Assembly (NCBI GenBank): GCA_965205975.1
Contig: OZ242195.1
Coordinates: forward strand, 5,344,001 to 5,408,000
Origin: Candidatus Latescibacterota bacterium
Lineage (GTDB): Bacteria > Latescibacterota > UBA2968
Direction of reading: 5' to 3'
DNA: 64,000 bases
Shown here: in pieces, positions 1 to 64,000 of the stretch
How positions within the stretch are numbered: position 1 is the stretch's first letter
How the letters are laid out: every line of letters starts with the position of its first letter
Made by a program: the position numbers and the translations under genes
Notes under the pieces: generated by a model
Told to the model about the DNA's origin: nothing
Databases searched by the model: none
What the model saw: only the letters and a program-made list of their open reading frames with translations

Positions 1-289
1 CTAGTGTGGAAGAAATTTGAATCTCGCCCCATTGAGGTTCCCCACCGTATATTCCTACAAAAATTGCATTAAACATACGCTCTTCTTGATTTTGTAAATA
101 TGTTGCTATCTCTTGAGCATGTTTTCCGCTTAGGGCACGTTGAATCCACTCGCTTAAACGTTTACTCTTGTAAATCTCCTCCGTGGGACGTATCCACTGG
201 GATATGTCTTTAAAAGACATAAATGTAACATAGTAAATCCAGTCGCCCATGCGACATCTAAGAGCGGGAAATATAGCAGAATCTGGCAT
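1..289 (-). CDS. DGQHR-domain / DndB-like protein, N-terminal part (runs off the window edge; not in the ORF track)
   Basis: Manual translation from ATG at 289: MPDSAIFPALRCRMGDWIYYVTFMSF...LSEWIQRAL...IATYLQNQEERMFNAIFVGIYGGEPQW, open to the edge. The QR and FN-x-I/V-G motifs resemble DGQHR/DndB N-termini; the DGQHR motif itself lies outside the window. Confidence 0.7.
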   Translation of the reverse strand, partial: MPDSAIFPALRCRMGDWIYYVTFMSFKDISQWIRPTEEIYKSKRLSEWIQRALSGKHAQEIATYLQNQEERMFNAIFVGIYGGEPQWGEIQISSTL

Positions 290-305
290 TTTTTTCTCAC
301 GAATT

Positions 306-803
306 TCAGCTTAATGCAGCAGTAACAAATGGTTGGATTTCAGCAGGGAAACGGCTATTAAATGGTGGAATTAATGCTATTAAGAGATCATCTTCTACAT
401 TTTTAATCAGGTTTTCATCTTCTATTGGGGCATAGACAAAGTAAAGATGTTCAGACCATTTGGTAAGCATTTCCGTAACTAGCGGTCTGGGTTTTCTTTC
501 GTGTGGCTCTCGTAAGTATCGTCGGTATCTAGCACGAAAGTTTTCTTCTGTCATTCCAATGTATAAAGGATATGCCAATAAAGGATGATTCGCAATACCT
601 GGTTGAACAATAAAAGAATAAATGCCTTTCTTGTCAGTGGGCAGCAAAGTCGCATTTTCAGTATTAAATTTTACCACTTTCCACTCCAACGTAACGCGAT
701 TTGGATATTCCTCCCATTGATCCGGGTGTAAAATTAATCTGGTGATACGATATTTTCTGAAATCCGCAGTTTCCTGTTCAAAATTTGGAAGATCAAAAGC
801 CAT
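306..803 (-). CDS. GIY-YIG nuclease family protein
   Basis: KKGIYSF...PLYIGMT...FRARYRRY, helix Glu (VEDDLL), C-terminal PPFN. Confidence 0.75.
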   Translation of the reverse strand: MAFDLPNFEQETADFRKYRITRLILHPDQWEEYPNRVTLEWKVVKFNTENATLLPTDKKGIYSFIVQPGIANHPLLAYPLYIGMTEENFRARYRRYLREPHERKPRPLVTEMLTKWSEHLYFVYAPIEDENLIKNVEDDLLIALIPPFNSRFPAEIQPFVTAALS

Positions 804-829
804 TTTAAGCCGATGTTTAGTATGAATTT

Positions 830-1237
830 TTAAAGAAGGTCCACTAAATTCCAGAGGTTTTGATCATTTGCGTTCGATAGCCTTGACTCCAATGCCATGA
901 TTCCAGCATTCGCATATTCCTCCACTGCTGTCAAAACATCTTCCTGCCTCATCAGCACATCTACATCTCCACTATCTGCAATTGCCATCGCTTTAATCAG
1001 TGGAATATCAGTTTGCGATGAAAATTGTGCCCATCTAAAAATAATTGTGCGTTTGCCGCGAATAGGTTTGCGTTCGCTTTGCTGATAACCCAGACAGGCG
1101 GCCCACATAAACACGTCCTTCATGGTTTGAAATGGCACATCAACTGGGTCACTGCCTTCGGTTAATCGCTTGTAGATGTCGTGAAAAGAATCATCAATGT
1201 TCACTGTATCCCGGACGATGCGTTCCTCGTTCATCAT
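830..1237 (-). CDS. PbeD-like / DNA phosphorothioation-associated protein 4-like
   Basis: F-x-TMKDVFMWAACLG and VEEYANAG motifs; start overlaps the stop of the upstream ATPase. Confidence 0.65.
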   Translation of the reverse strand: MMNEERIVRDTVNIDDSFHDIYKRLTEGSDPVDVPFQTMKDVFMWAACLGYQQSERKPIRGKRTIIFRWAQFSSQTDIPLIKAMAIADSGDVDVLMRQEDVLTAVEEYANAGIMALESRLSNANDQNLWNLVDLL

Positions 1238-3174
1238 GAGACCTCAACAATTTTTGTGCAACTGGTGTCGTGATCAAAGTTGAGACTATATTCTACGCCA
1301 ATACGAGCTTTAAGATTTTTGCGTGCCTGACCGCGCAATTCTTCATCAGTCACAAACAAGACAAGTTGTTCAGACAAATCGGGTAAATGTTCCGTGATAT
1401 TATTTCGGTGTTGAGACGATAGACGACCAAATGGTGTATCCATCACAAGGGGAGCTTTTCCATCGCTGATGCGCGACATCGCTGTAATAAATGACAAACT
1501 CAAAATTTGACGCTCACCTGCTGAAAATTCTGACCTTGATGGGGTACCATAGCGATCAATCACTTCCAAATTGAAATTTTTGTCTAAAAGCACATCTTGG
1601 AAATGATTTTCTTTCCACGCAAGCCGTTTAAAAATTTCTCTGGTCTTAGTTTCGATATTTCGGCGATTTGCATCTGCAAAACGGTCATACATGTCGTCAA
1701 TACTGTCAGCGGCTTTTTGGGCCAGATTCATTTTTATTTCGAAAAACTGTGCCCGAGATTCCTCCTTTTTTGCTTGACTGATTTGCTTGTCTAATTTCTC
1801 AATTTGTTGTGATAGTGTTTTGATACGTTCCTCAAGCCCACCCTTATCCAGGTTGTATCTATCAATGTCTGCCTGAAATTCTGTGCGTTGCGCTTCTAAT
1901 TTCCTCACGTCTTCGACTGGTGAACCTTTGAGTTGGTTCTGTATTTCGTCCAACTCGGCTTCATGTGAATGGATCTCTTCAATCAAGCTTGAACGTTTTT
2001 GCCTGGCCTGATCTAAATCTTGTCGGTGGCGTTCAACCCGTTCTTTAAAGAGTAGTAAGGCAGCTTGCGTATTCATGACATTATCTTCCAATGTACTGGG
2101 TAACTGGCTTTTCAGCAAGACCAGCAATTGATTGTGCTCAGGGCTACCATCCGTTATAGGACGCCCACAAATGCATTTCATTTGATCAATTAAATCTTTG
2201 ACAAATGGTTCGCGAATACCGCTTGGAAGTTCCCCGCGTTTTCTTTTTCCTTCCAAAATATGCAATGCCTTTTCAATAGCCTGATATGCGGTTACAAAAT
2301 GTCCACCAGACGCCAAATCGCGGATTTGGACAGTTACTTTATTTAATTCTTCACGATGATATTGAAGAAATTCTTTAAGATCGTCGCGTCGTTGTTGTAG
2401 GGGTTTCGCATTTTCCATTTCGCGAAGACGGGCACTAATGTCTTTTATTTTTTTTTGAGCAGAAGCTATTGCTTCCTCTATTTCTCCGCGACGCTCTCTC
2501 GCTTTTTCCCGCTCTGCACGGGCTTTTTCATCATCTTTAATTAATTCTTTAAGTTCATCGTCTGCATATTCTCTCAACTTACTGCGATTTCTCCTGGCGG
2601 TTTCTTCCAGATGTCGCTTTGCTCGATCTAAAATCTCCAGTTTAAAAATCAGATAGATGGCGTCTTTAACCTCTTTGGCGGCTTCTGGTCTGGCAAAATT
2701 GTCGATTTTTTCGCCATCAAAAAAAAAGTAAGTTCGCACGTTTGAAGGAAGAATGGTATTTATTGTGCGAATGGGATTGGTGACACGCAAAGACTGCCCA
2801 TCAGCACCTGTGCGTAGCATGGTAAATGTGGGCTCAGATTCCGTTTCACAGGTTCCGTTTTTTTGTTTTCGGCCAGTTAAGATGCGACGAACCAGATATC
2901 GCTCACCCTCGTGAAAAAAGGTCAATTCTATAGTGGTTTGGACTTGTTCGTTCACCTTTGCCCGGCTGATAGCCTCTTTGCTAATCAATTCACCGACAGT
3001 ATCCACCCCTTCACCATACAGGCACCAGTTAAGAGCGAGAAAGAGAGATGTTTTTCCCGCGCCATTGACGCCGTGAAGAACGGTTATATTTTGTTTGTTG
3101 CCATGTGCAAACTGAAGTCGTTGTCGGCCATAATATTGACGAAAGTTATCCAATGTCATGGAATCCAAAATCAT
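1234..3174 (-). CDS. SMC/Rad50-like ABC ATPase (DndD-like; PbeC-like)
   Basis: LDNFRQYYG start, Walker A GVNGAGKT, FFFDGE, long coiled coil with central CICG, signature FSAGERQ, Walker B LVMDTPFGRL. Confidence 0.85.
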   Translation of the reverse strand: MILDSMTLDNFRQYYGRQRLQFAHGNKQNITVLHGVNGAGKTSLFLALNWCLYGEGVDTVGELISKEAISRAKVNEQVQTTIELTFFHEGERYLVRRILTGRKQKNGTCETESEPTFTMLRTGADGQSLRVTNPIRTINTILPSNVRTYFFFDGEKIDNFARPEAAKEVKDAIYLIFKLEILDRAKRHLEETARRNRSKLREYADDELKELIKDDEKARAEREKARERRGEIEEAIASAQKKIKDISARLREMENAKPLQQRRDDLKEFLQYHREELNKVTVQIRDLASGGHFVTAYQAIEKALHILEGKRKRGELPSGIREPFVKDLIDQMKCICGRPITDGSPEHNQLLVLLKSQLPSTLEDNVMNTQAALLLFKERVERHRQDLDQARQKRSSLIEEIHSHEAELDEIQNQLKGSPVEDVRKLEAQRTEFQADIDRYNLDKGGLEERIKTLSQQIEKLDKQISQAKKEESRAQFFEIKMNLAQKAADSIDDMYDRFADANRRNIETKTREIFKRLAWKENHFQDVLLDKNFNLEVIDRYGTPSRSEFSAGERQILSLSFITAMSRISDGKAPLVMDTPFGRLSSQHRNNITEHLPDLSEQLVLFVTDEELRGQARKNLKARIGVEYSLNFDHDTSCTKIVEVS

Positions 3175-3196
3175 TTTTTATAATCCTATCTGTTGA

Positions 3197-3391
3197 TCAT
3201 TTGGTCTCTTGTTCTGCTACATGAGAGACAATCGTATCAATTTGGTCTTGAACGCGCGGGCGTGCCCATGAGATATATTCCAGTTCTAACATTAGTACCT
3301 CTTGGATAACGGTCTTGACATCTTCATCACAATTGGCAAACCATTGTTCGAGAAGAGTCGTTGTAACATCAGCAGGTGGATGGGAGGGCAT
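3197..3391 (-). CDS. small hypothetical protein, PbeB-like by position
   Basis: 64 aa ORF tightly packed between helicase and ATPase, preceded by AAGGA; assignment is by synteny only. Confidence 0.55.
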   Translation of the reverse strand: MPSHPPADVTTTLLEQWFANCDEDVKTVIQEVLMLELEYISWARPRVQDQIDTIVSHVAEQETK

Positions 3392-3403
3392 TTTATTTTA
3401 TCC

Positions 3404-5467
3404 TTAAAAATCCATAAGACCGTATCGCTTGGCTATTTTCCAAATCACGTCTATGGCTCGATGTTTGTTTTTAGCTGGACCAGCAAATTCTTTGAAACGC
3501 TGGAGTTCTTTGCGTATGAGACTGCGTTCAGCGTCAAAAGAAACGCCAGATGGCGTACCGGACCAGGCATTGGGAGGGACTGTAATTAAATCGTGAACAA
3601 CAGAAAAATCCTTCCCTGGTGCTTGGCGTAGAATACGCCCACGTCGTTGAATAAACTCTCTTGGATTGCTACTGCTGGCCAAAAGATACGCCGTTTTTGT
3701 GCTTGGCACATCCACACCTTCATCCAAACACTTCATTGCTACAAGGCCCTGCAATAAGCCTTTTTCAAAGTCTTCTAATCGCTGTCTGCGATCTTTTGTG
3801 TCTTCTTCAGCAGTAAAACGTTGAACAAAAAGTCCTTTTTGGTTTCCAAGTAATGTGAGGACCTCCTGCATTTGACCGGGGGCGCAGTAAAACAAAGTAT
3901 GCTTAATATCTGATTGCTGATCAATGAGACCAGATAGAACTACGAGCTTGTTTTCTGCGCGATTTAGCAACTGAGCTCTGCGTATCAACATCATCTTTAG
4001 CGCGTTTTGACCAGATTCATCTTCTCGACCCATTAAACGGGCAATTTTGACAGTGATATCTTCGTATTGTTCCAATTCTTCATCCGTTAAGGGAACAAGA
4101 CGGGGATAATAATAATAGGGAGTCAGGCAAACGCCAATTGCTTTTTCAAGAGGAAAGGAAAATGCTGTTTCGCCAAAATAATCTCGTAAAGTATGTGTTC
4201 CTTCTTCATCAAACCACCGGTCTGGTGTGGCTGATAGAGCGAGCCGGAAGGGAATGTGGTTGGGATAATTTTGCTGACTTTGCTCTGCCCCCAGATGGTG
4301 TGCCTCATCGGCAATCAGCAAAGCGGGGCCATCGAAACGTCCAATTGCCTCCTGAAATTCCGGTGATATGAATGTTTGATGCGTTGTGATAACAGAAATA
4401 AATTGTCGGTATCCCGCGTTGTAATCCCTGACGTCTGTATTTAATTTGTTTAGCCATTGACGTTTACTTCGATATGCAAGTACTGGTCTGTATCCAAATG
4501 CTTGCGCCTCCTTATTCCATTGGTCAACCAGATGCTGGTATGGGACGGCGAGGATAACAGCCAGTCGTTTTTCTTGTTCAAACAAACGGACAGACGCGGC
4601 CAATGACGTGATGGTTTTCCCGCTACCAGTCGCCATTTCCAAAAATCCCTGACATTTGTAATCAAACCACGCATCAACAGCCTCTGTTTGATAATCTCTG
4701 AGTTTAAGATTTTCTGGCAAGACCGGTTTGGCAGGTGAATAATGTATTCTGCTCCCATCCTGTGCCATCCATTGAGGTTTAGGATAGGGTCTATCAAATT
4801 TCCGCAGTTTGAGAATTTGTTCTTTTGCAGCTTCCGGAAGATCAAATACTCTTACATTTCCGTCTTGATTATTCCAGAGCCTTTCAAAGCGTTCAACATC
4901 GTCAGCTACCAGTTCTTCAAAAGCCGGATCCCATCCCCGGAAAATTTTAATAGATTCGTAATTTCGCGTGCCTTGAATACTGTCGTTATACGAGCCATTA
5001 AAGCTGATTTGATTGCCATTGATGTCAGTGAAAATGCCAAATTTATCGTGAAATTCTCCTTGTTCGAGTTTATTCCTTGGAAGTGCCAATTTGAATGATA
5101 AAATACCATCTGCAACCATCCAGGCGAGCGCAGATAAGGAATTTTTTTTCAGTGCTCTTTCAAGATCGGAGATATTGCGTTGCAAAGACGCCCGCAAGAC
5201 AGGGTCGTATTTGGCTTCATCGCCTATCCTTAATGCTTCCCAATCTTCTTCACTCAAAATAGGACTTGTAACCCACCGAGCTTTTCCCCCGTTCGCCGCA
5301 AATGCGATTAAACCTTTGGATGTAATTCTTATCCAGCCCGAACTGAAAAATCCAACGCCACGATCATATCGGCAAGCAGCACTTAAGGCAGGTACAAAAA
5401 AGTCCTCAGTAAGATCAGAGGAAGATGTGTCGAGCCTGTTGGAGAAATTGAGGTCTGTTAAGTTCAT
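3404..5467 (-). CDS. PLD-like domain + SF2 DEAD/DEAH helicase (PbeA-like / dnd-system restriction helicase)
   Basis: YDRGVGFFSS, HKD-type FHDKFGIFTD..FNGSYN; helicase motifs ATGSGKT, DEAHH, SATP, DEGVDVP, QRRGRILR. Confidence 0.85.
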   Translation of the reverse strand: MNLTDLNFSNRLDTSSSDLTEDFFVPALSAACRYDRGVGFFSSGWIRITSKGLIAFAANGGKARWVTSPILSEEDWEALRIGDEAKYDPVLRASLQRNISDLERALKKNSLSALAWMVADGILSFKLALPRNKLEQGEFHDKFGIFTDINGNQISFNGSYNDSIQGTRNYESIKIFRGWDPAFEELVADDVERFERLWNNQDGNVRVFDLPEAAKEQILKLRKFDRPYPKPQWMAQDGSRIHYSPAKPVLPENLKLRDYQTEAVDAWFDYKCQGFLEMATGSGKTITSLAASVRLFEQEKRLAVILAVPYQHLVDQWNKEAQAFGYRPVLAYRSKRQWLNKLNTDVRDYNAGYRQFISVITTHQTFISPEFQEAIGRFDGPALLIADEAHHLGAEQSQQNYPNHIPFRLALSATPDRWFDEEGTHTLRDYFGETAFSFPLEKAIGVCLTPYYYYPRLVPLTDEELEQYEDITVKIARLMGREDESGQNALKMMLIRRAQLLNRAENKLVVLSGLIDQQSDIKHTLFYCAPGQMQEVLTLLGNQKGLFVQRFTAEEDTKDRRQRLEDFEKGLLQGLVAMKCLDEGVDVPSTKTAYLLASSSNPREFIQRRGRILRQAPGKDFSVVHDLITVPPNAWSGTPSGVSFDAERSLIRKELQRFKEFAGPAKNKHRAIDVIWKIAKRYGLMDF

Positions 5468-5673
5468 ATTTGTTTATTCAGCCTTCTGCGCGATTCCATT
5501 GCAGCCTTGCTTATCTCAGAGACGCTTTTCTCTGGCCAGAGGTTTTGCTGCCATTTCGTATAATCGAATGGCTCTCGCAAGATCAAGCTGATGAATTTCT
5601 CAGCTTCAACAATACCCAGAGCATCTACCAGGGCGTGTAGTCCATTTACTCGTATTTCAGTATCTGTTCTCAT
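5464..5673 (-). CDS. small conserved protein resembling antitoxins found beside PIN toxins
   Basis: MRTDTEIR..GL.AL...LG.VEAEKFI.LI.REPFDYTKWQ; ATG at 5673; stop overlaps helicase start (ATGA). Confidence 0.6.
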   Translation of the reverse strand: MRTDTEIRVNGLHALVDALGIVEAEKFISLILREPFDYTKWQQNLWPEKSVSEISKAAMESRRRLNKQI

Positions 5674-5919
5674 ATCCGATCTCGCGGACACTTAAATTAT
5701 GGGGATTATATATGTAAGTGCCGTACGCGTATTATTTATCGCCCCTTTTGTGTTCTTGGCACTGTCTCTTTTATCAGCACTAGACTAGGGGGAAAGCCTT
5801 CTAGTGCATCGTGGCAAAAAAGGTTCCTTGTATGATCAGCATTGCTTATCTTTGTGTGTCCGCCAAGCCTTCAGATAAAATTCGATCCCGTTTATAGTGC
5901 CTGTCTCATCGAGGTGTCC

Positions 5920-6426
5920 ATGCCCGGTTATTACAAAAAAGCCAGCCCGTTGCCCATCAGCGTGATGCAACGTAGCGTCTTAGAACACATTGTCCAACGC
6001 CATACCAGTCGCCAAGACCATGCCCGCCGTGCGCGTATGATCCTGTTAAGCAGTGAAGGGTTAGGCATCGGTCAAGTCAGCGCACAAGTCGGCGCAGATC
6101 CAAAGACAGTTTCTACCTGGCGCAAGCGTTGGCTGGCAGGTTATGAGGCTCTCAAAGCGATGGAAGCCGAGGGCGATAGCCGTGCCTTGTCCGATGCGGT
6201 CTTATCCCTCCTATCGGATGCGCCCCGTCCAGGTACGCCTGTGAGGTATTCGGCACAGGTGGTCACAAAGATTGTGGCCCTCTCCTGTGAAGCCCCCAAA
6301 GCGTGTGGGTATCCCATCAGCCATTGGACGCCTCAAGTCTTGCGTGAAGCAGTCATCGCCCGCGGCATCGTCCCTGACATTTCCCTTCGCAGTGTGGGAC
6401 GTTTTTTAAAAAGAGGCCGATCTTAA
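5920..6426 (+). CDS. IS630 transposase OrfA (HTH part)
   Basis: RRARMILL, TVSTWRKRW, LSDAPRPGTP, SHWT; GAGGTG RBS before ATG 5920. Confidence 0.85.
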   Translation: MPGYYKKASPLPISVMQRSVLEHIVQRHTSRQDHARRARMILLSSEGLGIGQVSAQVGADPKTVSTWRKRWLAGYEALKAMEAEGDSRALSDAVLSLLSDAPRPGTPVRYSAQVVTKIVALSCEAPKACGYPISHWTPQVLREAVIARGIVPDISLRSVGRFLKRGRS

Positions 6427-7171
6427 GCCGCATCAAGTCCGGTATTGGGCGCGTCCTCCTGATGAAGATAAAGAAGCCTTTTACGAGGCAAGTGAAAAGG
6501 TCTGTGCCTTATATCAATCTGCTCTTGACCTTCACGAAGAAGGTGTGCATGTCATCAGCACAGATGAAAAAACGGGCATACAGGCCAAAGAACGTGCCAA
6601 ACCCACCCTACCGATGAAGCAGGGACGGGTTGAACATCAGGAGTTTGAATACAAAAGACATGGCACCTGTTGCTTGATTGGCAATTTTGAAGTCGCCACA
6701 GGGCAGGTGATTGCCCCAACCTTATCCCTAACACGAACAGAGAAAGATTTTAAGACGCACATCCAACAGACCTTTGCACAAGACCCAAAAGGTGAGTGGG
6801 TCTTTGTCGTGGATCAACTCAATACCCATAAATCGGAAGCCTTAGTCCGATGGGTGGCTGATGTGTGCGACATTCAAGACGATTTAGGGGAAAAAGGCAA
6901 ATACGGGATTCTAAAATCTATGCAAACCCGGGCCGACTTCCTCAGCAATCAAGCCCACCGAGTGCGCTTTGTTTATACCCCTAAACACGCCTCGTGGCTC
7001 AATCAGATTGAATGCTGGTTTTCTATTCTCGTGCGACGCCTACTCAAAAGAGGGAGTTTTACCTCTGTCCAAGACCTCCAGCAATCGCTTTTGGATTTCA
7101 TTGCCTTTTTCAACAAAACCATGGCCAAACCGTTTAAATGGACCTATACCGGAAGACCCCTTAATCTATAA
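6413..7171 (+). CDS. IS630 transposase OrfB (DDE_3 catalytic part), reached by frameshift
   Basis: Frame reads EADLKPHQVRYW..., STDEKTGIQA, EYKRHGT, VDQLNTH, YTPKHASWLNQIECWF, PFKW. Confidence 0.88.
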   Translation, partial: EADLKPHQVRYWARPPDEDKEAFYEASEKVCALYQSALDLHEEGVHVISTDEKTGIQAKERAKPTLPMKQGRVEHQEFEYKRHGTCCLIGNFEVATGQVIAPTLSLTRTEKDFKTHIQQTFAQDPKGEWVFVVDQLNTHKSEALVRWVADVCDIQDDLGEKGKYGILKSMQTRADFLSNQAHRVRFVYTPKHASWLNQIECWFSILVRRLLKRGSFTSVQDLQQSLLDFIAFFNKTMAKPFKWTYTGRPLNL

Positions 7172-7196
7172 CACCAATGACTTTTGCCACGATGCA

Positions 7197-7623
7197 CTAG
7201 ACTTCTGTCACAGTCCACTAGCCACTGCCCTCTTTGCCCTACATCGGGCACCCTTTCGTTCCATCCCTGCCTCGCTGTCGTGTTCGTAGGCCCTATTACA
7301 CATTCGCCTATCTCGGTGTGTTGTCTTTTAACTTCGCCATCGCAGTCATAGTCGAAAGAGCCGTCACCTCTATCTTTGTCAAAGAAATTCTTTTGTCCAG
7401 GCTTAACCTCTGCGTTGCTGTCATAACAGTCATCGCCATTTTTCACATAGCCACTGGGTGCCCAAAACCACCATATATATTGCTCTGGATCGCCGTAGCC
7501 GTCCCCGTCACTGTCTTTATGCCAAACAGGCATCACCGCAATAAGTAACGCCAAAAAGGCGATTATCACTCCTATAACTGCGGAATGCTCCCTTATCCAA
7601 GAATAAAAACTGGTTCGATTCAT
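7197..7623 (-). pseudogene. membrane-anchored protein with putative metal-binding (MopE-like) motif, interrupted by IS630; 3' remnant at 5736-5804
   Basis: N-terminal TM, DSDGDGYG...GYV..GDDCYDSNAEVKPG, FDYDCDG. Removing the IS restores an in-frame tail SLEGFPPSLVLIKETVPRTQKGR-stop. Confidence 0.7.
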
Positions 7624-7644
7624 TGTGTATCCTTTCATAAATTA

Positions 7645-8505
7645 TCAATCATCCCCCAATAACTTCTGGGCATTTTGATAAGTTATCTTGTCGAATGCGT
7701 CTTTTGGCAGGTTCAGACGCTGTAGATAATCCATCAGGCGCGTGTCGAAATAATCCCGTCCAAATAACAGACTGTCTTGAAAATCGATCAAGAATTGCCT
7801 GCCAAACGCTTCGTCTCTGCTGATTGCGGTCAGTCCCGATCCCGCGGAGAGGTCGGCGTATAGATTGTCGTATTTTTTGAGCATCTGAGGCACTTTGCCG
7901 CCCGGTTCAACCGGACCTTTGGGATACGCTTCTTTGTCGAACTTGCCGTCGCCGGAAATGTGTGCCCAGAATCCCGGTGCATGGCCGATGAAGTTGGTTT
8001 CAGGACATGCGATAATCGCGCGTTCAAATGCTTCGATGCTGCCGCCATACCACCAGTTTGGCCGCGGGTAATCCCCGTGTCCGTGATCGATGGGATAGTC
8101 GAGATGGATGGTGATCGGCAGGCCCAGGTCACCGCAGACGTGATAGAGTCTGAGGGCATCCGGATCGTCAAATACCACCCGCACTTTTAGTTCGCTGGCA
8201 ACCCGAATCCCGTGAATTTCTACGGCTGCTTTCAAGCGGTCAATTGCGTCGGGCCGCTTTGGGTGTGGCATGTATCCCAGTACAAATCGGTCGGGGGCTG
8301 TGCGCCCTACCTGTATCACGTCTTCGAGGGGGATGCACACGCCGGTTGGGGGCAATACATTGTGATAACTGGGGCTGTATTCGTCTTCTGGCGCTTCCCA
8401 GGAAAATAGCCATAGCTGGTCGATGTTTTGCTCGTCCATGTTTTTCAATATTTTTTCGGCGTTGAATCCGTGCCAGTTTGGGTGATTGTGCGCGTCGATT
8501 AACAT
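7645..8505 (-). CDS. amidohydrolase family protein (Amidohydro_2)
   Basis: IDAHNH, ELK, PITIH, FIGH, LYADLSAGSG, LLFGRD, NAQKLL. Confidence 0.85.
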   Translation of the reverse strand: MLIDAHNHPNWHGFNAEKILKNMDEQNIDQLWLFSWEAPEDEYSPSYHNVLPPTGVCIPLEDVIQVGRTAPDRFVLGYMPHPKRPDAIDRLKAAVEIHGIRVASELKVRVVFDDPDALRLYHVCGDLGLPITIHLDYPIDHGHGDYPRPNWWYGGSIEAFERAIIACPETNFIGHAPGFWAHISGDGKFDKEAYPKGPVEPGGKVPQMLKKYDNLYADLSAGSGLTAISRDEAFGRQFLIDFQDSLLFGRDYFDTRLMDYLQRLNLPKDAFDKITYQNAQKLLGDD

Positions 8506-8536
8506 GGGATATTCCTTTCGTGGGTTTTTCGTCTCG

Positions 8537-8568
8537 CTTCACACTTCACACTTCATCCTTCACACTTC
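8537..8568. repeat. short heptamer tandem repeat (CTTCACA)n
   Basis: cttcacacttcacacttcatccttcacacttc in the intergenic space. Confidence 0.6.
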
Positions 8569-9642
8569 TCAAACCAGATATGCGCCATCCCGGATGATTT
8601 GGCGTGTTTTCCCGGTTGCTGAAATCAACAGGAGTGACGCCACTTGAATCGGGCTGTCTTTGGCATAGACGATGTCTTCGTGAACAATATGTGCGGGGGA
8701 TTTGAATTGTTCTGGTCCAATTGTGCCGCCGAGATGTTCGCTGCGTCCATAAGCCCAGTGAAAGCCCGCTTTTTCATCTTCTAAGACATTGCCCCAAACA
8801 ACGGCTTTGGGATTGCATCCCAGGGCGAGTTCGGCGATGTTGCCGCGCGTCGGGTCTTCCTCGAAATAGGCTTTGAAGCTCGCGGCCTGTATTGTTTTGC
8901 CCGCGACATCTACTATCCGATTGTTTTCGACCCGAAATACGATGACGTCGCCGTTGTCACTGACGGGTATTTCGCCTTCCGTGCGACTCGGTTCGCCCTT
9001 TCTTTCTCCTTCATAGGGGACCTGGAAACTCTCTCCGCTCGGCAAGTTGATAATGGGAAATGCCGAGTTTGCTTTTTCTCGGGGCAGTTGCCCGTCGTCT
9101 TTGTGGGCTTCTCCGTAGCGCAGGTCAACGGTCCATTTGTGGCCGGTTGAAAAAATAACCCGTGCGTATTCTGCTTCGGAAAGTGCGTCCATTAATATCT
9201 GGCAGCGGCGCGCCACTTCGGTATAATCCGCAGAGAGCGCGGTTTCTTCCATGCGTCGGGCAACGCCTGGCAATGATGCGGCGCGAAAATCATTGTGTGA
9301 ACGCGCCCACATAGATAGGGGCGCGGTGGCGGAGAATTGCGTGAGTGCATTTACTATCGTTGCTTGCGTCAGGCCGTCGCGCAAGGGGATGGGGTCGCCT
9401 TTGTCGAGGGGCAAATTGCCATTGTGCGCGCCGGTCGCGGGAAAGGTGATGAGCGGCAATACGTCAAAGCCGATTTGTTCGCCGAGGGATATCCAGGCCG
9501 CACGCCATTCGGCGGCCATTTCTCTGCGCTCGCGCCAGGTCTCGCTATCGCGCAGTTCACCGTGCGGGACATCGGCAATGACGGCTACTGTTTCATCGAA
9601 TTCGGGATGAAATACATCTGTGAATAATTTGTGTAGGTCCAT
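8569..9642 (-). CDS. aminopeptidase-like metallopeptidase (M29-related)
   Basis: NLPSGE, NIAELALGCN, LEDEK..FHWAYGRS.H.GG, HEDIV. Confidence 0.7.
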   Translation of the reverse strand: MDLHKLFTDVFHPEFDETVAVIADVPHGELRDSETWRERREMAAEWRAAWISLGEQIGFDVLPLITFPATGAHNGNLPLDKGDPIPLRDGLTQATIVNALTQFSATAPLSMWARSHNDFRAASLPGVARRMEETALSADYTEVARRCQILMDALSEAEYARVIFSTGHKWTVDLRYGEAHKDDGQLPREKANSAFPIINLPSGESFQVPYEGERKGEPSRTEGEIPVSDNGDVIVFRVENNRIVDVAGKTIQAASFKAYFEEDPTRGNIAELALGCNPKAVVWGNVLEDEKAGFHWAYGRSEHLGGTIGPEQFKSPAHIVHEDIVYAKDSPIQVASLLLISATGKTRQIIRDGAYLV

Positions 9643-9643
9643 T

Positions 9644-10456
9644 TTACAAGTTGTCCAATACTGCGCGCAGTTGCCGCACGCCTTTTAGCATGAGTTCTGG
9701 GGATCCCCAGTGTTCGATGCTCACATTGCCCGTATAACCGTCTGATAGGACCATTTTGAGCAGGTCTTCGTATTTTATATCGCTGTCGCGAATGGGGTCC
9801 AGTTCTTTGTCGGGGTTGGGCTTGACGTGCAAGTGGGTGATCCGGTCTTTGATCTGTTCATAGCCATCGGGGATGGCTTGTTCGCCACATCCGATGCCGT
9901 TGTTCACATCCCAGCAGAAGCTGAATCCCGATGTGTCGCCCAGGGCGTCGGCAACCATTCTCGCTTCCGCGCAACTGCCGGCAATGGTCGCGCCTTCGTT
10001 TTCCATTGATAGGGTGACGCCTTCGCGTTCGGCTGTTTTGGCTATGGGTTCGAGAAATGGCACGATGACGTCGAGATAATTCTCAACGCCGGGCCGGTTT
10101 TCCCGGTCTCCTTTTCGCCGATTGGGGTTCCACAGGGAAAATCCGCGGATGACGGTTGTATCAAATGCTTTTGCGAGTTCGATCATGCGGTCAAACATGC
10201 GCTGGTGTTCGGCTTTTTCTCGGTCGCTGTCGTGCGCGCATTTGCCCACGGGCGAGCCGACGGACATGACGGTTACATTGTACTTTGCGAGTACGTCCTG
10301 TACGCGCTGCAATTCGTCGTTGTCGATTTCCTGGACGCGTTTGCCCCAGATGCCGCCGCGCAGTTCAATTCCCGTTGCGCCCGCTTCTACGCCCAGGCGC
10401 ACAGATTTATCAAAATCGGCTTTGTCGATTTCATCTGCAAAATAGCACAGTTCCAT
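9644..10456 (-). CDS. sugar phosphate isomerase/epimerase (xylose isomerase-like TIM barrel)
   Basis: FADEI, IELRG, GSPVGK, IRGFS, MENE, WDVNN, HLHVK, SIEH. Confidence 0.85.
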   Translation of the reverse strand: MELCYFADEIDKADFDKSVRLGVEAGATGIELRGGIWGKRVQEIDNDELQRVQDVLAKYNVTVMSVGSPVGKCAHDSDREKAEHQRMFDRMIELAKAFDTTVIRGFSLWNPNRRKGDRENRPGVENYLDVIVPFLEPIAKTAEREGVTLSMENEGATIAGSCAEARMVADALGDTSGFSFCWDVNNGIGCGEQAIPDGYEQIKDRITHLHVKPNPDKELDPIRDSDIKYEDLLKMVLSDGYTGNVSIEHWGSPELMLKGVRQLRAVLDNL

Positions 10457-10574
10457 CCCTTCCTCCTGTGAGTGGTTAAAATGATGTGTGACATATCATA
10501 TAACATCTTTTCGCGCAGTCAAAGAAAAACGCGACCCACGCGAGTTTATTAATATTACACAGGTCTGGTGTTTT

Positions 10575-10721
10575 TGTCATGCTGAGCGGAGTGAAACGGA
10601 GCCGAAGCATCTGTTCCACCTGAGTTGGTAGAAGATGAACTGCTGTCGCAGTTGTACCCCGCTCCTTCGACTCCGCTGCGCGGAGTTTATCTTGAGCGAA
10701 GCCGAAAGGCTCAGAATGACA
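10575..10721. repeat. palindromic REP/MITE-like element
   Basis: Ends TGTCATGCTGAGC / GCTCAGAATGACA, internal GAGCGxAGCCGAAG-type units; outer imperfect IR TTACACAGGT / ACCTATGTGTAA. Confidence 0.7.
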
Positions 10722-10795
10722 GGCGCCCGATATTGTACCTATGTGTAACGTCAGTTTTTAATTTTTAATTTTCGATTTTTAATTATCATGAGCGT

Positions 10796-11116
10796 ATGAA
10801 CGAACAGACGCGAAAAAAAATTCTGCAATCCACAACACACCCAAAGGGGATTCGCAAGGTGGATAGAAAACGCCTGATAGCGCAGTTGGCTCGCGCTGAT
10901 CCGCCGCCCGATTACGATCGGTATATACGATCCAAGTCATGGCAGATTAAGAGGCAGAAGTTTCTCGCCCATTACAATTGCCAGTGCGTTTTATGCGGGA
11001 GCAAAGAGTATTTGCATGTGCATCACTTGCACTACAAGACGCTGGGGAAAGAGGGTGTGGAGGATGTGATTATTTGCTGTAGGCGTTGTCATTTTATAGA
11101 GCACTTAAAAAAGTAG
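10796..11116 (+). CDS. small HNH endonuclease
   Basis: YIRSKSW..KR, CVLCG, LHVHHLHY, CRRCH...H. Confidence 0.8.
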   Translation: MNEQTRKKILQSTTHPKGIRKVDRKRLIAQLARADPPPDYDRYIRSKSWQIKRQKFLAHYNCQCVLCGSKEYLHVHHLHYKTLGKEGVEDVIICCRRCHFIEHLKK

Positions 11117-11225
11117 TCAGCAGTCAGCGATCAGCCCACCCAACACCGCCCAAAGGCAGATGCTTTCCATCAGTGTTTATCGGTGTTCATCGGTGGTTGC
11201 ATTTCATGCTTTTCTGGAGATTTTC

Positions 11226-12506
11226 ATGCCGAATATTATCATTATCACCACGCACGATACAGGGCGGCATTTTGGGTGTTATGGTGTCGATACGGTACAT
11301 ACACCTGCGATTGACGCGATTGCCGATGATGGGTTTAAATTTACCAATTATTTTACGACGAGTCCGGTGTGTAGCCCCAGCCGGGGGGCTATGCTTACGG
11401 GGCGCTATCCGCAGAGCAATGGGTTGATTGGTCTGACGCATTCGCCGTGGGATTGGTGTTTTAATGAGGGCGAGCGACATCTTTCGCATATTTTGAGCGA
11501 TGCGGGTTATCATACGGCTCTTTTCGGTTTGCAGCACGAGGCGTCCAATACTGAGGATTTGGGTTTTGAAGCGACTTTTGCACAGCGCGATGAAAATGGC
11601 CGCCGTGCAAACGCGCTTGTGGTTGCCCAGGCTCTGGCCGATTTTCTCAGGGCTGACGCGGGTTCCAGGACGCCGTTCTACGCGCAAGTCGGTTTTTTTG
11701 AGACGCATCGTCCGCACGATTTTGGCGATGTGGGGCCTGATGATAGTAAGGGTATTGATGTGCCGCCTTATCTAATTGATGACGAGACGGCGCGGCGGGA
11801 ACTCGCTTTGCAACAAGGTGCGATCCGCCGCGTTGATGAGGCTGTTCAGGTTATCACCGATGCATTGAGAGAATGTGGGTTGGAAGACGATACGCTGCTG
11901 GTGTTTACGGTTGATCACGGTATTGAATTTCCCAGGGCCAAGTGGTTTTGTTATGACGCGGGTATTGGCGTTGCATTGCTTATGCGTTGGCCCGGTGGAG
12001 GTGTTCGGGGGGGACAGTGCTGTGGCCATCTGCTCAGCAATGTCGATTTTTTGCCCACGCTTATGGATCTCATACAGCATCCCGTTCCGGATAATGTGGA
12101 GGGTTTGAGTTTTGCCAGTGTGTTCAAAGATCCCGAGGCGGAACCCACGCGGGATGCGGCTTTTTCGATCTTTCAGGGTAGCGATAGTCGGAGTGTTCGC
12201 ACCAATCGCTATAAGTTTATTCGCAATTTCAGTCCGCGGCGTCTGATAGATGTGCCCGTGGATATGACCGATCCCCCAAGACCGCGCATCAAACAACCCG
12301 TGGCGCAACTCTACGATTTGGAAAAGGATCCCGATGAATTTGAGGATGTAGCCGATAAACCCGAATACAGGGATGTTTATAATGCGTTGAGCCAACGCCT
12401 TTGGCAATGGATGGAAGATGTGAATGATCCGTCGCTCCAGAGTCCGATTCCCACGCCGTATTATTGGGAGGCGATGGCAGAATATCACCAGAGAAAGGAA
12501 ACCTGA
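11226..12506 (+). CDS. sulfatase (FGly-dependent, sulfamidase-like)
   Basis: MPNIIIITTHDTG, CSPSRGAMLTGRYP, ETHRP, DHG, LYDLEKDP; GGAGA RBS before ATG 11226. Confidence 0.92.
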   Translation: MPNIIIITTHDTGRHFGCYGVDTVHTPAIDAIADDGFKFTNYFTTSPVCSPSRGAMLTGRYPQSNGLIGLTHSPWDWCFNEGERHLSHILSDAGYHTALFGLQHEASNTEDLGFEATFAQRDENGRRANALVVAQALADFLRADAGSRTPFYAQVGFFETHRPHDFGDVGPDDSKGIDVPPYLIDDETARRELALQQGAIRRVDEAVQVITDALRECGLEDDTLLVFTVDHGIEFPRAKWFCYDAGIGVALLMRWPGGGVRGGQCCGHLLSNVDFLPTLMDLIQHPVPDNVEGLSFASVFKDPEAEPTRDAAFSIFQGSDSRSVRTNRYKFIRNFSPRRLIDVPVDMTDPPRPRIKQPVAQLYDLEKDPDEFEDVADKPEYRDVYNALSQRLWQWMEDVNDPSLQSPIPTPYYWEAMAEYHQRKET

Positions 12507-13708
12507 TGTCCAGAGGAAAAATTGTAAATCTCGCGCTTGTCGGCTGTGGCGGTATTGCCGGCGGGCATCTTCGGCGGTATGGAGAGCTTATTGACAGTGG
12601 CGAAGACCGTTTTCGCATTGTGGCTACGGTTGATAGCGATATCAGTCGGGCACAGGCATTTGCCGATCAGATCAATGGCAAGACTGGATGGGAGGTCAAT
12701 AGTTATCCCTCGGTTGAGGATCTGCTCAATTCAGAGTCCAATCTCGATGGGGCCGATATATGCAGTCCTCACGGTTTGCATCATGTGCTTGCTTGCGAGT
12801 TGCTCGAAGGTGGTGTGAATATTTTGTGTGAGAAGCCCATTGGCATAACGGTTAAAGCCACGCAAAAAATTATTGATACAGCCAAACGCTGCAATAAGGT
12901 CGCCGCGAATGCCGAACAGTGTCGCCGCAGTGTTGGACAGCGCACGATTCACTGGGCGTTTAACGGTGGGCCGCTCGGCGAACCCAGATTGTGGTACGCC
13001 ATCAGGTCGGGGTGGCAGGATCCCGCGAATTATCCCGATTGGCACTGGCGCGTGGATCGCAAACTCGGCGGTTGCGGAATGGTTATGGATAGTGGCGCAC
13101 ATTGGGTTGATACTATGCGCTACTGGTTTGGGGAAGTGGAGAGTGTTTATGCGCGTGTGGAGCAAATGGAACAGCGTCCCCACAAAAAAGGCGATGATCT
13201 GGTCGATGACAGTCGCGAGGATTTTTGGACCAGTATTTTCAATTTTGAAAGTGGTGTGATCGGCACGTGGTCGTGGACGGTTAGCGCGCCGGGGAAGGGT
13301 TTTACACAACTCAATCTCACCGGGAGCAAGGGTACGATTGTCGAGAGCGATATTTTTCATCCGGCAGCGTCTCAGGCGCGCGGTGAATGCCATTTTATAG
13401 ATGGTACGACTTATGGCGTGTCCCAGCTTCAAGATATGTTTCTGGATTCACTGAGCCAGCGCGAAAAGGAGCGCCTCTTTCCCTATGGGCTGACGGATGG
13501 CATGGCGATTGAGTTGTGGGATTTTATCGATGCTCTGAGTGTTGGGCGCGATGTGGAAATTGATGCCGAAGAGGGGCTTAAGAGCAAGGCCGTGAGCGAG
13601 GCGATTTACGAGTCGGGCAAAAGCGGACAGGTCGTCCAGGTGAGCGATGTGGTATCCGGGAAGGTCAGCGCGTATCAGGAGGATATTGATCAGATGTGGG
13701 GGTTGTGA
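12506..13708 (+). CDS. Gfo/Idh/MocA family oxidoreductase
   Basis: ALVGCGGIA, CEKP, MDSGAHWVD; TGATG overlap with sulfatase. Confidence 0.9.
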   Translation: MSRGKIVNLALVGCGGIAGGHLRRYGELIDSGEDRFRIVATVDSDISRAQAFADQINGKTGWEVNSYPSVEDLLNSESNLDGADICSPHGLHHVLACELLEGGVNILCEKPIGITVKATQKIIDTAKRCNKVAANAEQCRRSVGQRTIHWAFNGGPLGEPRLWYAIRSGWQDPANYPDWHWRVDRKLGGCGMVMDSGAHWVDTMRYWFGEVESVYARVEQMEQRPHKKGDDLVDDSREDFWTSIFNFESGVIGTWSWTVSAPGKGFTQLNLTGSKGTIVESDIFHPAASQARGECHFIDGTTYGVSQLQDMFLDSLSQREKERLFPYGLTDGMAIELWDFIDALSVGRDVEIDAEEGLKSKAVSEAIYESGKSGQVVQVSDVVSGKVSAYQEDIDQMWGL

Positions 13709-13725
13709 TAGGTGGGATGACTGCT

Positions 13726-13771
13726 AAAAAAATAGGCCGCGGTCTCAAGGGATCGCGGCCCGATTTTTTTT
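13726..13771. terminator. bidirectional intrinsic terminator
   Basis: A-tract, GGCCGCGGTC/GATCGCGGCC stem, T-tract, between convergent genes. Confidence 0.8.
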
Positions 13772-14154
13772 CACGCCTTTCCCGGACGGCCTATTTCGAT
13801 GAGGTTGCCGTCCGGGTCGTGTACGAAAACATAGCGCGTGCCGTCGTGTGGCCGCACGCCGGGGCCAGAGGCAACGCGCACGCGTTCGCGGTCGAGCGAG
13901 GTGATGACGCGATCGAAGTCGGCGACTTCAAAGGCGATGTGGCGGCGCGAGGGACGGGGGTATTCCTCGGCGAGGATCAGGTGGATTTCGATGTCGCCAC
14001 AGCGATACCAGGCACCAGCAAAGTCGTAATCTGGCCGGGGAATGGGTTGCAGCCCCAGGAGCTTTTCGTAAAATGCCGATGCGCGCTCGAGGTTACCTGT
14101 AACCAATGTGATGTGACTGACGCGCGTGATGCCCAGGCCAGCCGATTCCATGCG
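13771..14154 (-). CDS. VOC/glyoxalase family protein
   Basis: HITL..NLERASAFYEKLLG, HIAFEV, FVHDPDGNLIEI; exact start uncertain. Confidence 0.85.
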   Translation of the reverse strand, partial: RMESAGLGITRVSHITLVTGNLERASAFYEKLLGLQPIPRPDYDFAGAWYRCGDIEIHLILAEEYPRPSRRHIAFEVADFDRVITSLDRERVRVASGPGVRPHDGTRYVFVHDPDGNLIEIGRPGKA

Positions 14155-14167
14155 ATTGGCCACCGGA

Positions 14168-15049
14168 TCAATTCTCCATCAATAAGGTTCTCATTTTACG
14201 CATGCGCGAGGGATGTTTGAGTGCTGCCAGGGCTTTGTCGCGTATTTGGCGCACGCGCTCTTTGGTCAGGTTGAGGATGTTGCCAATTTGCTCCAGCGTC
14301 ATTGTTTCACCGCTGTTAATGCCAAAATAGAGGCGCAACACGCGGGCATCGCGCGGTGCCAATGTGTTGAGCGCAGTGCGTATTTCCTCTGCCATAGAGC
14401 TTTCGAGCATGGCCTCTTCGGGGCTTTCTTGATCTTTGTCTGACAACATTTCCAGCAGGCTGGTGTCAGGGCCGTCTTCAAGGGGCATGTCGTATGAAAT
14501 ATGCCACCGCGAAGCGCTGAGGAGGTCTTGCACTTGTTTGGGTTGCAATTCGGCCTGTGCAGCGATTTCTTCAACACGCGGTTCGCGCCCCAGGGATTGT
14601 TTGAGTTCCGAGGATATGCGTTCCAATTTGCTCAGGTGTTTGATTTTGTTGACGGGCAGTCGTACCATGCGGGCTTTTTCTGCCAATGCGGATAAGATGC
14701 CCTGCCGAATCCACCAGACTGCATACGTGGTGAATTTGACGCCAACGGTTTCGTCATAGCGGGTGGCTGCGCGAACAAGACCCATGTTGCCTTCGGCAAT
14801 GAGGTCTTCCAGGAGCAAGCCTCGCCCCTGATATTCTTTGGCTATGGTAATGACAAATCGCAAATTGGATTCGATCATTTTATTGAGGCTTCTGCGATCC
14901 CCTGCGCGGATGCGCTTGGCCAGATCAATTTCTTCTTGTGGCGTGAGCAATTCGCTATAGGCGATGTCTTTGAAATAGAGTTCCAGTGCAGAACTACTGC
15001 CTCCATTTGTTCTGGTTGAGGTGCTGGAACTCATGAGTGCGGCAGACAT
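14168..15049 (-). CDS. RNA polymerase sigma-70 factor, RpoD/SigA-like but lacking region 1.1 (alternative sigma)
   Basis: NLRFVITIAKEY, DLIAEGNMGL, KFTTYAVWWIRQ, VRLP, TLEQIG...TKERVRQI. Confidence 0.92.
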   Translation of the reverse strand: MSAALMSSSTSTRTNGGSSSALELYFKDIAYSELLTPQEEIDLAKRIRAGDRRSLNKMIESNLRFVITIAKEYQGRGLLLEDLIAEGNMGLVRAATRYDETVGVKFTTYAVWWIRQGILSALAEKARMVRLPVNKIKHLSKLERISSELKQSLGREPRVEEIAAQAELQPKQVQDLLSASRWHISYDMPLEDGPDTSLLEMLSDKDQESPEEAMLESSMAEEIRTALNTLAPRDARVLRLYFGINSGETMTLEQIGNILNLTKERVRQIRDKALAALKHPSRMRKMRTLLMEN

Positions 15050-15544
15050 GTATTTCCCCCGTGACTGAGAAAACGACTCTCTTGATCGAGTGTCTTGTGT
15101 TTCAACTCGTCAAAGGTTCACAATAAGGGAAGCATATACTGTGATACCTTCCGACTCCTGTATGGGAGAGAATCGGTTGTTGTCAGAATATATGGCGCAT
15201 CGATCATGGGGAAACCAATGGCCTGATTATGTGACAACCTGGTTTAGGGGAGTGTTACTTTGGGGAGTTGATCTGGATGGGAAAACGATCACGAGCCGCA
15301 GGGGAGCGGTGTGCTCGACCAAATCATAGTGTGTGTGGCAAGTATTGGGGAAAAAATAATACTTGGGCAGACAAGATAGCGGATTCAATTCTGTAATGCA
15401 ACCCTTTTTCTATGCTCTTCTCCTGATATTTTGAAACTCAAGGCCGTATTTTTAGATGAAATACTTATTGGCATATTGAGAGAAAATAATAAATAGAGTT
15501 TTATTTGTCAATAAATAACTCTTGTTTAACAAGTTACAGGCTTG

Positions 15545-16063
15545 CTACTGGCCCTCGGCAGTATCGGTGCCATTGAGCGGGCGCTGGGCGAGGTCGCGGT
15601 CGAGTAAGAATAAGCCGTTGCCCTCTATGCCGACCAGCTTGATCGTGTCGATCAATTCCCTGACAACGGCTTCTTCTTCGACTTGTTCGGCAATAAACCA
15701 CTGGAGAAAGGTATGGGTGGCGTGGTCGCGTTCGGACAGGGCGAGATCGGCGATGTTGTAGATACTTTGAGAGACTTTTTGCTCCTGGGCAAGGCTGTCT
15801 TCAAATACTTCCAGAGGGCTGTCCCAACTTTGTTTGGGGGTATCAATGGTGCTAAAGCGTATATCGGCTTCGCGGTCGTCGAGGAAGTCGTATATTTTCA
15901 TGCCATGGGTGAGTTCTTCCTGGGCCTGAACGCGCATCCAATGGGCAAAGCCATTGAGATTTTGCGTGAGAAAATACGCGGACATTGCCAGATAACTATA
16001 CGCCGAGTAGTATTCCATATTGAGTTGCTCATTGAGCGCGGCGTTTATGTTTGTGTTAATCAT
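15545..16063 (-). CDS. ftnA: non-heme ferritin
   Basis: EQLNMEYYSAYSY, EELTH, QEQ, WFIAEQVEEE; AGGAGG RBS before ATG 16063. Confidence 0.9.
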   Translation of the reverse strand: MINTNINAALNEQLNMEYYSAYSYLAMSAYFLTQNLNGFAHWMRVQAQEELTHGMKIYDFLDDREADIRFSTIDTPKQSWDSPLEVFEDSLAQEQKVSQSIYNIADLALSERDHATHTFLQWFIAEQVEEEAVVRELIDTIKLVGIEGNGLFLLDRDLAQRPLNGTDTAEGQ

Positions 16064-16117
16064 GATGTCCTCCTGTTGCGAGAGGGAGAAAAAAGCTGTA
16101 TCCAAAAGGGAAGGGTA

Positions 16118-16150
16118 AGTATAAGAAAAATATAGGTTTTGTCAACCTAT
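16118..16150 (-). promoter_or_regulatory. sigma70-type promoter of ferritin 1 overlapped by a 19-bp palindromic operator
   Basis: Minus-strand TTGACA-N16-TATACT; palindrome ATAGGTT-N5-AACCTAT at 16132-16150. Confidence 0.55.
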
Positions 16151-16337
16151 TAAAATAAGTAATTGATTATACTTTTGTTAGAGCAATAAACCCCCAATGG
16201 TATAGCGAATTTTTCTATTGATTCTTTTTGCGAAATTGCGTAAAACTTTATAGTATTACGCTTCGTTTCCAAACGCGGAGCATTTGACTACCCCAGTGTG
16301 GCCCATAAGCCACCCGACAGGAGGTTTGTTTTTTCTT

Positions 16338-16817
16338 ATGATTCCCAATAAGGTCCTCATGGCCTTGAACGAACAGCTCAATTTTGAGTTCCATTCGGCA
16401 TTTCACTATCTCGCCATGGAGACGTATTTTCACGGGGTAAATCTGCACGGGTTTGCCCATTATATGCGCGAGCAATACAAAGAAGAACGTCAGCACGCGC
16501 TCAAGATTGTGGATTATATCAATGCGCGGAACTGTCGGGTCCTGCTCAAGCAGATCGCCGAACCCCCTTCTGAATGGGCATCACCTCTGGAGGTTTTTGA
16601 AGATGCGCATCGGCAAGAGCAGAAATCCAGTGGGATGATTAATGATCTGGTTGATCTCTCACTGAATGAGCGCGATCATGCAACGGAGATTTTCTTGAAG
16701 TGGTTTATCGAGAAACAGGTAGAAGAGGAGGCGCAAATCAGCAGTATTGTGCAAAAGTTGAAGCTGGTAGGCGATGACGCTTATGGTCTGTTTTTATTGG
16801 ATCGAGATATGGGATGA
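16338..16817 (+). CDS. ftnA: non-heme ferritin, second paralogue
   Basis: EQLNFEFHSAFHY, EERQH, QEQ, WFIEKQVEEE; AGGAGG RBS. Confidence 0.88.
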   Translation: MIPNKVLMALNEQLNFEFHSAFHYLAMETYFHGVNLHGFAHYMREQYKEERQHALKIVDYINARNCRVLLKQIAEPPSEWASPLEVFEDAHRQEQKSSGMINDLVDLSLNERDHATEIFLKWFIEKQVEEEAQISSIVQKLKLVGDDAYGLFLLDRDMG

Positions 16818-16837
16818 GAGATAAAGCGATGTACACA

Positions 16838-16871
16838 GAAAGTGCCCTCAGCATCTGAGGGCACTTTTTTT
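16838..16871. terminator. intrinsic terminator between convergent genes
   Basis: AAAGTGCCCTCAG-cat-CTGAGGGCACTTTTTTT. Confidence 0.85.
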
Positions 16872-17625
16872 ATATGCGACGGCGCTTTCGAGTGCGCCAC
16901 CAGATGACCAGGCCAGAGATGGACAGGCCGATCAGGCCCCAGGCGGCGATGTCGTAGAGATAGACAAACCAGTCGGCGAAGAAATAACCGGTGTGAATCT
17001 GGTGTATGATCGTGTAGAGATCGCGTCCGGGTTCTGCGGATTGGGCGATAGAGACCCAGGTTTTTCCGCCGTTGGAACTGGTGAGCAGGCCGCCTGAGGT
17101 CCACAGGTTCAAATTTTGGGTGGAGCCAATACCAATGCGCTGGAGGCGAATGCCTTCGGCAAGAGGCATAAATCCGAGGCCGACTTGCTCCCATACGATG
17201 CCGCCGTCGGTTGAGCGAATGAGACCAAGGTCTTCGAGGACGACGTAAATGTGGTCGGGATTGTCGGGTGCGTAGGCGATGTCAACGGCGCGTTCTGCAG
17301 CGAAGAGCATTGGGACCTCGGTCCAGGTTTTGCCGCCGTTTTCAGAGGAATAAAGAGCCGAGCGCGTGCCGCGATAGAGGTGTTGGGGATCGCGGGGGTC
17401 AACCGCAAAGGAGAGGGTGCGTTCAGAGGGCGCGCCGAGCAGGCCGGGGTGATTGAGCAAAAAGCCCGAGACGGCGAGGAGTGATAAAAATGTGAGTGCG
17501 CCGATGCCGACATAGCGATGGAGTTTGCGGAAAAATTCGGCGCGTTTTTTGCGCGTTTTGGGCTGTTTTTTGTGAAGCGGGATGGTTTTGCTCCGGCGTG
17601 TGGAGGCTTCAGGTGTAGCACTCAT
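16870..17625 (-). CDS. PepSY-associated TM helix protein with BNR/Asp-box repeats
   Basis: RKLHRYVG..SGFLLNH; SENGGKTW, STDGGIVW, SNGGKTW repeats; IHQIHTG..ISGLVIW. Confidence 0.8.
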   Translation of the reverse strand: MSATPEASTRRSKTIPLHKKQPKTRKKRAEFFRKLHRYVGIGALTFLSLLAVSGFLLNHPGLLGAPSERTLSFAVDPRDPQHLYRGTRSALYSSENGGKTWTEVPMLFAAERAVDIAYAPDNPDHIYVVLEDLGLIRSTDGGIVWEQVGLGFMPLAEGIRLQRIGIGSTQNLNLWTSGGLLTSSNGGKTWVSIAQSAEPGRDLYTIIHQIHTGYFFADWFVYLYDIAAWGLIGLSISGLVIWWRTRKRRRI

Positions 17626-18209
17626 TGGGATTCTTTTTCCGAGTAAATGACATCGAGGACTGTGAGAACTCTCTTCACGCCCGCATTTAAGGCGCGTACC
17701 GATAGGGTTGCGCCACTGATGCCGATAATGTCGCGGTTGAGACGAATGTGATGATCGATGTTTTTGTTTTTGTATTGGGTCAAGAATCGCTGGCGTTTGA
17801 CCTGACCGCCTCGCGATTCTCGATAGACCATGATCCATACACCGCCAACGCGGTGGTCGGGTTTGACTTTGACGATGAAGGTGATGGGTTTATAGAGGCC
17901 AATTTGATTTGTGATGATCGCATATCCCTGATGTCGGTCATTTTTTTTTGCCTGAAAAATCGTGAAATCGGGTTCTTCGAGGCGCCATCCCAACCGCCGT
18001 TCAATGCGCTGGCGTTCTTGTGGGGTTGGGGTCCAGACTTCGCTCCAGAGCGTGTCTGCATCTGGGAAGGCTTTTTTTAGAGCCTGTTCTTCTGTGAGGT
18101 AAACAGTGATAGCCTCTGGGCCATCGGGACCCTGTGCGAATCCAAGTCCCGACAGGAGGCAGACCATGATGCAGAACACGTACTTATTTTTTCTCACTGT
18201 TTTCTCCAA
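17622..18209 (-). CDS. FMN-binding (flavinylation-target) protein
   Basis: Signal-like N-terminus, YRESRGGQV, FLTQY, ISGATLS motif; AAGGAG before TTG. Confidence 0.82.
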   Translation of the reverse strand: MEKTVRKNKYVFCIMVCLLSGLGFAQGPDGPEAITVYLTEEQALKKAFPDADTLWSEVWTPTPQERQRIERRLGWRLEEPDFTIFQAKKNDRHQGYAIITNQIGLYKPITFIVKVKPDHRVGGVWIMVYRESRGGQVKRQRFLTQYKNKNIDHHIRLNRDIIGISGATLSVRALNAGVKRVLTVLDVIYSEKESQ

Positions 18210-18218
18210 CTCCTTTTT

Positions 18219-19337
18219 TTAGAAATACGATGCAATCGAAAAGAAGAGGCGTCCAATGCCATCGCCTTTGTCGCCATTTGCTGGCGTTTTATAGGTGGTG
18301 TTGTAGTCCAGCTTGAAAGCCGTGTCTTCAACGGGGCGGAAGTTCAAACCGAAGGTGATCCCGTATTCCGAATCGCCACTTACCGAGGTATCAAAATCGA
18401 CCCAGTCCCAGCGTGCGACGGCTGTGAACACGGATTCTGATAAGAAATGATCGTGCCCAAAATGAAGGTTGGTTTGTGCATAAGCACCGCGCTGGTCGCC
18501 GTTAAATCCATCGGCGGTGGCCTGTCCGTATTCGCCCTGAAGTTCAAAGGGTCCCTGTGTAAATTGCGCGTCGGCACCGAAGATGGAGAGGCGGTTGTTG
18601 TCCGCATCGTCGTATTTGCCCGTGTGGAAAGACGCGCCGAGGTCAATGCCCAGGCGCGGGCTAAAGCCGAATCTTCCGACGAGTGCTTTGTCGTGGTTGT
18701 TGTCCGTTTTTTGGCTGCCTCGTCCGCTTCGAATGCGGAGTTTGCCGCCGGAGTTGACTTTTTCGTTGAATCCGTTGACGAGATAGATTTCATAAGTTGC
18801 TACGGAGAGTTCAGAGGGATAAAAGGTGCCAAAGAAGCCCATTCCCGCTTCCGAGAGGGTGGATGGCATGATCTGACGGTTCACGGTGGGGCGTTCAGTC
18901 AGGTCGTTGAGCGGGCTGTCGTGCAAGAGGTTAAAACGTCCGAGTGGGGAGAGGATGACACCGCCCCGATAGTTGAAGGCTTCTGTAAAGGTGAAGTCCA
19001 TGATGGCGAATTCGAGTTTGATTTCGCCATCGGTGTTGCTGCTGCCTTTGACGAGACCGCCGTGCTCAAATTCAATTTCGCATGAAACGTGAATTCGGTC
19101 GGTGATTTCCGAAAAGATGAAGGGGATGAAACGGTGCTGGTCAAAGGTGCTGTCTTTTCCTTCTGTCCACTCAAATTCGTGGTCAATATATCCGCCGATA
19201 GCTACATTTCTGCCCATGCGTTTGATATAGGGTTTGTCGTATATACTGCCGGGCAATTCGGGTCGTTTGTCTTCTTCGGCTATGATGGGTAGTGCGAGTG
19301 TGAGAGATAAGAACGAAGCGAGCAGTTTGAAGCGCAT
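18219..19337 (-). CDS. outer-membrane beta-barrel porin
   Basis: Signal peptide, FDQHRFIPF, EIEFEHG, amphipathic strands, C-terminal YF; AGGAG RBS. Confidence 0.75.
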   Translation of the reverse strand: MRFKLLASFLSLTLALPIIAEEDKRPELPGSIYDKPYIKRMGRNVAIGGYIDHEFEWTEGKDSTFDQHRFIPFIFSEITDRIHVSCEIEFEHGGLVKGSSNTDGEIKLEFAIMDFTFTEAFNYRGGVILSPLGRFNLLHDSPLNDLTERPTVNRQIMPSTLSEAGMGFFGTFYPSELSVATYEIYLVNGFNEKVNSGGKLRIRSGRGSQKTDNNHDKALVGRFGFSPRLGIDLGASFHTGKYDDADNNRLSIFGADAQFTQGPFELQGEYGQATADGFNGDQRGAYAQTNLHFGHDHFLSESVFTAVARWDWVDFDTSVSGDSEYGITFGLNFRPVEDTAFKLDYNTTYKTPANGDKGDGIGRLFFSIASYF

Positions 19338-19411
19338 GTTTTTCTCCTGTGTAAAACACAAGACTATTCAAAGTGGGTTGACATGGTGCGTGGAATACCC
19401 TACTTTGAATA

Positions 19412-19489
19412 TGAGTTGTGCTTTTGGTGTGACTCAGACCATCTTCCGCCGGGCTGGCAGGCTCTTGAAACGGGAGGTGGTCTTTTTTG
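19412..19489 (+). ncRNA. candidate small RNA
   Basis: TTGACA-N17-TACTTT at 19378-19406, then hairpin GAGTTGTGC/GTGTGACTC and hairpin AGACCATCTTCCG/CGGGAGGTGGTCT followed by a T-tract; G-U pairs work only on the + strand. Confidence 0.45.
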
Positions 19490-19505
19490 TTTGGCGGTCT
19501 ATAAA

Positions 19506-19527
19506 ATTGTTTTACTAATAAAACAAT
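19506..19527. promoter_or_regulatory. palindromic operator candidate upstream of the porin operon
   Basis: ATTGTTTTA-CTAA-TAAAACAAT, perfect 9-bp arms. Confidence 0.45.
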
Positions 19528-19703
19528 CGCCCAATAAATAAAACAAATGTTGGGTATATGTCAACAAGTTTTTTTATTTTTTTCTCAAATTATGATAAGT
19601 CAGATTAATTTAACTTTGGCGATCAACTGAAAAGGGTTGAATTTTCGGGGCAAGTACCTATTATAGCGCAGTGTTTTTTCGATCTCAATGCGAGGAGAGT
19701 TAA

Positions 19704-20681
19704 ATGCCTGATAGATTAAAAGTCGCTGTGATTGGCGCGAGTGGCATTGGGCAGCACCACGCGCGATGGCACCATTTGTCGGGATCTCAGGTGGTGGCTT
19801 TTGTGGGTACTTCGGAAGCGTCGTGTGCAAAGACCCGGGAGCAATTGCAGGCGTATTTTGGATTTGATGGGCGCGCTTATACAGATGTGGCGCAGATGCT
19901 AGCGGCTGAACAGCCCGATGTGGTCGATGTTTCAAGTCCTTTTTATCTGCATAAAGAGCATGCAATTATGGCTCTGGAAAGCGGGTGCCATGTTGTGTGT
20001 GAAAAGCCTTTGTGCTGGGATGTGGGTAGGGATTTGGACGATATTTTGGCAGATGGACGGGCTGTGGTGCGTGCGGCGGATCAGGCGGGTAAGTCTCTGG
20101 TGATGTCCGCACAATATCCCGCGGGGATTTCAGTTTATCGCGATTTTTACACGCGTGTGCGAGGGACATGGGATGCTATTGAATCGCTTGAGATGGAGAT
20201 GGAGGTGAAGGGGCGCGGGGGACCAAAGGCGCGGGAGGATATCTGGATTGATGTGGCTTCCCATCCGTTGAGTTTGGTTCTGGGGTTTTTGCCAGGGGGA
20301 GAAATCGATTGGGCAACGGCTTCGTGTGCAATAGGCGAGCGGGAAAATCGCGCGAGTTTTGAGGTGATTACACCTACAGGACGATGCGATGTGCGGTTTG
20401 TTTTGCGCGATATCGATGAGGGGGTTCCCGTGCGGCAATTTGGCGTCAATGGCTTTTTGGTGAATTGGGAGGGGTTTGCCGATGATGAGGGTATTTATCG
20501 CGCGCGATTGGTCCATGGAGACCAGGCTGTGATTTGCCGCGATTTTATGCATATTTTAATCGATGAATTTGGCGAGCATGTACGAGGGGAAGGTGGACGG
20601 GTTGTTGTTTCTGGTGCGGATGCGTTGAAGAATTTGCAGTATCAAATTGCCCTGTTAAAGCAGGCGGATTGGTCTGTATGA
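19704..20681 (+). CDS. Gfo/Idh/MocA family oxidoreductase
   Basis: VAVIGASGIG, HVVCEKPL, DVASHP. Confidence 0.85.
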   Translation: MPDRLKVAVIGASGIGQHHARWHHLSGSQVVAFVGTSEASCAKTREQLQAYFGFDGRAYTDVAQMLAAEQPDVVDVSSPFYLHKEHAIMALESGCHVVCEKPLCWDVGRDLDDILADGRAVVRAADQAGKSLVMSAQYPAGISVYRDFYTRVRGTWDAIESLEMEMEVKGRGGPKAREDIWIDVASHPLSLVLGFLPGGEIDWATASCAIGERENRASFEVITPTGRCDVRFVLRDIDEGVPVRQFGVNGFLVNWEGFADDEGIYRARLVHGDQAVICRDFMHILIDEFGEHVRGEGGRVVVSGADALKNLQYQIALLKQADWSV

Positions 20682-21427
20682 GTGCGCGTTCAGACATTGG
20701 GGTGGTGATTACCGCGCACAATTACGGTCATTATCTCGCCGCGTGTTTGGAATCGGTTTTGTCACAGACGCTTTTGCCCCGTCAGGTACTGGTGGTTGAC
20801 GATGCGAGTGAAGACAATACGGCAGATGTTGTCGCATCATTTTCCGATGTACAGTATTGTCGCGTGGATTTTCGCAATGGCAACCGCGCTCGGAATTTTG
20901 GGTTTTTGAAGGTTTCGACTGCTTATGTTGCGTTTTTCGATGCGGATAATGTGATGATGCCGCGCTTTTTAGAGGTGCTTTACTGTGCGTTGCAAGAGGT
21001 TCCCCACGCGGCTTATGCTTATGGCGATCGCATTGTGTTTGCCGATGGCGATTTACAGCAGGGTGATCGCGAGGTGTCTGGTCCGTTTGATGTGCGGCGA
21101 TTGCGCGCTGGAAATTATATCGATCTCGCCGCGGTGATTCGAGCTGATAGTTTTCCCGGATTCGATCCCGCTGTGCGCCGATATCAGGATTGGGATTTGT
21201 GGCTGAATATCGCGCTTAAACAGGGGGGAATCGGGCAGTATGTGCCCGAGGCATTATATTATTATCGGGTGCATCCGCACAGTGTAAGCCAGCGCGAAGA
21301 TAGGGATCGGGCGATGTGGCGTATTCGCAGAAAATACCATCTCGGATGGGGCGCGCTACCCCTGCTGCGCCATTCTTTCAAGCTCTATCAATTCGCGCGG
21401 AAGACGAAGTCGTTTTGGACGGGGTGA
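20678..21427 (+). CDS. glycosyltransferase family 2
   Basis: VVITAHN, VVDDAS, ARNFG, FFDAD, QDWDLW. Confidence 0.88.
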   Translation: MSARSDIGVVITAHNYGHYLAACLESVLSQTLLPRQVLVVDDASEDNTADVVASFSDVQYCRVDFRNGNRARNFGFLKVSTAYVAFFDADNVMMPRFLEVLYCALQEVPHAAYAYGDRIVFADGDLQQGDREVSGPFDVRRLRAGNYIDLAAVIRADSFPGFDPAVRRYQDWDLWLNIALKQGGIGQYVPEALYYYRVHPHSVSQREDRDRAMWRIRRKYHLGWGALPLLRHSFKLYQFARKTKSFWTG

Positions 21428-21459
21428 GCGGTTGGAGGGAACTTCTGATCGCTGCCATC

Positions 21460-21488
21460 TTGACATGATGCGGTGTAGGCGTTACTTT
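21460..21488 (+). promoter_or_regulatory. sigma70-type promoter of sucA
   Basis: TTGACA-N17-TACTTT ending about 50 bp upstream of the sucA ATG. Confidence 0.5.
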
Positions 21489-21541
21489 TTCCGGGTGTGT
21501 ACATATATTTAATAAAGGCATTTAGAAAAGTGGAGATTGCC

Positions 21542-24343
21542 ATGTCATTCGATATTGCTGCTATTGCAAATGCCGATTATATCGACGCGATGTATGAGAA
21601 ATACAAACAAGACCCAGATCTGGTGGATGAAAGATGGCATATATTTTTTGCGGGTTTTGATTTGGGGTTGCAACGCGATGGCGCCGACATGACTTCAGAA
21701 CCGTCAGGTGAAAGTCAGACTGAGGAAGATGTCATGGCGTTTCTCGATGCTTATGACTCTTTGGAAGATTACGCACGCACGGATTTAGCCCGGCTTCAAG
21801 GGGCTATGGCTCTGGTCAATGCGTATCGCACCTGGGGGCACATGATCGCCGATATTGCGCCGATGAGTTATACGCGCCCACCGTATCCGCTGTTGGAGTT
21901 GTCCGAATACGGCTTTACAGAAGAGGATCTGGACTACGAAGTCGGAAATGGCGGATTTCTCGGTCCTACGGATGGTACGTTGCGCGATCTCGTGACAAAG
22001 CTCAGGCAAACTTACTGCGGTTCTGTGGCGGTAGAATATACCGATATTCCGTATAAGAGCCAGCACGAGTGGCTGGAACAGCGCATGGAGCCGATATTAA
22101 ATCGGCCAAAATTTAGCGCGGAACAATGCCGAGACCTGCTGAGACAATTGATCGAGGCACAGGAATTTGAACAATTTTTGCATGTTAAATATATCGGCAG
22201 AAAGCGATTTTCTATTGAAGGCGGCGAGGTACTTATCCCGATGTTGCACGCGCTTATTGAAATGGGAGCTGCGTTAAATGTTCAGGAAATGGTGATGGGG
22301 ATGGCGCATCGGGGCAGGCTCAATGTGCTCTCGCATATTATGCAAAAACCCTATCCTGAGATATTCAGTGAATTTGAGGGCGTTGAGGTGGGGCGCTCTG
22401 AGGGGTCGGGCGATGTAAAATACCACATGGGGTTCGCCCATGAGTATGTCACGCGCGATGGTCACACGGTGCATTTGGGTTTGACGCCCAATCCGAGTCA
22501 CCTCGAATTGGTCAATCCCGTGATTGAGGGCATTGTTTGCACAAAGCAAGAGACAAAAGGCGATGTTCAGCACGAGCATATCGTACCATTGATCATTCAC
22601 GGCGATGCCGCTTTTGCCGGGCAGGGCATTGTGCCTGAGACGATTTGCTTGTCCCATCTGGATGGCTATGATAATGGGGGTACGATTCACATTGTTGTGA
22701 ATAACCAGATCGGTTTTACTGCGTTGCCCCGGGAGTCCCGTTTTACAGCGTATCCAACAGATGTGGCGAAGATTGTTAAGATGCCCATTTTTCACGTCAA
22801 TGCCGATGATCCCGAAGCTGTGGTACACGCGGCGCGTACGGCGATGGCTTATCGCCAGGCGGTGAAAAATGATGTGATTATCGACCTGTGGTGTTATCGC
22901 CGATATGGCCACAATGAATCCGATGATCCAGCTTTTACACAGCCCCTGCAATCTGCTGAAATCGCCGGGCATCCAACGGTTGTCGATCTGTATTCGAGGC
23001 GTTTGATTGAGCAAAATATCGCAACAGAAGATGATGTCGATGCGATGAAGCAGGCTGTGCGCGAGAAACTCGAGGCGGCATTTGTCGATGCGAAAAATCA
23101 AAAGACAAAACCGCGCGAGCCAACATTTGGGGGCGCGTGGAAGGGGTTTGGGAAGGCGGGCGCAGATCGCACGGCAAAAACCGCGGTGAGCAGAGAGATA
23201 TTGATTGATATTGCCGAAAAGGCGACGACGGTGCCTGCGGAATTTAACGCTTATCGCAAATTGATGCGCCAACTCGATTACCGCATGCAAATGGTCCACG
23301 GCAAGGTGGGTATAGACTGGGGCTGCGCGGAGATGCTCGCATTTGGCAGTTTGTTGGTCGATGGGTTCCCGGTGCGATTGGCCGGGCAAGATTCTCAGCG
23401 GGGGACATTTAGCCACAGGCAAGCGGTGTGGCACGATATCGAAAATGGCGCGATTTATTCACCGCTGAACCATCTATCGGATGATCAGGGTGGTTTCAGG
23501 GTCTATAATACGATGCTTTCGGAATTGGCGGTGCTGGGCTTTGAGTTTGGCGTGAGTTATGCCAATCCCAATAAATTGACGATCTGGGAGGCCCAGTTTG
23601 GCGATTTTGCCAATGGCGCGCAGATGATTATCGATCAGTTTATTTCCAGTTCTGAGGCCAAATGGCAAAAGATGAGCGGGCTGGTGATGCTGTTGCCACA
23701 CGGGTTTGAAGGCCAGGGGCCAGAGCATTCGAGCGCGCGGTTAGAACGTTTTCAAGCATTGTGTGCCGAAGACAATATGCAGGTGGGCTGTCCCACGTTG
23801 CCCGCGCAGTATTTTCATTTGCTGCGTCGCCAGATGCTGCGCGCATTTCGCAAGCCTCTCGTTTTGATGATGCCAAAGAGTTTGTTGCGGCTCAAAGAAT
23901 CAACCTCAACGCTCGAGGATTTGTCCGAGGGGGCGTTTTATCCCGTTTTAGACGATCCCGCACAGCCCGATCCCAGTGGGGTGAAGCGCGTTGTTTTTTG
24001 TACGGGAAAGGTTTTTTTTGATCTTAAAGAAGGGCGGGACAAAAAGGGCGAGGAACGGCTCGCACTGGTGCGGATTGAGGAGCACTATCCCTTTCCGTGG
24101 GATGAGGTGGGTGCTATACTTGAAAAATACGGCGATGCGGATATTTTTTGGGGACAAGAAGAGCCGCAAAATATGGGTAGTTGGGATTTTATGGAGCCAA
24201 AACTCCGCCGATTGCTCGATAACAAAGAGCCAGTGCGCTATCTGGGACGAAAGCCCACGGCTGCAACGGCCACGGGTATTCAGTCGGTGCATTTGGCCGA
24301 ACAGCAAGAGATCGTGGAGATGGCTTTACGAATAGACGAATAG
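21542..24343 (+). CDS. sucA: 2-oxoglutarate dehydrogenase E1
   Basis: KRFSIEG, GMAHRGRLN, DVKYHMG, NPSHLE, HGDAAFAGQG, YRRYGHNE, WEAQFGDF, GQGPEHSSAR. Confidence 0.97.
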   Translation: MSFDIAAIANADYIDAMYEKYKQDPDLVDERWHIFFAGFDLGLQRDGADMTSEPSGESQTEEDVMAFLDAYDSLEDYARTDLARLQGAMALVNAYRTWGHMIADIAPMSYTRPPYPLLELSEYGFTEEDLDYEVGNGGFLGPTDGTLRDLVTKLRQTYCGSVAVEYTDIPYKSQHEWLEQRMEPILNRPKFSAEQCRDLLRQLIEAQEFEQFLHVKYIGRKRFSIEGGEVLIPMLHALIEMGAALNVQEMVMGMAHRGRLNVLSHIMQKPYPEIFSEFEGVEVGRSEGSGDVKYHMGFAHEYVTRDGHTVHLGLTPNPSHLELVNPVIEGIVCTKQETKGDVQHEHIVPLIIHGDAAFAGQGIVPETICLSHLDGYDNGGTIHIVVNNQIGFTALPRESRFTAYPTDVAKIVKMPIFHVNADDPEAVVHAARTAMAYRQAVKNDVIIDLWCYRRYGHNESDDPAFTQPLQSAEIAGHPTVVDLYSRRLIEQNIATEDDVDAMKQAVREKLEAAFVDAKNQKTKPREPTFGGAWKGFGKAGADRTAKTAVSREILIDIAEKATTVPAEFNAYRKLMRQLDYRMQMVHGKVGIDWGCAEMLAFGSLLVDGFPVRLAGQDSQRGTFSHRQAVWHDIENGAIYSPLNHLSDDQGGFRVYNTMLSELAVLGFEFGVSYANPNKLTIWEAQFGDFANGAQMIIDQFISSSEAKWQKMSGLVMLLPHGFEGQGPEHSSARLERFQALCAEDNMQVGCPTLPAQYFHLLRRQMLRAFRKPLVLMMPKSLLRLKESTSTLEDLSEGAFYPVLDDPAQPDPSGVKRVVFCTGKVFFDLKEGRDKKGEERLALVRIEEHYPFPWDEVGAILEKYGDADIFWGQEEPQNMGSWDFMEPKLRRLLDNKEPVRYLGRKPTAATATGIQSVHLAEQQEIVEMALRIDE

Positions 24344-24424
24344 ACGAATAGACGAATAGACGAATGGAAATACATGCTGGTTTTGGGTGGGTGGGGTTCG
24401 TTGATTCGTTGATTCGTTGATTCG
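24328..24424. repeat. octamer tandem arrays (GACGAATA)n and inverted (TTCGTTGA)n
   Basis: About five forward units then about three and a half reverse-complement-like units; contains the sucA stop. Confidence 0.8.
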
Positions 24425-24453
24425 CTTGTAGTTGCTTTTAAGGAGGCGCGTAC

Positions 24454-25659
24454 ATGCCTGTTGATGTGGTTTTGCCCGAATTGGGAGAGTCGGTGACCGA
24501 TGCCATTCTGGTCGAGTGGTTGAAATCGGATGGCGAGGCCGTGACGGTGGATGAACCTTTGGCGGTTATTGAAACGGATAAAGCCGATGTCGAGTTGCCC
24601 GCGCCTTCGGCGGGTGTGTTGCATACACTGAAGGCCGATGGGGATACGATTGAGGTCGGCGAGACCATTGCCACAATCGATGAGGATGGCAAAGCCGTTT
24701 CAAAGGTTGAAGTATCGGAGAAGGTCGATACGCCTGTAGAGGCCGATGGTTTGAGTCCGGCAGTGCGTCGGTTGGTGACAGAGCACGATCTCGATCCCAC
24801 GGCGATTACGGGTACGGGGAAAGACGAGCGGTTGACCAAAGAAGATGTGCTGGCGTATCTCGATTCAGGGGCCGATCCGCCCGTTTCTGAAACTGATGAA
24901 GAGCCACAAAAGGCACAAAAATCACAAAAGGTCTCAGCACCGGCTCTCGCTTCTTCCAGCGAGAGCGAGCGGCGCGAGCCTATGAGCCATATTCGTACGC
25001 GCATTGCCGAGCGTCTGGTTTCTGCACAGCAGACAGCGGCGATGTTGACGACGTTTAATGAAGTAGATATGAGCGGTATTTTTGATTTGCGCGCGAAATA
25101 CAAAGAGATGTTTGCAGATGTACACGGCATATCCCTGGGTTTGATGTCCTTTTTTGTTCGCGCCTGTGTTATTGCTTTGCAGGAATATCCCGATGTCAAT
25201 GCCAGTATCGATGGTTCTGATATTGTCTATCGCGATTATGTCAATATGGGTATTGCTGTGGGTACTGATCGCGGTCTTGTCGTGCCTGTTTTGAAGTCGG
25301 CAGAGCGCATGTCTTTTGCCACTGTTGAGTCTGAAATTAAGCGCGTGGCGCTCTCTGCGCGAGAAGGCAAGTTGGGGTTGGATGAGTTGAGCGGGGGCAC
25401 GTTTACAATTACCAATGGCGGGGTGTTTGGGTCGCTGTTGTCAACGCCTATTCTCAATCCGCCTCAGACGGGTATTTTGGGTATGCACGCGATTCAGAAT
25501 CGGCCCGTTGCCGTGGGGGATGAGGTGGTTGTTCGCCCGATGATGTATCTGGCATTGACTTATGATCACCGCCTGATTGACGGTCAGACTTCGGTCACAT
25601 TCCTGGTTCGCGTAAAAGACTTGCTTGAAGATCCCGCGCGTATGATGCTGGAAGTGTGA
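24454..25659 (+). CDS. sucB: dihydrolipoamide succinyltransferase E2
   Basis: Lipoyl ETDKA, SPAVRRL binding domain, [16 protein letters not shown]. Confidence 0.97.
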
Positions 25660-25680
25660 TCCGCAGATGACGGATAAACC

Positions 25681-25706
25681 GTAGGGGCGATCCCTCGTGG
25701 GCGCCC
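25681..25706. repeat. GTAG-type REP-like palindrome
   Basis: GTAGGGGCGATCCCTCGTGGGCGCCC. Confidence 0.55.
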
Positions 25707-25736
25707 GAATTTTTTACCGATTTTGAGGAGCCTCTC

Positions 25737-27122
25737 GTGGCAGATAATACATTCGATCTCATTGTTATTGGTGCCGGTCCGGGAGGGTATGTCGCGGCGA
25801 TTCGTGCGGCGCAGTTGGGCATGCGCGTGGCATGTGTTGAGAAACAGGCGTTGGGTGGCACATGTCTGAATGTGGGCTGTATTCCGAGTAAAGCCCTTTT
25901 GGAATCGAGTGAGTTGTTTCATCAGGCAGAGTCTTCGTTGGGTATTCACGGTGTGAAGACCGGTGGTGTGGAACTGGATTTGAAGGGTATGATGAAGCGC
26001 AAGTCCGGTATTGTGCTGAGGATGACGGGTGGTATTCGCGGTCTGTTTCGCAAGAATAATGTGACGCATATTGCGGGGCTGGGGCGGTTGGCTGGCGATG
26101 GAAAGGTCGATGTTGAGGGGGATATTTATTCGGCAGAGCGCATTTTGATCGCTACGGGTAGTTCTGCTATTGAGTTGCCCAATTTGCCTTATGACGGTGA
26201 GTATGTGATTAGTTCTACCGAGGCGTTGGCACTGGATGAGGTGCCCGAGAAGATGATTGTTATTGGCGCAGGTGCGATCGGTCTCGAGCTGGGGTCGGTG
26301 TGGCGTCGTCTGGGTGCAGAGGTGCATGTGGTGGAATTTTTGGATGGGATTACGCCGACGATGGACCGCGAATTGTCCCTCGGTTTGCAGAAGGTGCTGG
26401 AGAAGCAGGGGCTGAAGTTTTCGTTTGAGACGCGCGCGGAGTCGGCCGAGGTTCGCGATGGGAAGGTGATTGTGACTCTCGCACAGGGCGATGAGACGAC
26501 CTCTGAGACATGTGACCGATTGTTGGTCGCTGTTGGGCGAAGACCAAATACCGATGGGCTGGGTGGCGAAGATGTGGGGTTGGAGATGGATGACCAGGGA
26601 CGCATTCTGGTCGATGACGTATTTGAGACAAATTTGCCCGGTGTCTATGCAATTGGCGATGTGATTCCCGGTCCGATGCTGGCGCACAAGGCAGAGGAAG
26701 AGGGTGTGGCTGCGGTGGAATATATGGCGGGGAAGGCGGGGCATGTGAATTATGACGCGATTCCCAATGTGGTGTACACGCATCCAGAACTGGCATCGGT
26801 GGGCTTGACAGAGGAGCAGGTTGTGGCGGATGGCATTCCCTATAAGGTGGGTAAGTTTCCAATAGCTGCCAATGGTCGCGCGCATACATTACAAGCGGTG
26901 GATGGACTGGTGAAGATTATTGCCCACGAAAAGACGGATCGCGTGTTGGGTATTCACATTTTGGCCGCACGTGCGTCCGATATGCTCGCCGAGGGGGTTC
27001 TGGCAATGGAATTTTCCGCGAGCGCAGAGGATATTGCGCGAACAATGCACGCGCATCCCACGCTTCCAGAGGCTCTGAAGGAGGCCGCGCTGAATGTGGA
27101 GGATGAGGCGATTCATATTTGA
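25737..27122 (+). CDS. lpdA: dihydrolipoyl dehydrogenase E3
   Basis: GAGPGG, GGTCLNVGCIPSK, GAGAIGLE, MLAHKA, HAHPTLPE. Confidence 0.97.
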   Translation: MADNTFDLIVIGAGPGGYVAAIRAAQLGMRVACVEKQALGGTCLNVGCIPSKALLESSELFHQAESSLGIHGVKTGGVELDLKGMMKRKSGIVLRMTGGIRGLFRKNNVTHIAGLGRLAGDGKVDVEGDIYSAERILIATGSSAIELPNLPYDGEYVISSTEALALDEVPEKMIVIGAGAIGLELGSVWRRLGAEVHVVEFLDGITPTMDRELSLGLQKVLEKQGLKFSFETRAESAEVRDGKVIVTLAQGDETTSETCDRLLVAVGRRPNTDGLGGEDVGLEMDDQGRILVDDVFETNLPGVYAIGDVIPGPMLAHKAEEEGVAAVEYMAGKAGHVNYDAIPNVVYTHPELASVGLTEEQVVADGIPYKVGKFPIAANGRAHTLQAVDGLVKIIAHEKTDRVLGIHILAARASDMLAEGVLAMEFSASAEDIARTMHAHPTLPEALKEAALNVEDEAIHI

Positions 27123-27264
27123 AAAAAGAGATTTCAAGCGGGGAGACCGCCTCAGCCGTCGATTGCGTCTGGTGGAACAGCAGATTGAAAAACTCTATGA
27201 AACTTTGTAAGTCATATTGTCAGTTATCCCGCTTTTAGTAATGGTTTTTACAAACGCTTGTTAA

Positions 27265-27306
27265 GAAAAAAAATACCGCAACAAACCGCTGCGGTGTTTT
27301 GTTTTT
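27265..27306. terminator. bidirectional intrinsic terminator
   Basis: A-tract, ATACCGCA/TGCGGTGT stem, T-tract. Confidence 0.65.
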
Positions 27307-27323
27307 AGACTGTTTTGCCCCGT

Positions 27324-27629
27324 TTATTCCAGATCTTTGAGGGGTATTGAAAGGGCGTCTCGAAGGATTTTGCCGGGTTTGAACCCGACTTTGCGTCGCG
27401 CAGGCACATAGACTTCTTCACCCGTTCGGGGATTGCGTGCGCGAGGACGGGCATTGGTGCGTTTGACTTCCCAGCTTCCAAAGCCTCGAATTTCGATCCG
27501 TTCACCTTCGATGATGGCTTCTGCAAGAGTTTCAAAGAGTACATCTACAGCCTGTTTCGCCATCGTGTTTTTGCAATCAATTTCATCTGAAAGTATTTTT
27601 GCCAGGTCTGCTTTGGTTATGGTTTGCAC
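27324..27629 (-). CDS. HU/IHF family DNA-binding protein
   Basis: ITKADL, IEIRGFGS, ARNPRTGE, FKPGK. Confidence 0.92.
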   Translation of the reverse strand: MQTITKADLAKILSDEIDCKNTMAKQAVDVLFETLAEAIIEGERIEIRGFGSWEVKRTNARPRARNPRTGEEVYVPARRKVGFKPGKILRDALSIPLKDLE

Positions 27630-27769
27630 TCGTTACCCCTCCACAAAAAATACCAAACGCATTGAACAATTTTATAAAATAAGGCGTTTCAGGCGATTAT
27701 CCAGAAAATAATAAAGTGATTTTTCACAAAAAAACGGCGACCTCGCTGGATGGCCACCGCGATGATTTA

Positions 27770-27846
27770 TGGTGGGCGCACAGGGACTCGAACCCCGGAC
27801 CAACGGATTATGAGTCCGTCGCTCTAACCAACTGAGCTATGCGCCC
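27770..27846 (-). tRNA. tRNA with CAT anticodon, probably tRNA-Ile2 (lysidine)
   Basis: GGGCGCA acceptor stem, TAGCTCAGTTGGTTAGAGC D-arm, loop CTCATAA, GGTTCGAGTCC, encoded CCA; paired G1-C72 argues against fMet. Confidence 0.92.
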
Positions 27847-27934
27847 CAAATTCAGTTTGACTAATTTAACCTGAGAAGGAAAGATAAGGAATAACAATGA
27901 GTTGTGCAACTGAAAATTGGATACCTTATGAAAG

Positions 27935-29707
27935 TCATTTTGGCTCTACCATCGCTTTGCGCTGGGCGGTGAGGTGGCGGTGTTTTTCCAGTGTGGCGCG
28001 CAGGTCGTCGGGAGAAAGCGGTTGGCGCAATTGCTTTTCGATTAGTTCGATTTCGCTTTCGAGACTTTTGAGCTGGAACTTGTGCATATAATCTTGAATG
28101 GGAACATCGATGTTGGGATTCTCAATGCCAATTTCCAGAGATAGGTGGGTCAATATGCGGCACAAGCGATCATCGTCGCACTGATTGATGAGGTGTGCGA
28201 TCTCGATGGGTTGTTTCTGCTGTCGGTTGCGGGCAATCATGGTGGCGATTTGCCGGTAGGTACTATTTGTAAAATTGTCGGGAGAAATTTGATTGAATAC
28301 GCTATCGGCAGTTTCGGGGTGCTGCATCAGGAAGGTGAGCAATTCGCGCTCGGAACGTGGCCGCGTATCATAAGATTCGGGTTCTGGTTGTCCATTTTTC
28401 GGTCTTGTGGTGCGGCGTTGTGTTTGAGCAATGCTGATGAGGGTTTCTTCATCTATCCCGATTTTTTCGGCGATGTCTTTGATGACAAGCTGTTTGAGCG
28501 CGTTGTCTTTGATGCGTCCAACGAGTTCGGCAAATGCGTTTGCTGTTCGGGTTTTGCCATCTATGGTTGAGAGGTCGTCGCGTTGGGCAAATTGTTCCAT
28601 GAGGAAGTCGATGGCGGGTGCGGCGTTTTCGGTGAGGCGCAGAAGGCCATCGGATCCCTGGGCGCGTACATAACTGTCGGGGTCGTGGTCTTCGGGTAGT
28701 GTGACAACGCGGACTTCGAGGCCCACTTCAAAGAGCGATCCGATACCGCGCATTGCAGCGGTTGCACCGGCGGTGTCGCCGTCAAAGATGAGTATGGTTT
28801 TGGGTGCGTAACGCCTGAGCAGGCGCGCCTGGTCGGTTGTGAGTGCTGTGCCAGAGGATGCGACCGCGTTTTCAATATTATATTGTGCAAGGGCAATGAG
28901 GTCCATATAACCTTCAACAACGAGTGCTACACCTGCATCGCGGATGGCATCTCTATTGCGCCACAAGCCGTACAGGGTGGCACTTTTGTTGTACACAGGG
29001 GTTTCTGGAGAGTTGATGTATTTGGCCTGCTCGTTGGGGTCGAGGGCGCGCGCGCCAAAGGCGACGGGGCGACCTGTGGCGGCGTGAATGGGGAAGGTGA
29101 TGCGATTGCGAAAGCGGTCGTAAAAACCACCTCCTGTTTGCCTTTGTGAGACCAGACCGGCGCGTTCGAGTATTTGCGGAGAGAATTTCCGACGGGTGGC
29201 GACTTGCAAGAAGCCATCCCATTGATCGGGCGCGTAACCGAGGGAAAAGGCATCGATTACGTCGCGGTTTATGCCGCGATTTTCGAGGTATGCCATTGCA
29301 TCGGCGGCTTTCTCGTCCTGTGTGAGCAGGTGATGAAAATATTTGACTGCGAGTTCATTGGCGCGGTAGAGTTGGTCAAATACTTCCTGCTGGTCCGGGT
29401 CTGCCGGCTTTGCATCGGGCAGGGCTATGCCCGCGCGGTCGGCGAGTTGGCGAACGGCTTCGATAAAGCTGATGTTTTCTATGTCGCGCAGAAATGTAAA
29501 GCTGTTGCCGCCCGCACCGCAGGCGAAACACTTGTAGATCTGTTTTTCCTGCGAGACGTTTAGGGAGGGTGTGGAATCGTCGTGGAAGGGACACAGGCCG
29601 ACAAAGCTTTTGCCCCGGCGGGTCAGCGCAACGTGATCGCCCACAACATCGACAATGTCGATAGACAGGCGCACTTGATCGATGACAGTTTCTGGAATGC
29701 GCGGCAT
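27935..29707 (-). CDS. dnaG: DNA primase
   Basis: CPFH..CFAC zinc finger, DRFRNR, KYINSPET, VEGYMD, FDGDTAG, DPD. Confidence 0.97.
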   Translation of the reverse strand: MPRIPETVIDQVRLSIDIVDVVGDHVALTRRGKSFVGLCPFHDDSTPSLNVSQEKQIYKCFACGAGGNSFTFLRDIENISFIEAVRQLADRAGIALPDAKPADPDQQEVFDQLYRANELAVKYFHHLLTQDEKAADAMAYLENRGINRDVIDAFSLGYAPDQWDGFLQVATRRKFSPQILERAGLVSQRQTGGGFYDRFRNRITFPIHAATGRPVAFGARALDPNEQAKYINSPETPVYNKSATLYGLWRNRDAIRDAGVALVVEGYMDLIALAQYNIENAVASSGTALTTDQARLLRRYAPKTILIFDGDTAGATAAMRGIGSLFEVGLEVRVVTLPEDHDPDSYVRAQGSDGLLRLTENAAPAIDFLMEQFAQRDDLSTIDGKTRTANAFAELVGRIKDNALKQLVIKDIAEKIGIDEETLISIAQTQRRTTRPKNGQPEPESYDTRPRSERELLTFLMQHPETADSVFNQISPDNFTNSTYRQIATMIARNRQQKQPIEIAHLINQCDDDRLCRILTHLSLEIGIENPNIDVPIQDYMHKFQLKSLESEIELIEKQLRQPLSPDDLRATLEKHRHLTAQRKAMVEPK

Positions 29708-29760
29708 GTAAGGAACTCCCTGGGGAGAGGGAGGCTGTAAATAGGTGTTGTAAGCTAATT

Positions 29761-31710
29761 TTAAGCTGGATCAACCCAATCGCCACTGGCGCGTATCAGG
29801 TCAATCAGTTCGTCAACCGCGCCTTCTGTGGGGATATTGCGTTTGACGATGTCTTTGCCCTTGTAGAGCGTGATTTTGCCAGGTCCACTGCCTACATAAC
29901 CGTAATCGGCGTCGGCCATTTCACCGGGACCGTTGACAATGCAGCCCATAATGCCAATTTTGACGCCTTTGAGGTGGTTGGTGTGGCTTCGAATCAGGGC
30001 GGTGGTTTCCTGCAGGTCGAACAGGGTGCGCCCGCACGAAGGACAGGATATGTATTCGGTTTTGGATATGCGGGTGCGCGTGGCTTGCAAGATGCCGAAG
30101 GCCGTGCGGGTGCGGGCGTGGTCGTCTATTTGATCGGATGCTTCGAGCCACAGGCCATCGCCGAGGCCATCGACGAGCAGTCCGCCGCAGTCGGTGGCGG
30201 CGTAGAGCATGAAGGCATCACTGGCTGAGTACATTGTGGCGCTATACGTTCGGCGGATGACTACGGGTATGTCGCAATGCCAATCTGCAAGCAGGCAGAA
30301 TGCGCGGCGCAGTTCGGGCATGGCATGGGGGTTGTGGGTTTGCAGGACGAGTACTGCATGGAGATCGTCCTCGACCGCGTGGATAAGCGGTTCGTCGAGT
30401 TCGTCGAGTTCGGCACATATAAAGGTGATGCGGTCGGCTGTGTGATTGGATTGCAAGTATGCAGTTGCAGAAAAAATCGGGTATGCGGTGGAGGAGGGCG
30501 ACCAGGCTCGGGCATTTTGAATGACGCCGAGTGTGCCCGGCAGTTCAAAATTGAGGGTGCGATTGCCGGTGTAGATAAAGTCAACGGCCATGTCGGCAAT
30601 GTGCCATTTGTCGAGCACCGCATCGTACGTATAGCCAAAGGGGTTCAGAGATTCGGGGGTGATGGTGCCCTGTGGGGTGGCAATGACGATTGGGGCACTC
30701 GGCTTGCCGATTTTTTCAACCTGTCGCGTTTCGCGACGCGTGTACGAAAATGGATCGATATGGGATGTTTGAATTTCCGGTATTGGCGCGTGATCGCTGC
30801 GGTTGCAATAACGGGCGACCAGTGTTTGCGCTACGGGGATTTCGGCTTCGGGTTCTTCGGTGAGGGAGACGCGAATGGTATCGCCCAGGCCGTCTTCCAG
30901 CAGCGCGCCTATGCCCACGGCCGATTTGATGCGCCCGTCTTCGCCATCGCCAGCTTCTGTGACGCCCAGATGGAGCGGATAGTTCATGTCTTCGGCCATC
31001 ATTTTGTTTACCAGCAGGCGATAGGCTTGAACCATAATTTGCGGATTGCTGGCTTTCATGGAAAATACGATGTCGTGGTAGTCGAGGTCGCTGCATATTC
31101 GCGCAAATTCGAGTGCGGATTCGACCATGCCGAGCGGGGTGTCGCCAAACCTGCTCATAATGCGGTCTGAGAGCGATCCGTGGTTGGTGCCAATCCGCAT
31201 GGCTGTGCCGTATTCTTTGCAGATTTTGACCAGTGGTGTGAATCTGTCGCGGATGCGCTGTAATTCTTCGGCGTATTGGGCATCGGTGTATTCGATGATC
31301 TGGAATTTTTTTTTGTCGGCATAATTGCCGGGGTTCACGCGCACTTTTTCCACAATTCGAGCGGCGATTTCCGCGGCATTGGGGGTGTAGTGAATATCGG
31401 CTACCAGTGGGGTGTGGTAGCCCGCGGCTCTGAGTTTTTTTTGAATGTTTTCGAGGTTGCGGGCTTCGTTCTGACTGGGTGCTGTTATGCGCACGTATTC
31501 ACATCCGGCGCGGATCATGCGGATGGACTGGGCGACCGTACCATCGGTGTCCATGGTATCGGTTGTGGTCATTGATTGCACGCGGATGGGATTGTCGCCG
31601 CCGAGTGGCACACCCCCGATATCGACTTCGCGGGTTTTGAAGCGGGCGTATTCCGTGAGCGAATTGCAGTATTTTCCCTGGGAAACGAGCAGGTCACTGA
31701 TTATGGACAT
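29761..31710 (-). CDS. ispG: (E)-4-hydroxy-3-methylbut-2-enyl-diphosphate synthase, long form with insertion domain
   Basis: RVQSMTTT, VADIH, RVNPGN, RIGTNHGSL, PLHLGVTEAG, SCPSCGR, MGCIVNGPGE. Confidence 0.96.
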   Translation of the reverse strand: MSIISDLLVSQGKYCNSLTEYARFKTREVDIGGVPLGGDNPIRVQSMTTTDTMDTDGTVAQSIRMIRAGCEYVRITAPSQNEARNLENIQKKLRAAGYHTPLVADIHYTPNAAEIAARIVEKVRVNPGNYADKKKFQIIEYTDAQYAEELQRIRDRFTPLVKICKEYGTAMRIGTNHGSLSDRIMSRFGDTPLGMVESALEFARICSDLDYHDIVFSMKASNPQIMVQAYRLLVNKMMAEDMNYPLHLGVTEAGDGEDGRIKSAVGIGALLEDGLGDTIRVSLTEEPEAEIPVAQTLVARYCNRSDHAPIPEIQTSHIDPFSYTRRETRQVEKIGKPSAPIVIATPQGTITPESLNPFGYTYDAVLDKWHIADMAVDFIYTGNRTLNFELPGTLGVIQNARAWSPSSTAYPIFSATAYLQSNHTADRITFICAELDELDEPLIHAVEDDLHAVLVLQTHNPHAMPELRRAFCLLADWHCDIPVVIRRTYSATMYSASDAFMLYAATDCGGLLVDGLGDGLWLEASDQIDDHARTRTAFGILQATRTRISKTEYISCPSCGRTLFDLQETTALIRSHTNHLKGVKIGIMGCIVNGPGEMADADYGYVGSGPGKITLYKGKDIVKRNIPTEGAVDELIDLIRASGDWVDPA

Positions 31711-31737
31711 TGGTCGTCTCTGTGAATAATGGTCCGT

Positions 31738-31766
31738 GTAGGTGCGGGTTTTAAACCCGCACCTAC
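31738..31766. repeat. GTAG-type REP-like perfect palindrome
   Basis: GTAGGTGCGGGTTT-T-AAACCCGCACCTAC; contains the cvpA stop codon. Confidence 0.7.
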
Positions 31767-32371
31767 CTGGATTCCTCAAGCATTTCGTTGATTTTTTTTC
31801 GCGCTTTACCGGCTTCTTCGTTGAGCTTTTCAATCAGAGGAGGCGTTTTTTCGATCTGAATGCCCAGTGCTTCGAGCAGGGTTTTTACGTTGGGAAACAT
31901 GGCTTGTACACCATCGGCAATCACCCGAGCGGATTTTTGAAGTGGTGCGCCTAAGGCAGAATTGTCGATGAATTCGGGCACGCGGCTGTGGATGGGCTTT
32001 GCATGTAAAAATATGGCGATTAGACCCAAAATCAATGCGCCTTGAGCCAGCCCCAGAGCAATGCCACCAAATGCGTCAATCGCGCCGAGGGGCGAGGCAC
32101 GCAACATTCCGTGAAGGGTGCGCCCGATAAAATAGCAGGCGGCCAGGACGCCCGCAAATACCACAAAGAACCCGATTAGCGCGGTGCCCGTGCCGAGGTC
32201 TTCTGTTGTATCGAACAAAGCGCGCGCAGTCGTTTCGCCATAAGTGAGGGCAAAGCCATAAGCCAATATCACGCTGAGTAGCATGATGAGGCTTTGTACC
32301 AGCCCAATTTGCCATCCTTTTCGAGCGAACCAGAAGAGGCCGAGGGCAAAAATGAGATCGACGATGTTCAT
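31763..32371 (-). CDS. cvpA: CvpA family membrane protein
   Basis: MNIVDLI..GW..GLV, four TM segments, IDAFGG..LG. Confidence 0.8.
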   Translation of the reverse strand: MNIVDLIFALGLFWFARKGWQIGLVQSLIMLLSVILAYGFALTYGETTARALFDTTEDLGTGTALIGFFVVFAGVLAACYFIGRTLHGMLRASPLGAIDAFGGIALGLAQGALILGLIAIFLHAKPIHSRVPEFIDNSALGAPLQKSARVIADGVQAMFPNVKTLLEALGIQIEKTPPLIEKLNEEAGKARKKINEMLEESR

Positions 32372-32396
32372 TTGAAGTGCAAAATGGGAATGGATA

Positions 32397-32432
32397 AAAA
32401 AAAGCGATAGCCACCCTGAGTGATTATCGCTT
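32397..32432 (-). terminator. intrinsic terminator after rpsU
   Basis: AAGCGATA/TATCGCTT stem followed by a T-tract on the minus strand. Confidence 0.7.
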
Positions 32433-32454
32433 AATTCAAATAATTGCGAAAGAC

Positions 32455-32652
32455 TTAGCGGGTGTATTGCTGGTCTAATTTGATCCGCTTGCGTCTTGCT
32501 GCGGCAATTTTGCGTTTCCGACGTTCACTCGGTTTTTCAAAGTGCTGATTTTTCTTCATGTCGGAAATAACACCGGCTTTTTCGCAGGCCTTTTTGAACC
32601 GTTTGAGTGCTCTTTCGAACGGCTCGTCGTCGCGTACGAGGACACCAGGCAT
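32455..32652 (-). CDS. rpsU: 30S ribosomal protein S21
   Basis: MPGVLVRDDEPFERALKRFKK..FEKPSERRKRK. Confidence 0.95.
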   Translation of the reverse strand: MPGVLVRDDEPFERALKRFKKACEKAGVISDMKKNQHFEKPSERRKRKIAAARRKRIKLDQQYTR

Positions 32653-32917
32653 GCTGGGACTCACCCCTTTCTTTGGAAAATGTGATGAATAACCAAAACG
32701 AATTTCAATATAACATATAAAATGTCCCGCACTTTTGCAACCCGTTTTTCCCACGTCGCCCAACTCAGAATTTGTTCGCTATAAAAAACGTCTTTGTTCA
32801 TTTCAAGGTGTTTTTTATTTTTAGTACGGAAATTGTGGGGCTTTGGTTTTGAATGGGAACTCAAAAAAGTGTCGGGCGTTTTGGATGAGGGGAAAGGAAC
32901 ACCAGACGGAGGGGTGA

Positions 32918-34183
32918 ATGCAGTTAATAAATAAAAATAAGATCGATGACAAGCTCAAGGATTTACACTTACGCCTGTCCAGCCAGAGTTTTTTAACGGC
33001 TTATTTTTTTCTTTTGGCGGTTATTATTGTCACCGCTTTTCTCATTTATACCCAGCTTTACGTGGTGCAACCCATGCGGCAAGAAGCCAGGCGTATGGGA
33101 GAGTTCTACGCTTTTATGCACAGTGTGGTTACGCTGGATACAATTGAGGTCAAGGGATTTTATAAGGATGTCATTTATCACACTGTCCAGAATCCCAATT
33201 TTCCAGTCGTAATCACAGACGAACAGGGTCTTCCCCGATACTGGAAAGCGATTGATATTCCCCCCTTTGGTGACCGTACCCCCGAAACCCTGGGCAAAGT
33301 GATGGACAAGGCTTACGCGCTTGATAGGGAAAAAGATCCGTTGCCGTTTGAATGGCCCGTCAACAAGGATCCGGAAATCTGGCATTTGCACTGGGGTGCG
33401 TCCGCGCTTGAGAAGCGTTTGAATTGGTTGCCCTGGGTCGCTTTTGGGGTGACAATCTTATTTACTGGGGGTGGATATCTCGGATTTCGGTATATTAAGA
33501 ACAGAGAACAGCGATCTATCTGGGTAGGGATGGCTCGGGAAACAGCCCATCAGTTGGGAACGCCGCTGTCTTCGCTGTACGGTTGGTTGGCATTGTTGAG
33601 GGACGAGTTGGATGCAGAGGGCAGTCAAAAGCTAAAAAATATCCTGGGAGAAATGGATCGGGATACGAGTCGGTTGGACAAGATCGCTTCTCGCTTTAGT
33701 CTGATTGGTTCCACGCCCGAATTGCGATTGGATCAGGTGCGCGATGTGGTGGCTGAGACAGCGGGTTATCTGCGCGCGCGCTTGCCGGAAAACGTGCAAA
33801 TTGTAGAGGAATTAGACGATGCGCCAGTTGTTCCGATCAATCGGGAACTTTTGGGATGGGCGTTTGAAAATCTTTTCAGGAATGCCGCCGATGCGATGGA
33901 GGGGAGAGGGGGCCGCATTGATGTATCGTCGCGTCTGGAGGAACATCGGGTGGTTATTGAAGTGCGCGATACGGGAAAGGGCATGCCTTCGCATATGTTT
34001 AAGCAAGTTTTTTTGCCGGGTACCAGCACTAAGAAACGCGGATGGGGACTCGGCCTGGCATTTGTGAAGCGCATTGTGGAAGACTATCACAGTGGAAAAG
34101 TATATATCAAAGAAAGTGTGCCAGATCAGGGTACGACATTTGTCGTCTTGCTGCCATTGTCACCAGTAGCCAGTAGTCAGTAG
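32918..34183 (+). CDS. membrane sensor histidine kinase
   Basis: Two TMs, H-box WVGMARETAHQLGTPLSSL, ENLFRNA, DTGKG, TKKRGWGLGL. Confidence 0.92.
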   Translation: MQLINKNKIDDKLKDLHLRLSSQSFLTAYFFLLAVIIVTAFLIYTQLYVVQPMRQEARRMGEFYAFMHSVVTLDTIEVKGFYKDVIYHTVQNPNFPVVITDEQGLPRYWKAIDIPPFGDRTPETLGKVMDKAYALDREKDPLPFEWPVNKDPEIWHLHWGASALEKRLNWLPWVAFGVTILFTGGGYLGFRYIKNREQRSIWVGMARETAHQLGTPLSSLYGWLALLRDELDAEGSQKLKNILGEMDRDTSRLDKIASRFSLIGSTPELRLDQVRDVVAETAGYLRARLPENVQIVEELDDAPVVPINRELLGWAFENLFRNAADAMEGRGGRIDVSSRLEEHRVVIEVRDTGKGMPSHMFKQVFLPGTSTKKRGWGLGLAFVKRIVEDYHSGKVYIKESVPDQGTTFVVLLPLSPVASSQ

Positions 34184-34255
34184 CCAGTTACCCCGCACTA
34201 CCCCACCGGGGTTGGGTGGTTGGGACTGACAACTGATAACTGATAACTGATAACT
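34163..34255 (+). repeat. dispersed intergenic element with heptamer tandem arms, copy A
   Basis: (CAGTAGC)n-core-(ACTGATA)n; reverse-complement match to 43339-43419. Confidence 0.85.
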
Positions 34256-34263
34256 AACGAGAG

Positions 34264-35838
34264 GTGCATGTGAATCAAACACAAGAAGCCAAGCAGATTT
34301 TGTGGGCGGATGACGAGATCGATTTGTTGCGACCCCATCAAATTTTTCTCAAAGATCGGGGGTATGATATAACCCCTGTGACCAATGGCGACGATGCTAT
34401 TGCCCTGGTTCAGAAGCGCGGATTTGATGCGGTATTGCTCGATGAGATGATGGCTGGACGAGATGGGTTGTCAACCCTGGCGGCGATTAAGGATATCAAT
34501 CCGCATATTCCGGTTATTATGATTACGAAAAACGAAGAAGAACGGTTGATGGAACAGGCTATTGGACAGCGGATTGACGACTATTTGACCAAGCCCGTGA
34601 ATCCGAGTCAGATTTTGCTGGCGTGCAAAAAATTGCTCGACGCACGTCAAATTCAAAAAGACCGCATGGGTCTGGACTATGCGGCTGCATCCAATAGGTT
34701 GCGCGAATCTCTCATATTGGCGGAGTCCTGGCGAGATTGGATTGATCTTCATGTGCGCCTGTCCGAGTGGGATTTGGAATTGGACCGCTTTTACGATCCG
34801 GGCTTGCGCACCATGCACGACGATTTGCGCCGTGCATGCAATTTGGGGTTTGGCAAGTTTGTAGAGGACAATTACAGCCAATGGGTACAAGATGAAGAGG
34901 ATTCACCCACGCTTTCTGTGGATATTGTATCCGAATTTGTCGCGCCCTGTGTGCAAGATGGGCAACAGGTGTTTTTTGTAGTGGTCGATTGTATGCGATT
35001 GGATCACTGGCTTGCCATTTTGCCGTTGTTGTCCGATATTTTCGATATTGAGCAACACTACCATTACTCTATTTTGCCCACTGCGACGCCGTATTCTCGC
35101 AATGCCATTTTTAGCGGTCTTTTTCCCATTGACCTCGCGGTTTTGTATCCAGATGAGTGGCAGGTGGCGCGTGACGACGACATGAGTCGCAACCGACACG
35201 AACACCAATTGCTCGATCAACAACTCGCAGAAATTGATCCAGAATTGAATTTGGATACGCGCTATGTCAAAATACTGGATATTGCTGAGGGCAACCGGCT
35301 GGCGAAGAAGGTGCATTCGTACCGGTCTTTTCCGCTTATGTCCGTTGTGGTCAATTTTTTGGATATGCTCACGCATGGTCGTTCCGAATCCGAATTGTTG
35401 CAAGAAATGGCGCCCAATGAGTCTGCTTATCGGTCTTTGACGCGGTCCTGGTTCTCGCATTCTTCTCTTTTTGAGATGTTGCGCAAGTTGTCTGAGACCG
35501 ATTCGACAGTGGTGTTGACGACAGATCACGGCTGTATGCTGAGTGCGCGGGCTTCTCTGGCTTATGGCAATCGGGATACTTCGACGGGGATTCGTTTCAA
35601 ATACGGCAAAAATTTGCGATGCGATAACCGTCATGCGATGCATATTCGAGATCCCGAGGCTTTTGGTCTGCCGAGTGTGGGGCAAGGGACCAATTACATT
35701 ATTTGTAGGGAAGATTACTTTTTTGTGTATCCCACCAATTTCAATGAGTACCAGGCTAAATACGCCAATAGTTTTCAACACGGGGGAATTTCCCTCGAAG
35801 AGTGTATTTTGCCGGTTGCTATTATGCGCGGGAAATGA
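34264..35838 (+). CDS. PorX-like response regulator with PglZ (alkaline phosphatase-like) domain
   Basis: ILWADDEIDLLRPH, LLDEMM, YLTKPVNPSQ; VVDCMR, LPTATPYSRNAIF, DMLTH, TTDHG, FQHGG. Confidence 0.9.
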   Translation: MHVNQTQEAKQILWADDEIDLLRPHQIFLKDRGYDITPVTNGDDAIALVQKRGFDAVLLDEMMAGRDGLSTLAAIKDINPHIPVIMITKNEEERLMEQAIGQRIDDYLTKPVNPSQILLACKKLLDARQIQKDRMGLDYAAASNRLRESLILAESWRDWIDLHVRLSEWDLELDRFYDPGLRTMHDDLRRACNLGFGKFVEDNYSQWVQDEEDSPTLSVDIVSEFVAPCVQDGQQVFFVVVDCMRLDHWLAILPLLSDIFDIEQHYHYSILPTATPYSRNAIFSGLFPIDLAVLYPDEWQVARDDDMSRNRHEHQLLDQQLAEIDPELNLDTRYVKILDIAEGNRLAKKVHSYRSFPLMSVVVNFLDMLTHGRSESELLQEMAPNESAYRSLTRSWFSHSSLFEMLRKLSETDSTVVLTTDHGCMLSARASLAYGNRDTSTGIRFKYGKNLRCDNRHAMHIRDPEAFGLPSVGQGTNYIICREDYFFVYPTNFNEYQAKYANSFQHGGISLEECILPVAIMRGK

Positions 35839-35914
35839 GGCGAATAGGCGAATAGACGAATAGACGAATCAACGAATAGACGGAACGGGTATAGCTGAGA
35901 TAGCGGTTCGTTGA
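35839..35914. repeat. octamer tandem array (GACGAATA)n, same family as 24328
   Basis: ggcgaataggcgaatagacgaatagacgaatcaacgaatagac ... ttcgttga. Confidence 0.75.
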
Positions 35915-35947
35915 CCTATAAGAGAGGTGCATTCTGCACTTTTAACC

Positions 35948-36421
35948 ATGTCAGATAGAACGATCACACAGGTGTCTTCGTCGCCCGATCAAACACATCG
36001 GTTTGGACGCGATCTCGCGGCCCGGCTCGAGCCGGGCGATTGCGTTGCTCTTACAGGAGATTTGGGTAGCGGGAAGACCTGTTTTGTACAGGGTGTTTGC
36101 GCGGGCTTGAATGTGACCGATTATGTGACGAGTCCAACTTTTGTAATCGTCAATGAATACGAGGGGGTTTCGCCCGATGGAAAGCAGATGCCGGTGTATC
36201 ATTTTGATCTTTATCGGTTGGGCAGTCCCGACGAACTCTATGAGATTGGGTGTGATGATTTATTTTACGGCGAGGGTGTGTGTTTGATTGAGTGGGCAGA
36301 TTTGGGGGGCGATTTGATTCCCGACCATGCAATTGATGTGCATTTTGCCCATGCGGGGGAGATGGTTCGGAACCTGACGATCTCTACCAGGACGAGGTTG
36401 TACACCGCTTCAGAGGGGTGA
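35948..36421 (+). CDS. tsaE: tRNA t6A biosynthesis ATPase
   Basis: GDLGSGKT, VTSPTF, HFDLYRL, LIEWAD. Confidence 0.95.
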   Translation: MSDRTITQVSSSPDQTHRFGRDLAARLEPGDCVALTGDLGSGKTCFVQGVCAGLNVTDYVTSPTFVIVNEYEGVSPDGKQMPVYHFDLYRLGSPDELYEIGCDDLFYGEGVCLIEWADLGGDLIPDHAIDVHFAHAGEMVRNLTISTRTRLYTASEG

Positions 36422-36422
36422 C

Positions 36423-37223
36423 GTGTCAAAAAAAAGATATAATTGCAGACCTTTTTGGGTTCGACCAGGACGAGAATGTACACTACTTGCCATGTGTGTT
36501 TACTTTATGGCGTTTGCACCGGTTTGGGCACAGCAGGACTTACAGCCGAGACAATTGGTTGAAGCTCCTACGGCGGGTTTGTTGCCCAGTCGCGGTTTGG
36601 GGTTGGATCTTCGGTTTTATGGAGACGATGGCATTTTGGGCGGTGTATCGGTTGGTTTGTTCAGCCGGGGTATGGTTGGGGTGTCTTTTGGCGGTAGCGA
36701 TCTTTTGGGCAACGAGGCGGTGAATTTAAACCCGCGGATCGAATTTTCAGGTCGCGTGCGGGTGCTTGAAGAGGGATATACAATTCCGGCTCTGGCAGTG
36801 GGTTATACATCGCAGGGATACGGGATGTTCGATGACGAGTTGAAGCGCTATACCCGCAAGTCCAAGGGTGTTTATGTCGTTGCCAGCAAAAATTTTAAGT
36901 TGCCTTTGGGGCATACGGGTCTTCACGTTGGCGCGAACCGAAGTTTTGAAGATGGCGATGGCGATAGTGATTTTACGGGTTATGTCGGGGTAGATACAGG
37001 GCTTGGGAAATATGTGGTGGTGCTGGCGGAATACGATTTTGGGTTGAATGATAATTCGGACAATAGCCTGGGTTCTGGAAAGGGATTTTTAAATGCCGGT
37101 ATCAGATGGACGCTGTCTGAGGCATTTGCTCTGGAATTTGATTTGAAGAATATTTTCCGCAATGGCACGCAAAATCCACACCCCGATCGGGAGCTTCGCA
37201 TTGCGTATTTTGGAAAATTTTGA
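36423..37223 (+). CDS. outer-membrane beta-barrel protein (YjbH-like); start may lie downstream
   Basis: Signal ending VWA-Q, LVEAPTAG, PALAVG, YVVASK, LNAGIRW, C-terminal F. Confidence 0.6.
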   Translation: MSKKRYNCRPFWVRPGRECTLLAMCVYFMAFAPVWAQQDLQPRQLVEAPTAGLLPSRGLGLDLRFYGDDGILGGVSVGLFSRGMVGVSFGGSDLLGNEAVNLNPRIEFSGRVRVLEEGYTIPALAVGYTSQGYGMFDDELKRYTRKSKGVYVVASKNFKLPLGHTGLHVGANRSFEDGDGDSDFTGYVGVDTGLGKYVVVLAEYDFGLNDNSDNSLGSGKGFLNAGIRWTLSEAFALEFDLKNIFRNGTQNPHPDRELRIAYFGKF

Positions 37224-37237
37224 TTTTTTAGTGAGTT

Positions 37238-37696
37238 TTACCATCCCTCTCTCATCCACTCAAACATTTTGTAGTGGTTGCCATCCATTCCCATTGCGTT
37301 ATAAGTTTTTTGCGCCCGTTCATTTTCTCGCTCGACATATAGCCTGAGTCCGCGCAGATCGGCAGATTGTTCGACTGCGGTTTTTAAGGTTTCATACATC
37401 ATCCGAAAAATACCGCGCCGCCGTGCGCTGGGGATCACGTAAAGCGAATGAATCCACAGTACTGTTCCGTTGCGCCAATCACTCCATTCGGGGACGGTGA
37501 GCAAGCAGCCGACGACTTCATTGTCTAACTCAGCAATCCAATATGCCCCCTTGTGCGGGTCGTCAAAAACGGCCTGGACGCCTTTTTCAACGGTTGGGCG
37601 ATCCAGTGCAAAGTCTTCTGTTTCTTTTGCCATTCGGATTTGAAAATCTACGATATTGGACGCATCCTTTCGTCGCCCCTGACGAATCTCGATCAT
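37238..37696 (-). CDS. GNAT acetyltransferase
   Basis: EWSDWRNG, WIHSLYV..RRRG, LRLYVE.EN..AQ.TY. Confidence 0.88.
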   Translation of the reverse strand: MIEIRQGRRKDASNIVDFQIRMAKETEDFALDRPTVEKGVQAVFDDPHKGAYWIAELDNEVVGCLLTVPEWSDWRNGTVLWIHSLYVIPSARRRGIFRMMYETLKTAVEQSADLRGLRLYVERENERAQKTYNAMGMDGNHYKMFEWMREGW

Positions 37697-38430
37697 AATC
37701 CCTTCTTCCATTTGCGATACAGTTCGAATGTTTCTTCATCTGGCGGATAGTATTTGCCAGGGGAGAGGTTTTCCGTGTCCAGGCGCCTTCTGATCCATTC
37801 TTCGAGGTCGTCGTATTCTATCGCTTTTTGAGCCATTTCTGGCGCGACTTTGCGCGGGATGACGACTACGCCGTCGTCGTCGGCTACGATGTAGTCTCCC
37901 GGTCTGACGAGGACGCCATCGACCTGTACCCAGTCATTGGTCGAATAAGGCGTTCCAACGCGGGTGCCGAGGTTTGATGTTTTGCCATATCCCCACAGCA
38001 TGACGCCGTAGTCTTTGACGGTGTGCATGTCGCGGATGCCGCCATCGCAGATCAGACCATCTACTTCCCGCTGTTTTAAGCGAAGAAATTTGATGTCTCC
38101 GCCAATGGACATCAGTTTGGTGCGCATGGATTCCATGACGATGACGTCGCCTGGACCCGCGAGTTCAAAGGCGGCGTATTCAGGGGATTCTTCGCCGCCC
38201 GGTTTTTCTTCGTCGGCATCGGGACGCGAGGGCACAAAGCGCACGGTGATTGCTCTGGCGACCAATCGCTTTCCGGGGTTCATGGTTTGCAGATTGGGCA
38301 TGTAGGTGTATCGCGCGTCGTAGCCATTGCGCGCGAGCACATCGACCACAGCGGTTGTGTTCACGCGCTTGAGTGCTTCTCGCGTTGCTTTGTCCAATAC
38401 GTGATCGGGGGTGGGTTGTACAATTGCCAT
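37693..38430 (-). CDS. RraA/HMG-aldolase family protein
   Basis: RAITVRF, GGDI, DGGIRD, PGDYIVADDDGVVVIP. Confidence 0.85.
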   Translation of the reverse strand: MAIVQPTPDHVLDKATREALKRVNTTAVVDVLARNGYDARYTYMPNLQTMNPGKRLVARAITVRFVPSRPDADEEKPGGEESPEYAAFELAGPGDVIVMESMRTKLMSIGGDIKFLRLKQREVDGLICDGGIRDMHTVKDYGVMLWGYGKTSNLGTRVGTPYSTNDWVQVDGVLVRPGDYIVADDDGVVVIPRKVAPEMAQKAIEYDDLEEWIRRRLDTENLSPGKYYPPDEETFELYRKWKKGL

Positions 38431-38443
38431 ATATTCTCCTGTT

Positions 38444-39424
38444 TTATTTACTCTCGTTTTCGACTGCCTGGATCAATGCGATGATGTACCCAAATTGGAA
38501 TGCCCACGCCTGGGTTACGCGGCTCGATACGCCTTCGGGGGCTGTGTCGTCGGGATGACGGGGAGCGTGGTCGGGCATGAGCATGTAGGGATAGTCTGCC
38601 TGGTGTAGAGCTTTTACAATCTCGTACATGTTGACGTCGCCTTCATCTGGCCAGGTTTCGCAAAAGTCGTGCAGGCCCCCGCGGATGTTTCTGAAGTGTA
38701 CGTTGAAGATTTTTTTTCTTTCTGCGAAATATTTGATGATGGGCGGGAGTTCTTCGGCTGGATTTTCCAGTCCTTCGGCGGCTACGCCGCAGCAAAAATT
38801 GAATCCGTGATAGGGGCTGTCAACCAGTTCGCTGAATCGCTTCAGGCCTTCAAATACGGGATAATTCCATTTTTCTATGCCGTTTAGCACGGGTGCTGGC
38901 GGGTCGTTGAGGTGGCATGCTATTTGAATTTTGTATTCTTCGGCAACGGGTATTACGCGTTCGAGAAAGTACGCTGCCCGTTCAAAAGCCTCTTCCCGGC
39001 TTACGCGGCCGACTTCGGTGAGGGTGTCGTTGTCGTATTCAGAAAGGACAAAGGAACTGTACGTTGTCCCGCCGCGCCCCGGCCTGCGTCCGGTGCGTTG
39101 TACAAGACCGCCCGAGGGTGCGCGCAAGACGCAGAAGTTGTAGTTCAGACCGCGCAGTCCGGCTTTGTGCGCGTTTTCGATGTATTGACAGAACAGGTCG
39201 ATGTCTTTGTCGCGCTGCGGATCTTTTGCCATGGGGATGCTGTCCATTGGGGGGACGTGAATCATTTCGAGTTCGACCCCATAAGCGGCGGCATCTTCTC
39301 TGTGCCGCGTGAGGGTGTCGGCATCCATGCCATCTACTGTGGCATCAAAATGGGTGACGCCATGGCGGGATAGAAATTCCATTTCTATTTTTGATGTGCC
39401 AAAATACTGTGTGCCTACGTACAT
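38444..39424 (-). CDS. mannonate dehydratase (UxuA)-family protein
   Basis: LNYNF, FLERVIPVAEE, HLNDPP, NVHFRN, DEGDVNM, MPDH, GYIIAL. Confidence 0.8.
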   Translation of the reverse strand: MYVGTQYFGTSKIEMEFLSRHGVTHFDATVDGMDADTLTRHREDAAAYGVELEMIHVPPMDSIPMAKDPQRDKDIDLFCQYIENAHKAGLRGLNYNFCVLRAPSGGLVQRTGRRPGRGGTTYSSFVLSEYDNDTLTEVGRVSREEAFERAAYFLERVIPVAEEYKIQIACHLNDPPAPVLNGIEKWNYPVFEGLKRFSELVDSPYHGFNFCCGVAAEGLENPAEELPPIIKYFAERKKIFNVHFRNIRGGLHDFCETWPDEGDVNMYEIVKALHQADYPYMLMPDHAPRHPDDTAPEGVSSRVTQAWAFQFGYIIALIQAVENESK

Positions 39425-39435
39425 GATTCATCCTT

Positions 39436-40551
39436 TCAAAGAATTTGGGATAGAGCTTCGTCGAGTTTTTGGACGGTGCGGTCGATGTTCTGGAGTTTGT
39501 CCAGGCCAAATAGGCCCAGGCGGAAGGTCTGAAAATCTTCTGGTTCGTCGCATTGTAATGGTACGCCAGCGGCGATTTGGAGGCCCACGTCCATGAATTT
39601 TTTGCCGGTGTGTATGTCGGGATCTTCCGTGTAGCTGACTACTACTCCCGGTGCCTGGAATCCCTCTGCCGCCACGCTTTTTATGCCTTTGCTGTTCAAG
39701 AGTGCGCGAACTTTGGCGCCGAGTTCTCGTTGCTGCGCGCAGATTTTATCAAAGCCGTAATTTTCGGTTTCTTTCATTGTGTTGCGAAAGACTGTGAGGG
39801 CATCCGTGGGCATGGTCGCGTGATACGCATGGCCGCCACCTTCATAAGCTTCCATAATTTGAAGCCATTTGTGCAGGTCGCAGGCAAAACTGGTGCTGGT
39901 GGTGGATTCAATTCTTTCCAGTGCAGGGGAAGACAGCATGACCAGGCCACAACACGCAGCGGCACTCCAGCCTTTTTGTGGGGCGCTGATCAGGATATCG
40001 ACACCGCGGGCTTTCATGTCGGTCCAGATTGTTCCCGAGGCGATGCAGTCCAATATCAGGAGGCCGCCAACAGCGTGTACGGCGTCTGCTACGGAACGGA
40101 TGTAGTCGTCGGGGAGTATGATCCCGGATGCGGTTTCGACGTGTGGCGCAAAGACAAAGTCGGGTTTTTCCGTCGCGATTGTTTGCACGACTTCTTCGAT
40201 GGGCGCGGGTGCAAATGGGGCGTGTTTGTCATTGCCCGTGCGCCGCGCTTTGAGGACTATAGATTGGGATGGGATGTCGCCCATTTCGAAAATTTGGCTC
40301 CAGCGATAGCTGAACCATCCATTGCGAATGACGAGGCATTTTTTGTCTGTGGCAAATTGTCGCGCTACGGCTTCCATGCCGAATGTGCCACTGCCGGGAA
40401 CGACGATGACCGCGCTGGCGCAATACACTTTTTTGAGTGTGGTGGAGATATCTCGCATGACGCCCTGGAAGGATTGCGACATGTGGTTGAGTGCGCGGTC
40501 TGTATAGACGACAGAGTATTCCAGGAGTTTATCGGGAAGTAAATCTGACAT
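39436..40551 (-). CDS. class V PLP aminotransferase (alanine-glyoxylate/serine-pyruvate type)
   Basis: LLEYSVVYTDRALNHMS, PGSGT, HVETASG, DCIASG, SAPQKGW. Confidence 0.88.
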   Translation of the reverse strand: MSDLLPDKLLEYSVVYTDRALNHMSQSFQGVMRDISTTLKKVYCASAVIVVPGSGTFGMEAVARQFATDKKCLVIRNGWFSYRWSQIFEMGDIPSQSIVLKARRTGNDKHAPFAPAPIEEVVQTIATEKPDFVFAPHVETASGIILPDDYIRSVADAVHAVGGLLILDCIASGTIWTDMKARGVDILISAPQKGWSAAACCGLVMLSSPALERIESTTSTSFACDLHKWLQIMEAYEGGGHAYHATMPTDALTVFRNTMKETENYGFDKICAQQRELGAKVRALLNSKGIKSVAAEGFQAPGVVVSYTEDPDIHTGKKFMDVGLQIAAGVPLQCDEPEDFQTFRLGLFGLDKLQNIDRTVQKLDEALSQIL

Positions 40552-40582
40552 TATTGGCCTCTCGGTGGATAGATGGTTTGAT

Positions 40583-41551
40583 CTATAGTTCCACTTCTGC
40601 TATGGCTATGCCGCTTTCTCCTGCGACGGCATATAATAAATAGGTGTGGTTATTTTCTTCAAAGATTGCCGGGTCGCGCAATTGGTTGACGTGTCCATAG
40701 GCCACGCTGCGAATAGAGGGTTCCAGAGGTGCGTTCGCGCCTTCCCATGGATGTTCTGGGCGCAAGATTTCTATGCTTTCTGTTTCGCGCCAATTTTGCC
40801 AGTCAGCCGAGATGTCAATGGTGCTTAGCAATATGCTTTCGGGTACGTCTCCTACCTGTGTCCAGAATATGTACAGGGTATTTTCGCGTTTTAACAGCGC
40901 TGCGTGGCGCATGTTTTTGTTGAATAGCAATGGGCCTTCTTCAAAGTGCGAGAGTCCGTTGGCTGACCGATAAAATTGGCCCGGCATTGCCATGCCATAG
41001 ACATAACCCGTGTGTCGAAAGATTCTGAGATAGCTTTTGGCAAAGGTTTCTGGGCGCGCTGTGAAGTTGATGCCATCGGGAGATGTGGCGACGCGGCTGA
41101 TTTGATGTGCGAGTTTTTCAAGGCCGTGATAGTACATGACTATGGTTTGATCGGTGTGGTTGACGTGTACATCTGGCGATGCGATATGCGGTGTGGTGGC
41201 TTCTGTCATCAGGTCGTGGGATAATTTTTGAGGGCCTTTTTCTTCGTGCCAGAGGACTTTGATTTGTGCTATGTCTTTTTCTGATGTGGTGAGTGACTGT
41301 GTGGGAAAATGCGAGTCGGCGAGTTGCAGGGTTCCCGGTGGATGTATTTTCCAGGGTCCGCGCAGGTTATCTGCATAAGCGAGGCGGATGTACCTGCCTT
41401 TGTGGTCGGCAAAATACAGGTAATACGATCCGAGTGGTTCGGATACCCAGTCGGGTACGCGGATTAGCGAGGGTCCCTGGATGTTGTGTCCGATACTCGG
41501 GTGCAGATCCGGGGTGATGATGGGGGCATTGAGTAGTCGGGTGACGCGCAT
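40583..41551 (-). CDS. conserved protein, probably five-bladed beta-propeller glycoside-hydrolase-like
   Basis: NIQGPSLIRVP, YYLYFADHKG, HIASPDV, QLRDPAIF, LLYAVAGE. Confidence 0.55.
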   Translation of the reverse strand: MRVTRLLNAPIITPDLHPSIGHNIQGPSLIRVPDWVSEPLGSYYLYFADHKGRYIRLAYADNLRGPWKIHPPGTLQLADSHFPTQSLTTSEKDIAQIKVLWHEEKGPQKLSHDLMTEATTPHIASPDVHVNHTDQTIVMYYHGLEKLAHQISRVATSPDGINFTARPETFAKSYLRIFRHTGYVYGMAMPGQFYRSANGLSHFEEGPLLFNKNMRHAALLKRENTLYIFWTQVGDVPESILLSTIDISADWQNWRETESIEILRPEHPWEGANAPLEPSIRSVAYGHVNQLRDPAIFEENNHTYLLYAVAGESGIAIAEVEL

Positions 41552-41600
41552 GTTATTTTTCCTTCAGTTTATTGAAACACGCCTCAAAGTTGGTGGATAA

Positions 41601-41659
41601 GGCACAGAGACACCGCCCCTACACGCGCGTTTCTTTTGTGTCTTTTGTGCTTTTTGTGG
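41601..41659. repeat. GTAG REP-like half plus nonamer tandem repeat (TCTTTTGTG)n
   Basis: Minus strand GTAGGGGCGGTGTCTCTGTGCC; three TCTTTTGTG-like units. Confidence 0.5.
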
Positions 41660-41666
41660 CTAAAAT

Positions 41667-42659
41667 CTATACCAGTCCCGGTGTGAAAAGTACCATATCA
41701 TCTTCAAAATTTCTCAATGGCGCTATGCCGAGTTTTTTGAGTGCGTTGTGATAGATTTTGACCCCTTCTTCAGGGCTGATAAGGCCATCTGCGATGTCGC
41801 GCAGGATTTCGACAAATGCTCTGGGATTTTCGGCTCCTTTGATGCGGCGGCCAAAGAGGGCGACGCGCGCGCCGTGTTTTTTGGCTTCGGATATGAGTTT
41901 GAATGAATCGTAAGTGGTGCTCGTTGGTCCGCCGAGTATGCCGACGACGACTGTGGAATCGTAGTTGACGAGGCTCTCCATCGCTTCTGGGCCATTGTAG
42001 GCTATTTTCAGAAATTCGGGTCGCGATGCCCGGGGTATGCCGGCGAGCATCCGGGCGATCTGGTCATTTACATAAGTGGGGATTTCTTCTGGATTCAACC
42101 CGCAGTCTGCTACATTGGGGTTAAAGACTTCGAGGAAGTATCGAAATCCTTTGCGTGTGGCTTCTGTTCTGAAGGCTTTGAACTGCATTAGTGAGAGCCA
42201 GTCTGTGTCCAGATTGTTGTTGAATGTGATGGAGTACAGGCCGAGGTCGATGTCTGGTTTCTGGTCGGGTTGGGGCAATAGTGTGCCGTATTGCGCTTCT
42301 TCAATTGTGGGTGAGGCAAAGGGGCGGGATGGTAGAGAGGTGTATTCTGCGCCTGTTGCATCCCACAGGTCGGTTGTGTCATTGGCGCGTACAGCAGGTG
42401 TTACGGGCGATGTGTCAAAGAGCCGTTTCTCATGTGCCAGGATATCCATAGTGGAGACAGAGGTCAGTAAAACATCGATTTTTGCTTGTTCAGTGATATC
42501 CACAAGGTCATCGTAATAGGCTTGTATAGATGGTGTGGCATCTGTGAGTGTTGCAATCCCTTTTGACATGTCGGGATCAGCGGCATACGCGATGATAAAG
42601 GCATCGCTGTTGGGGTTGTTGCGTATGTCGGCGAGTTTTACGTCTAATGATTTTTCCAT
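41667..42659 (-). CDS. hypothetical class I aldolase-like TIM-barrel protein
   Basis: FLEVFNPN, FLKIAY, VGILGG, ALFGRRI resemble class I aldolase Lys and GR motifs. Confidence 0.5.
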   Translation of the reverse strand: MEKSLDVKLADIRNNPNSDAFIIAYAADPDMSKGIATLTDATPSIQAYYDDLVDITEQAKIDVLLTSVSTMDILAHEKRLFDTSPVTPAVRANDTTDLWDATGAEYTSLPSRPFASPTIEEAQYGTLLPQPDQKPDIDLGLYSITFNNNLDTDWLSLMQFKAFRTEATRKGFRYFLEVFNPNVADCGLNPEEIPTYVNDQIARMLAGIPRASRPEFLKIAYNGPEAMESLVNYDSTVVVGILGGPTSTTYDSFKLISEAKKHGARVALFGRRIKGAENPRAFVEILRDIADGLISPEEGVKIYHNALKKLGIAPLRNFEDDMVLFTPGLV

Positions 42660-43319
42660 CTGTATCCTTTTCCTGTTTTGTGAATTAAGACTACATCGGC
42701 TCCGATGAATTCGATTTTTGATTTATAGGTGTTTCCCAACCATTCAAATGTGGTTTTGAAAAAAACAGATGTGTGTTGGGTCTCTTTTGTAATGCCAATT
42801 TTCAAATGCGGATTTGTCGATTGCGAGTTTGGTCATGATGCCGAGTATGCCGCCTGGTTTTACAAGGTGATAAAGTCTTTGCAATTCACGTTGGGGATTT
42901 TTCAGGTGTTCGACGACTTCTGTTGCGGTTACAAAGTCGTATTCGCGCTGGAAGACTTCGGGGTTGTGTGCGTAAAATTTGTCGTATATATCGACGGTAT
43001 GTCCGCGTTCTTGCAACATGAGGGATAATGTCGGTCCGGGACCGCATCCAAAATCCAGGCCGTGCGCGCGTTTGGGTAGGCGCGCTTTTAAAGGGTTGCA
43101 AATTCGCGATAGAAATGTCCTGTATTTTGGGTCTGCGGGGTCGTTTTTGTGCAGGTCGTAGCGTTGTTTTTCCTCTTTTTCAGATAGGTGAAAAGTTTTG
43201 GGGACAAAGATGAGAGAACAATCCGTACAGATCAGGTATTCCCTGAATGCGTCGCGGAGATAGTGGGTTGTGTTCTGGCTTTTGCAAAGCGGACAGGTGT
43301 CCGCTGGAGAGTTGTGCAT
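42644..43319 (-). pseudogene. class I SAM methyltransferase with zinc ribbon, apparent frameshift near the 3' end
   Basis: CPLC..CTDC, LDFGCGPG, EVVEH, WHYKRDPTHICFF; ORF stops at 42744 but a shifted frame continues KTTFEWLG..IEFIGADVVLI to a stop at 42644. Confidence 0.65.
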
Positions 43320-43338
43320 GATGATAGTAAATGAAGAT

Positions 43339-43419
43339 CAGTTGTCAGTTGTCGGTTGTCAGTCCCAACCACCCAACTCTGGTGGGGTCGTGCGGGGAAC
43401 TGGCTACTGGCTACTGATA
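43339..43419 (-). repeat. dispersed intergenic element, copy B
   Basis: Reverse complement of 34163-34255 with few substitutions. Confidence 0.85.
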
Positions 43420-43521
43420 AATTCCCATTGTATTATTTGTGCAATCAGAATATCTTTGGCTCCGACCCTGCATAAGGTAACAATTTATCGTTTTTTCACA
43501 ATACACAAAACGGAGATTTTC

Positions 43522-45150
43522 ATGACTGGTTACGATGCTATGGCGCGTGTGCTCAAGGCAGAAGGCGTTGAGTTTCTGGTGGCTTTTCCCCATCAACACC
43601 TTATTGAGTCCGCGGCCAAAGTGGGTATTACCCCTATTATTTGTCGTCAGGAGCGCGCGGGTGTCAATATGGCCGATGGTTTTAGTCGCGTGTCCAATGG
43701 AAAAAGGTTTGGCGTTTTTACGATGCAGCAAGGTCCCGGTGCGGAAAATGCGTTTGGGGGGGTGGCGCAGGCGTTTGCAGATTCGGTGCCTGTGTTGCAT
43801 TTGCCCGGCGGGGAATCGCTGTTGCGCCAGGGTATTCATCCCACTTTTGAAGCGGTGCGGAATTACCGTCATATTACGAAGTGGGCGGCTCAAATATACG
43901 CGGTGGAGGATATTCCGGTTATGCTGCGCCGCGCGGTTGTGCAGATGAAGAGCGGGCGTTTGGGTCCTGTGTTGTTGGAGATGCCCAGAGAGGCTATGGC
44001 GGTCGAATATCCAGGTGAGGATGTCGCTTATACGCCGGTTCAGATCCGGCGTTCCACGGCTGCGTCTGAGGATGTGCGAGATATGATTACAGATCTTCTC
44101 GGTGCTCACCGTCCGGTTATTATTGCGGGGCAGGGGGTGTTGTATGCCGAGGCGACGGAGGAGTTGATTGAGTTTGCGGAGTTGACGAGTATTCCCGTGA
44201 TGACGACGCTTGCGGGCAAGAGTGCTTTTCCAGAGACGCATCCACTGTCATTGGGTACTGGCGGGCATACATATACGTTGATGGTCAAGCGGTTTTTGGC
44301 GTCGATGGATTTTGGGCTGGGGATTGGGACGAGTTTTACGCGCAATACATTTACTACGCCGATGCCAGAGGGGGTTCCTCTGGCTCAGGTGACGAATTGC
44401 GCGGAGGATATGGGCAAGGATTTCGAGGTTGCTGTGGGTGCGCTGGGGGATGCGAAGCTGGTGTTGCGGCAGATGATTGAGGAGGTTAAGCGACAGGTTG
44501 GCGAGGGTGGGCGTGAGAATGATGCTGAAGGCCGGGTTGCCGCTGTGAGCCGCGAGTTTGCCGATTTGTGGGAGCCGCATTTTACGTCGGATGAGATTCC
44601 GATCAGTCCGTATCGCGTGATTCGAGAGTTGGAAAATGCGGTCGATGTGGGCAATACGATTATTACCCACGATTCGGGTTATCCGCGGGATCAACTCGTT
44701 CCGACGTGGAAACCCGTGACACCGCGCGGGTACCTGGGATGGGGCAAGTCAACGCAACTGGGCTATGGTCTGGGGCTGGCGTTGGGCGCGAAGTTGGCCG
44801 CGCCGGAGAAGCAGGTGATCAATTTGATGGGCGATGCCGCGTTTGGGATGGCGGGACTGGATCTGGAGACGGGTGTTCGGGCAGAGATTCCGATTTTTAC
44901 GGTTGTGCTCAATAATGGGGTGATGACGAAGTACGATTCGCATATGCCGTATGCGTCAGATCGCTTTGGGAGCAATGAGATGAGCGGGAATTACACCCAG
45001 GTGAGCGCGGGGTTGGGCACACATGCCGAGCGCGTGGATACGCCCGCAGAACTCGCACCCGCGATCCATCGCGCACTCGCCGCGAATAGAGAGGGCAAAA
45101 CCGCTGTGCTGGAGGTTATGACCAAGGCAGAGCCGAATGTCCCGACGTGA
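43522..45150 (+). CDS. thiamine-pyrophosphate-dependent enzyme (acetolactate synthase-like family)
   Basis: RQERAG..MADG, QQGPG, PVLLEMP, GDAAFG..NNG; GGAGA RBS. Confidence 0.9.
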   Translation: MTGYDAMARVLKAEGVEFLVAFPHQHLIESAAKVGITPIICRQERAGVNMADGFSRVSNGKRFGVFTMQQGPGAENAFGGVAQAFADSVPVLHLPGGESLLRQGIHPTFEAVRNYRHITKWAAQIYAVEDIPVMLRRAVVQMKSGRLGPVLLEMPREAMAVEYPGEDVAYTPVQIRRSTAASEDVRDMITDLLGAHRPVIIAGQGVLYAEATEELIEFAELTSIPVMTTLAGKSAFPETHPLSLGTGGHTYTLMVKRFLASMDFGLGIGTSFTRNTFTTPMPEGVPLAQVTNCAEDMGKDFEVAVGALGDAKLVLRQMIEEVKRQVGEGGRENDAEGRVAAVSREFADLWEPHFTSDEIPISPYRVIRELENAVDVGNTIITHDSGYPRDQLVPTWKPVTPRGYLGWGKSTQLGYGLGLALGAKLAAPEKQVINLMGDAAFGMAGLDLETGVRAEIPIFTVVLNNGVMTKYDSHMPYASDRFGSNEMSGNYTQVSAGLGTHAERVDTPAELAPAIHRALAANREGKTAVLEVMTKAEPNVPT

Positions 45151-45361
45151 TGTAGTGTGGGTATTTTAGGATAGTTAAGTAGTCATTCTGGAGTTTTTTG
45201 GGTATATTCATAGGAAGGATAGTGGCGTCAAAGGAATGGGCTGCCATGTCCTATGTCCTGTCATCGCGGCATGGTCCCTGTTTACACCATACAGGGACAT
45301 GCTTTAGCCGCGATCCAGAAGGTTTTTCGCTATTTTGTCAGATAAAAGGAGGTGGTTCGGC

Positions 45362-45988
45362 ATGAAAGGTGTTTTCATTTATTGGGACAATTCCAATATT
45401 TTCCATGAAGCACAACGGCTGGCAGAGGAACGGCGCGAAGGCCCCAATGCCCGTTATCGCGTGCGTATTAACTTTGATAATATACTGCGTCTGGCGCATG
45501 CTGACCGCCCTTTGAAGAAGGCTCTTGCCGCTGGCTCTGTGCCGCCGGAGATGCGCCAGTTGTGGAATCGGATGGAGAGCAAGGGGGTGGAAGTCCATCT
45601 GTTTGACCGGGGTGAATCTGCGCGTGGTGAACAGGAAATGCCTGACCGGGTGTTGCAGTTGCGGATGCTGGAAGATGCGCTGGATTATAACGGCAATCCG
45701 GGTATTGTGGTGTTGTTGACGGGCGATGGCGCAGGTTATCTGGAAGGCGCGGGTTTTCACAGTACGTTGGAGCGCATGCACAAGCGCGGCTGGCGGGTGG
45801 AAATTCTTTCCTGGAAGCATTCCTGCAACCAGCGAATGCGCAAGTGGGCGCAGGAAAACGGTGTGTTTGTGGCGTTGGACGACTTTTACGAGGCCATTAC
45901 ATTTATGGAACCGTCCAGGCCAGGGGCTGAGCTTGCTGTTCCACGCGATTCCGCAGAATTAGACTTGTCGAAAAGGCCAATGGCTTGA
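45362..45988 (+). CDS. NYN-domain (PIN-like) nuclease
   Basis: FIYWDNSN, EQEMPD, LLTGDG, GWRVEILSW, FVALD; AGGAGG RBS. Confidence 0.85.
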   Translation: MKGVFIYWDNSNIFHEAQRLAEERREGPNARYRVRINFDNILRLAHADRPLKKALAAGSVPPEMRQLWNRMESKGVEVHLFDRGESARGEQEMPDRVLQLRMLEDALDYNGNPGIVVLLTGDGAGYLEGAGFHSTLERMHKRGWRVEILSWKHSCNQRMRKWAQENGVFVALDDFYEAITFMEPSRPGAELAVPRDSAELDLSKRPMA

Positions 45989-46023
45989 TTGGGGAAGCAA
46001 ATTAACAAGTCGTAGGTATAGAA

Positions 46024-46803
46024 ATGTCAAAAATAAAAAGATGGACGCGACAGGAGTTGCTTGTAGCGTTTAGGCTTTACTGTCAAATACCATTTGGCAG
46101 ATTGCACGCACGAAATCCAGAGATTATTAAGATTGCCGAACTCATTGATAGAACGCCATCCGCATTGGCAATGAAATTAACGAATATTGCAAGTCTTGAT
46201 CCGGTTATAATCTCGACGGGTCGCAAAGGGTTATGGCGGGCATCTAAAGCGGATAGAGAAATGTGGCAAGAAATGCAAAATAATTGGGAAAATTTTGCAT
46301 TAGAGTCAGAAAACACTATCAATTCTATTCTGCAAGGTAGCGAGTCGTATGTTGCGGAAAATGAAAGTGCATCTGAATACCAGGATTACACTGGTCAGGA
46401 TAGAATTGTGCCAACCAAAACACGAATTGGTCAGAAGTTTTTCAGGAAGTCGGTGATGAGTGCTTATAGATATAGGTGCTGTATCACTGGCCTTGCCATG
46501 CCAAAACTCTTAGTAGCGAGTCATATTGTGCCGTGGCGTGATGATCCAGGGAATAGACTCAACCCGAGGAATGGGTTGGCTTTGTCAATACTTCACGACA
46601 AGGCGTTTGATCTTGGAATGATCACGATTAATGATGATATGACTGTTCGGGTATCACGGAAGGATTTTAGGGTGAAAAATAAATTTTTTGTGACTGCTTT
46701 GAGAAACTATGACGGAAAAATGATAGAGTTACCAGATAAGTTTCAGCCACATGAGAACTTTCTTGCATATCATCGTGAAAGGATATTCACGGGAAACCGC
46801 TGA
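46024..46803 (+). CDS. HNH endonuclease (putative restriction endonuclease)
   Basis: WTRQEL..LYCQIPFG N-domain; RIGQKFFR, CCITGL, ASHIVPW, NGLAL..HDKAFD. Confidence 0.88.
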   Translation: MSKIKRWTRQELLVAFRLYCQIPFGRLHARNPEIIKIAELIDRTPSALAMKLTNIASLDPVIISTGRKGLWRASKADREMWQEMQNNWENFALESENTINSILQGSESYVAENESASEYQDYTGQDRIVPTKTRIGQKFFRKSVMSAYRYRCCITGLAMPKLLVASHIVPWRDDPGNRLNPRNGLALSILHDKAFDLGMITINDDMTVRVSRKDFRVKNKFFVTALRNYDGKMIELPDKFQPHENFLAYHRERIFTGNR

Positions 46804-46812
46804 GAAGAAAGC

Positions 46813-46878
46813 ACCGATCTTTGAAGAAGTCACTTGCCGTTGATTTTGTGCCACCAGAGATGCGCCAGTTGTGGAATC
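46813..46878 (+). pseudogene. degenerate 66-bp copy of the NYN gene segment 45504-45569
   Basis: 56 of 66 bases identical by manual ungapped alignment. Confidence 0.75.
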
Positions 46879-46879
46879 A

Positions 46880-47761
46880 TTAGATGAATTCTTGGCCGAT
46901 TTTCCATACCCCTTTCTCGCGGAAAGCGGGAATGGTCTGGCGGCGGGCGGCGTTGGTGATAGCAGGTGCAGAGAGTCCATTCTGTCTGATGTAATCCGAT
47001 AGCTTGATGATTGCCTCTCCCTTCAAATAGCTCAATCGCTTGTGCAACGATTCTGTGAGAGCCAGTGATAGAATTCCCTCCATCGTCCTGGTCGTTCTGT
47101 TATCTCCGTAGTCTCTGAATGCCCGATAGTACGTTTCTTTCTCCGAGTTGCGGATGATAAGGCGCGGTAGGCCGAGTTGCAGGAGTTGAAAGTTGATAAT
47201 GACCCGCCCCATGCGGCCATTGCCGTCGCAAAAGGGATGAATGGTCTCGAAATCCAGATGAAATCGGGCAATTTTATCTATGAAGTAAGTGTCGAGATCA
47301 CTGGAATACTCGACGAGGATATTATCTATCATGCGCTCTACATGCTCGGGTGCTGGCGCAATATGAGTGCCTACCCGCACGTATTCTCCCTGCTGGCGAA
47401 AGCGCCCTGCAATGTCATCGTTAATGCCGCCGATAAGCATTTGATGCAAGAGTAGTATCAGGTCTTTGTTCAGTTCGCTATCTTTGGCTCTGTTGCGCTT
47501 ATATTCTGTGACACGAGCCAGGTTTTTCGCCTCAAAGACTTCCCGCACAGATACATTCCGAGATAGCATCTGTTCCAACAGGATTTTCTCTGTTTCATTG
47601 AGGGTGAGGGTGGAGTTTTCAATGGCGTTCGAGTTGTACACGCTCTCAGGTACCTCTACTTCGTCAATCATCGACAGTAGCGATTCTTTACCCTGACGCA
47701 AGATATCGTACTCTCGTTTCAGATCTTGAATGCGGTTTTTTATCGGTTGTCTGCTTGCCAT
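46880..47761 (-). CDS. Fic family protein (class II, autoinhibited) with C-terminal HTH-like tail
   Basis: HPFCDGNGRMGR; inhibitory SNAIEN motif upstream of it. Confidence 0.92.
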   Translation of the reverse strand: MASRQPIKNRIQDLKREYDILRQGKESLLSMIDEVEVPESVYNSNAIENSTLTLNETEKILLEQMLSRNVSVREVFEAKNLARVTEYKRNRAKDSELNKDLILLLHQMLIGGINDDIAGRFRQQGEYVRVGTHIAPAPEHVERMIDNILVEYSSDLDTYFIDKIARFHLDFETIHPFCDGNGRMGRVIINFQLLQLGLPRLIIRNSEKETYYRAFRDYGDNRTTRTMEGILSLALTESLHKRLSYLKGEAIIKLSDYIRQNGLSAPAITNAARRQTIPAFREKGVWKIGQEFI

Positions 47762-47777
47762 ATCATTAGGATACCCT

Positions 47778-47860
47778 ATTCACTGTATATTGTCAAATTT
47801 TAGTGAATAGATAGGTCAAAATGGACGTCATTCACTGTATATTGTCAAATTTTAGTGAAT
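47778..47860. repeat. two identical 31-bp direct repeats, each with palindromic ends
   Basis: ATTCACTGTATATTGTCAAATTTTAGTGAAT at 47778 and 47830. Confidence 0.85.
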
Positions 47861-47944
47861 GGATGGGCAAAAAAGAGTGCCATTCACGGTTTTTTCAGGT
47901 TAAGTAGCGAAAATTTTGTATGTGAAAGCCTTTCAATATCGCTT

Positions 47945-48724
47945 TCACTCCTCGCGTGGCGCACCCGCCACTTGTAACGAAGTGCCGTGTATTTGATTGT
48001 GTTTTATATCGGGATATTCCTGCCATTGCCTTCCATCCAGCGTGTTGCCGCCAGCCTTGGGTGTGCGACCACCCCATTGCTTAAAGAAGAAAGCAACATT
48101 CTGCGCCTGACATTGATCGCGCAATTCACGTAGCCATTCCACTTTGACTGGACGTGCCCCCGGTCCGCTCTCTCCTCCGGCGATTATCCAATGAATATCC
48201 GTAAGATCCACCGTACCAAGTGCATCGAGTAACGGCTCGAATGAAACAAAGCGCGTTGAGGCGTTGGTCTGTCTCAAGTGACGTAGGCGCGTCATGGCCG
48301 CCGCGTTTTCGATGGAAACACCGAGCCAGATATGTGGCGGGGCGGACAGTCTCCCATAGCGTTGATGGACAAAATCGCGCATCAGCGAACTGCGCTTGGT
48401 CAGCACTTGATAGATGTGCCAATCCGCCTGCTCCATTGTATCAAATACACGATGGATGTACTGAGTTGGTATGTCCTTATGGAACAGGTCGCTCATCGAA
48501 TTGACAAAGATGAGTTGCGGACGCCGCCAGTGCCTGGGTTGCTCAAGGCGTTCGGGGCGAAGCGTGAGATCAAAACCCGTTTCAAAAGGGTTGCCCTTGA
48601 CGCCGCGGAAACGCTCCGATAATCGCTCGGCATAGCAATGGTCGCAACCCGCACTCACCTTTGTGCAGCCGGTGACCGGATTCCATGTGCTGTTGGTCCA
48701 CTCAATAGTGCTTTTACGCGACAT
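47945..48724 (-). CDS. DUF5131 / phage Gp37-Gp68 family protein
   Basis: IEWT..TWNPVTGCTKVSAGCDHCYA, IFVNSMSDLFH, LTKR, SFEPLL, GGESG, FFFKQWGG. Confidence 0.92.
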   Translation of the reverse strand: MSRKSTIEWTNSTWNPVTGCTKVSAGCDHCYAERLSERFRGVKGNPFETGFDLTLRPERLEQPRHWRRPQLIFVNSMSDLFHKDIPTQYIHRVFDTMEQADWHIYQVLTKRSSLMRDFVHQRYGRLSAPPHIWLGVSIENAAAMTRLRHLRQTNASTRFVSFEPLLDALGTVDLTDIHWIIAGGESGPGARPVKVEWLRELRDQCQAQNVAFFFKQWGGRTPKAGGNTLDGRQWQEYPDIKHNQIHGTSLQVAGAPREE

Positions 48725-48911
48725 GTAATCCCCCTATGTGCCACTTGAAGCGTCTAAAGATTACTGCACATAAGTATAGTTTGTTCTTGCCGAAAGAGCA
48801 AGTATGTGGTATTTTCTCTCAAAAAAAGATAGGTTATATTCGGCTTATGATACTCGGCTAATGTGATGATAAGCCGAAGTCCCGCCGGTTAGGCAAATTA
48901 ATCTTACGACC

Positions 48912-48926
48912 TTGACAAATTGTCAA
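48912..48926. promoter_or_regulatory. palindrome of back-to-back -35 hexamers between divergent genes
   Basis: TTGACA-AAT-TGTCAA; further IR TTCGGCTTAT/ATAAGCCGAA at 48839-48878. Confidence 0.45.
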
Positions 48927-48978
48927 TCTCAATCTAATTATATATGTCAACCTTTAATTGTACATTGGAGGTGGTTGC

Positions 48979-50106
48979 ATGAGTGAATCTCTTAATCAAG
49001 AGGTGTACAACCGCGATAGCAGTCCATTCAATGCACAAGTGTTTGATCTGTTTTGCAGCATTGGAGGTTTGACCTATGGACTAAAAAGGGCTGGAATCGC
49101 AGTCAACGCCGGTCTGGATATTGATGGTTCGTGCCGTTACGCTTATGAAAATAACTGCGAAGCGACTTTTATTGAAGCGGATATTAGAGAAATCTCTTTT
49201 TCAGATATTTCAAGGTATTTTAATGATGCGGAATATCGCGTGCTTGTGGGTTGCGCACCCTGTCAACCGTTCTCCAGCCACACAGCCAAAATGAAGTCTG
49301 GTGAGTCGGATTCAAGGTGGAACCTGATAGATGAATTTCTGAGAATAATTCTTGAGGGCAGACCAGAGATTATCTCTATGGAGAATGTGCCCCAACTCAT
49401 GGATAAGCCAATTTACAATAATTTTAAGCACGAGTTAGCCGATGCAGGATATAGTATTTCTGATGGGATTATATCCTGTGCCGGCTTCGGGGTTCCGCAA
49501 AGCCGAAGTCGCTTGGTTATGCTGGCATCTTTGTTGGGCAGAATTAATATGCCGAAATCCAACACCCAAAAGCCCAAAACGGTTAGGCAAGCAATTGGAC
49601 ACCTCGCACCTCTTGATCAGGGGCAATCAAACGAGGATGATTTTTTGCATGTTTGTTCTCGATTGGAGTCAATCAACCTAAAACGCATCCGGGCTTCTAA
49701 GCCCGGTGGAAGTTGGCGAGATTGGCCTACTGAATTATTGCCAGATTGCTACAAAAAAGATAGTGGCTTAAGCTATGGGAGCGTTTACGGGCGTATGCAG
49801 TGGGATAAGCCAGCACCTACGCTGACCACGCAATTTTATCGTTATGGAACTGGTCGCTATGGGCATCCAGAACAAGATCGTGCTCTGAGCTTGAGAGAAG
49901 GTGCAATTCTCCAAACTTTCCCCGAGGAGTATCAGTTTGTTGCTCCCGATGAAAAAGCGTCATTTTCGAGAATTGGCCGTCAAATAGGCAATGCTGTTCC
50001 GCCATCTTTGGCTTATGCTATTGGGAAAGCAATTACAGGTCATATAAAAAAAAGGGCAGCAAAAATGCTTGAAAGACTTAAGCTGTCTGTCTTTTTTAGT
50101 GCCTGA
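48979..50106 (+). CDS. DNA (cytosine-5)-methyltransferase 1
   Basis: DLFCSIGG, GCAPCQPFS, ENV, PQSRSR, LSLREGAILQTFP, QIGNAVPP; GGAGGT RBS. Confidence 0.93.
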   Translation: MSESLNQEVYNRDSSPFNAQVFDLFCSIGGLTYGLKRAGIAVNAGLDIDGSCRYAYENNCEATFIEADIREISFSDISRYFNDAEYRVLVGCAPCQPFSSHTAKMKSGESDSRWNLIDEFLRIILEGRPEIISMENVPQLMDKPIYNNFKHELADAGYSISDGIISCAGFGVPQSRSRLVMLASLLGRINMPKSNTQKPKTVRQAIGHLAPLDQGQSNEDDFLHVCSRLESINLKRIRASKPGGSWRDWPTELLPDCYKKDSGLSYGSVYGRMQWDKPAPTLTTQFYRYGTGRYGHPEQDRALSLREGAILQTFPEEYQFVAPDEKASFSRIGRQIGNAVPPSLAYAIGKAITGHIKKRAAKMLERLKLSVFFSA

Positions 50107-50133
50107 TAAATAGAAGAAAATGGAAATCACAGC

Positions 50134-51396
50134 ATGAATAGGGGCCTAAAATTTCTGGATCTTTTCGCGGGTGCTGGAGGGCTGTCCGAGGGATTTATAC
50201 AAGCGGGATTCGAGCCTGTCGCACATATTGAATCAGATAAAGCGGCATGTTTCACTCTACGCACACGGATGGCATACCACTATTTGAAGGACCGTGACAG
50301 GGTAGAACTGTATGCAGATTATCTGAATGGAACACTGAGCCGTCCAGATTTCTATGAACAAGTTCCGGAACGGATTATCGAATCAGTCATCGATGCCGAG
50401 ATAGGTGACAAAACACTGCCGGATATTTTTCGGCGGGTTGACGCTCTACTGGATAATTGTAGGCTTGATTTGATTGTCGGTGGGCCTCCTTGCCAAGCCT
50501 ATTCCCTAATAGGTCGTTCTCGTGATTTGAATAGTATGAAGGGGGATAAGCGTAACTATCTGTATAACTATTACGCCGAATTTTTGAAGAGGTACAAACC
50601 ATTATACTTTGTCTTCGAAAATGTCACCGGTCTTCTATCTGCTAGAAATGGGGATGGCAGCCGCTATTTTGACGCCATGCAAAGCCTCTTCCGCGAATGT
50701 GGTTACAAAACGGACTTCCTGAAGTTATCAGCAGAGGATTATGGCGTCCTACAGAGGCGAGAAAGAATCATTCTTGTCGGAAGAAAGGGTAAAATGACCG
50801 GCTTTTATCCAGAGCCAGACAAGTGGAATCCTAATGCCTGTGTCAGGGAAATATTCTGTGATCTGCCCATTATCGCCGCGGGTGAAGGCGACCCAGGCCC
50901 ATGCAATGTCAGGCCATATCTTGGAACATATCAGTATGAAGCAGGGATAAGAGATGACGAGCTTCCAGTCACTTGGCATCAAGCAAGACCTAATACGGAA
51001 CAAGACCTTGAAATTTACCGGAGAGCTGTTAATCTCTGGAATAAAGAAAAGACTCGTCTAAATTACAATATGCTTCCGGAGCATCTGAAAACACATAGAC
51101 ACCGAAACTCGTTTCTGGATAGGTTCAAAGTCGTCGCTGAGGATCTGCCGTTTTCTCATACTGTAGTTGCCCATATCGCCAAGGACGGTCACTATTACAT
51201 TCATCCGGACATTAATCAGAATCGATCAATCACACCTAGAGAGGCTGCGCGATTGCAGACATTCCCAGATGATTATTACTTTGAGAGCGTCAGATATGTT
51301 CCCGGACGCACGCCTGCTTTCAGTCAGATCGGCAATGCAGTGCCTGTGCTTCTGGCACGGAAAATAGCTGATAAATTGCAGGGGGTCTGGTTATGA
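50134..51396 (+). CDS. DNA (cytosine-5)-methyltransferase 2
   Basis: DLFAGAGG, GGPPCQ, ENV, QRRER, ITPREAARLQTFP, QIGNAVP. Confidence 0.94.
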   Translation: MNRGLKFLDLFAGAGGLSEGFIQAGFEPVAHIESDKAACFTLRTRMAYHYLKDRDRVELYADYLNGTLSRPDFYEQVPERIIESVIDAEIGDKTLPDIFRRVDALLDNCRLDLIVGGPPCQAYSLIGRSRDLNSMKGDKRNYLYNYYAEFLKRYKPLYFVFENVTGLLSARNGDGSRYFDAMQSLFRECGYKTDFLKLSAEDYGVLQRRERIILVGRKGKMTGFYPEPDKWNPNACVREIFCDLPIIAAGEGDPGPCNVRPYLGTYQYEAGIRDDELPVTWHQARPNTEQDLEIYRRAVNLWNKEKTRLNYNMLPEHLKTHRHRNSFLDRFKVVAEDLPFSHTVVAHIAKDGHYYIHPDINQNRSITPREAARLQTFPDDYYFESVRYVPGRTPAFSQIGNAVPVLLARKIADKLQGVWL

Positions 51397-53546
51397 GCAC
51401 AAGCGGAACATACAGAATAAGACCGGCTGGTCGGCATATCCTGACCATTGGCCGTGACCTGATTCAGGATGTCTATGCGGCGGTCGTAGAACTGGTGAAG
51501 AATGCTTATGACGCCGATTCTCCTGATGTAAATATCAAATTTATGGCCAATCCTGACCACAGCGGATATTCCATCATTATCTCAGACCATGGTCACGGAA
51601 TGTCCAGGGATACTGTCATTAACAAGTGGATGGTGCCGTCAACCCGAGACAAACTTGATCGGCGCACGAGTCCTTCCGGAAGGATTATGCAGGGACGTAA
51701 GGGGGTGGGGCGCTACGCCGCATCCATTCTCGGCACAGACTTGCTTCTCGAAACAGTGACTGCTGAAGGCGAGAAGACAACGGTCTATGTTGAGTGGGAG
51801 AATTTCGAGGCTGCCGAATATCTGGATGACGTGGAAATCCTCATTGAAACCACTGAGGTATCCGAACCGCCGGGTACACAACTGACTATGGCTGGGGATA
51901 TTGAGCTTCTTGCTGACTGGGACAAGAAACAGTTCGAAAAACTTCGTTTTGAACTAAAAAAACTGAAATCGCCTGTGAGTGCTGCTCTTAGCGATGATGA
52001 CTTTTGTATCATTCTGGAGGTTGAAGGTTTTCCTGCCGTAGAGGACATTAGTGAAACTGTCGAGTCATTTCCGATCTTCGATCTCTTTGATTATAAGATA
52101 GCTGGCAAAATTAGTGCTGATGGCAATGGTACCCTGACGTATTCGTCTCAGAAAGTTCGTAATATCGCCGATGAGAGTATTACTTTTGATTTTGGTCAGC
52201 CTACCGAATGCGGTGAACTTGATATTGATGTACGGGTGTATGACCGTGACAAAGATGCTATTGATTCTTTGATAGGACGTGGTCTTAAAGATGAATCTGG
52301 CAACTATGTCGGAAAACTTCAAGCAAGGCAACTTCTCAACGCTTCCAACGGCATAGGTGTTTACCGAAACGGATTTCGTATCCGGCCGCTGGGTGATCCA
52401 GACTTTGATTGGTTGAAACTGAACGAGCAGCGTGTTCAAAACCCATCGCTCAGAATCGGTAGCAACCAAGCAATCGGATATGTGCAGATTCAGTCAGATG
52501 AGCAATCCGGTCTAATTGAAAAAAGTGCCAGAGATGGACTCAGGGAAAATGCGGCCTTTAGTCATCTAAAAGAAATTACCACAAAGGTCATTGCTGAACT
52601 CGAAACGCGACGGTTCGAGTTCAGAATGAAAGCCGGTTTGAGCAGGCCTGTTATTAAAGTCGAACGCGAATTGGAACGCCTTTTTTCGTTTCAGGAACTG
52701 AAACAGGATGTTATGGAAAGACTTATCAGATCTGGAATTGATCCCAAAACCTCTAATAAAATTATTGATATCATTAGTCGTGAAGAAGAGGATAAGAATA
52801 AAATTGCCGCTGAAATCCGTCAAGCTGTCGCCATTTATCAGGGACAAGCTACCTTGGGGAAAATCATTAACGTGATCCTTCACGAAGGCAGACGGCCACT
52901 CAATTACTTCCGAAACCAAATACCAAACCTTCGGTACTGGTACAAATCATTTCGGAAAACTGAGAATTTAGAAAATCTTGAGAAATCTCTATCAATTGTT
53001 GAGGGCATAGGCATGAATGCAGAGTTTTTTGTCAATCTCTTCAACAAACTTGATCCTCTGGCAGCGGGGAAGCGCTCTAAAAGAGAGTCCCTTGCGCTGA
53101 AGAAAGAGATAGAGAACGTGCTTGCTGTCTTTGAACAAGAAATGAAATCTCAGAAGGTAATCGCTGAAATTACAGGATCCGACGACTTTAGATTTTCCTC
53201 TTGGCGTCAAGATATCAGTGCGATTTTCACAAATCTTGTGGACAACAGTCTGTACTGGATGAACGAAAAGAATACGCCCAAGCGAAAAATCATTATTGAA
53301 CTCGCAACAAACAAGAATTCTCTTCTTCAGATTGATTATCATGACACCGGGCCAGGTATTGAACCTGACCACATTGCAAGTGAAGTGATTTTTGAACCTG
53401 AGTTTACCACCAAACCATCTGGTACTGGTCTGGGGCTGGCAATTGCAGGTGAGGCTGCCGCACGTAACGATCTTGAATTGAAAGCTTTTGAATCTCAAGA
53501 AGGGGCTTGGTTCAGGTTACAACCTAAAACGGAGGATGAGGAATGA
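51393..53546 (+). CDS. MORC/MutL-type GHKL ATPase fused to a C-terminal histidine kinase
   Basis: ELVKNAYDA, DHGHGM, GRKGVGR, PGT; VYRNGFRI.P.G middle domain; H-box ILHEGRRPL, NLVDNS, DTGPG, FTTKPSGTGLGL; no TM segment. Confidence 0.9.
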   Translation: MSTSGTYRIRPAGRHILTIGRDLIQDVYAAVVELVKNAYDADSPDVNIKFMANPDHSGYSIIISDHGHGMSRDTVINKWMVPSTRDKLDRRTSPSGRIMQGRKGVGRYAASILGTDLLLETVTAEGEKTTVYVEWENFEAAEYLDDVEILIETTEVSEPPGTQLTMAGDIELLADWDKKQFEKLRFELKKLKSPVSAALSDDDFCIILEVEGFPAVEDISETVESFPIFDLFDYKIAGKISADGNGTLTYSSQKVRNIADESITFDFGQPTECGELDIDVRVYDRDKDAIDSLIGRGLKDESGNYVGKLQARQLLNASNGIGVYRNGFRIRPLGDPDFDWLKLNEQRVQNPSLRIGSNQAIGYVQIQSDEQSGLIEKSARDGLRENAAFSHLKEITTKVIAELETRRFEFRMKAGLSRPVIKVERELERLFSFQELKQDVMERLIRSGIDPKTSNKIIDIISREEEDKNKIAAEIRQAVAIYQGQATLGKIINVILHEGRRPLNYFRNQIPNLRYWYKSFRKTENLENLEKSLSIVEGIGMNAEFFVNLFNKLDPLAAGKRSKRESLALKKEIENVLAVFEQEMKSQKVIAEITGSDDFRFSSWRQDISAIFTNLVDNSLYWMNEKNTPKRKIIIELATNKNSLLQIDYHDTGPGIEPDHIASEVIFEPEFTTKPSGTGLGLAIAGEAAARNDLELKAFESQEGAWFRLQPKTEDEE

Positions 53547-54604
53547 GTGTGTTGCGACTGCTTATAGTTGAGGATGATGAACAGGATCTATCTACCTGTA
53601 GAGATACTGTCGAAAGATACGAAAATGAAAAGCAGCGCAAAGTCGAACTCGTCGAATGCAAGGATGTCAGTGCGGCTTTCGAGTGCCTTGACAATTCCTT
53701 CGATGGTGCGATTATTGACCTGAAGCTCGGGGATCAGGGCGATGAAGGCAATCAGGTTATATGTAAAATCGAAGATTCACAGTTCCGGATTCCAGTCTTT
53801 ATTTTAACTGGAACCCCTGTCAACACGGAGTTTACACATATAAAAGTTTTCAAAAAAGGGGACTCTGGAGCAGGATACGATGATTTATTGGACAGATTCT
53901 GGGATATTTATAACACGGGGCTAACTCGTATCATGGGTGGCAGGGGCATCATCGAACAAACATTGAGCCAAGTATTTTTGGGAAATCTCCTCCCACAGAT
54001 AGATACATGGATACATTATGGTGAGGACGATTCTTCCAGAACTGAAAAGGCTCTTCTTCGGCACACGCTGAATCATCTGCTTCAGCTTCTTGACGATGAC
54101 GCAGACAGTTGCTTTCCCGAAGAAGTCTATCTGCACCCGCCGCTTAATGACGATATCCGGACTGGTAGCCTTGTTAAAGAAAAGGAAAGTGGGAAGTGGT
54201 TTGCTGTCATGAGTCCAGCCTGCGACCTTGTCGTGAGGGAAGATGGCAGCCGTAATACTGACAGGATTCTTATTGTCGAAGTTGATCTTGGAACGACGTT
54301 ATTTCCGTGGTTTGATGATACAAATCTGAGTAAAACCAGAAAGGGAGAGTTGAAACGAGCATTCGGGAACAACAAATCAGCCTATCATCACTGGCTTCCT
54401 AAGACGGATTTCTTTGAAGGCGGTTTCCTCAATTTTAGAAAACTTTTCACTTGGGAAATTGAACAATTCCAAGAAAAATTCCACACCCCTCCTGAAATAC
54501 AAATCTCGCTATCTTTTGTGAAGGATATTGTGGCGCGTTTTTCATCATACTACGCTCGTCAGGGACAGCCAGATATCGATTTTGACAGATTTATCAACTC
54601 TTGA
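53543..54604 (+). CDS. receiver-domain protein with uncharacterised C-terminal domain
   Basis: LLIVEDD, AIIDLKL, ILTG, FKKG; C-terminal SPACDL...RFSSYYARQGQPD. Confidence 0.85.
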   Translation: MSVLRLLIVEDDEQDLSTCRDTVERYENEKQRKVELVECKDVSAAFECLDNSFDGAIIDLKLGDQGDEGNQVICKIEDSQFRIPVFILTGTPVNTEFTHIKVFKKGDSGAGYDDLLDRFWDIYNTGLTRIMGGRGIIEQTLSQVFLGNLLPQIDTWIHYGEDDSSRTEKALLRHTLNHLLQLLDDDADSCFPEEVYLHPPLNDDIRTGSLVKEKESGKWFAVMSPACDLVVREDGSRNTDRILIVEVDLGTTLFPWFDDTNLSKTRKGELKRAFGNNKSAYHHWLPKTDFFEGGFLNFRKLFTWEIEQFQEKFHTPPEIQISLSFVKDIVARFSSYYARQGQPDIDFDRFINS

Positions 54605-54747
54605 AATAGGCATACAGGAAGTTGCAGGATTGAAGTTCGCTACATTTCGATGGGTTCACGTTTTTTAACTCACCTCCACACCCATTCCACCATATCCTGT
54701 ATCTTCTTTTCGAATCGCTCAATCAACGTATTTCCTATTCTCAGGTC

Positions 54748-55014
54748 TCATTGTTTTTCGATAGCCTCGGGCGCAATAGCAGTCGGCTGACTTTCCAGAT
54801 AGAGCGTATCATAGCTCAGATCTAACTCGCCTGGCCATTCCACGGAACCTGCTACTACACGGACTGCCTGGAAGGTGGCGCGATTCTGAAGGCGCACAAA
54901 GACGCCGCGCTGGAGATAAGGCTTCACATCGAATATCCGCTGTTCACCATTCTCAAATATTAATTCCAGTTGATAATCTTCGAGTGGGCGTACTTGCTTG
55001 ACATAGGGATTCAT
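54748..55014 (-). CDS. DUF2442 family putative antitoxin
   Basis: V.PLEDYQL...FENGE.R.FDV.PYL...W.GELDL..DTLY. Confidence 0.8.
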   Translation of the reverse strand: MNPYVKQVRPLEDYQLELIFENGEQRIFDVKPYLQRGVFVRLQNRATFQAVRVVAGSVEWPGELDLSYDTLYLESQPTAIAPEAIEKQ

Positions 55015-55031
55015 TGCAATCTCTCAAGCCA

Positions 55032-55907
55032 TCATCTCTCACCCGATAATTTCGCATACTCAATTTCCAGTGGCTGGGTGATTCGGTTTGTTAATTCTAT
55101 GAGATCGGGCCGGTCAGGTGGGAAATCTTTCTCCATCTTTCCATCGGGATATACGGTAACAGTGTCTATCCTTTTTATGAATCCCTTCTTGGCTGTCGCA
55201 CGATTGACTTGGAGGCCGTCTTTTGAAATTCCCATGCGAGTCTGTAAAATGCGTCCTTCGCCGATAATGCGAAAAAGAAAACCCAGTATGCCGGATGTTG
55301 GGCGCCCTGTAAGTCCTTTGATCTCGTCATAGGCAACCCAATTTCCAAAATCCAGCAGTCGATAGGTCATCACCCGTTGATTGGTTACTTTGAGATTCGG
55401 CGTCGAAAGCGTATCCATGTACGAATATCGATCCGGCTTGCCGGACTGGTCTTCCCACCAGATTCGCACATTTACTGCCAGTTCTGGCGTTGGGGCTTCC
55501 ACTACCTCGCGGATGACCCGATCTATTCGATAATCTACTTCCATATTCTGTTTGTATTGATAGGATAACTGCGCGTACTGGGGCATCGCGTTTTCCGCGC
55601 GTGCGGTCACTTCCATAAATGCCTGAAACCAGTTTTCGTACCCGATAAATAGCGGCAGTCCCTGTGGATCATGCGCCCTTGCCTTCTGTGCGAGATAAAG
55701 GATCATCTCCCCCTGAAAACGCACACCATTGGTCGTCGCTATCGGGTCGTAATCGTCACATTGTCGCATCGCCTCTACGATCTCTGCGCGACTTACCACC
55801 TGATATCCCGGACGCACGCCGTCTGCACATGCTGACCGATCCAGCAAAAAGAAAAAACAAAGGAGGGTTGCGATTCTCAACCCTCCAATGCAGTGAAAGC
55901 CCGTCAT
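55032..55907 (-). CDS. hypothetical exported protein
   Basis: 291 aa ORF with signal-like N-terminus; no family recognised. Confidence 0.6.
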   Translation of the reverse strand: MTGFHCIGGLRIATLLCFFFLLDRSACADGVRPGYQVVSRAEIVEAMRQCDDYDPIATTNGVRFQGEMILYLAQKARAHDPQGLPLFIGYENWFQAFMEVTARAENAMPQYAQLSYQYKQNMEVDYRIDRVIREVVEAPTPELAVNVRIWWEDQSGKPDRYSYMDTLSTPNLKVTNQRVMTYRLLDFGNWVAYDEIKGLTGRPTSGILGFLFRIIGEGRILQTRMGISKDGLQVNRATAKKGFIKRIDTVTVYPDGKMEKDFPPDRPDLIELTNRITQPLEIEYAKLSGER

Positions 55908-55936
55908 GTTATCCCTAATTCGTTACGCCACGCGGT

Positions 55937-56791
55937 CTAATTTTTCAACACAATGAGGATGCGCTGACCGACGAGCAAGGGATCGGAAAAGGAGATGGTG
56001 AGGGTTTGGGCTTCTTTATCCTCGCTGAGTGCGTATTCTTTGTCTTTGCTCAGTTTGCCATGGTCGTCGCATACGGCGGCGAGTTCGCCCTGTACGGTAA
56101 TGTTTTCTCCAATGGACACTTTCTTAACGTCGGTGTTGTCAACATCGGGGAAATTTATAATTTTGTAGTTTTTGCGAATCCTTCGCCATGTATGGAGATA
56201 CCCCTGTTCTTTCAGATTATCTTCGATGCCGACATAGACGAGGACTGAACTGATAATTTCCTCAGCATCCTTAAGGTCTTCTTTGGTGACCTGGAGGTCT
56301 TCTTTGGTAACCTTAAGGTCTTCCTGGGTAACCTTAAGATCTTCCTGGGTAGCCTGAAGGTCCTTATGAGCTTTTTCGAGGGCTTCTGTTACGCGTTGAA
56401 GGCGATTGGTTTGCTCGAAGAGGCTGTTGCGGAGGCTGTCGCGTGCGGCTGCCACCTGTTCGAGATCACCTCTCAGAGTGGTGGTGAGACGCCGGTATTC
56501 TTTCATCTCATTGGTAAGGCGGTGGAGGGTGGTCAGCAAAACTTTATTTGATGTGCTGGTACTATCCATTTGTGCACGCACAGAATCGATGCGGACATTT
56601 AGTCCTTCGACCACCATATTTAGAGAGTCTATCAGTGCTTCATCGCGTTTGGCTTCTTCCTCTATTTGCATGACGTAGGGACTTTCTTTAATAATTTCCT
56701 CTTCGCTGGGCAAAAACGCGATGTACAAAAGAAGGGCTACTGCGATGGCTGCAATGCCAATTACCAGGATGATTTGCTTGTTGTTCTGCAT
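55937..56791 (-). CDS. membrane-anchored coiled-coil protein with tandem heptad repeats
   Basis: N-terminal TM; DLQATQE-DLKVTQE-DLKVTKE-DLQVTKE; GGAGGT RBS. Confidence 0.75.
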   Translation of the reverse strand: MQNNKQIILVIGIAAIAVALLLYIAFLPSEEEIIKESPYVMQIEEEAKRDEALIDSLNMVVEGLNVRIDSVRAQMDSTSTSNKVLLTTLHRLTNEMKEYRRLTTTLRGDLEQVAAARDSLRNSLFEQTNRLQRVTEALEKAHKDLQATQEDLKVTQEDLKVTKEDLQVTKEDLKDAEEIISSVLVYVGIEDNLKEQGYLHTWRRIRKNYKIINFPDVDNTDVKKVSIGENITVQGELAAVCDDHGKLSKDKEYALSEDKEAQTLTISFSDPLLVGQRILIVLKN

Positions 56792-56917
56792 GATTACCTC
56801 CAAAAAGAGACGGTTGCAGGAAATGAGGGCTATAGGTGTTGGAGAGCAAGGGACTTTTTATGGGGCTGTCCCACTTTGGCTTATTCTTTAGTGGTGAAGC
56901 TGTGAGGTCCTCCCTTG

Positions 56918-58345
56918 TTATGGTGTTATTATGGTTTCGCGGTTGGGAAACCCGCCGCCCAATGCGAGATGTAGGTCAATGCGCGTCTGGAGTCGTTGCT
57001 GGCGCACAACGAGCAATTGGCTTTCGGTGAGGTAAGCCGTGTTACGTGTTTGAAGCACGGTCAACAGGTCTGTAAGCCCTCTGTAATATCTATCTTCTGC
57101 CAATCGACGTGCTTCCCTCGCTTGTTCAGCGGCGGTTTCTAACGCGGTCTGGCGTTTTGCCAGATGCGCTTCTGCTGAGAGTGCATTTTCAACTTCGCTA
57201 TATGCTTGCAAAACGGTTTGGGCAAATAGTGCGGCGGCTTCGTTTTCTCTGGCACTGGCCAGGTCGATATTGCCCTGTATGCGCCCGCCCTGAAAGAGGG
57301 GTTGTGTAAGGTTGCCGATCAGGCTCCACACGCTGAAGTCTCCATTGAGCAGGTTGCCCAATGCATCGCTGCTGGTTCCGCTTGACGCAGTCAGGCTGAT
57401 GCGCGGATAACGCAGGCGTTTGGCGGCTTTGTGATTGGCCTGAGACGCGGCAAATTGGCGTTCAACTACAATGAGGTCGGGGCGTCGGGAAATGAGATCT
57501 GCCGGGAGGCCCGCGGGCACTGGATGTGGTACCTGGGGGAGGTTTTCGGCAATGGCGAACGTGCCCGAGGGATAGCGACCGGTGAGTACTTCGAGTTGGC
57601 GAATAGCCATTTCATAGCGTTGTTCACGCTGGTGCAGACGGTCTTGCGATAACGCGAGTTCGGATTTGCTCTGGCGCATGTCGAGTGAGGGCCGCACCCC
57701 CCGTTCGTAGCGCGTGCGTACCTGTTCGTGGTTGGTGAGGCTGTTTTCGTACGTCGCCTGCGCGAGTTCGAGTTGGCGCCTGGCTTCTATGGTGGCAAAC
57801 CACGCTTTGGCGGTTTGTGCTGCCAGTGACATGCGCGCGCCCCGATACATAGCCTGTGTTGCCTGATAGGAGGCTTGTGCAGCCGCAGCACTTGCGCCAA
57901 GCCGCCCCCAGAGGTCGATTTCCCACGCGGCATTTATGGAAACGCCATAGGTGGTGCTGGTGTTTGAGAGTGCCTCTCCAGGCGCCTGACCGGGAATGGG
58001 AAATCCAATGAAGTTTTGTTTGCGTCTCAATCCCAATGAGCCCGCGCTGATTTGCGGGTATAGCGGTGCGCCGGCCATTTTGGCCTGTGCGCGTGCGGCT
58101 TTGAGACGTGCCGCGGCAGCGTGCAGATTGTGGTTGTACGCGAGTGCCTGGGCGATTAAACTGTCGAGACGGCTATCGTTAAATGTCGCCCACCAGAGGG
58201 TGTCTGCAGGTGTTGTTGCGGCGGTTTCTGTTTGATAAGTTTGAGGTGGCTGAACCTGGGATTGTTGAACGCGAGGCGCAGACGCACAGGCGGTTATAAG
58301 TGCAAAGCAGAGTGCAAAGAAGTGCCATGTCGCGTGGGTACTCAT
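56918..58345 (-). CDS. TolC/NodT-family efflux outer-membrane lipoprotein
   Basis: Lipobox ITAC, WWATF.D..L, WEIDLWG, LISRRPD, EVENAL, LHLALGGG. Confidence 0.92.
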   Translation of the reverse strand: MSTHATWHFFALCFALITACASAPRVQQSQVQPPQTYQTETAATTPADTLWWATFNDSRLDSLIAQALAYNHNLHAAAARLKAARAQAKMAGAPLYPQISAGSLGLRRKQNFIGFPIPGQAPGEALSNTSTTYGVSINAAWEIDLWGRLGASAAAAQASYQATQAMYRGARMSLAAQTAKAWFATIEARRQLELAQATYENSLTNHEQVRTRYERGVRPSLDMRQSKSELALSQDRLHQREQRYEMAIRQLEVLTGRYPSGTFAIAENLPQVPHPVPAGLPADLISRRPDLIVVERQFAASQANHKAAKRLRYPRISLTASSGTSSDALGNLLNGDFSVWSLIGNLTQPLFQGGRIQGNIDLASARENEAAALFAQTVLQAYSEVENALSAEAHLAKRQTALETAAEQAREARRLAEDRYYRGLTDLLTVLQTRNTAYLTESQLLVVRQQRLQTRIDLHLALGGGFPNRETIITP

Positions 58346-58430
58346 TCTCGATCTCCTGAAAGAAGCTGACTTTATCATAAAGAAACTTTTATTTTTGTCA
58401 ATATATATCGCAATCAGAGAGGATTAGATT

Positions 58431-59378
58431 ATGGCGGCGCATTGTTTTGAGGGTGTACTTGAGAGTACGTCGGTTAATATAGGATTGACACTGGGATCGG
58501 GACAAGTGTTTCGGTGGGGACGAGATGTCGATGGATGGTGGAAGGGTATTGCTTATGGCGTGGTTGTGCATCTGAGACAAATGGGAGATCAGATCGCGTA
58601 TCGCGCATCGTCTGAGCAGGTGGCTACATACTGTAGTGAGATGGCGATTGATGATTTTTTGAGGTGGTATTTAAGGCTGGATCACATGCCCTGGATCAGG
58701 GTGCCGCGCGAGGATACCTATTTGCGAAAGGCGAGGGATTTGTTGAAGGGGCTACAATTTGTTCGCCAGGATCCATTCGAGTGTATTATTTCCTATGTTC
58801 TCTCGGTTCAAGCACATATGTCGTTGACTAAAAAGCGGATCGGATTTATTGCGCGAACTCTGGGTGAGAGACGAGTTTTTGAGGGCGAGACATACTGGAC
58901 ATTCCCGGGTCCAGATGCACTATCTGAGTTGGATGGCGGATTTTACAGGTGCCACCGTTTTGGCTGGCGTTCGGAGCGAGTGGCTGAAACCGCACAGTTT
59001 ATCGCCGGGGCGGTGCGCGATGAGGCAGACCTGGATACCTGGCGGTGTGTTTCTGATGATTTGTACGCACTGCCCGGCAGTGGGGTTGGTATTAAGGTGG
59101 CGCGGTGTATCGATCTGTTCTCGTTGGATCGGCTCTATGCGGTTCCCGTTGATACCTGGGTGCGAAAATTTGCCCGAGAATGGTATGGTGTAACGGGTTC
59201 AGATGCGAAGATATGCCGGTGGGGCGAGGCGCGATGGGGCAAGTGGGCGGGCTATTGCAATGAGTATTTGTTCGCGTATTATCGCGAGTTGCACGGTCCA
59301 ACACTGTACGATCGGGTGCTTTCTTTTGATGCTTCTGGTGAAGCGTCAGCGGTGATGCCGTTTGAAGATGCGGGATGA
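58431..59378 (+). CDS. 8-oxoguanine DNA glycosylase (Ogg, HhH-GPD)
   Basis: TLGSGQVFRW, RQDPFECIISY, GVGIKVARC..F, PVDTW, AGY..EYLF. Confidence 0.85.
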   Translation: MAAHCFEGVLESTSVNIGLTLGSGQVFRWGRDVDGWWKGIAYGVVVHLRQMGDQIAYRASSEQVATYCSEMAIDDFLRWYLRLDHMPWIRVPREDTYLRKARDLLKGLQFVRQDPFECIISYVLSVQAHMSLTKKRIGFIARTLGERRVFEGETYWTFPGPDALSELDGGFYRCHRFGWRSERVAETAQFIAGAVRDEADLDTWRCVSDDLYALPGSGVGIKVARCIDLFSLDRLYAVPVDTWVRKFAREWYGVTGSDAKICRWGEARWGKWAGYCNEYLFAYYRELHGPTLYDRVLSFDASGEASAVMPFEDAG

Positions 59379-59385
59379 TTGTTTT

Positions 59386-60657
59386 TTATTCCCTGTCGTA
59401 TTTGGGGTTGCCAAAGCCGTCGTTGACGATGTGGGAACGCGCGGGGATTTCGGATTTGTCGGGGATGATGAGATCCAGTTCGGTGCTGTTTTCGACGATT
59501 GTGCCGTCGCCTACGCGCACGTGATCTCCCAGGATGATTTTTCCAGGGTCTCGGGAACCAGAGCGCACGGTGCCGAGTACGACTGACGATGCGATTTGAC
59601 AGCCCATGCCCGTTTCGACATAGCCGTAGATGTCTGTGCCACTGCCGATCGTGGAGCGGTTGCCAATGACGACGGGACCCAGCAGGGTGGCGTCTGTGCC
59701 TATTCTTACAAAATTGCCAATGGTGGGATGCCGTTGTCGCGCTCTTCCTGTCAATCCGCCGAGTGTGCAGGGATAGATGATGCACCCGTAGCCTATGATA
59801 CCTGTTTGACCTGTTGTGAGGCCGCGGTGCGGGTGTTCGAGAAAGTTGGCGTCTGCGATGATGGTTTCCGGGTGAATATCGGCTTGATAATAACGCCCGC
59901 CGAGTTCTGAAATGGCACGGGGTAAGAGGGGGATGGGCGTGCAGTCAAAATTTTCAACCTCGCCGGTTTGCGTGAGGGCATTGGCGATGTCGTGATAAAA
60001 CAAGACGCGCCATCCGGGATACGCACTGGCGACGAGTTGCATCTGATATGAGAAGGCAGATTGCAGGTCTTTTTCGGCGAGAAATGTTTCGTAGAGATCA
60101 AAGGTGCGCGCTTCAATAGCTTTGTCAATGACGGGCGCAAATGTGAGGGCGGCGAGGTCGCTGTTATCCAGATTGTGTACTTTGCGTAAATACGCATCCC
60201 ACACAGCGGGGTCTTTGAGCGATGCAAAGCGGTTCCAGAGTGCGCGAGTTTTTAATTGGGGCAGTCGAGAAATGAGCGCGAAGGCGGATTGTAGTGCCAT
60301 GTCTTCTATCGGGCCGTTTTCGCCCTGTGCGGCTTGAAGCGATTGGTAGATCATGGCGTAGAGCTGGTCGGCGATTTCTTCGATATTTTCTGTCAGGGTT
60401 GCCTGCGCGGCTTCAGACGCATTGTGGGAGCCGGGTGCGACGCATTCGAGCAGGTTGCCCAGTACGGTTTCGAGCAGGTCGCGGTTGACAAAACCGCGTC
60501 CTGAACGCTGTGAGAGAATCGCGCGATTGATGGGGTCAATGCGAAGCGCAGCCAGTTCTTCTGCTGTGTAAATCGGTCGAATTTGTTGGATTACTTTTTC
60601 GAGAAGCGGACGTTTGCGATTTGCATACGCGGCGTCGAATAAGGTGGTGTTGTTCAC
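59386..60657 (-). CDS. serine O-acetyltransferase-like hexapeptide-repeat protein with divergent N-terminus
   Basis: ADIHP..I...FLEH, CTLGG....RHPTIG..V.IG, additional hexapeptide repeats. Confidence 0.65.
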   Translation of the reverse strand: MNNTTLFDAAYANRKRPLLEKVIQQIRPIYTAEELAALRIDPINRAILSQRSGRGFVNRDLLETVLGNLLECVAPGSHNASEAAQATLTENIEEIADQLYAMIYQSLQAAQGENGPIEDMALQSAFALISRLPQLKTRALWNRFASLKDPAVWDAYLRKVHNLDNSDLAALTFAPVIDKAIEARTFDLYETFLAEKDLQSAFSYQMQLVASAYPGWRVLFYHDIANALTQTGEVENFDCTPIPLLPRAISELGGRYYQADIHPETIIADANFLEHPHRGLTTGQTGIIGYGCIIYPCTLGGLTGRARQRHPTIGNFVRIGTDATLLGPVVIGNRSTIGSGTDIYGYVETGMGCQIASSVVLGTVRSGSRDPGKIILGDHVRVGDGTIVENSTELDLIIPDKSEIPARSHIVNDGFGNPKYDRE

Positions 60658-60684
60658 AGAAGAGTCCTTTGTGATTCTGTTTAT

Positions 60685-61488
60685 TTAACTTCCGGTGGAG
60701 CGATAATGGCGCACACCGATTTTCCATATCTGGAGGGCGATAATGAGAAATATAACGCAAATCAGGGGCGCGCTCCACTGTAAGGCGATGGGAAATCCCA
60801 GGGGGTCGCCTCGTTCGAGAATTGCCAGTGCCGGCAAGTAATTTACACACGCAAGGGGTACGATGTAAGTAAAAAATTTGCGAAAATAGGTGCGGTAGAT
60901 GGGTAAGGGATACTGCGCGGTCTCTACACCACCGTAAGTCATGGTGTTCATGAGTTCGAGGGATTCGGTGGTCCAAAACGCAATGGTGGCTTGAATGACC
61001 ATGAGGCCGATGAAGAGGCAAGCGCCTCCAAATATGGCGGTGAAGACGAGATAGATTTTTGGCACTGACCAGGCGATGTCGAGGGTGTAGCTTGCCCAGG
61101 AGAAGACTGCGAGGCCCTGGAGCAGGCGACCGACGCGGCGGAGGGTAAGTTCATGGCCTGCGAGTTGCAGAGCGGTGCTGCGGGGGCGAAGCAAGAGGCG
61201 GTCGAAGTCGCCGCTTTTGACCATGGTGCCGAATATGTCGAAGCCGCGCGAGGCAGCGTCGGCAAAAGCAAAGGAGATGTTGATGAGGCCGTAGAGAAAG
61301 GCTACTTCGGGGAGTGCCCAACCCTGGATGTGTTTGAATCGCGCGAAGAGGGAGGCAATGGCGAGAAATTCGACGCTGGTGGTGAGGAAATGTCCAAATG
61401 AGAGCATGATGAATGACGCGCGATATTGCATTTGGCTGCGGACAGATTGGCTGAGATAGTGGATGTAGAGGCGAAGCGCGTTGGCCAT
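60685..61488 (-). CDS. ABC-2 family permease
   Basis: QMQYRASF, GDFDRLLLRP, YPLPIY, RHYRSTGS. Confidence 0.88.
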   Translation of the reverse strand: MANALRLYIHYLSQSVRSQMQYRASFIMLSFGHFLTTSVEFLAIASLFARFKHIQGWALPEVAFLYGLINISFAFADAASRGFDIFGTMVKSGDFDRLLLRPRSTALQLAGHELTLRRVGRLLQGLAVFSWASYTLDIAWSVPKIYLVFTAIFGGACLFIGLMVIQATIAFWTTESLELMNTMTYGGVETAQYPLPIYRTYFRKFFTYIVPLACVNYLPALAILERGDPLGFPIALQWSAPLICVIFLIIALQIWKIGVRHYRSTGS

Positions 61489-61492
61489 CGCA

Positions 61493-62323
61493 TTATCCTC
61501 CTTGCGCGACGAGGCGGCGAATACCGCGGGTGAGGATGAGGTGCCCGGCAATGGTCAGCGCAATCAGATAGGCGATTTGAAACGGCAGGTGATACCAGAT
61601 TTGTTCTGGTGGGATGTGGCCCATGTAGAAGCGGAAGGGGATGTCCATGAGGTATCGAAATGGGAGGATGTTGATGGCTGCCTGTGCCCAGTCGGGAAAA
61701 AAGAGCAAGGGGATGATGATGCCGCTGAAGAGCCAGGTCAAACTACTCAGGAGTACGCCCAGGCCCTCGCCAGATATGGTCCACAAGAGGGCAATGGTCA
61801 GGAGATTGGTGATGGCCGCACTGATGAGGACGGCAAAGAGCATCGATACGAGCCAGGCACCTGTAGCCGGGATATTGGGAGGCATTTGCAGACTAAAGAA
61901 AAGACTGGCTGTGATGAACATGGGGAGGGCGCGGAAGACGCCGGGCGCAGTGCGTTGCGCTATAGCGCGGCTGTACCAGAAGAAATACAGGTTGGTCGGG
62001 CGCACGAGTTCATAGACGACATTGCCGGAACGCACCATGGCGCGCACGTCGGGGTCGGCACCCTGGTAGGGAATGAGAACGAGAAATGCCTGACCGAGCC
62101 ATATATAGGTGATGACTTCATCGACAGTCATGGGTTGTGGCGCGGTGGTTGATCTGTAGAAGGCTTCAAAGATCATGACGCGGATGAGGCCCCAGAAGAG
62201 TTGGGTGCCGAATCCCGCGAATGCCGCGGCGCGGTATTGCAAGAGGGTGCGAAATCTGGCGGAGAGGACGGCTATGTAGGATTTGATAGCCAGCGATGAT
62301 GTGCGGTTAGCGATTTTCGGCAT
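61493..62323 (-). CDS. ABC-2 family permease (start uncertain)
   Basis: LLQYRAA, TYIWLGQ, GNVVYELVRP, FSG...PL, LVAQGG. Confidence 0.88.
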   Translation of the reverse strand: MPKIANRTSSLAIKSYIAVLSARFRTLLQYRAAAFAGFGTQLFWGLIRVMIFEAFYRSTTAPQPMTVDEVITYIWLGQAFLVLIPYQGADPDVRAMVRSGNVVYELVRPTNLYFFWYSRAIAQRTAPGVFRALPMFITASLFFSLQMPPNIPATGAWLVSMLFAVLISAAITNLLTIALLWTISGEGLGVLLSSLTWLFSGIIIPLLFFPDWAQAAINILPFRYLMDIPFRFYMGHIPPEQIWYHLPFQIAYLIALTIAGHLILTRGIRRLVAQGG

Positions 62324-63284
62324 AGAGGCGTGAGATGATTTCTTCGATGGGCGTGTTTTCGACAAAGAGGTCGCGCACGGGGTGCTGCGCCGTGATGCGG
62401 GCGATCAAATCAGCCGTGGCAACGCGGTCGGGGTCAAATGTGAGGTGTACGCGGTGTCCGTCGCGCAATACAACAGATGCGTCGGGGTCGGTGATGTCTT
62501 CTGTGCCTTCGAGATCGACGATGAGGCGGCGCTCTGTTGTGACGCGAGCGCGAAGGTTTTCGAGTGGGCCGTCGGATAGTATCTGGCCCTGCCCTATGAC
62601 CATTACCCGCGTGCAGAGGGCTTCGATGTCGTCCAGGTCGTGAGTGGTGAGGATGACGGTGACATCGCGCTCCTGGTTGAGGCGTTTGATGAAGTCGCGC
62701 ACGGCGAGTTTGGAGACGACGTCGAGGCCAATTGTCGGTTCGTCTAAGAAGAGGATTGATGGACGGTGTATGAGAGCAGCGGCGAGGTCACAGCGCATGC
62801 GCTGGCCCAGGCTGAGCTGGCGCACGGGTATGTCGAGAAGCGATTCGAGGTCGAGAATGGCGATCATTTCATCGCGGGTTTGCGCGTATTGGTGATGATC
62901 GACGCGATAGATGTCGCAGAGCAGGTCAAAAGATTCTATGACGGGCAGGTCCCACCACAATTGCGTGCGTTGCCCAAATACCACGCCGATTTGTGCGACG
63001 TGTGCGATGCGTTCTTTCCAGGGTACGCGACCGAGGATTTCACAGCGGCCAGAATCGGGTACGAGGATGCCGGACAATACTTTGACGGTGGTGGATTTGC
63101 CCGCGCCATTGGGACCGATATAACCGATGAGTTCGCCGGGTTCAATTGTAAAGTAGATGCCGTCGAGGGCAGTTATCTGGCGATAGTTGCGGTGCATGAC
63201 ACCGCGCAGAGCACCCCACACACCGGGCTGGCGTTGGGCGATTTGGAAGGTTTTGACGAGGTTTTCGACAATGATGTGGGGCAT
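62307..63284 (-). CDS. ABC transporter ATP-binding protein
   Basis: GPNGAGKS, GQRTQLWWDLP, LSLGQRMR, FLDEPT, TTH. Confidence 0.93.
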   Translation of the reverse strand: MPHIIVENLVKTFQIAQRQPGVWGALRGVMHRNYRQITALDGIYFTIEPGELIGYIGPNGAGKSTTVKVLSGILVPDSGRCEILGRVPWKERIAHVAQIGVVFGQRTQLWWDLPVIESFDLLCDIYRVDHHQYAQTRDEMIAILDLESLLDIPVRQLSLGQRMRCDLAAALIHRPSILFLDEPTIGLDVVSKLAVRDFIKRLNQERDVTVILTTHDLDDIEALCTRVMVIGQGQILSDGPLENLRARVTTERRLIVDLEGTEDITDPDASVVLRDGHRVHLTFDPDRVATADLIARITAQHPVRDLFVENTPIEEIISRLYAENR

Positions 63285-63390
63285 GGCGCAATGTGCAGGG
63301 TTTATATTTCTGCGTGTTTATTAGACGGGTATCTCGGCAGGTGTGTTTTGGTTTGTGGGATTTTTTTTGGACTGGACGAATTACGTCCTG

Positions 63391-63437
63391 AAAATAGCGT
63401 GCCCGATTCTGTATGTACGAATCGGGCACGCGCTTTT
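63391..63437. terminator. intrinsic terminator downstream of nfuA
   Basis: GCGTGCCCGATTC/GAATCGGGCACGC stem with short A/T tracts on both sides. Confidence 0.75.
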
Positions 63438-63457
63438 GTAGAGATGGAATTCAGAGC

Positions 63458-64000
63458 TTACTGCGTGGTCTGGTAATACGGGTTGGTGCCTTCGGCGTGG
63501 TCTGTGATATCGCGGATGTTTGCGATTTCGGGAACGGCTTCTTTGATCATGACTTCCACGCCCTGTTTGAGAGTGACATCGACCATCCCGCAGCCCTGGC
63601 ATCCACCGCCAAATTGAAGAAAGGCCGTGTCTTCTTTTACATCGACGAGTGATACGTGACCGCCGTGTGCGGCAATGCCCGGGTTGATTTTTTCGTCGAT
63701 TACCATTTGGATTTTTTCGGCTACACTGCCTTTGAGGTGCGGAGGAACTTTGTGCGGGTTGTCAATTTTGAAGCCGCGTCCCATCAGGCCATCGACAAAA
63801 TCGAGCGTGATGTCCTGGGCATAAGGCACGCTGTTTTCGTCAATGTAAATGTTGAAGCCGTCGTAGGGTATCGCGGTGTCGCGGTCGGTGTCCTGTCCCT
63901 CGGCTACAAAAGCGAGGCGGTAGTTGGCCTGTAAGGGCGATGTTGCTTCGGCGGTGATGCGCACGCCTGTAATTACCTGTTCTTGTTCGTGTATCAAGCG
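63458..64000 (-). CDS. nfuA: Fe-S biogenesis protein NfuA (5' end outside the window)
   Basis: Degenerate HesB-like domain (LDFVDGLMGRGFKIDNP) plus NifU domain INPGIAAHGG..GGCQGC..TLKQGVE. Confidence 0.88.
   Translation of the reverse strand, partial: RLIHEQEQVITGVRITAEATSPLQANYRLAFVAEGQDTDRDTAIPYDGFNIYIDENSVPYAQDITLDFVDGLMGRGFKIDNPHKVPPHLKGSVAEKIQMVIDEKINPGIAAHGGHVSLVDVKEDTAFLQFGGGCQGCGMVDVTLKQGVEVMIKEAVPEIANIRDITDHAEGTNPYYQTTQ

Follow-up and report, generated by a model that had tools for sequence, protein, structure and literature searches.

Here we describe a conserved mobile cassette in which a soluble paraMORC-type GHL ATPase/histidine kinase fusion is encoded next to a receiver protein whose C-terminal output domain is predicted, from a structural model, to adopt the MazF/PemK/CcdB toxin fold, an assignment that is new here. 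The cassette lies in a window of 64,000 nucleotides of Candidatus Latescibacterota bacterium (GCA_965205975.1, contig OZ242195.1, forward-strand positions 5,344,001 to 5,408,000), and its conserved unit is a C5 DNA methyltransferase (MTase2), the kinase and the receiver, together with Vsr in part of the related loci. We propose, at an evenly balanced confidence, that it is a putative phosphorelay-controlled toxin-fold effector system directed against phage or invading DNA.

The locus comprises four open reading frames on the forward strand of the window: MTase1 (375 aa; 48979..50106), MTase2 (420 aa; 50134..51396), the kinase (717 aa; 51393..53546) and the receiver protein (353 aa; 53543..54604). 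The two methyltransferase genes are 27 bp apart and the MTase2–kinase and kinase–receiver junctions overlap by ATGA, as a first-pass annotation made from the sequence alone had described. Both methyltransferases retain intact PCQ and ENV motifs and match the Pfam DNA_methylase family (PF00145; E values of 1.6e-54 and 8.7e-56). The same annotation saw no obvious restriction endonuclease, which holds inside the block but not for its surroundings, as an HNH endonuclease gene (46024..46803, forward strand; PF13391; PADLOC HNH, 415 bits) lies 2.2 kb upstream and a nuclease relic is found at the end of MTase1. We rejected the HNH gene as the nuclease of the cassette because its family is no constant part of the locus, occurring in only 5 of 80 related loci; it shares the island with the cassette and is no constant partner.

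MTase1 is an orphan of an unrelated BbrUII/HgiDII-type restriction–modification (RM) system and stands outside the conserved cassette, because its orthologues (76–95% identity) are followed by a BbrUII/HgiDII-type nuclease gene in 11 of 12 loci and only one of 80 cassette-related loci has an MTase1 orthologue. All five of these nucleases that were tested exceed the NF050001 cut-off. MTase1 is thus, in close relatives, the methylase of a BbrUII/HgiDII-family type II RM system (NCBIfam NF050001), whereas in the window the nuclease gene has been deleted and only a relic is left (50065..50106, forward strand). This relic spans 14 codons, translated today as the 13 C-terminal residues of MTase1; in it the start of the nuclease gene runs, at a repeated KL, straight into the region of the G2 box. 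It was recognized by DNA alignment with locus L004, which retains a 126-aa nuclease stub, and its junction sequence recurs in L003 and in the intact nuclease gene of L097; the first seven residues of the L099 nuclease, compared at the protein level only, are nearly those of the relic. A genome-wide search found no copy of a BbrUII-family nuclease elsewhere in the window's genome. The orthologue neighbours, the relic and the 1/80 linkage rule out the earlier proposal that the two methyltransferases belong together, for example at an asymmetric site. M.HgiDII is reported to methylate GTCGAC (PMC5867850). This word has an observed/expected ratio of 0.02 here, a rarity shared by all four words of the GTMKAC set; motif avoidance assigns a site to neither MTase1 nor MTase2. 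The locus records a cassette overwriting an older restriction system and leaving behind an orphan methylase, which is a trap for any operon reading made from a single genome.

The remaining genes travel together. Of 79 related loci, 75 have the kinase gene directly upstream of the receiver gene, and the receiver ORF is truncated in three of the other four; an MTase2 orthologue directly precedes the kinase in 53 of 65. The expected four-gene co-occurrence therefore holds for these three and fails for MTase1, and the expected linkage of the kinase–receiver pair with a C5 methylase extends across many phyla. The cassette tree mixes phyla and the distribution is patchy: among 151 genomes from the phylum of the window, 6 have full-length copies. 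The plasmid collection gave four records and the phage collection no match. A defence-island setting is apparent from the neighbours, which include GmrSD, AIPR, ApeA-HEPN, Cap4 nuclease, Fic and AAA_21, and from same-genus genomes in which other defence genes take the place of the cassette at the same site. Type I/III RM genes were present in the flanking sequence covered for 39 of 80 loci; this figure has no background control, many of the loci are kin (Poribacteria, Latescibacterota), and the type III Mod and Res query clusters behind it were labelled by eye.

PADLOC contains no model covering the cassette. Its PDC-M60B model matched 33 of 73 receivers weakly and, in the three that were checked, only over residues 1–91, against a model of 158 positions. 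We rejected an identity with PDC-M60 because the match is to the generic receiver part only and the partner models do not cover the proteins; a word search of 10.1101/2024.01.29.577857 returned no mention of PDC-M60.

The kinase combines an N-terminal HATPase_c_3 domain (residues 29–141), carrying the GHL ATPase residues E33 and N37, with a C-terminal HATPase_c domain (residues 607–712), as identified with Pfam and NCBIfam. Both ATP sites and the H-box histidine H497 (LHEG; codon at 52881-52883) are conserved without exception across the 69 homologues aligned, and the H-box is HEG in 63 of the 66 for which the motif was read. No 19-residue Kyte–Doolittle window exceeds 1.17, in keeping with the earlier description of a soluble protein with two GHKL-type modules and an intact H-box. 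Residues 1–420 weakly match HtpG and MORC2/3, and a motif suggests an S5-like middle domain. The strict MORC motif of this domain, GhXhhpXXRhl (PMC2292703), is missing from all 69 homologues, 68 of which have it displaced by one residue, so that the ATPase is better described as paraMORC-like than as MORC; of the MORC-type ATPase/kinase previously named, the fusion stands and the strict MORC label does not.

The receiver domain (residues 1–127; 53543..53923) retains the acidic pair E10/D11, the phosphoacceptor D59 (codon at 53717-53719), T89 and K105, and AlphaFold2 predicts that it folds as a receiver (Z 14.3, rmsd 2.2, 112 aligned). D59 is present in 126 of 126 diverse receiver homologues, and with the invariant H497 it leaves the His–Asp relay intact. 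Residues 128–202 (53924..54148) are helical in the model and contain the conserved W156, R173, E194 and Y196, making this linker a candidate auto-inhibitory element. The output domain follows (residues 203–339; 54149..54559) and is modelled at a pLDDT of 90.8 (about 91).

Searches with the whole receiver protein returned receiver domains only. Compared alone with 48,161 chains (VIA), the output domain gave 11 top matches that are all MazF, CcdB, Kid or PemK (Z 8.8–11.2), the best being 8zws (Z 11.2, rmsd 2.9, 103 aligned), with CcdB 1vub at Z 10.1. The type III toxins CptN, ToxN and AbiQ came next (Z 4.5–7.1), unrelated folds reached at most Z 4.5, and the output domain matched neither a helix–turn–helix (HTH) nor any other fold that binds DNA. 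Foldseek (PDB and viral) agrees on the MazF/CcdB fold with E-values > 0.001, and identity to the fold matches is 3–13%. The predicted toxin fold is consistent with the long, effector-like, non-HTH output domain first suggested. At the sequence level none of 67 family members matches Pfam PemK (PF02452), hhalign with 18 PemK proteins was not significant (probability 0.5%), and searching the receiver or output-domain sequence against the PDB returned nothing useful; the ESM Atlas gave unnamed clusters at 0.90–0.94 and, at 0.77, a lead to a Response_reg_2 cluster. A search for short proteins consisting of this domain alone retrieved what, judged solely by length and name, seem to be fragmentary members of this family.

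The domain differs from MazF/CcdB toxins in being fused to a receiver with no antitoxin gene, and in having about 40 extra residues and its own invariant motifs, PxCD and RQG. G208, P225, C227, R339 and G341 are invariant and D228 and H283 nearly so. The MazF catalytic residues are reported to be Arg29 and Thr52 (PMC8887465); at the matching positions, in a register that is approximate (a 9-column match and by eye), position 218 is K in 23% and E in 14% and position 248 is E in 49% and D in 21%, so that neither is conserved. Kid has been reported with catalytic residues other than MazF's Arg/Thr, and a shared fold by itself shows no function.

The loss of the MazF catalytic positions is also what would be expected if the output domain were a regulator, a non-toxic MazF-fold module that binds RNA, DNA or protein and controls the methylase, Vsr or neighbouring RM genes. 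RM control has been suggested for a related architecture (HEF_HK/Response_reg_2; PMC8011034) and transcription control for the receiver of the Ambrosia system (10.1101/2025.09.30.679545), and the frequency of type I/III RM neighbours and the persistence of the kinase–receiver pair without MTase2 fit such a role. We nevertheless consider it unlikely, given that the output lacks an HTH, that an invariant Cys and Arg, together with a nearly invariant Asp and His, resemble a catalytic or ligand site, and that there is no constant regulated partner: L056, L068 and L111 have no RM gene in their flanks.

A second alternative, the one first proposed for this locus, is an RM-like system in which C5 methylation, in the window by two methylases, labels the cell's own DNA, the ATPase detects sites that lack the mark and the receiver carries out restriction. 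MTase2 does overlap the start of the kinase, its orthologues usually precede that gene, paraMORCs occur in RM systems (PMC2292703), and other C5 methylases lie near the pair in 4 of 12 loci without MTase2. The two-methylase part of the model is refuted, however, and seven genomes have no MTase2 match at E <= 1e-20 but carry the pair, the kinase keeping every key residue and the receiver gene having its own full set in six of them and being truncated in the seventh; in 3 other genomes the MTase2 query retrieved distant methylases. In a methylase-less four-member clade all key residues are kept at a dN/dS of 0.09–0.12 (dS 0.7–1.2), whereas an effector triggered by the cell's own unmethylated DNA would not be expected to persist there. 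Because kinase and receiver remain under purifying selection in lineages without MTase2, simple protection of self by methylation is unlikely; methylation likewise gave phage no protection and was no self mark in Ambrosia, as reported in 10.1101/2025.09.30.679545. We regard the RM-like model as improbable. MTase2 usually opens the cassette but can be dispensed with; its best PADLOC model is DrmMII (PDLC02649, 549 bits), a methylase of CCWGG sites.

Vsr lies nearby in 43 of 76 loci, which would also suit the RM-like model; it and MTase2 are travelling partners rather than a required antidote. Since very short patch repair pairs Vsr with MutL (PMC2292703), the cassette might instead maintain the methylome, with a MutL-like ATPase and Vsr acting on methylase-made T:G mismatches and the relay reporting damage, with no defence role. 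This is the least probable reading and a very improbable one, as Vsr was not found in 33 of 76 loci, six Vsr queries against the genome of the window gave no match, the distribution is patchy and in defence hot spots, and the toxin-fold output would be left unexplained.

The novelty expected of the system is partial. In the literature on such an output domain or system we found only PMC8011034, PMC2292703 and the Ambrosia preprint to be relevant, and the supplements of PMC8011034 may list the clade; the available parts of the Tiamat preprint, PMC7824862, PMC7159879 and 10.64898/2026.02.27.708494 held nothing further. PMC8011034 describes, computationally and in hundreds of genomes, the HEF_HK/Response_reg_2 paraMORC two-component-like architecture (PF19191/PF19192); the part consulted reports no known domain in the Response_reg_2 C terminus and no experiment. 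As here, a soluble kinase with HATPase_c_3, H-box (DHp) and HATPase_c adjoins an atypical receiver, with a C5 methylase upstream and Vsr downstream. The window kinase has no match to PF19191 at E <= 0.05 and the receiver none to PF19192, in place of which some receiver homologues carry PF00072; the H-box is HEF there versus HEG here, the kinases are 993–1012 versus 717 aa and the receivers 544–629 versus 353 aa. The window-type proteins are a shorter sister clade. Four above-cut-off PF19192 proteins encoded behind such kinases weakly match our output-domain profile (domain E 6e-7, 5e-6, 2e-3 and 1e-2 in a small database), and these proteins share xxCD and terminal RxG motifs with the output-domain family.

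Set beside the cassette by its description, Ambrosia also combines a DNA methylase, a HATPase histidine kinase and a receiver, and its phage defence is reported to require its kinase and receiver Asp (10.1101/2025.09.30.679545). It differs in its N6-adenine methylase (C5 in both window methylases), its winged-HTH output (here a predicted MazF fold), and its XRE regulator and required type IV HNH nuclease; here there is no XRE, no recurrent small regulator cluster adjoins the cassette, and no HNH gene is constant. The paraMORC ATPases of RM systems share the N-terminal GHKL ATPase and the methylase/Vsr neighbourhood, whereas here kinase and receiver occupy the place of the nuclease; the main text of PMC2292703 names neither kinase fusion nor receiver.

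In the phosphorelay-controlled effector system that we favour, the GHL ATPase would probably sense an intracellular sign of invasion, such as DNA ends, unusual DNA or a phage anti-restriction protein, the last of which would make the cassette a guard of neighbouring RM systems. Phosphate would pass from H497 to D59 through the fused kinase and switch the predicted MazF/CcdB-fold domain, in either direction: phosphorylation may activate the domain, or constant phosphorylation may hold it off. The domain would then halt growth or degrade nucleic acid, likely through its own C227/D228/H283/R339 site or by poisoning a protein target as CcdB does, since MazF's catalytic Arg/Thr are missing. More tentatively, and with somewhat less confidence than in this reading, we suggest an undescribed, widespread immune class in which a MORC-like clamp ATPase, on detecting infection, acts by His–Asp transfer directly on a MazF/CcdB-fold toxin that inhibits itself and has a new Cys/Asp/His/Arg active site, the same domain capping all HEF_HK/Response_reg_2 systems and two-component signalling replacing the antitoxin.

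The predicted fold gives paraMORC kinase–receiver operons a concrete effector candidate with named residues. If the proposal is correct, a two-component relay would control a toxin fold that an antitoxin usually keeps in check. This would be a new means of gating effectors of abortive infection, and a tractable system for learning what the MORC-like ATPases of bacteria detect.

The four-gene block comprises two C5 methyltransferases (MTase1, 48979–50106; MTase2, 50134–51396), a 717-residue histidine kinase (51393–53546) and a 353-residue receiver protein (53543–54604), all on the forward strand. The four ORFs, the 27-bp gap between the methyltransferases, both ATGA overlaps and the motifs named in the first-pass annotation are all present in the window sequence. 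As proposed there, the kinase is soluble (hydropathy maximum 1.17) and carries two ATP-binding modules, HATPase_c_3 at the N terminus and HATPase_c at the C terminus; the receiver domain is borne out by a structure model and a fold search. E33, N37, the H-box H497 and the G boxes of the kinase are kept in 69/69 aligned homologues, and residues 1–420 weakly match HtpG and MORC2/3. The strict MORC motif, as defined in PMC2292703, occurs in 0/69 homologues, and the kinase ATPase is therefore best termed paraMORC-like. The block is flanked in the window by NYN, HNH, Fic, DUF5131 and DUF2442 genes.

Receiver relatives number 1544 among 90% clusters; at the 50% level, 407 representatives reach E ≤ 1e-30. 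Of 151 stretches confirmed by a GTDB scan, the best 80 provide the linkage counts, which leave out, count by count, loci with too short a flank and are non-independent as many loci are kin. Among these best 80, the kinase lies immediately 5′ of the receiver in 75/79, an MTase2 orthologue immediately 5′ of the kinase in 53/65 (50 near full length), Vsr nearby in 43/76 and the HNH family of the window in 5/80. Type I/III restriction–modification genes lie nearby in 39/80 of the same set, a figure without background control in which type III Mod + Res clusters were labelled by eye. We consider a repair role for the kinase–receiver pair, which Vsr so often accompanies, very improbable. The nearest related loci among the best 80 of 151 stretches are titled Ca. 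Latescibacterota, together with one Poribacteria bin; full-length copies occur in 6/151 genomes of the phylum and in 4 records of a plasmid collection, and the phage collection searched for the cassette yielded 0 records. More distant relatives of the receiver output domain likewise follow GHKL kinases and have C5 methylases as neighbours.

Several loci depart from this arrangement. A different, longer C5 methylase (662–672 residues) takes the place of MTase2 5′ of the kinase–receiver pair in L024 and L063. In L036, L038 and L072, an HNH gene of the family in the window replaces or interrupts MTase2 or the kinase beside the receiver, echoing the gene set of the anti-phage system Ambrosia. The phylum of the window also contains a distant clade of this system (L113 and L115, with L114 and L117 broken), whose order is kinase–receiver–methylase and whose output motif is PHCH versus PACD, the Cys alone being kept.

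The two methylases had been taken as partners in one unit, a reading that the comparison overturns, with an MTase1 orthologue in just 1/80 of the best 80 of 151 loci. A search of 151 genomes with MTase1 gave 23 matches beyond that of the window itself, and 14 loci were retrieved. In 11/12 loci at ≥75% identity, a GHKL nuclease ORF of 570–711 residues follows the MTase1 orthologue, and all five nucleases tested (one of them at a distant locus) score above the NCBIfam BbrUII/HgiDII cut-off. At the twelfth locus, L098 (identical in place to L004), a 126-residue stub precedes the cassette; in the window about 14 codons of the stub are left, read as the C-terminal end of MTase1, and L003 has the same junction 5′ of MTase2. 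Judging by the stub and the shared junction, the cassette wrote over an older restriction system in a single event in this lineage, and what is left of that system is decaying. MTase1 is, on this sequence evidence, the leftover of an unrelated restriction system; neither a BbrUII/HgiDII-type nuclease nor Vsr was found in the rest of the genome. The HgiDII site is given as GTCGAC in the consulted part of PMC5867850, and GTCGAC is nearly missing from the genome; as all GTMKAC words are likewise rare, this scarcity assigns no specificity to MTase1. The genome strongly avoids GTMKAC (0.02–0.04), CTAG (0.07), GTGCAC (0.18) and CTTGG/CCAAG (0.55), and four more C5 methylase genes lie elsewhere in it.

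MTase2 is itself dispensable to the cassette. It is missing in 12/65 loci (best 80 of 151), with another C5 methylase nearby in four of the 12 and a fragment in one, and one plasmid copy also has no methylase beside it. In seven genomes (completeness unstated) with no C5 methylase in the flanks, the MTase2 query gave no match at E ≤ 1e-20; the same query detected distant methylases in three other genomes. Among the methylase-less forms, four group in one clade (support 100) and two in another (99) of a kinase tree built by a quick method. The methylase-less forms keep every key residue examined (13 in the kinase, 15 in the receiver), the receiver of L067 being truncated. The four-member clade has dN/dS of 0.09–0.12 at dS 0.7–1.2, no higher than in methylase-bearing pairs (0.05–0.23). 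The methylase-less forms may alternatively, though with lower probability, reflect recent parallel losses of MTase2. A restriction–modification-like system in which methylation marks self is unlikely, because the pair persists, conserved, in genomes with no MTase2 match and because Ambrosia, in the available text of 10.1101/2025.09.30.679545, is a methylase–kinase–receiver cluster capable of phage defence in which methylation is no mark of self. As described there, Ambrosia is set apart from our system by its type of methylase, its wHTH output, its XRE and its HNH.

Receiver residues 189–349 were modelled in isolation from a 67-sequence alignment (pLDDT 90.8, pTM 0.85). Among 48,161 solved chains, the 11 best matches to this model all belong to MazF, PemK, Kid or CcdB (Z from 11.2 down to 8.8; best match, rmsd 2.9 over 103 residues), and the type III toxins CptN, ToxN and AbiQ come after them (Z 7.1 to 4.5), with no unrelated fold above 4.5. 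This family alone appears among the matches listed by Foldseek against the PDB (best E 2e-3), and PemK-like proteins rank first among viral models. The output domain is thus predicted to have a MazF/PemK/CcdB fold. Identity to the structural matches is 3–13%, and neither Pfam nor hhalign gave a sequence link to PemK. G208, P225, C227, R339, G341 and P343 are kept in 126/126 diverse receiver homologues, and D228, H283, F298, K327, R332, Y337 and Q340 in 93–99%. The columns equivalent to Arg29 and Thr52, named as MazF catalytic residues in the consulted part of PMC8887465, are variable, and a disarmed MazF fold with a regulatory role is a possible, if doubtful, reading. Unnamed ESM Atlas clusters (244, 242, 167 and 118 residues), which score 0.90–0.94 against the output region, may be standalone members of this family.

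As the likeliest reading, at about even confidence, we propose that the kinase–receiver pair is a defence switch in which the GHL clamp of the kinase would act as sensor, phosphate would pass from H497 to D59 of the receiver, and a helical linker would hold a putatively toxic, toxin-fold effector. The sequence analysis establishes the gene linkage, the conservation, the selection, the predicted fold and where MTase1 came from; the defence role, the phosphotransfer and the toxicity are inferred from these.

A variable defence hot spot (45335–55014), bounded by a thiamine-enzyme-like gene and, downstream, by two conserved genes, houses the cassette; in same-genus genomes the hot spot holds other sets (BbrUII-type restriction–modification, Fic, DUF5131, NYN, HNH and ATPase pairs). 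The DUF5131 gene (47945–48724, reverse strand) matches the PADLOC candidates PDC-M41B/PDC-M30B (E about 1e-103), and the window shows no evident partner gene for it; a copy of it in L099 is seemingly fused within a 556-residue ORF. A stretch of about 35 bp occurs twice as a direct repeat (47780–47861) 5′ of the Fic gene, perhaps a duplicated promoter, and a seven-residue tandem repeat (56250–56370, reverse strand; coiled coil) lies in a 288-residue membrane-anchored protein.

The novelty suggested at first pass holds in part: the MazF-fold handle on the output is gained, but the architecture was already known computationally. PMC8011034, in its accessible text, describes HEF_HK/Response_reg_2 (PF19191/PF19192) with C5 methylases and Vsr in 644 regions; it identified no known domain past the receiver and reports no experiments. 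The architecture is that of the window, whose proteins match neither Pfam model and are much shorter. Kinases 5′ of four true PF19192 proteins match the window-kinase profile (E 6e-49 to 4e-45), and the PF19192 C termini, with xxCD and terminal RxG motifs, match the output-domain profile (E 6e-7, 5e-6, 2e-3 and 1e-2). By these comparisons the system of the window is a sister clade, and the MazF-like fold probably extends to the HEF_HK/Response_reg_2 class. In the main text of freely available papers we found no description of a receiver with a MazF-fold output. What is new is a structural handle, drawn from a predicted model, on the output of a class known computationally and by architecture only.
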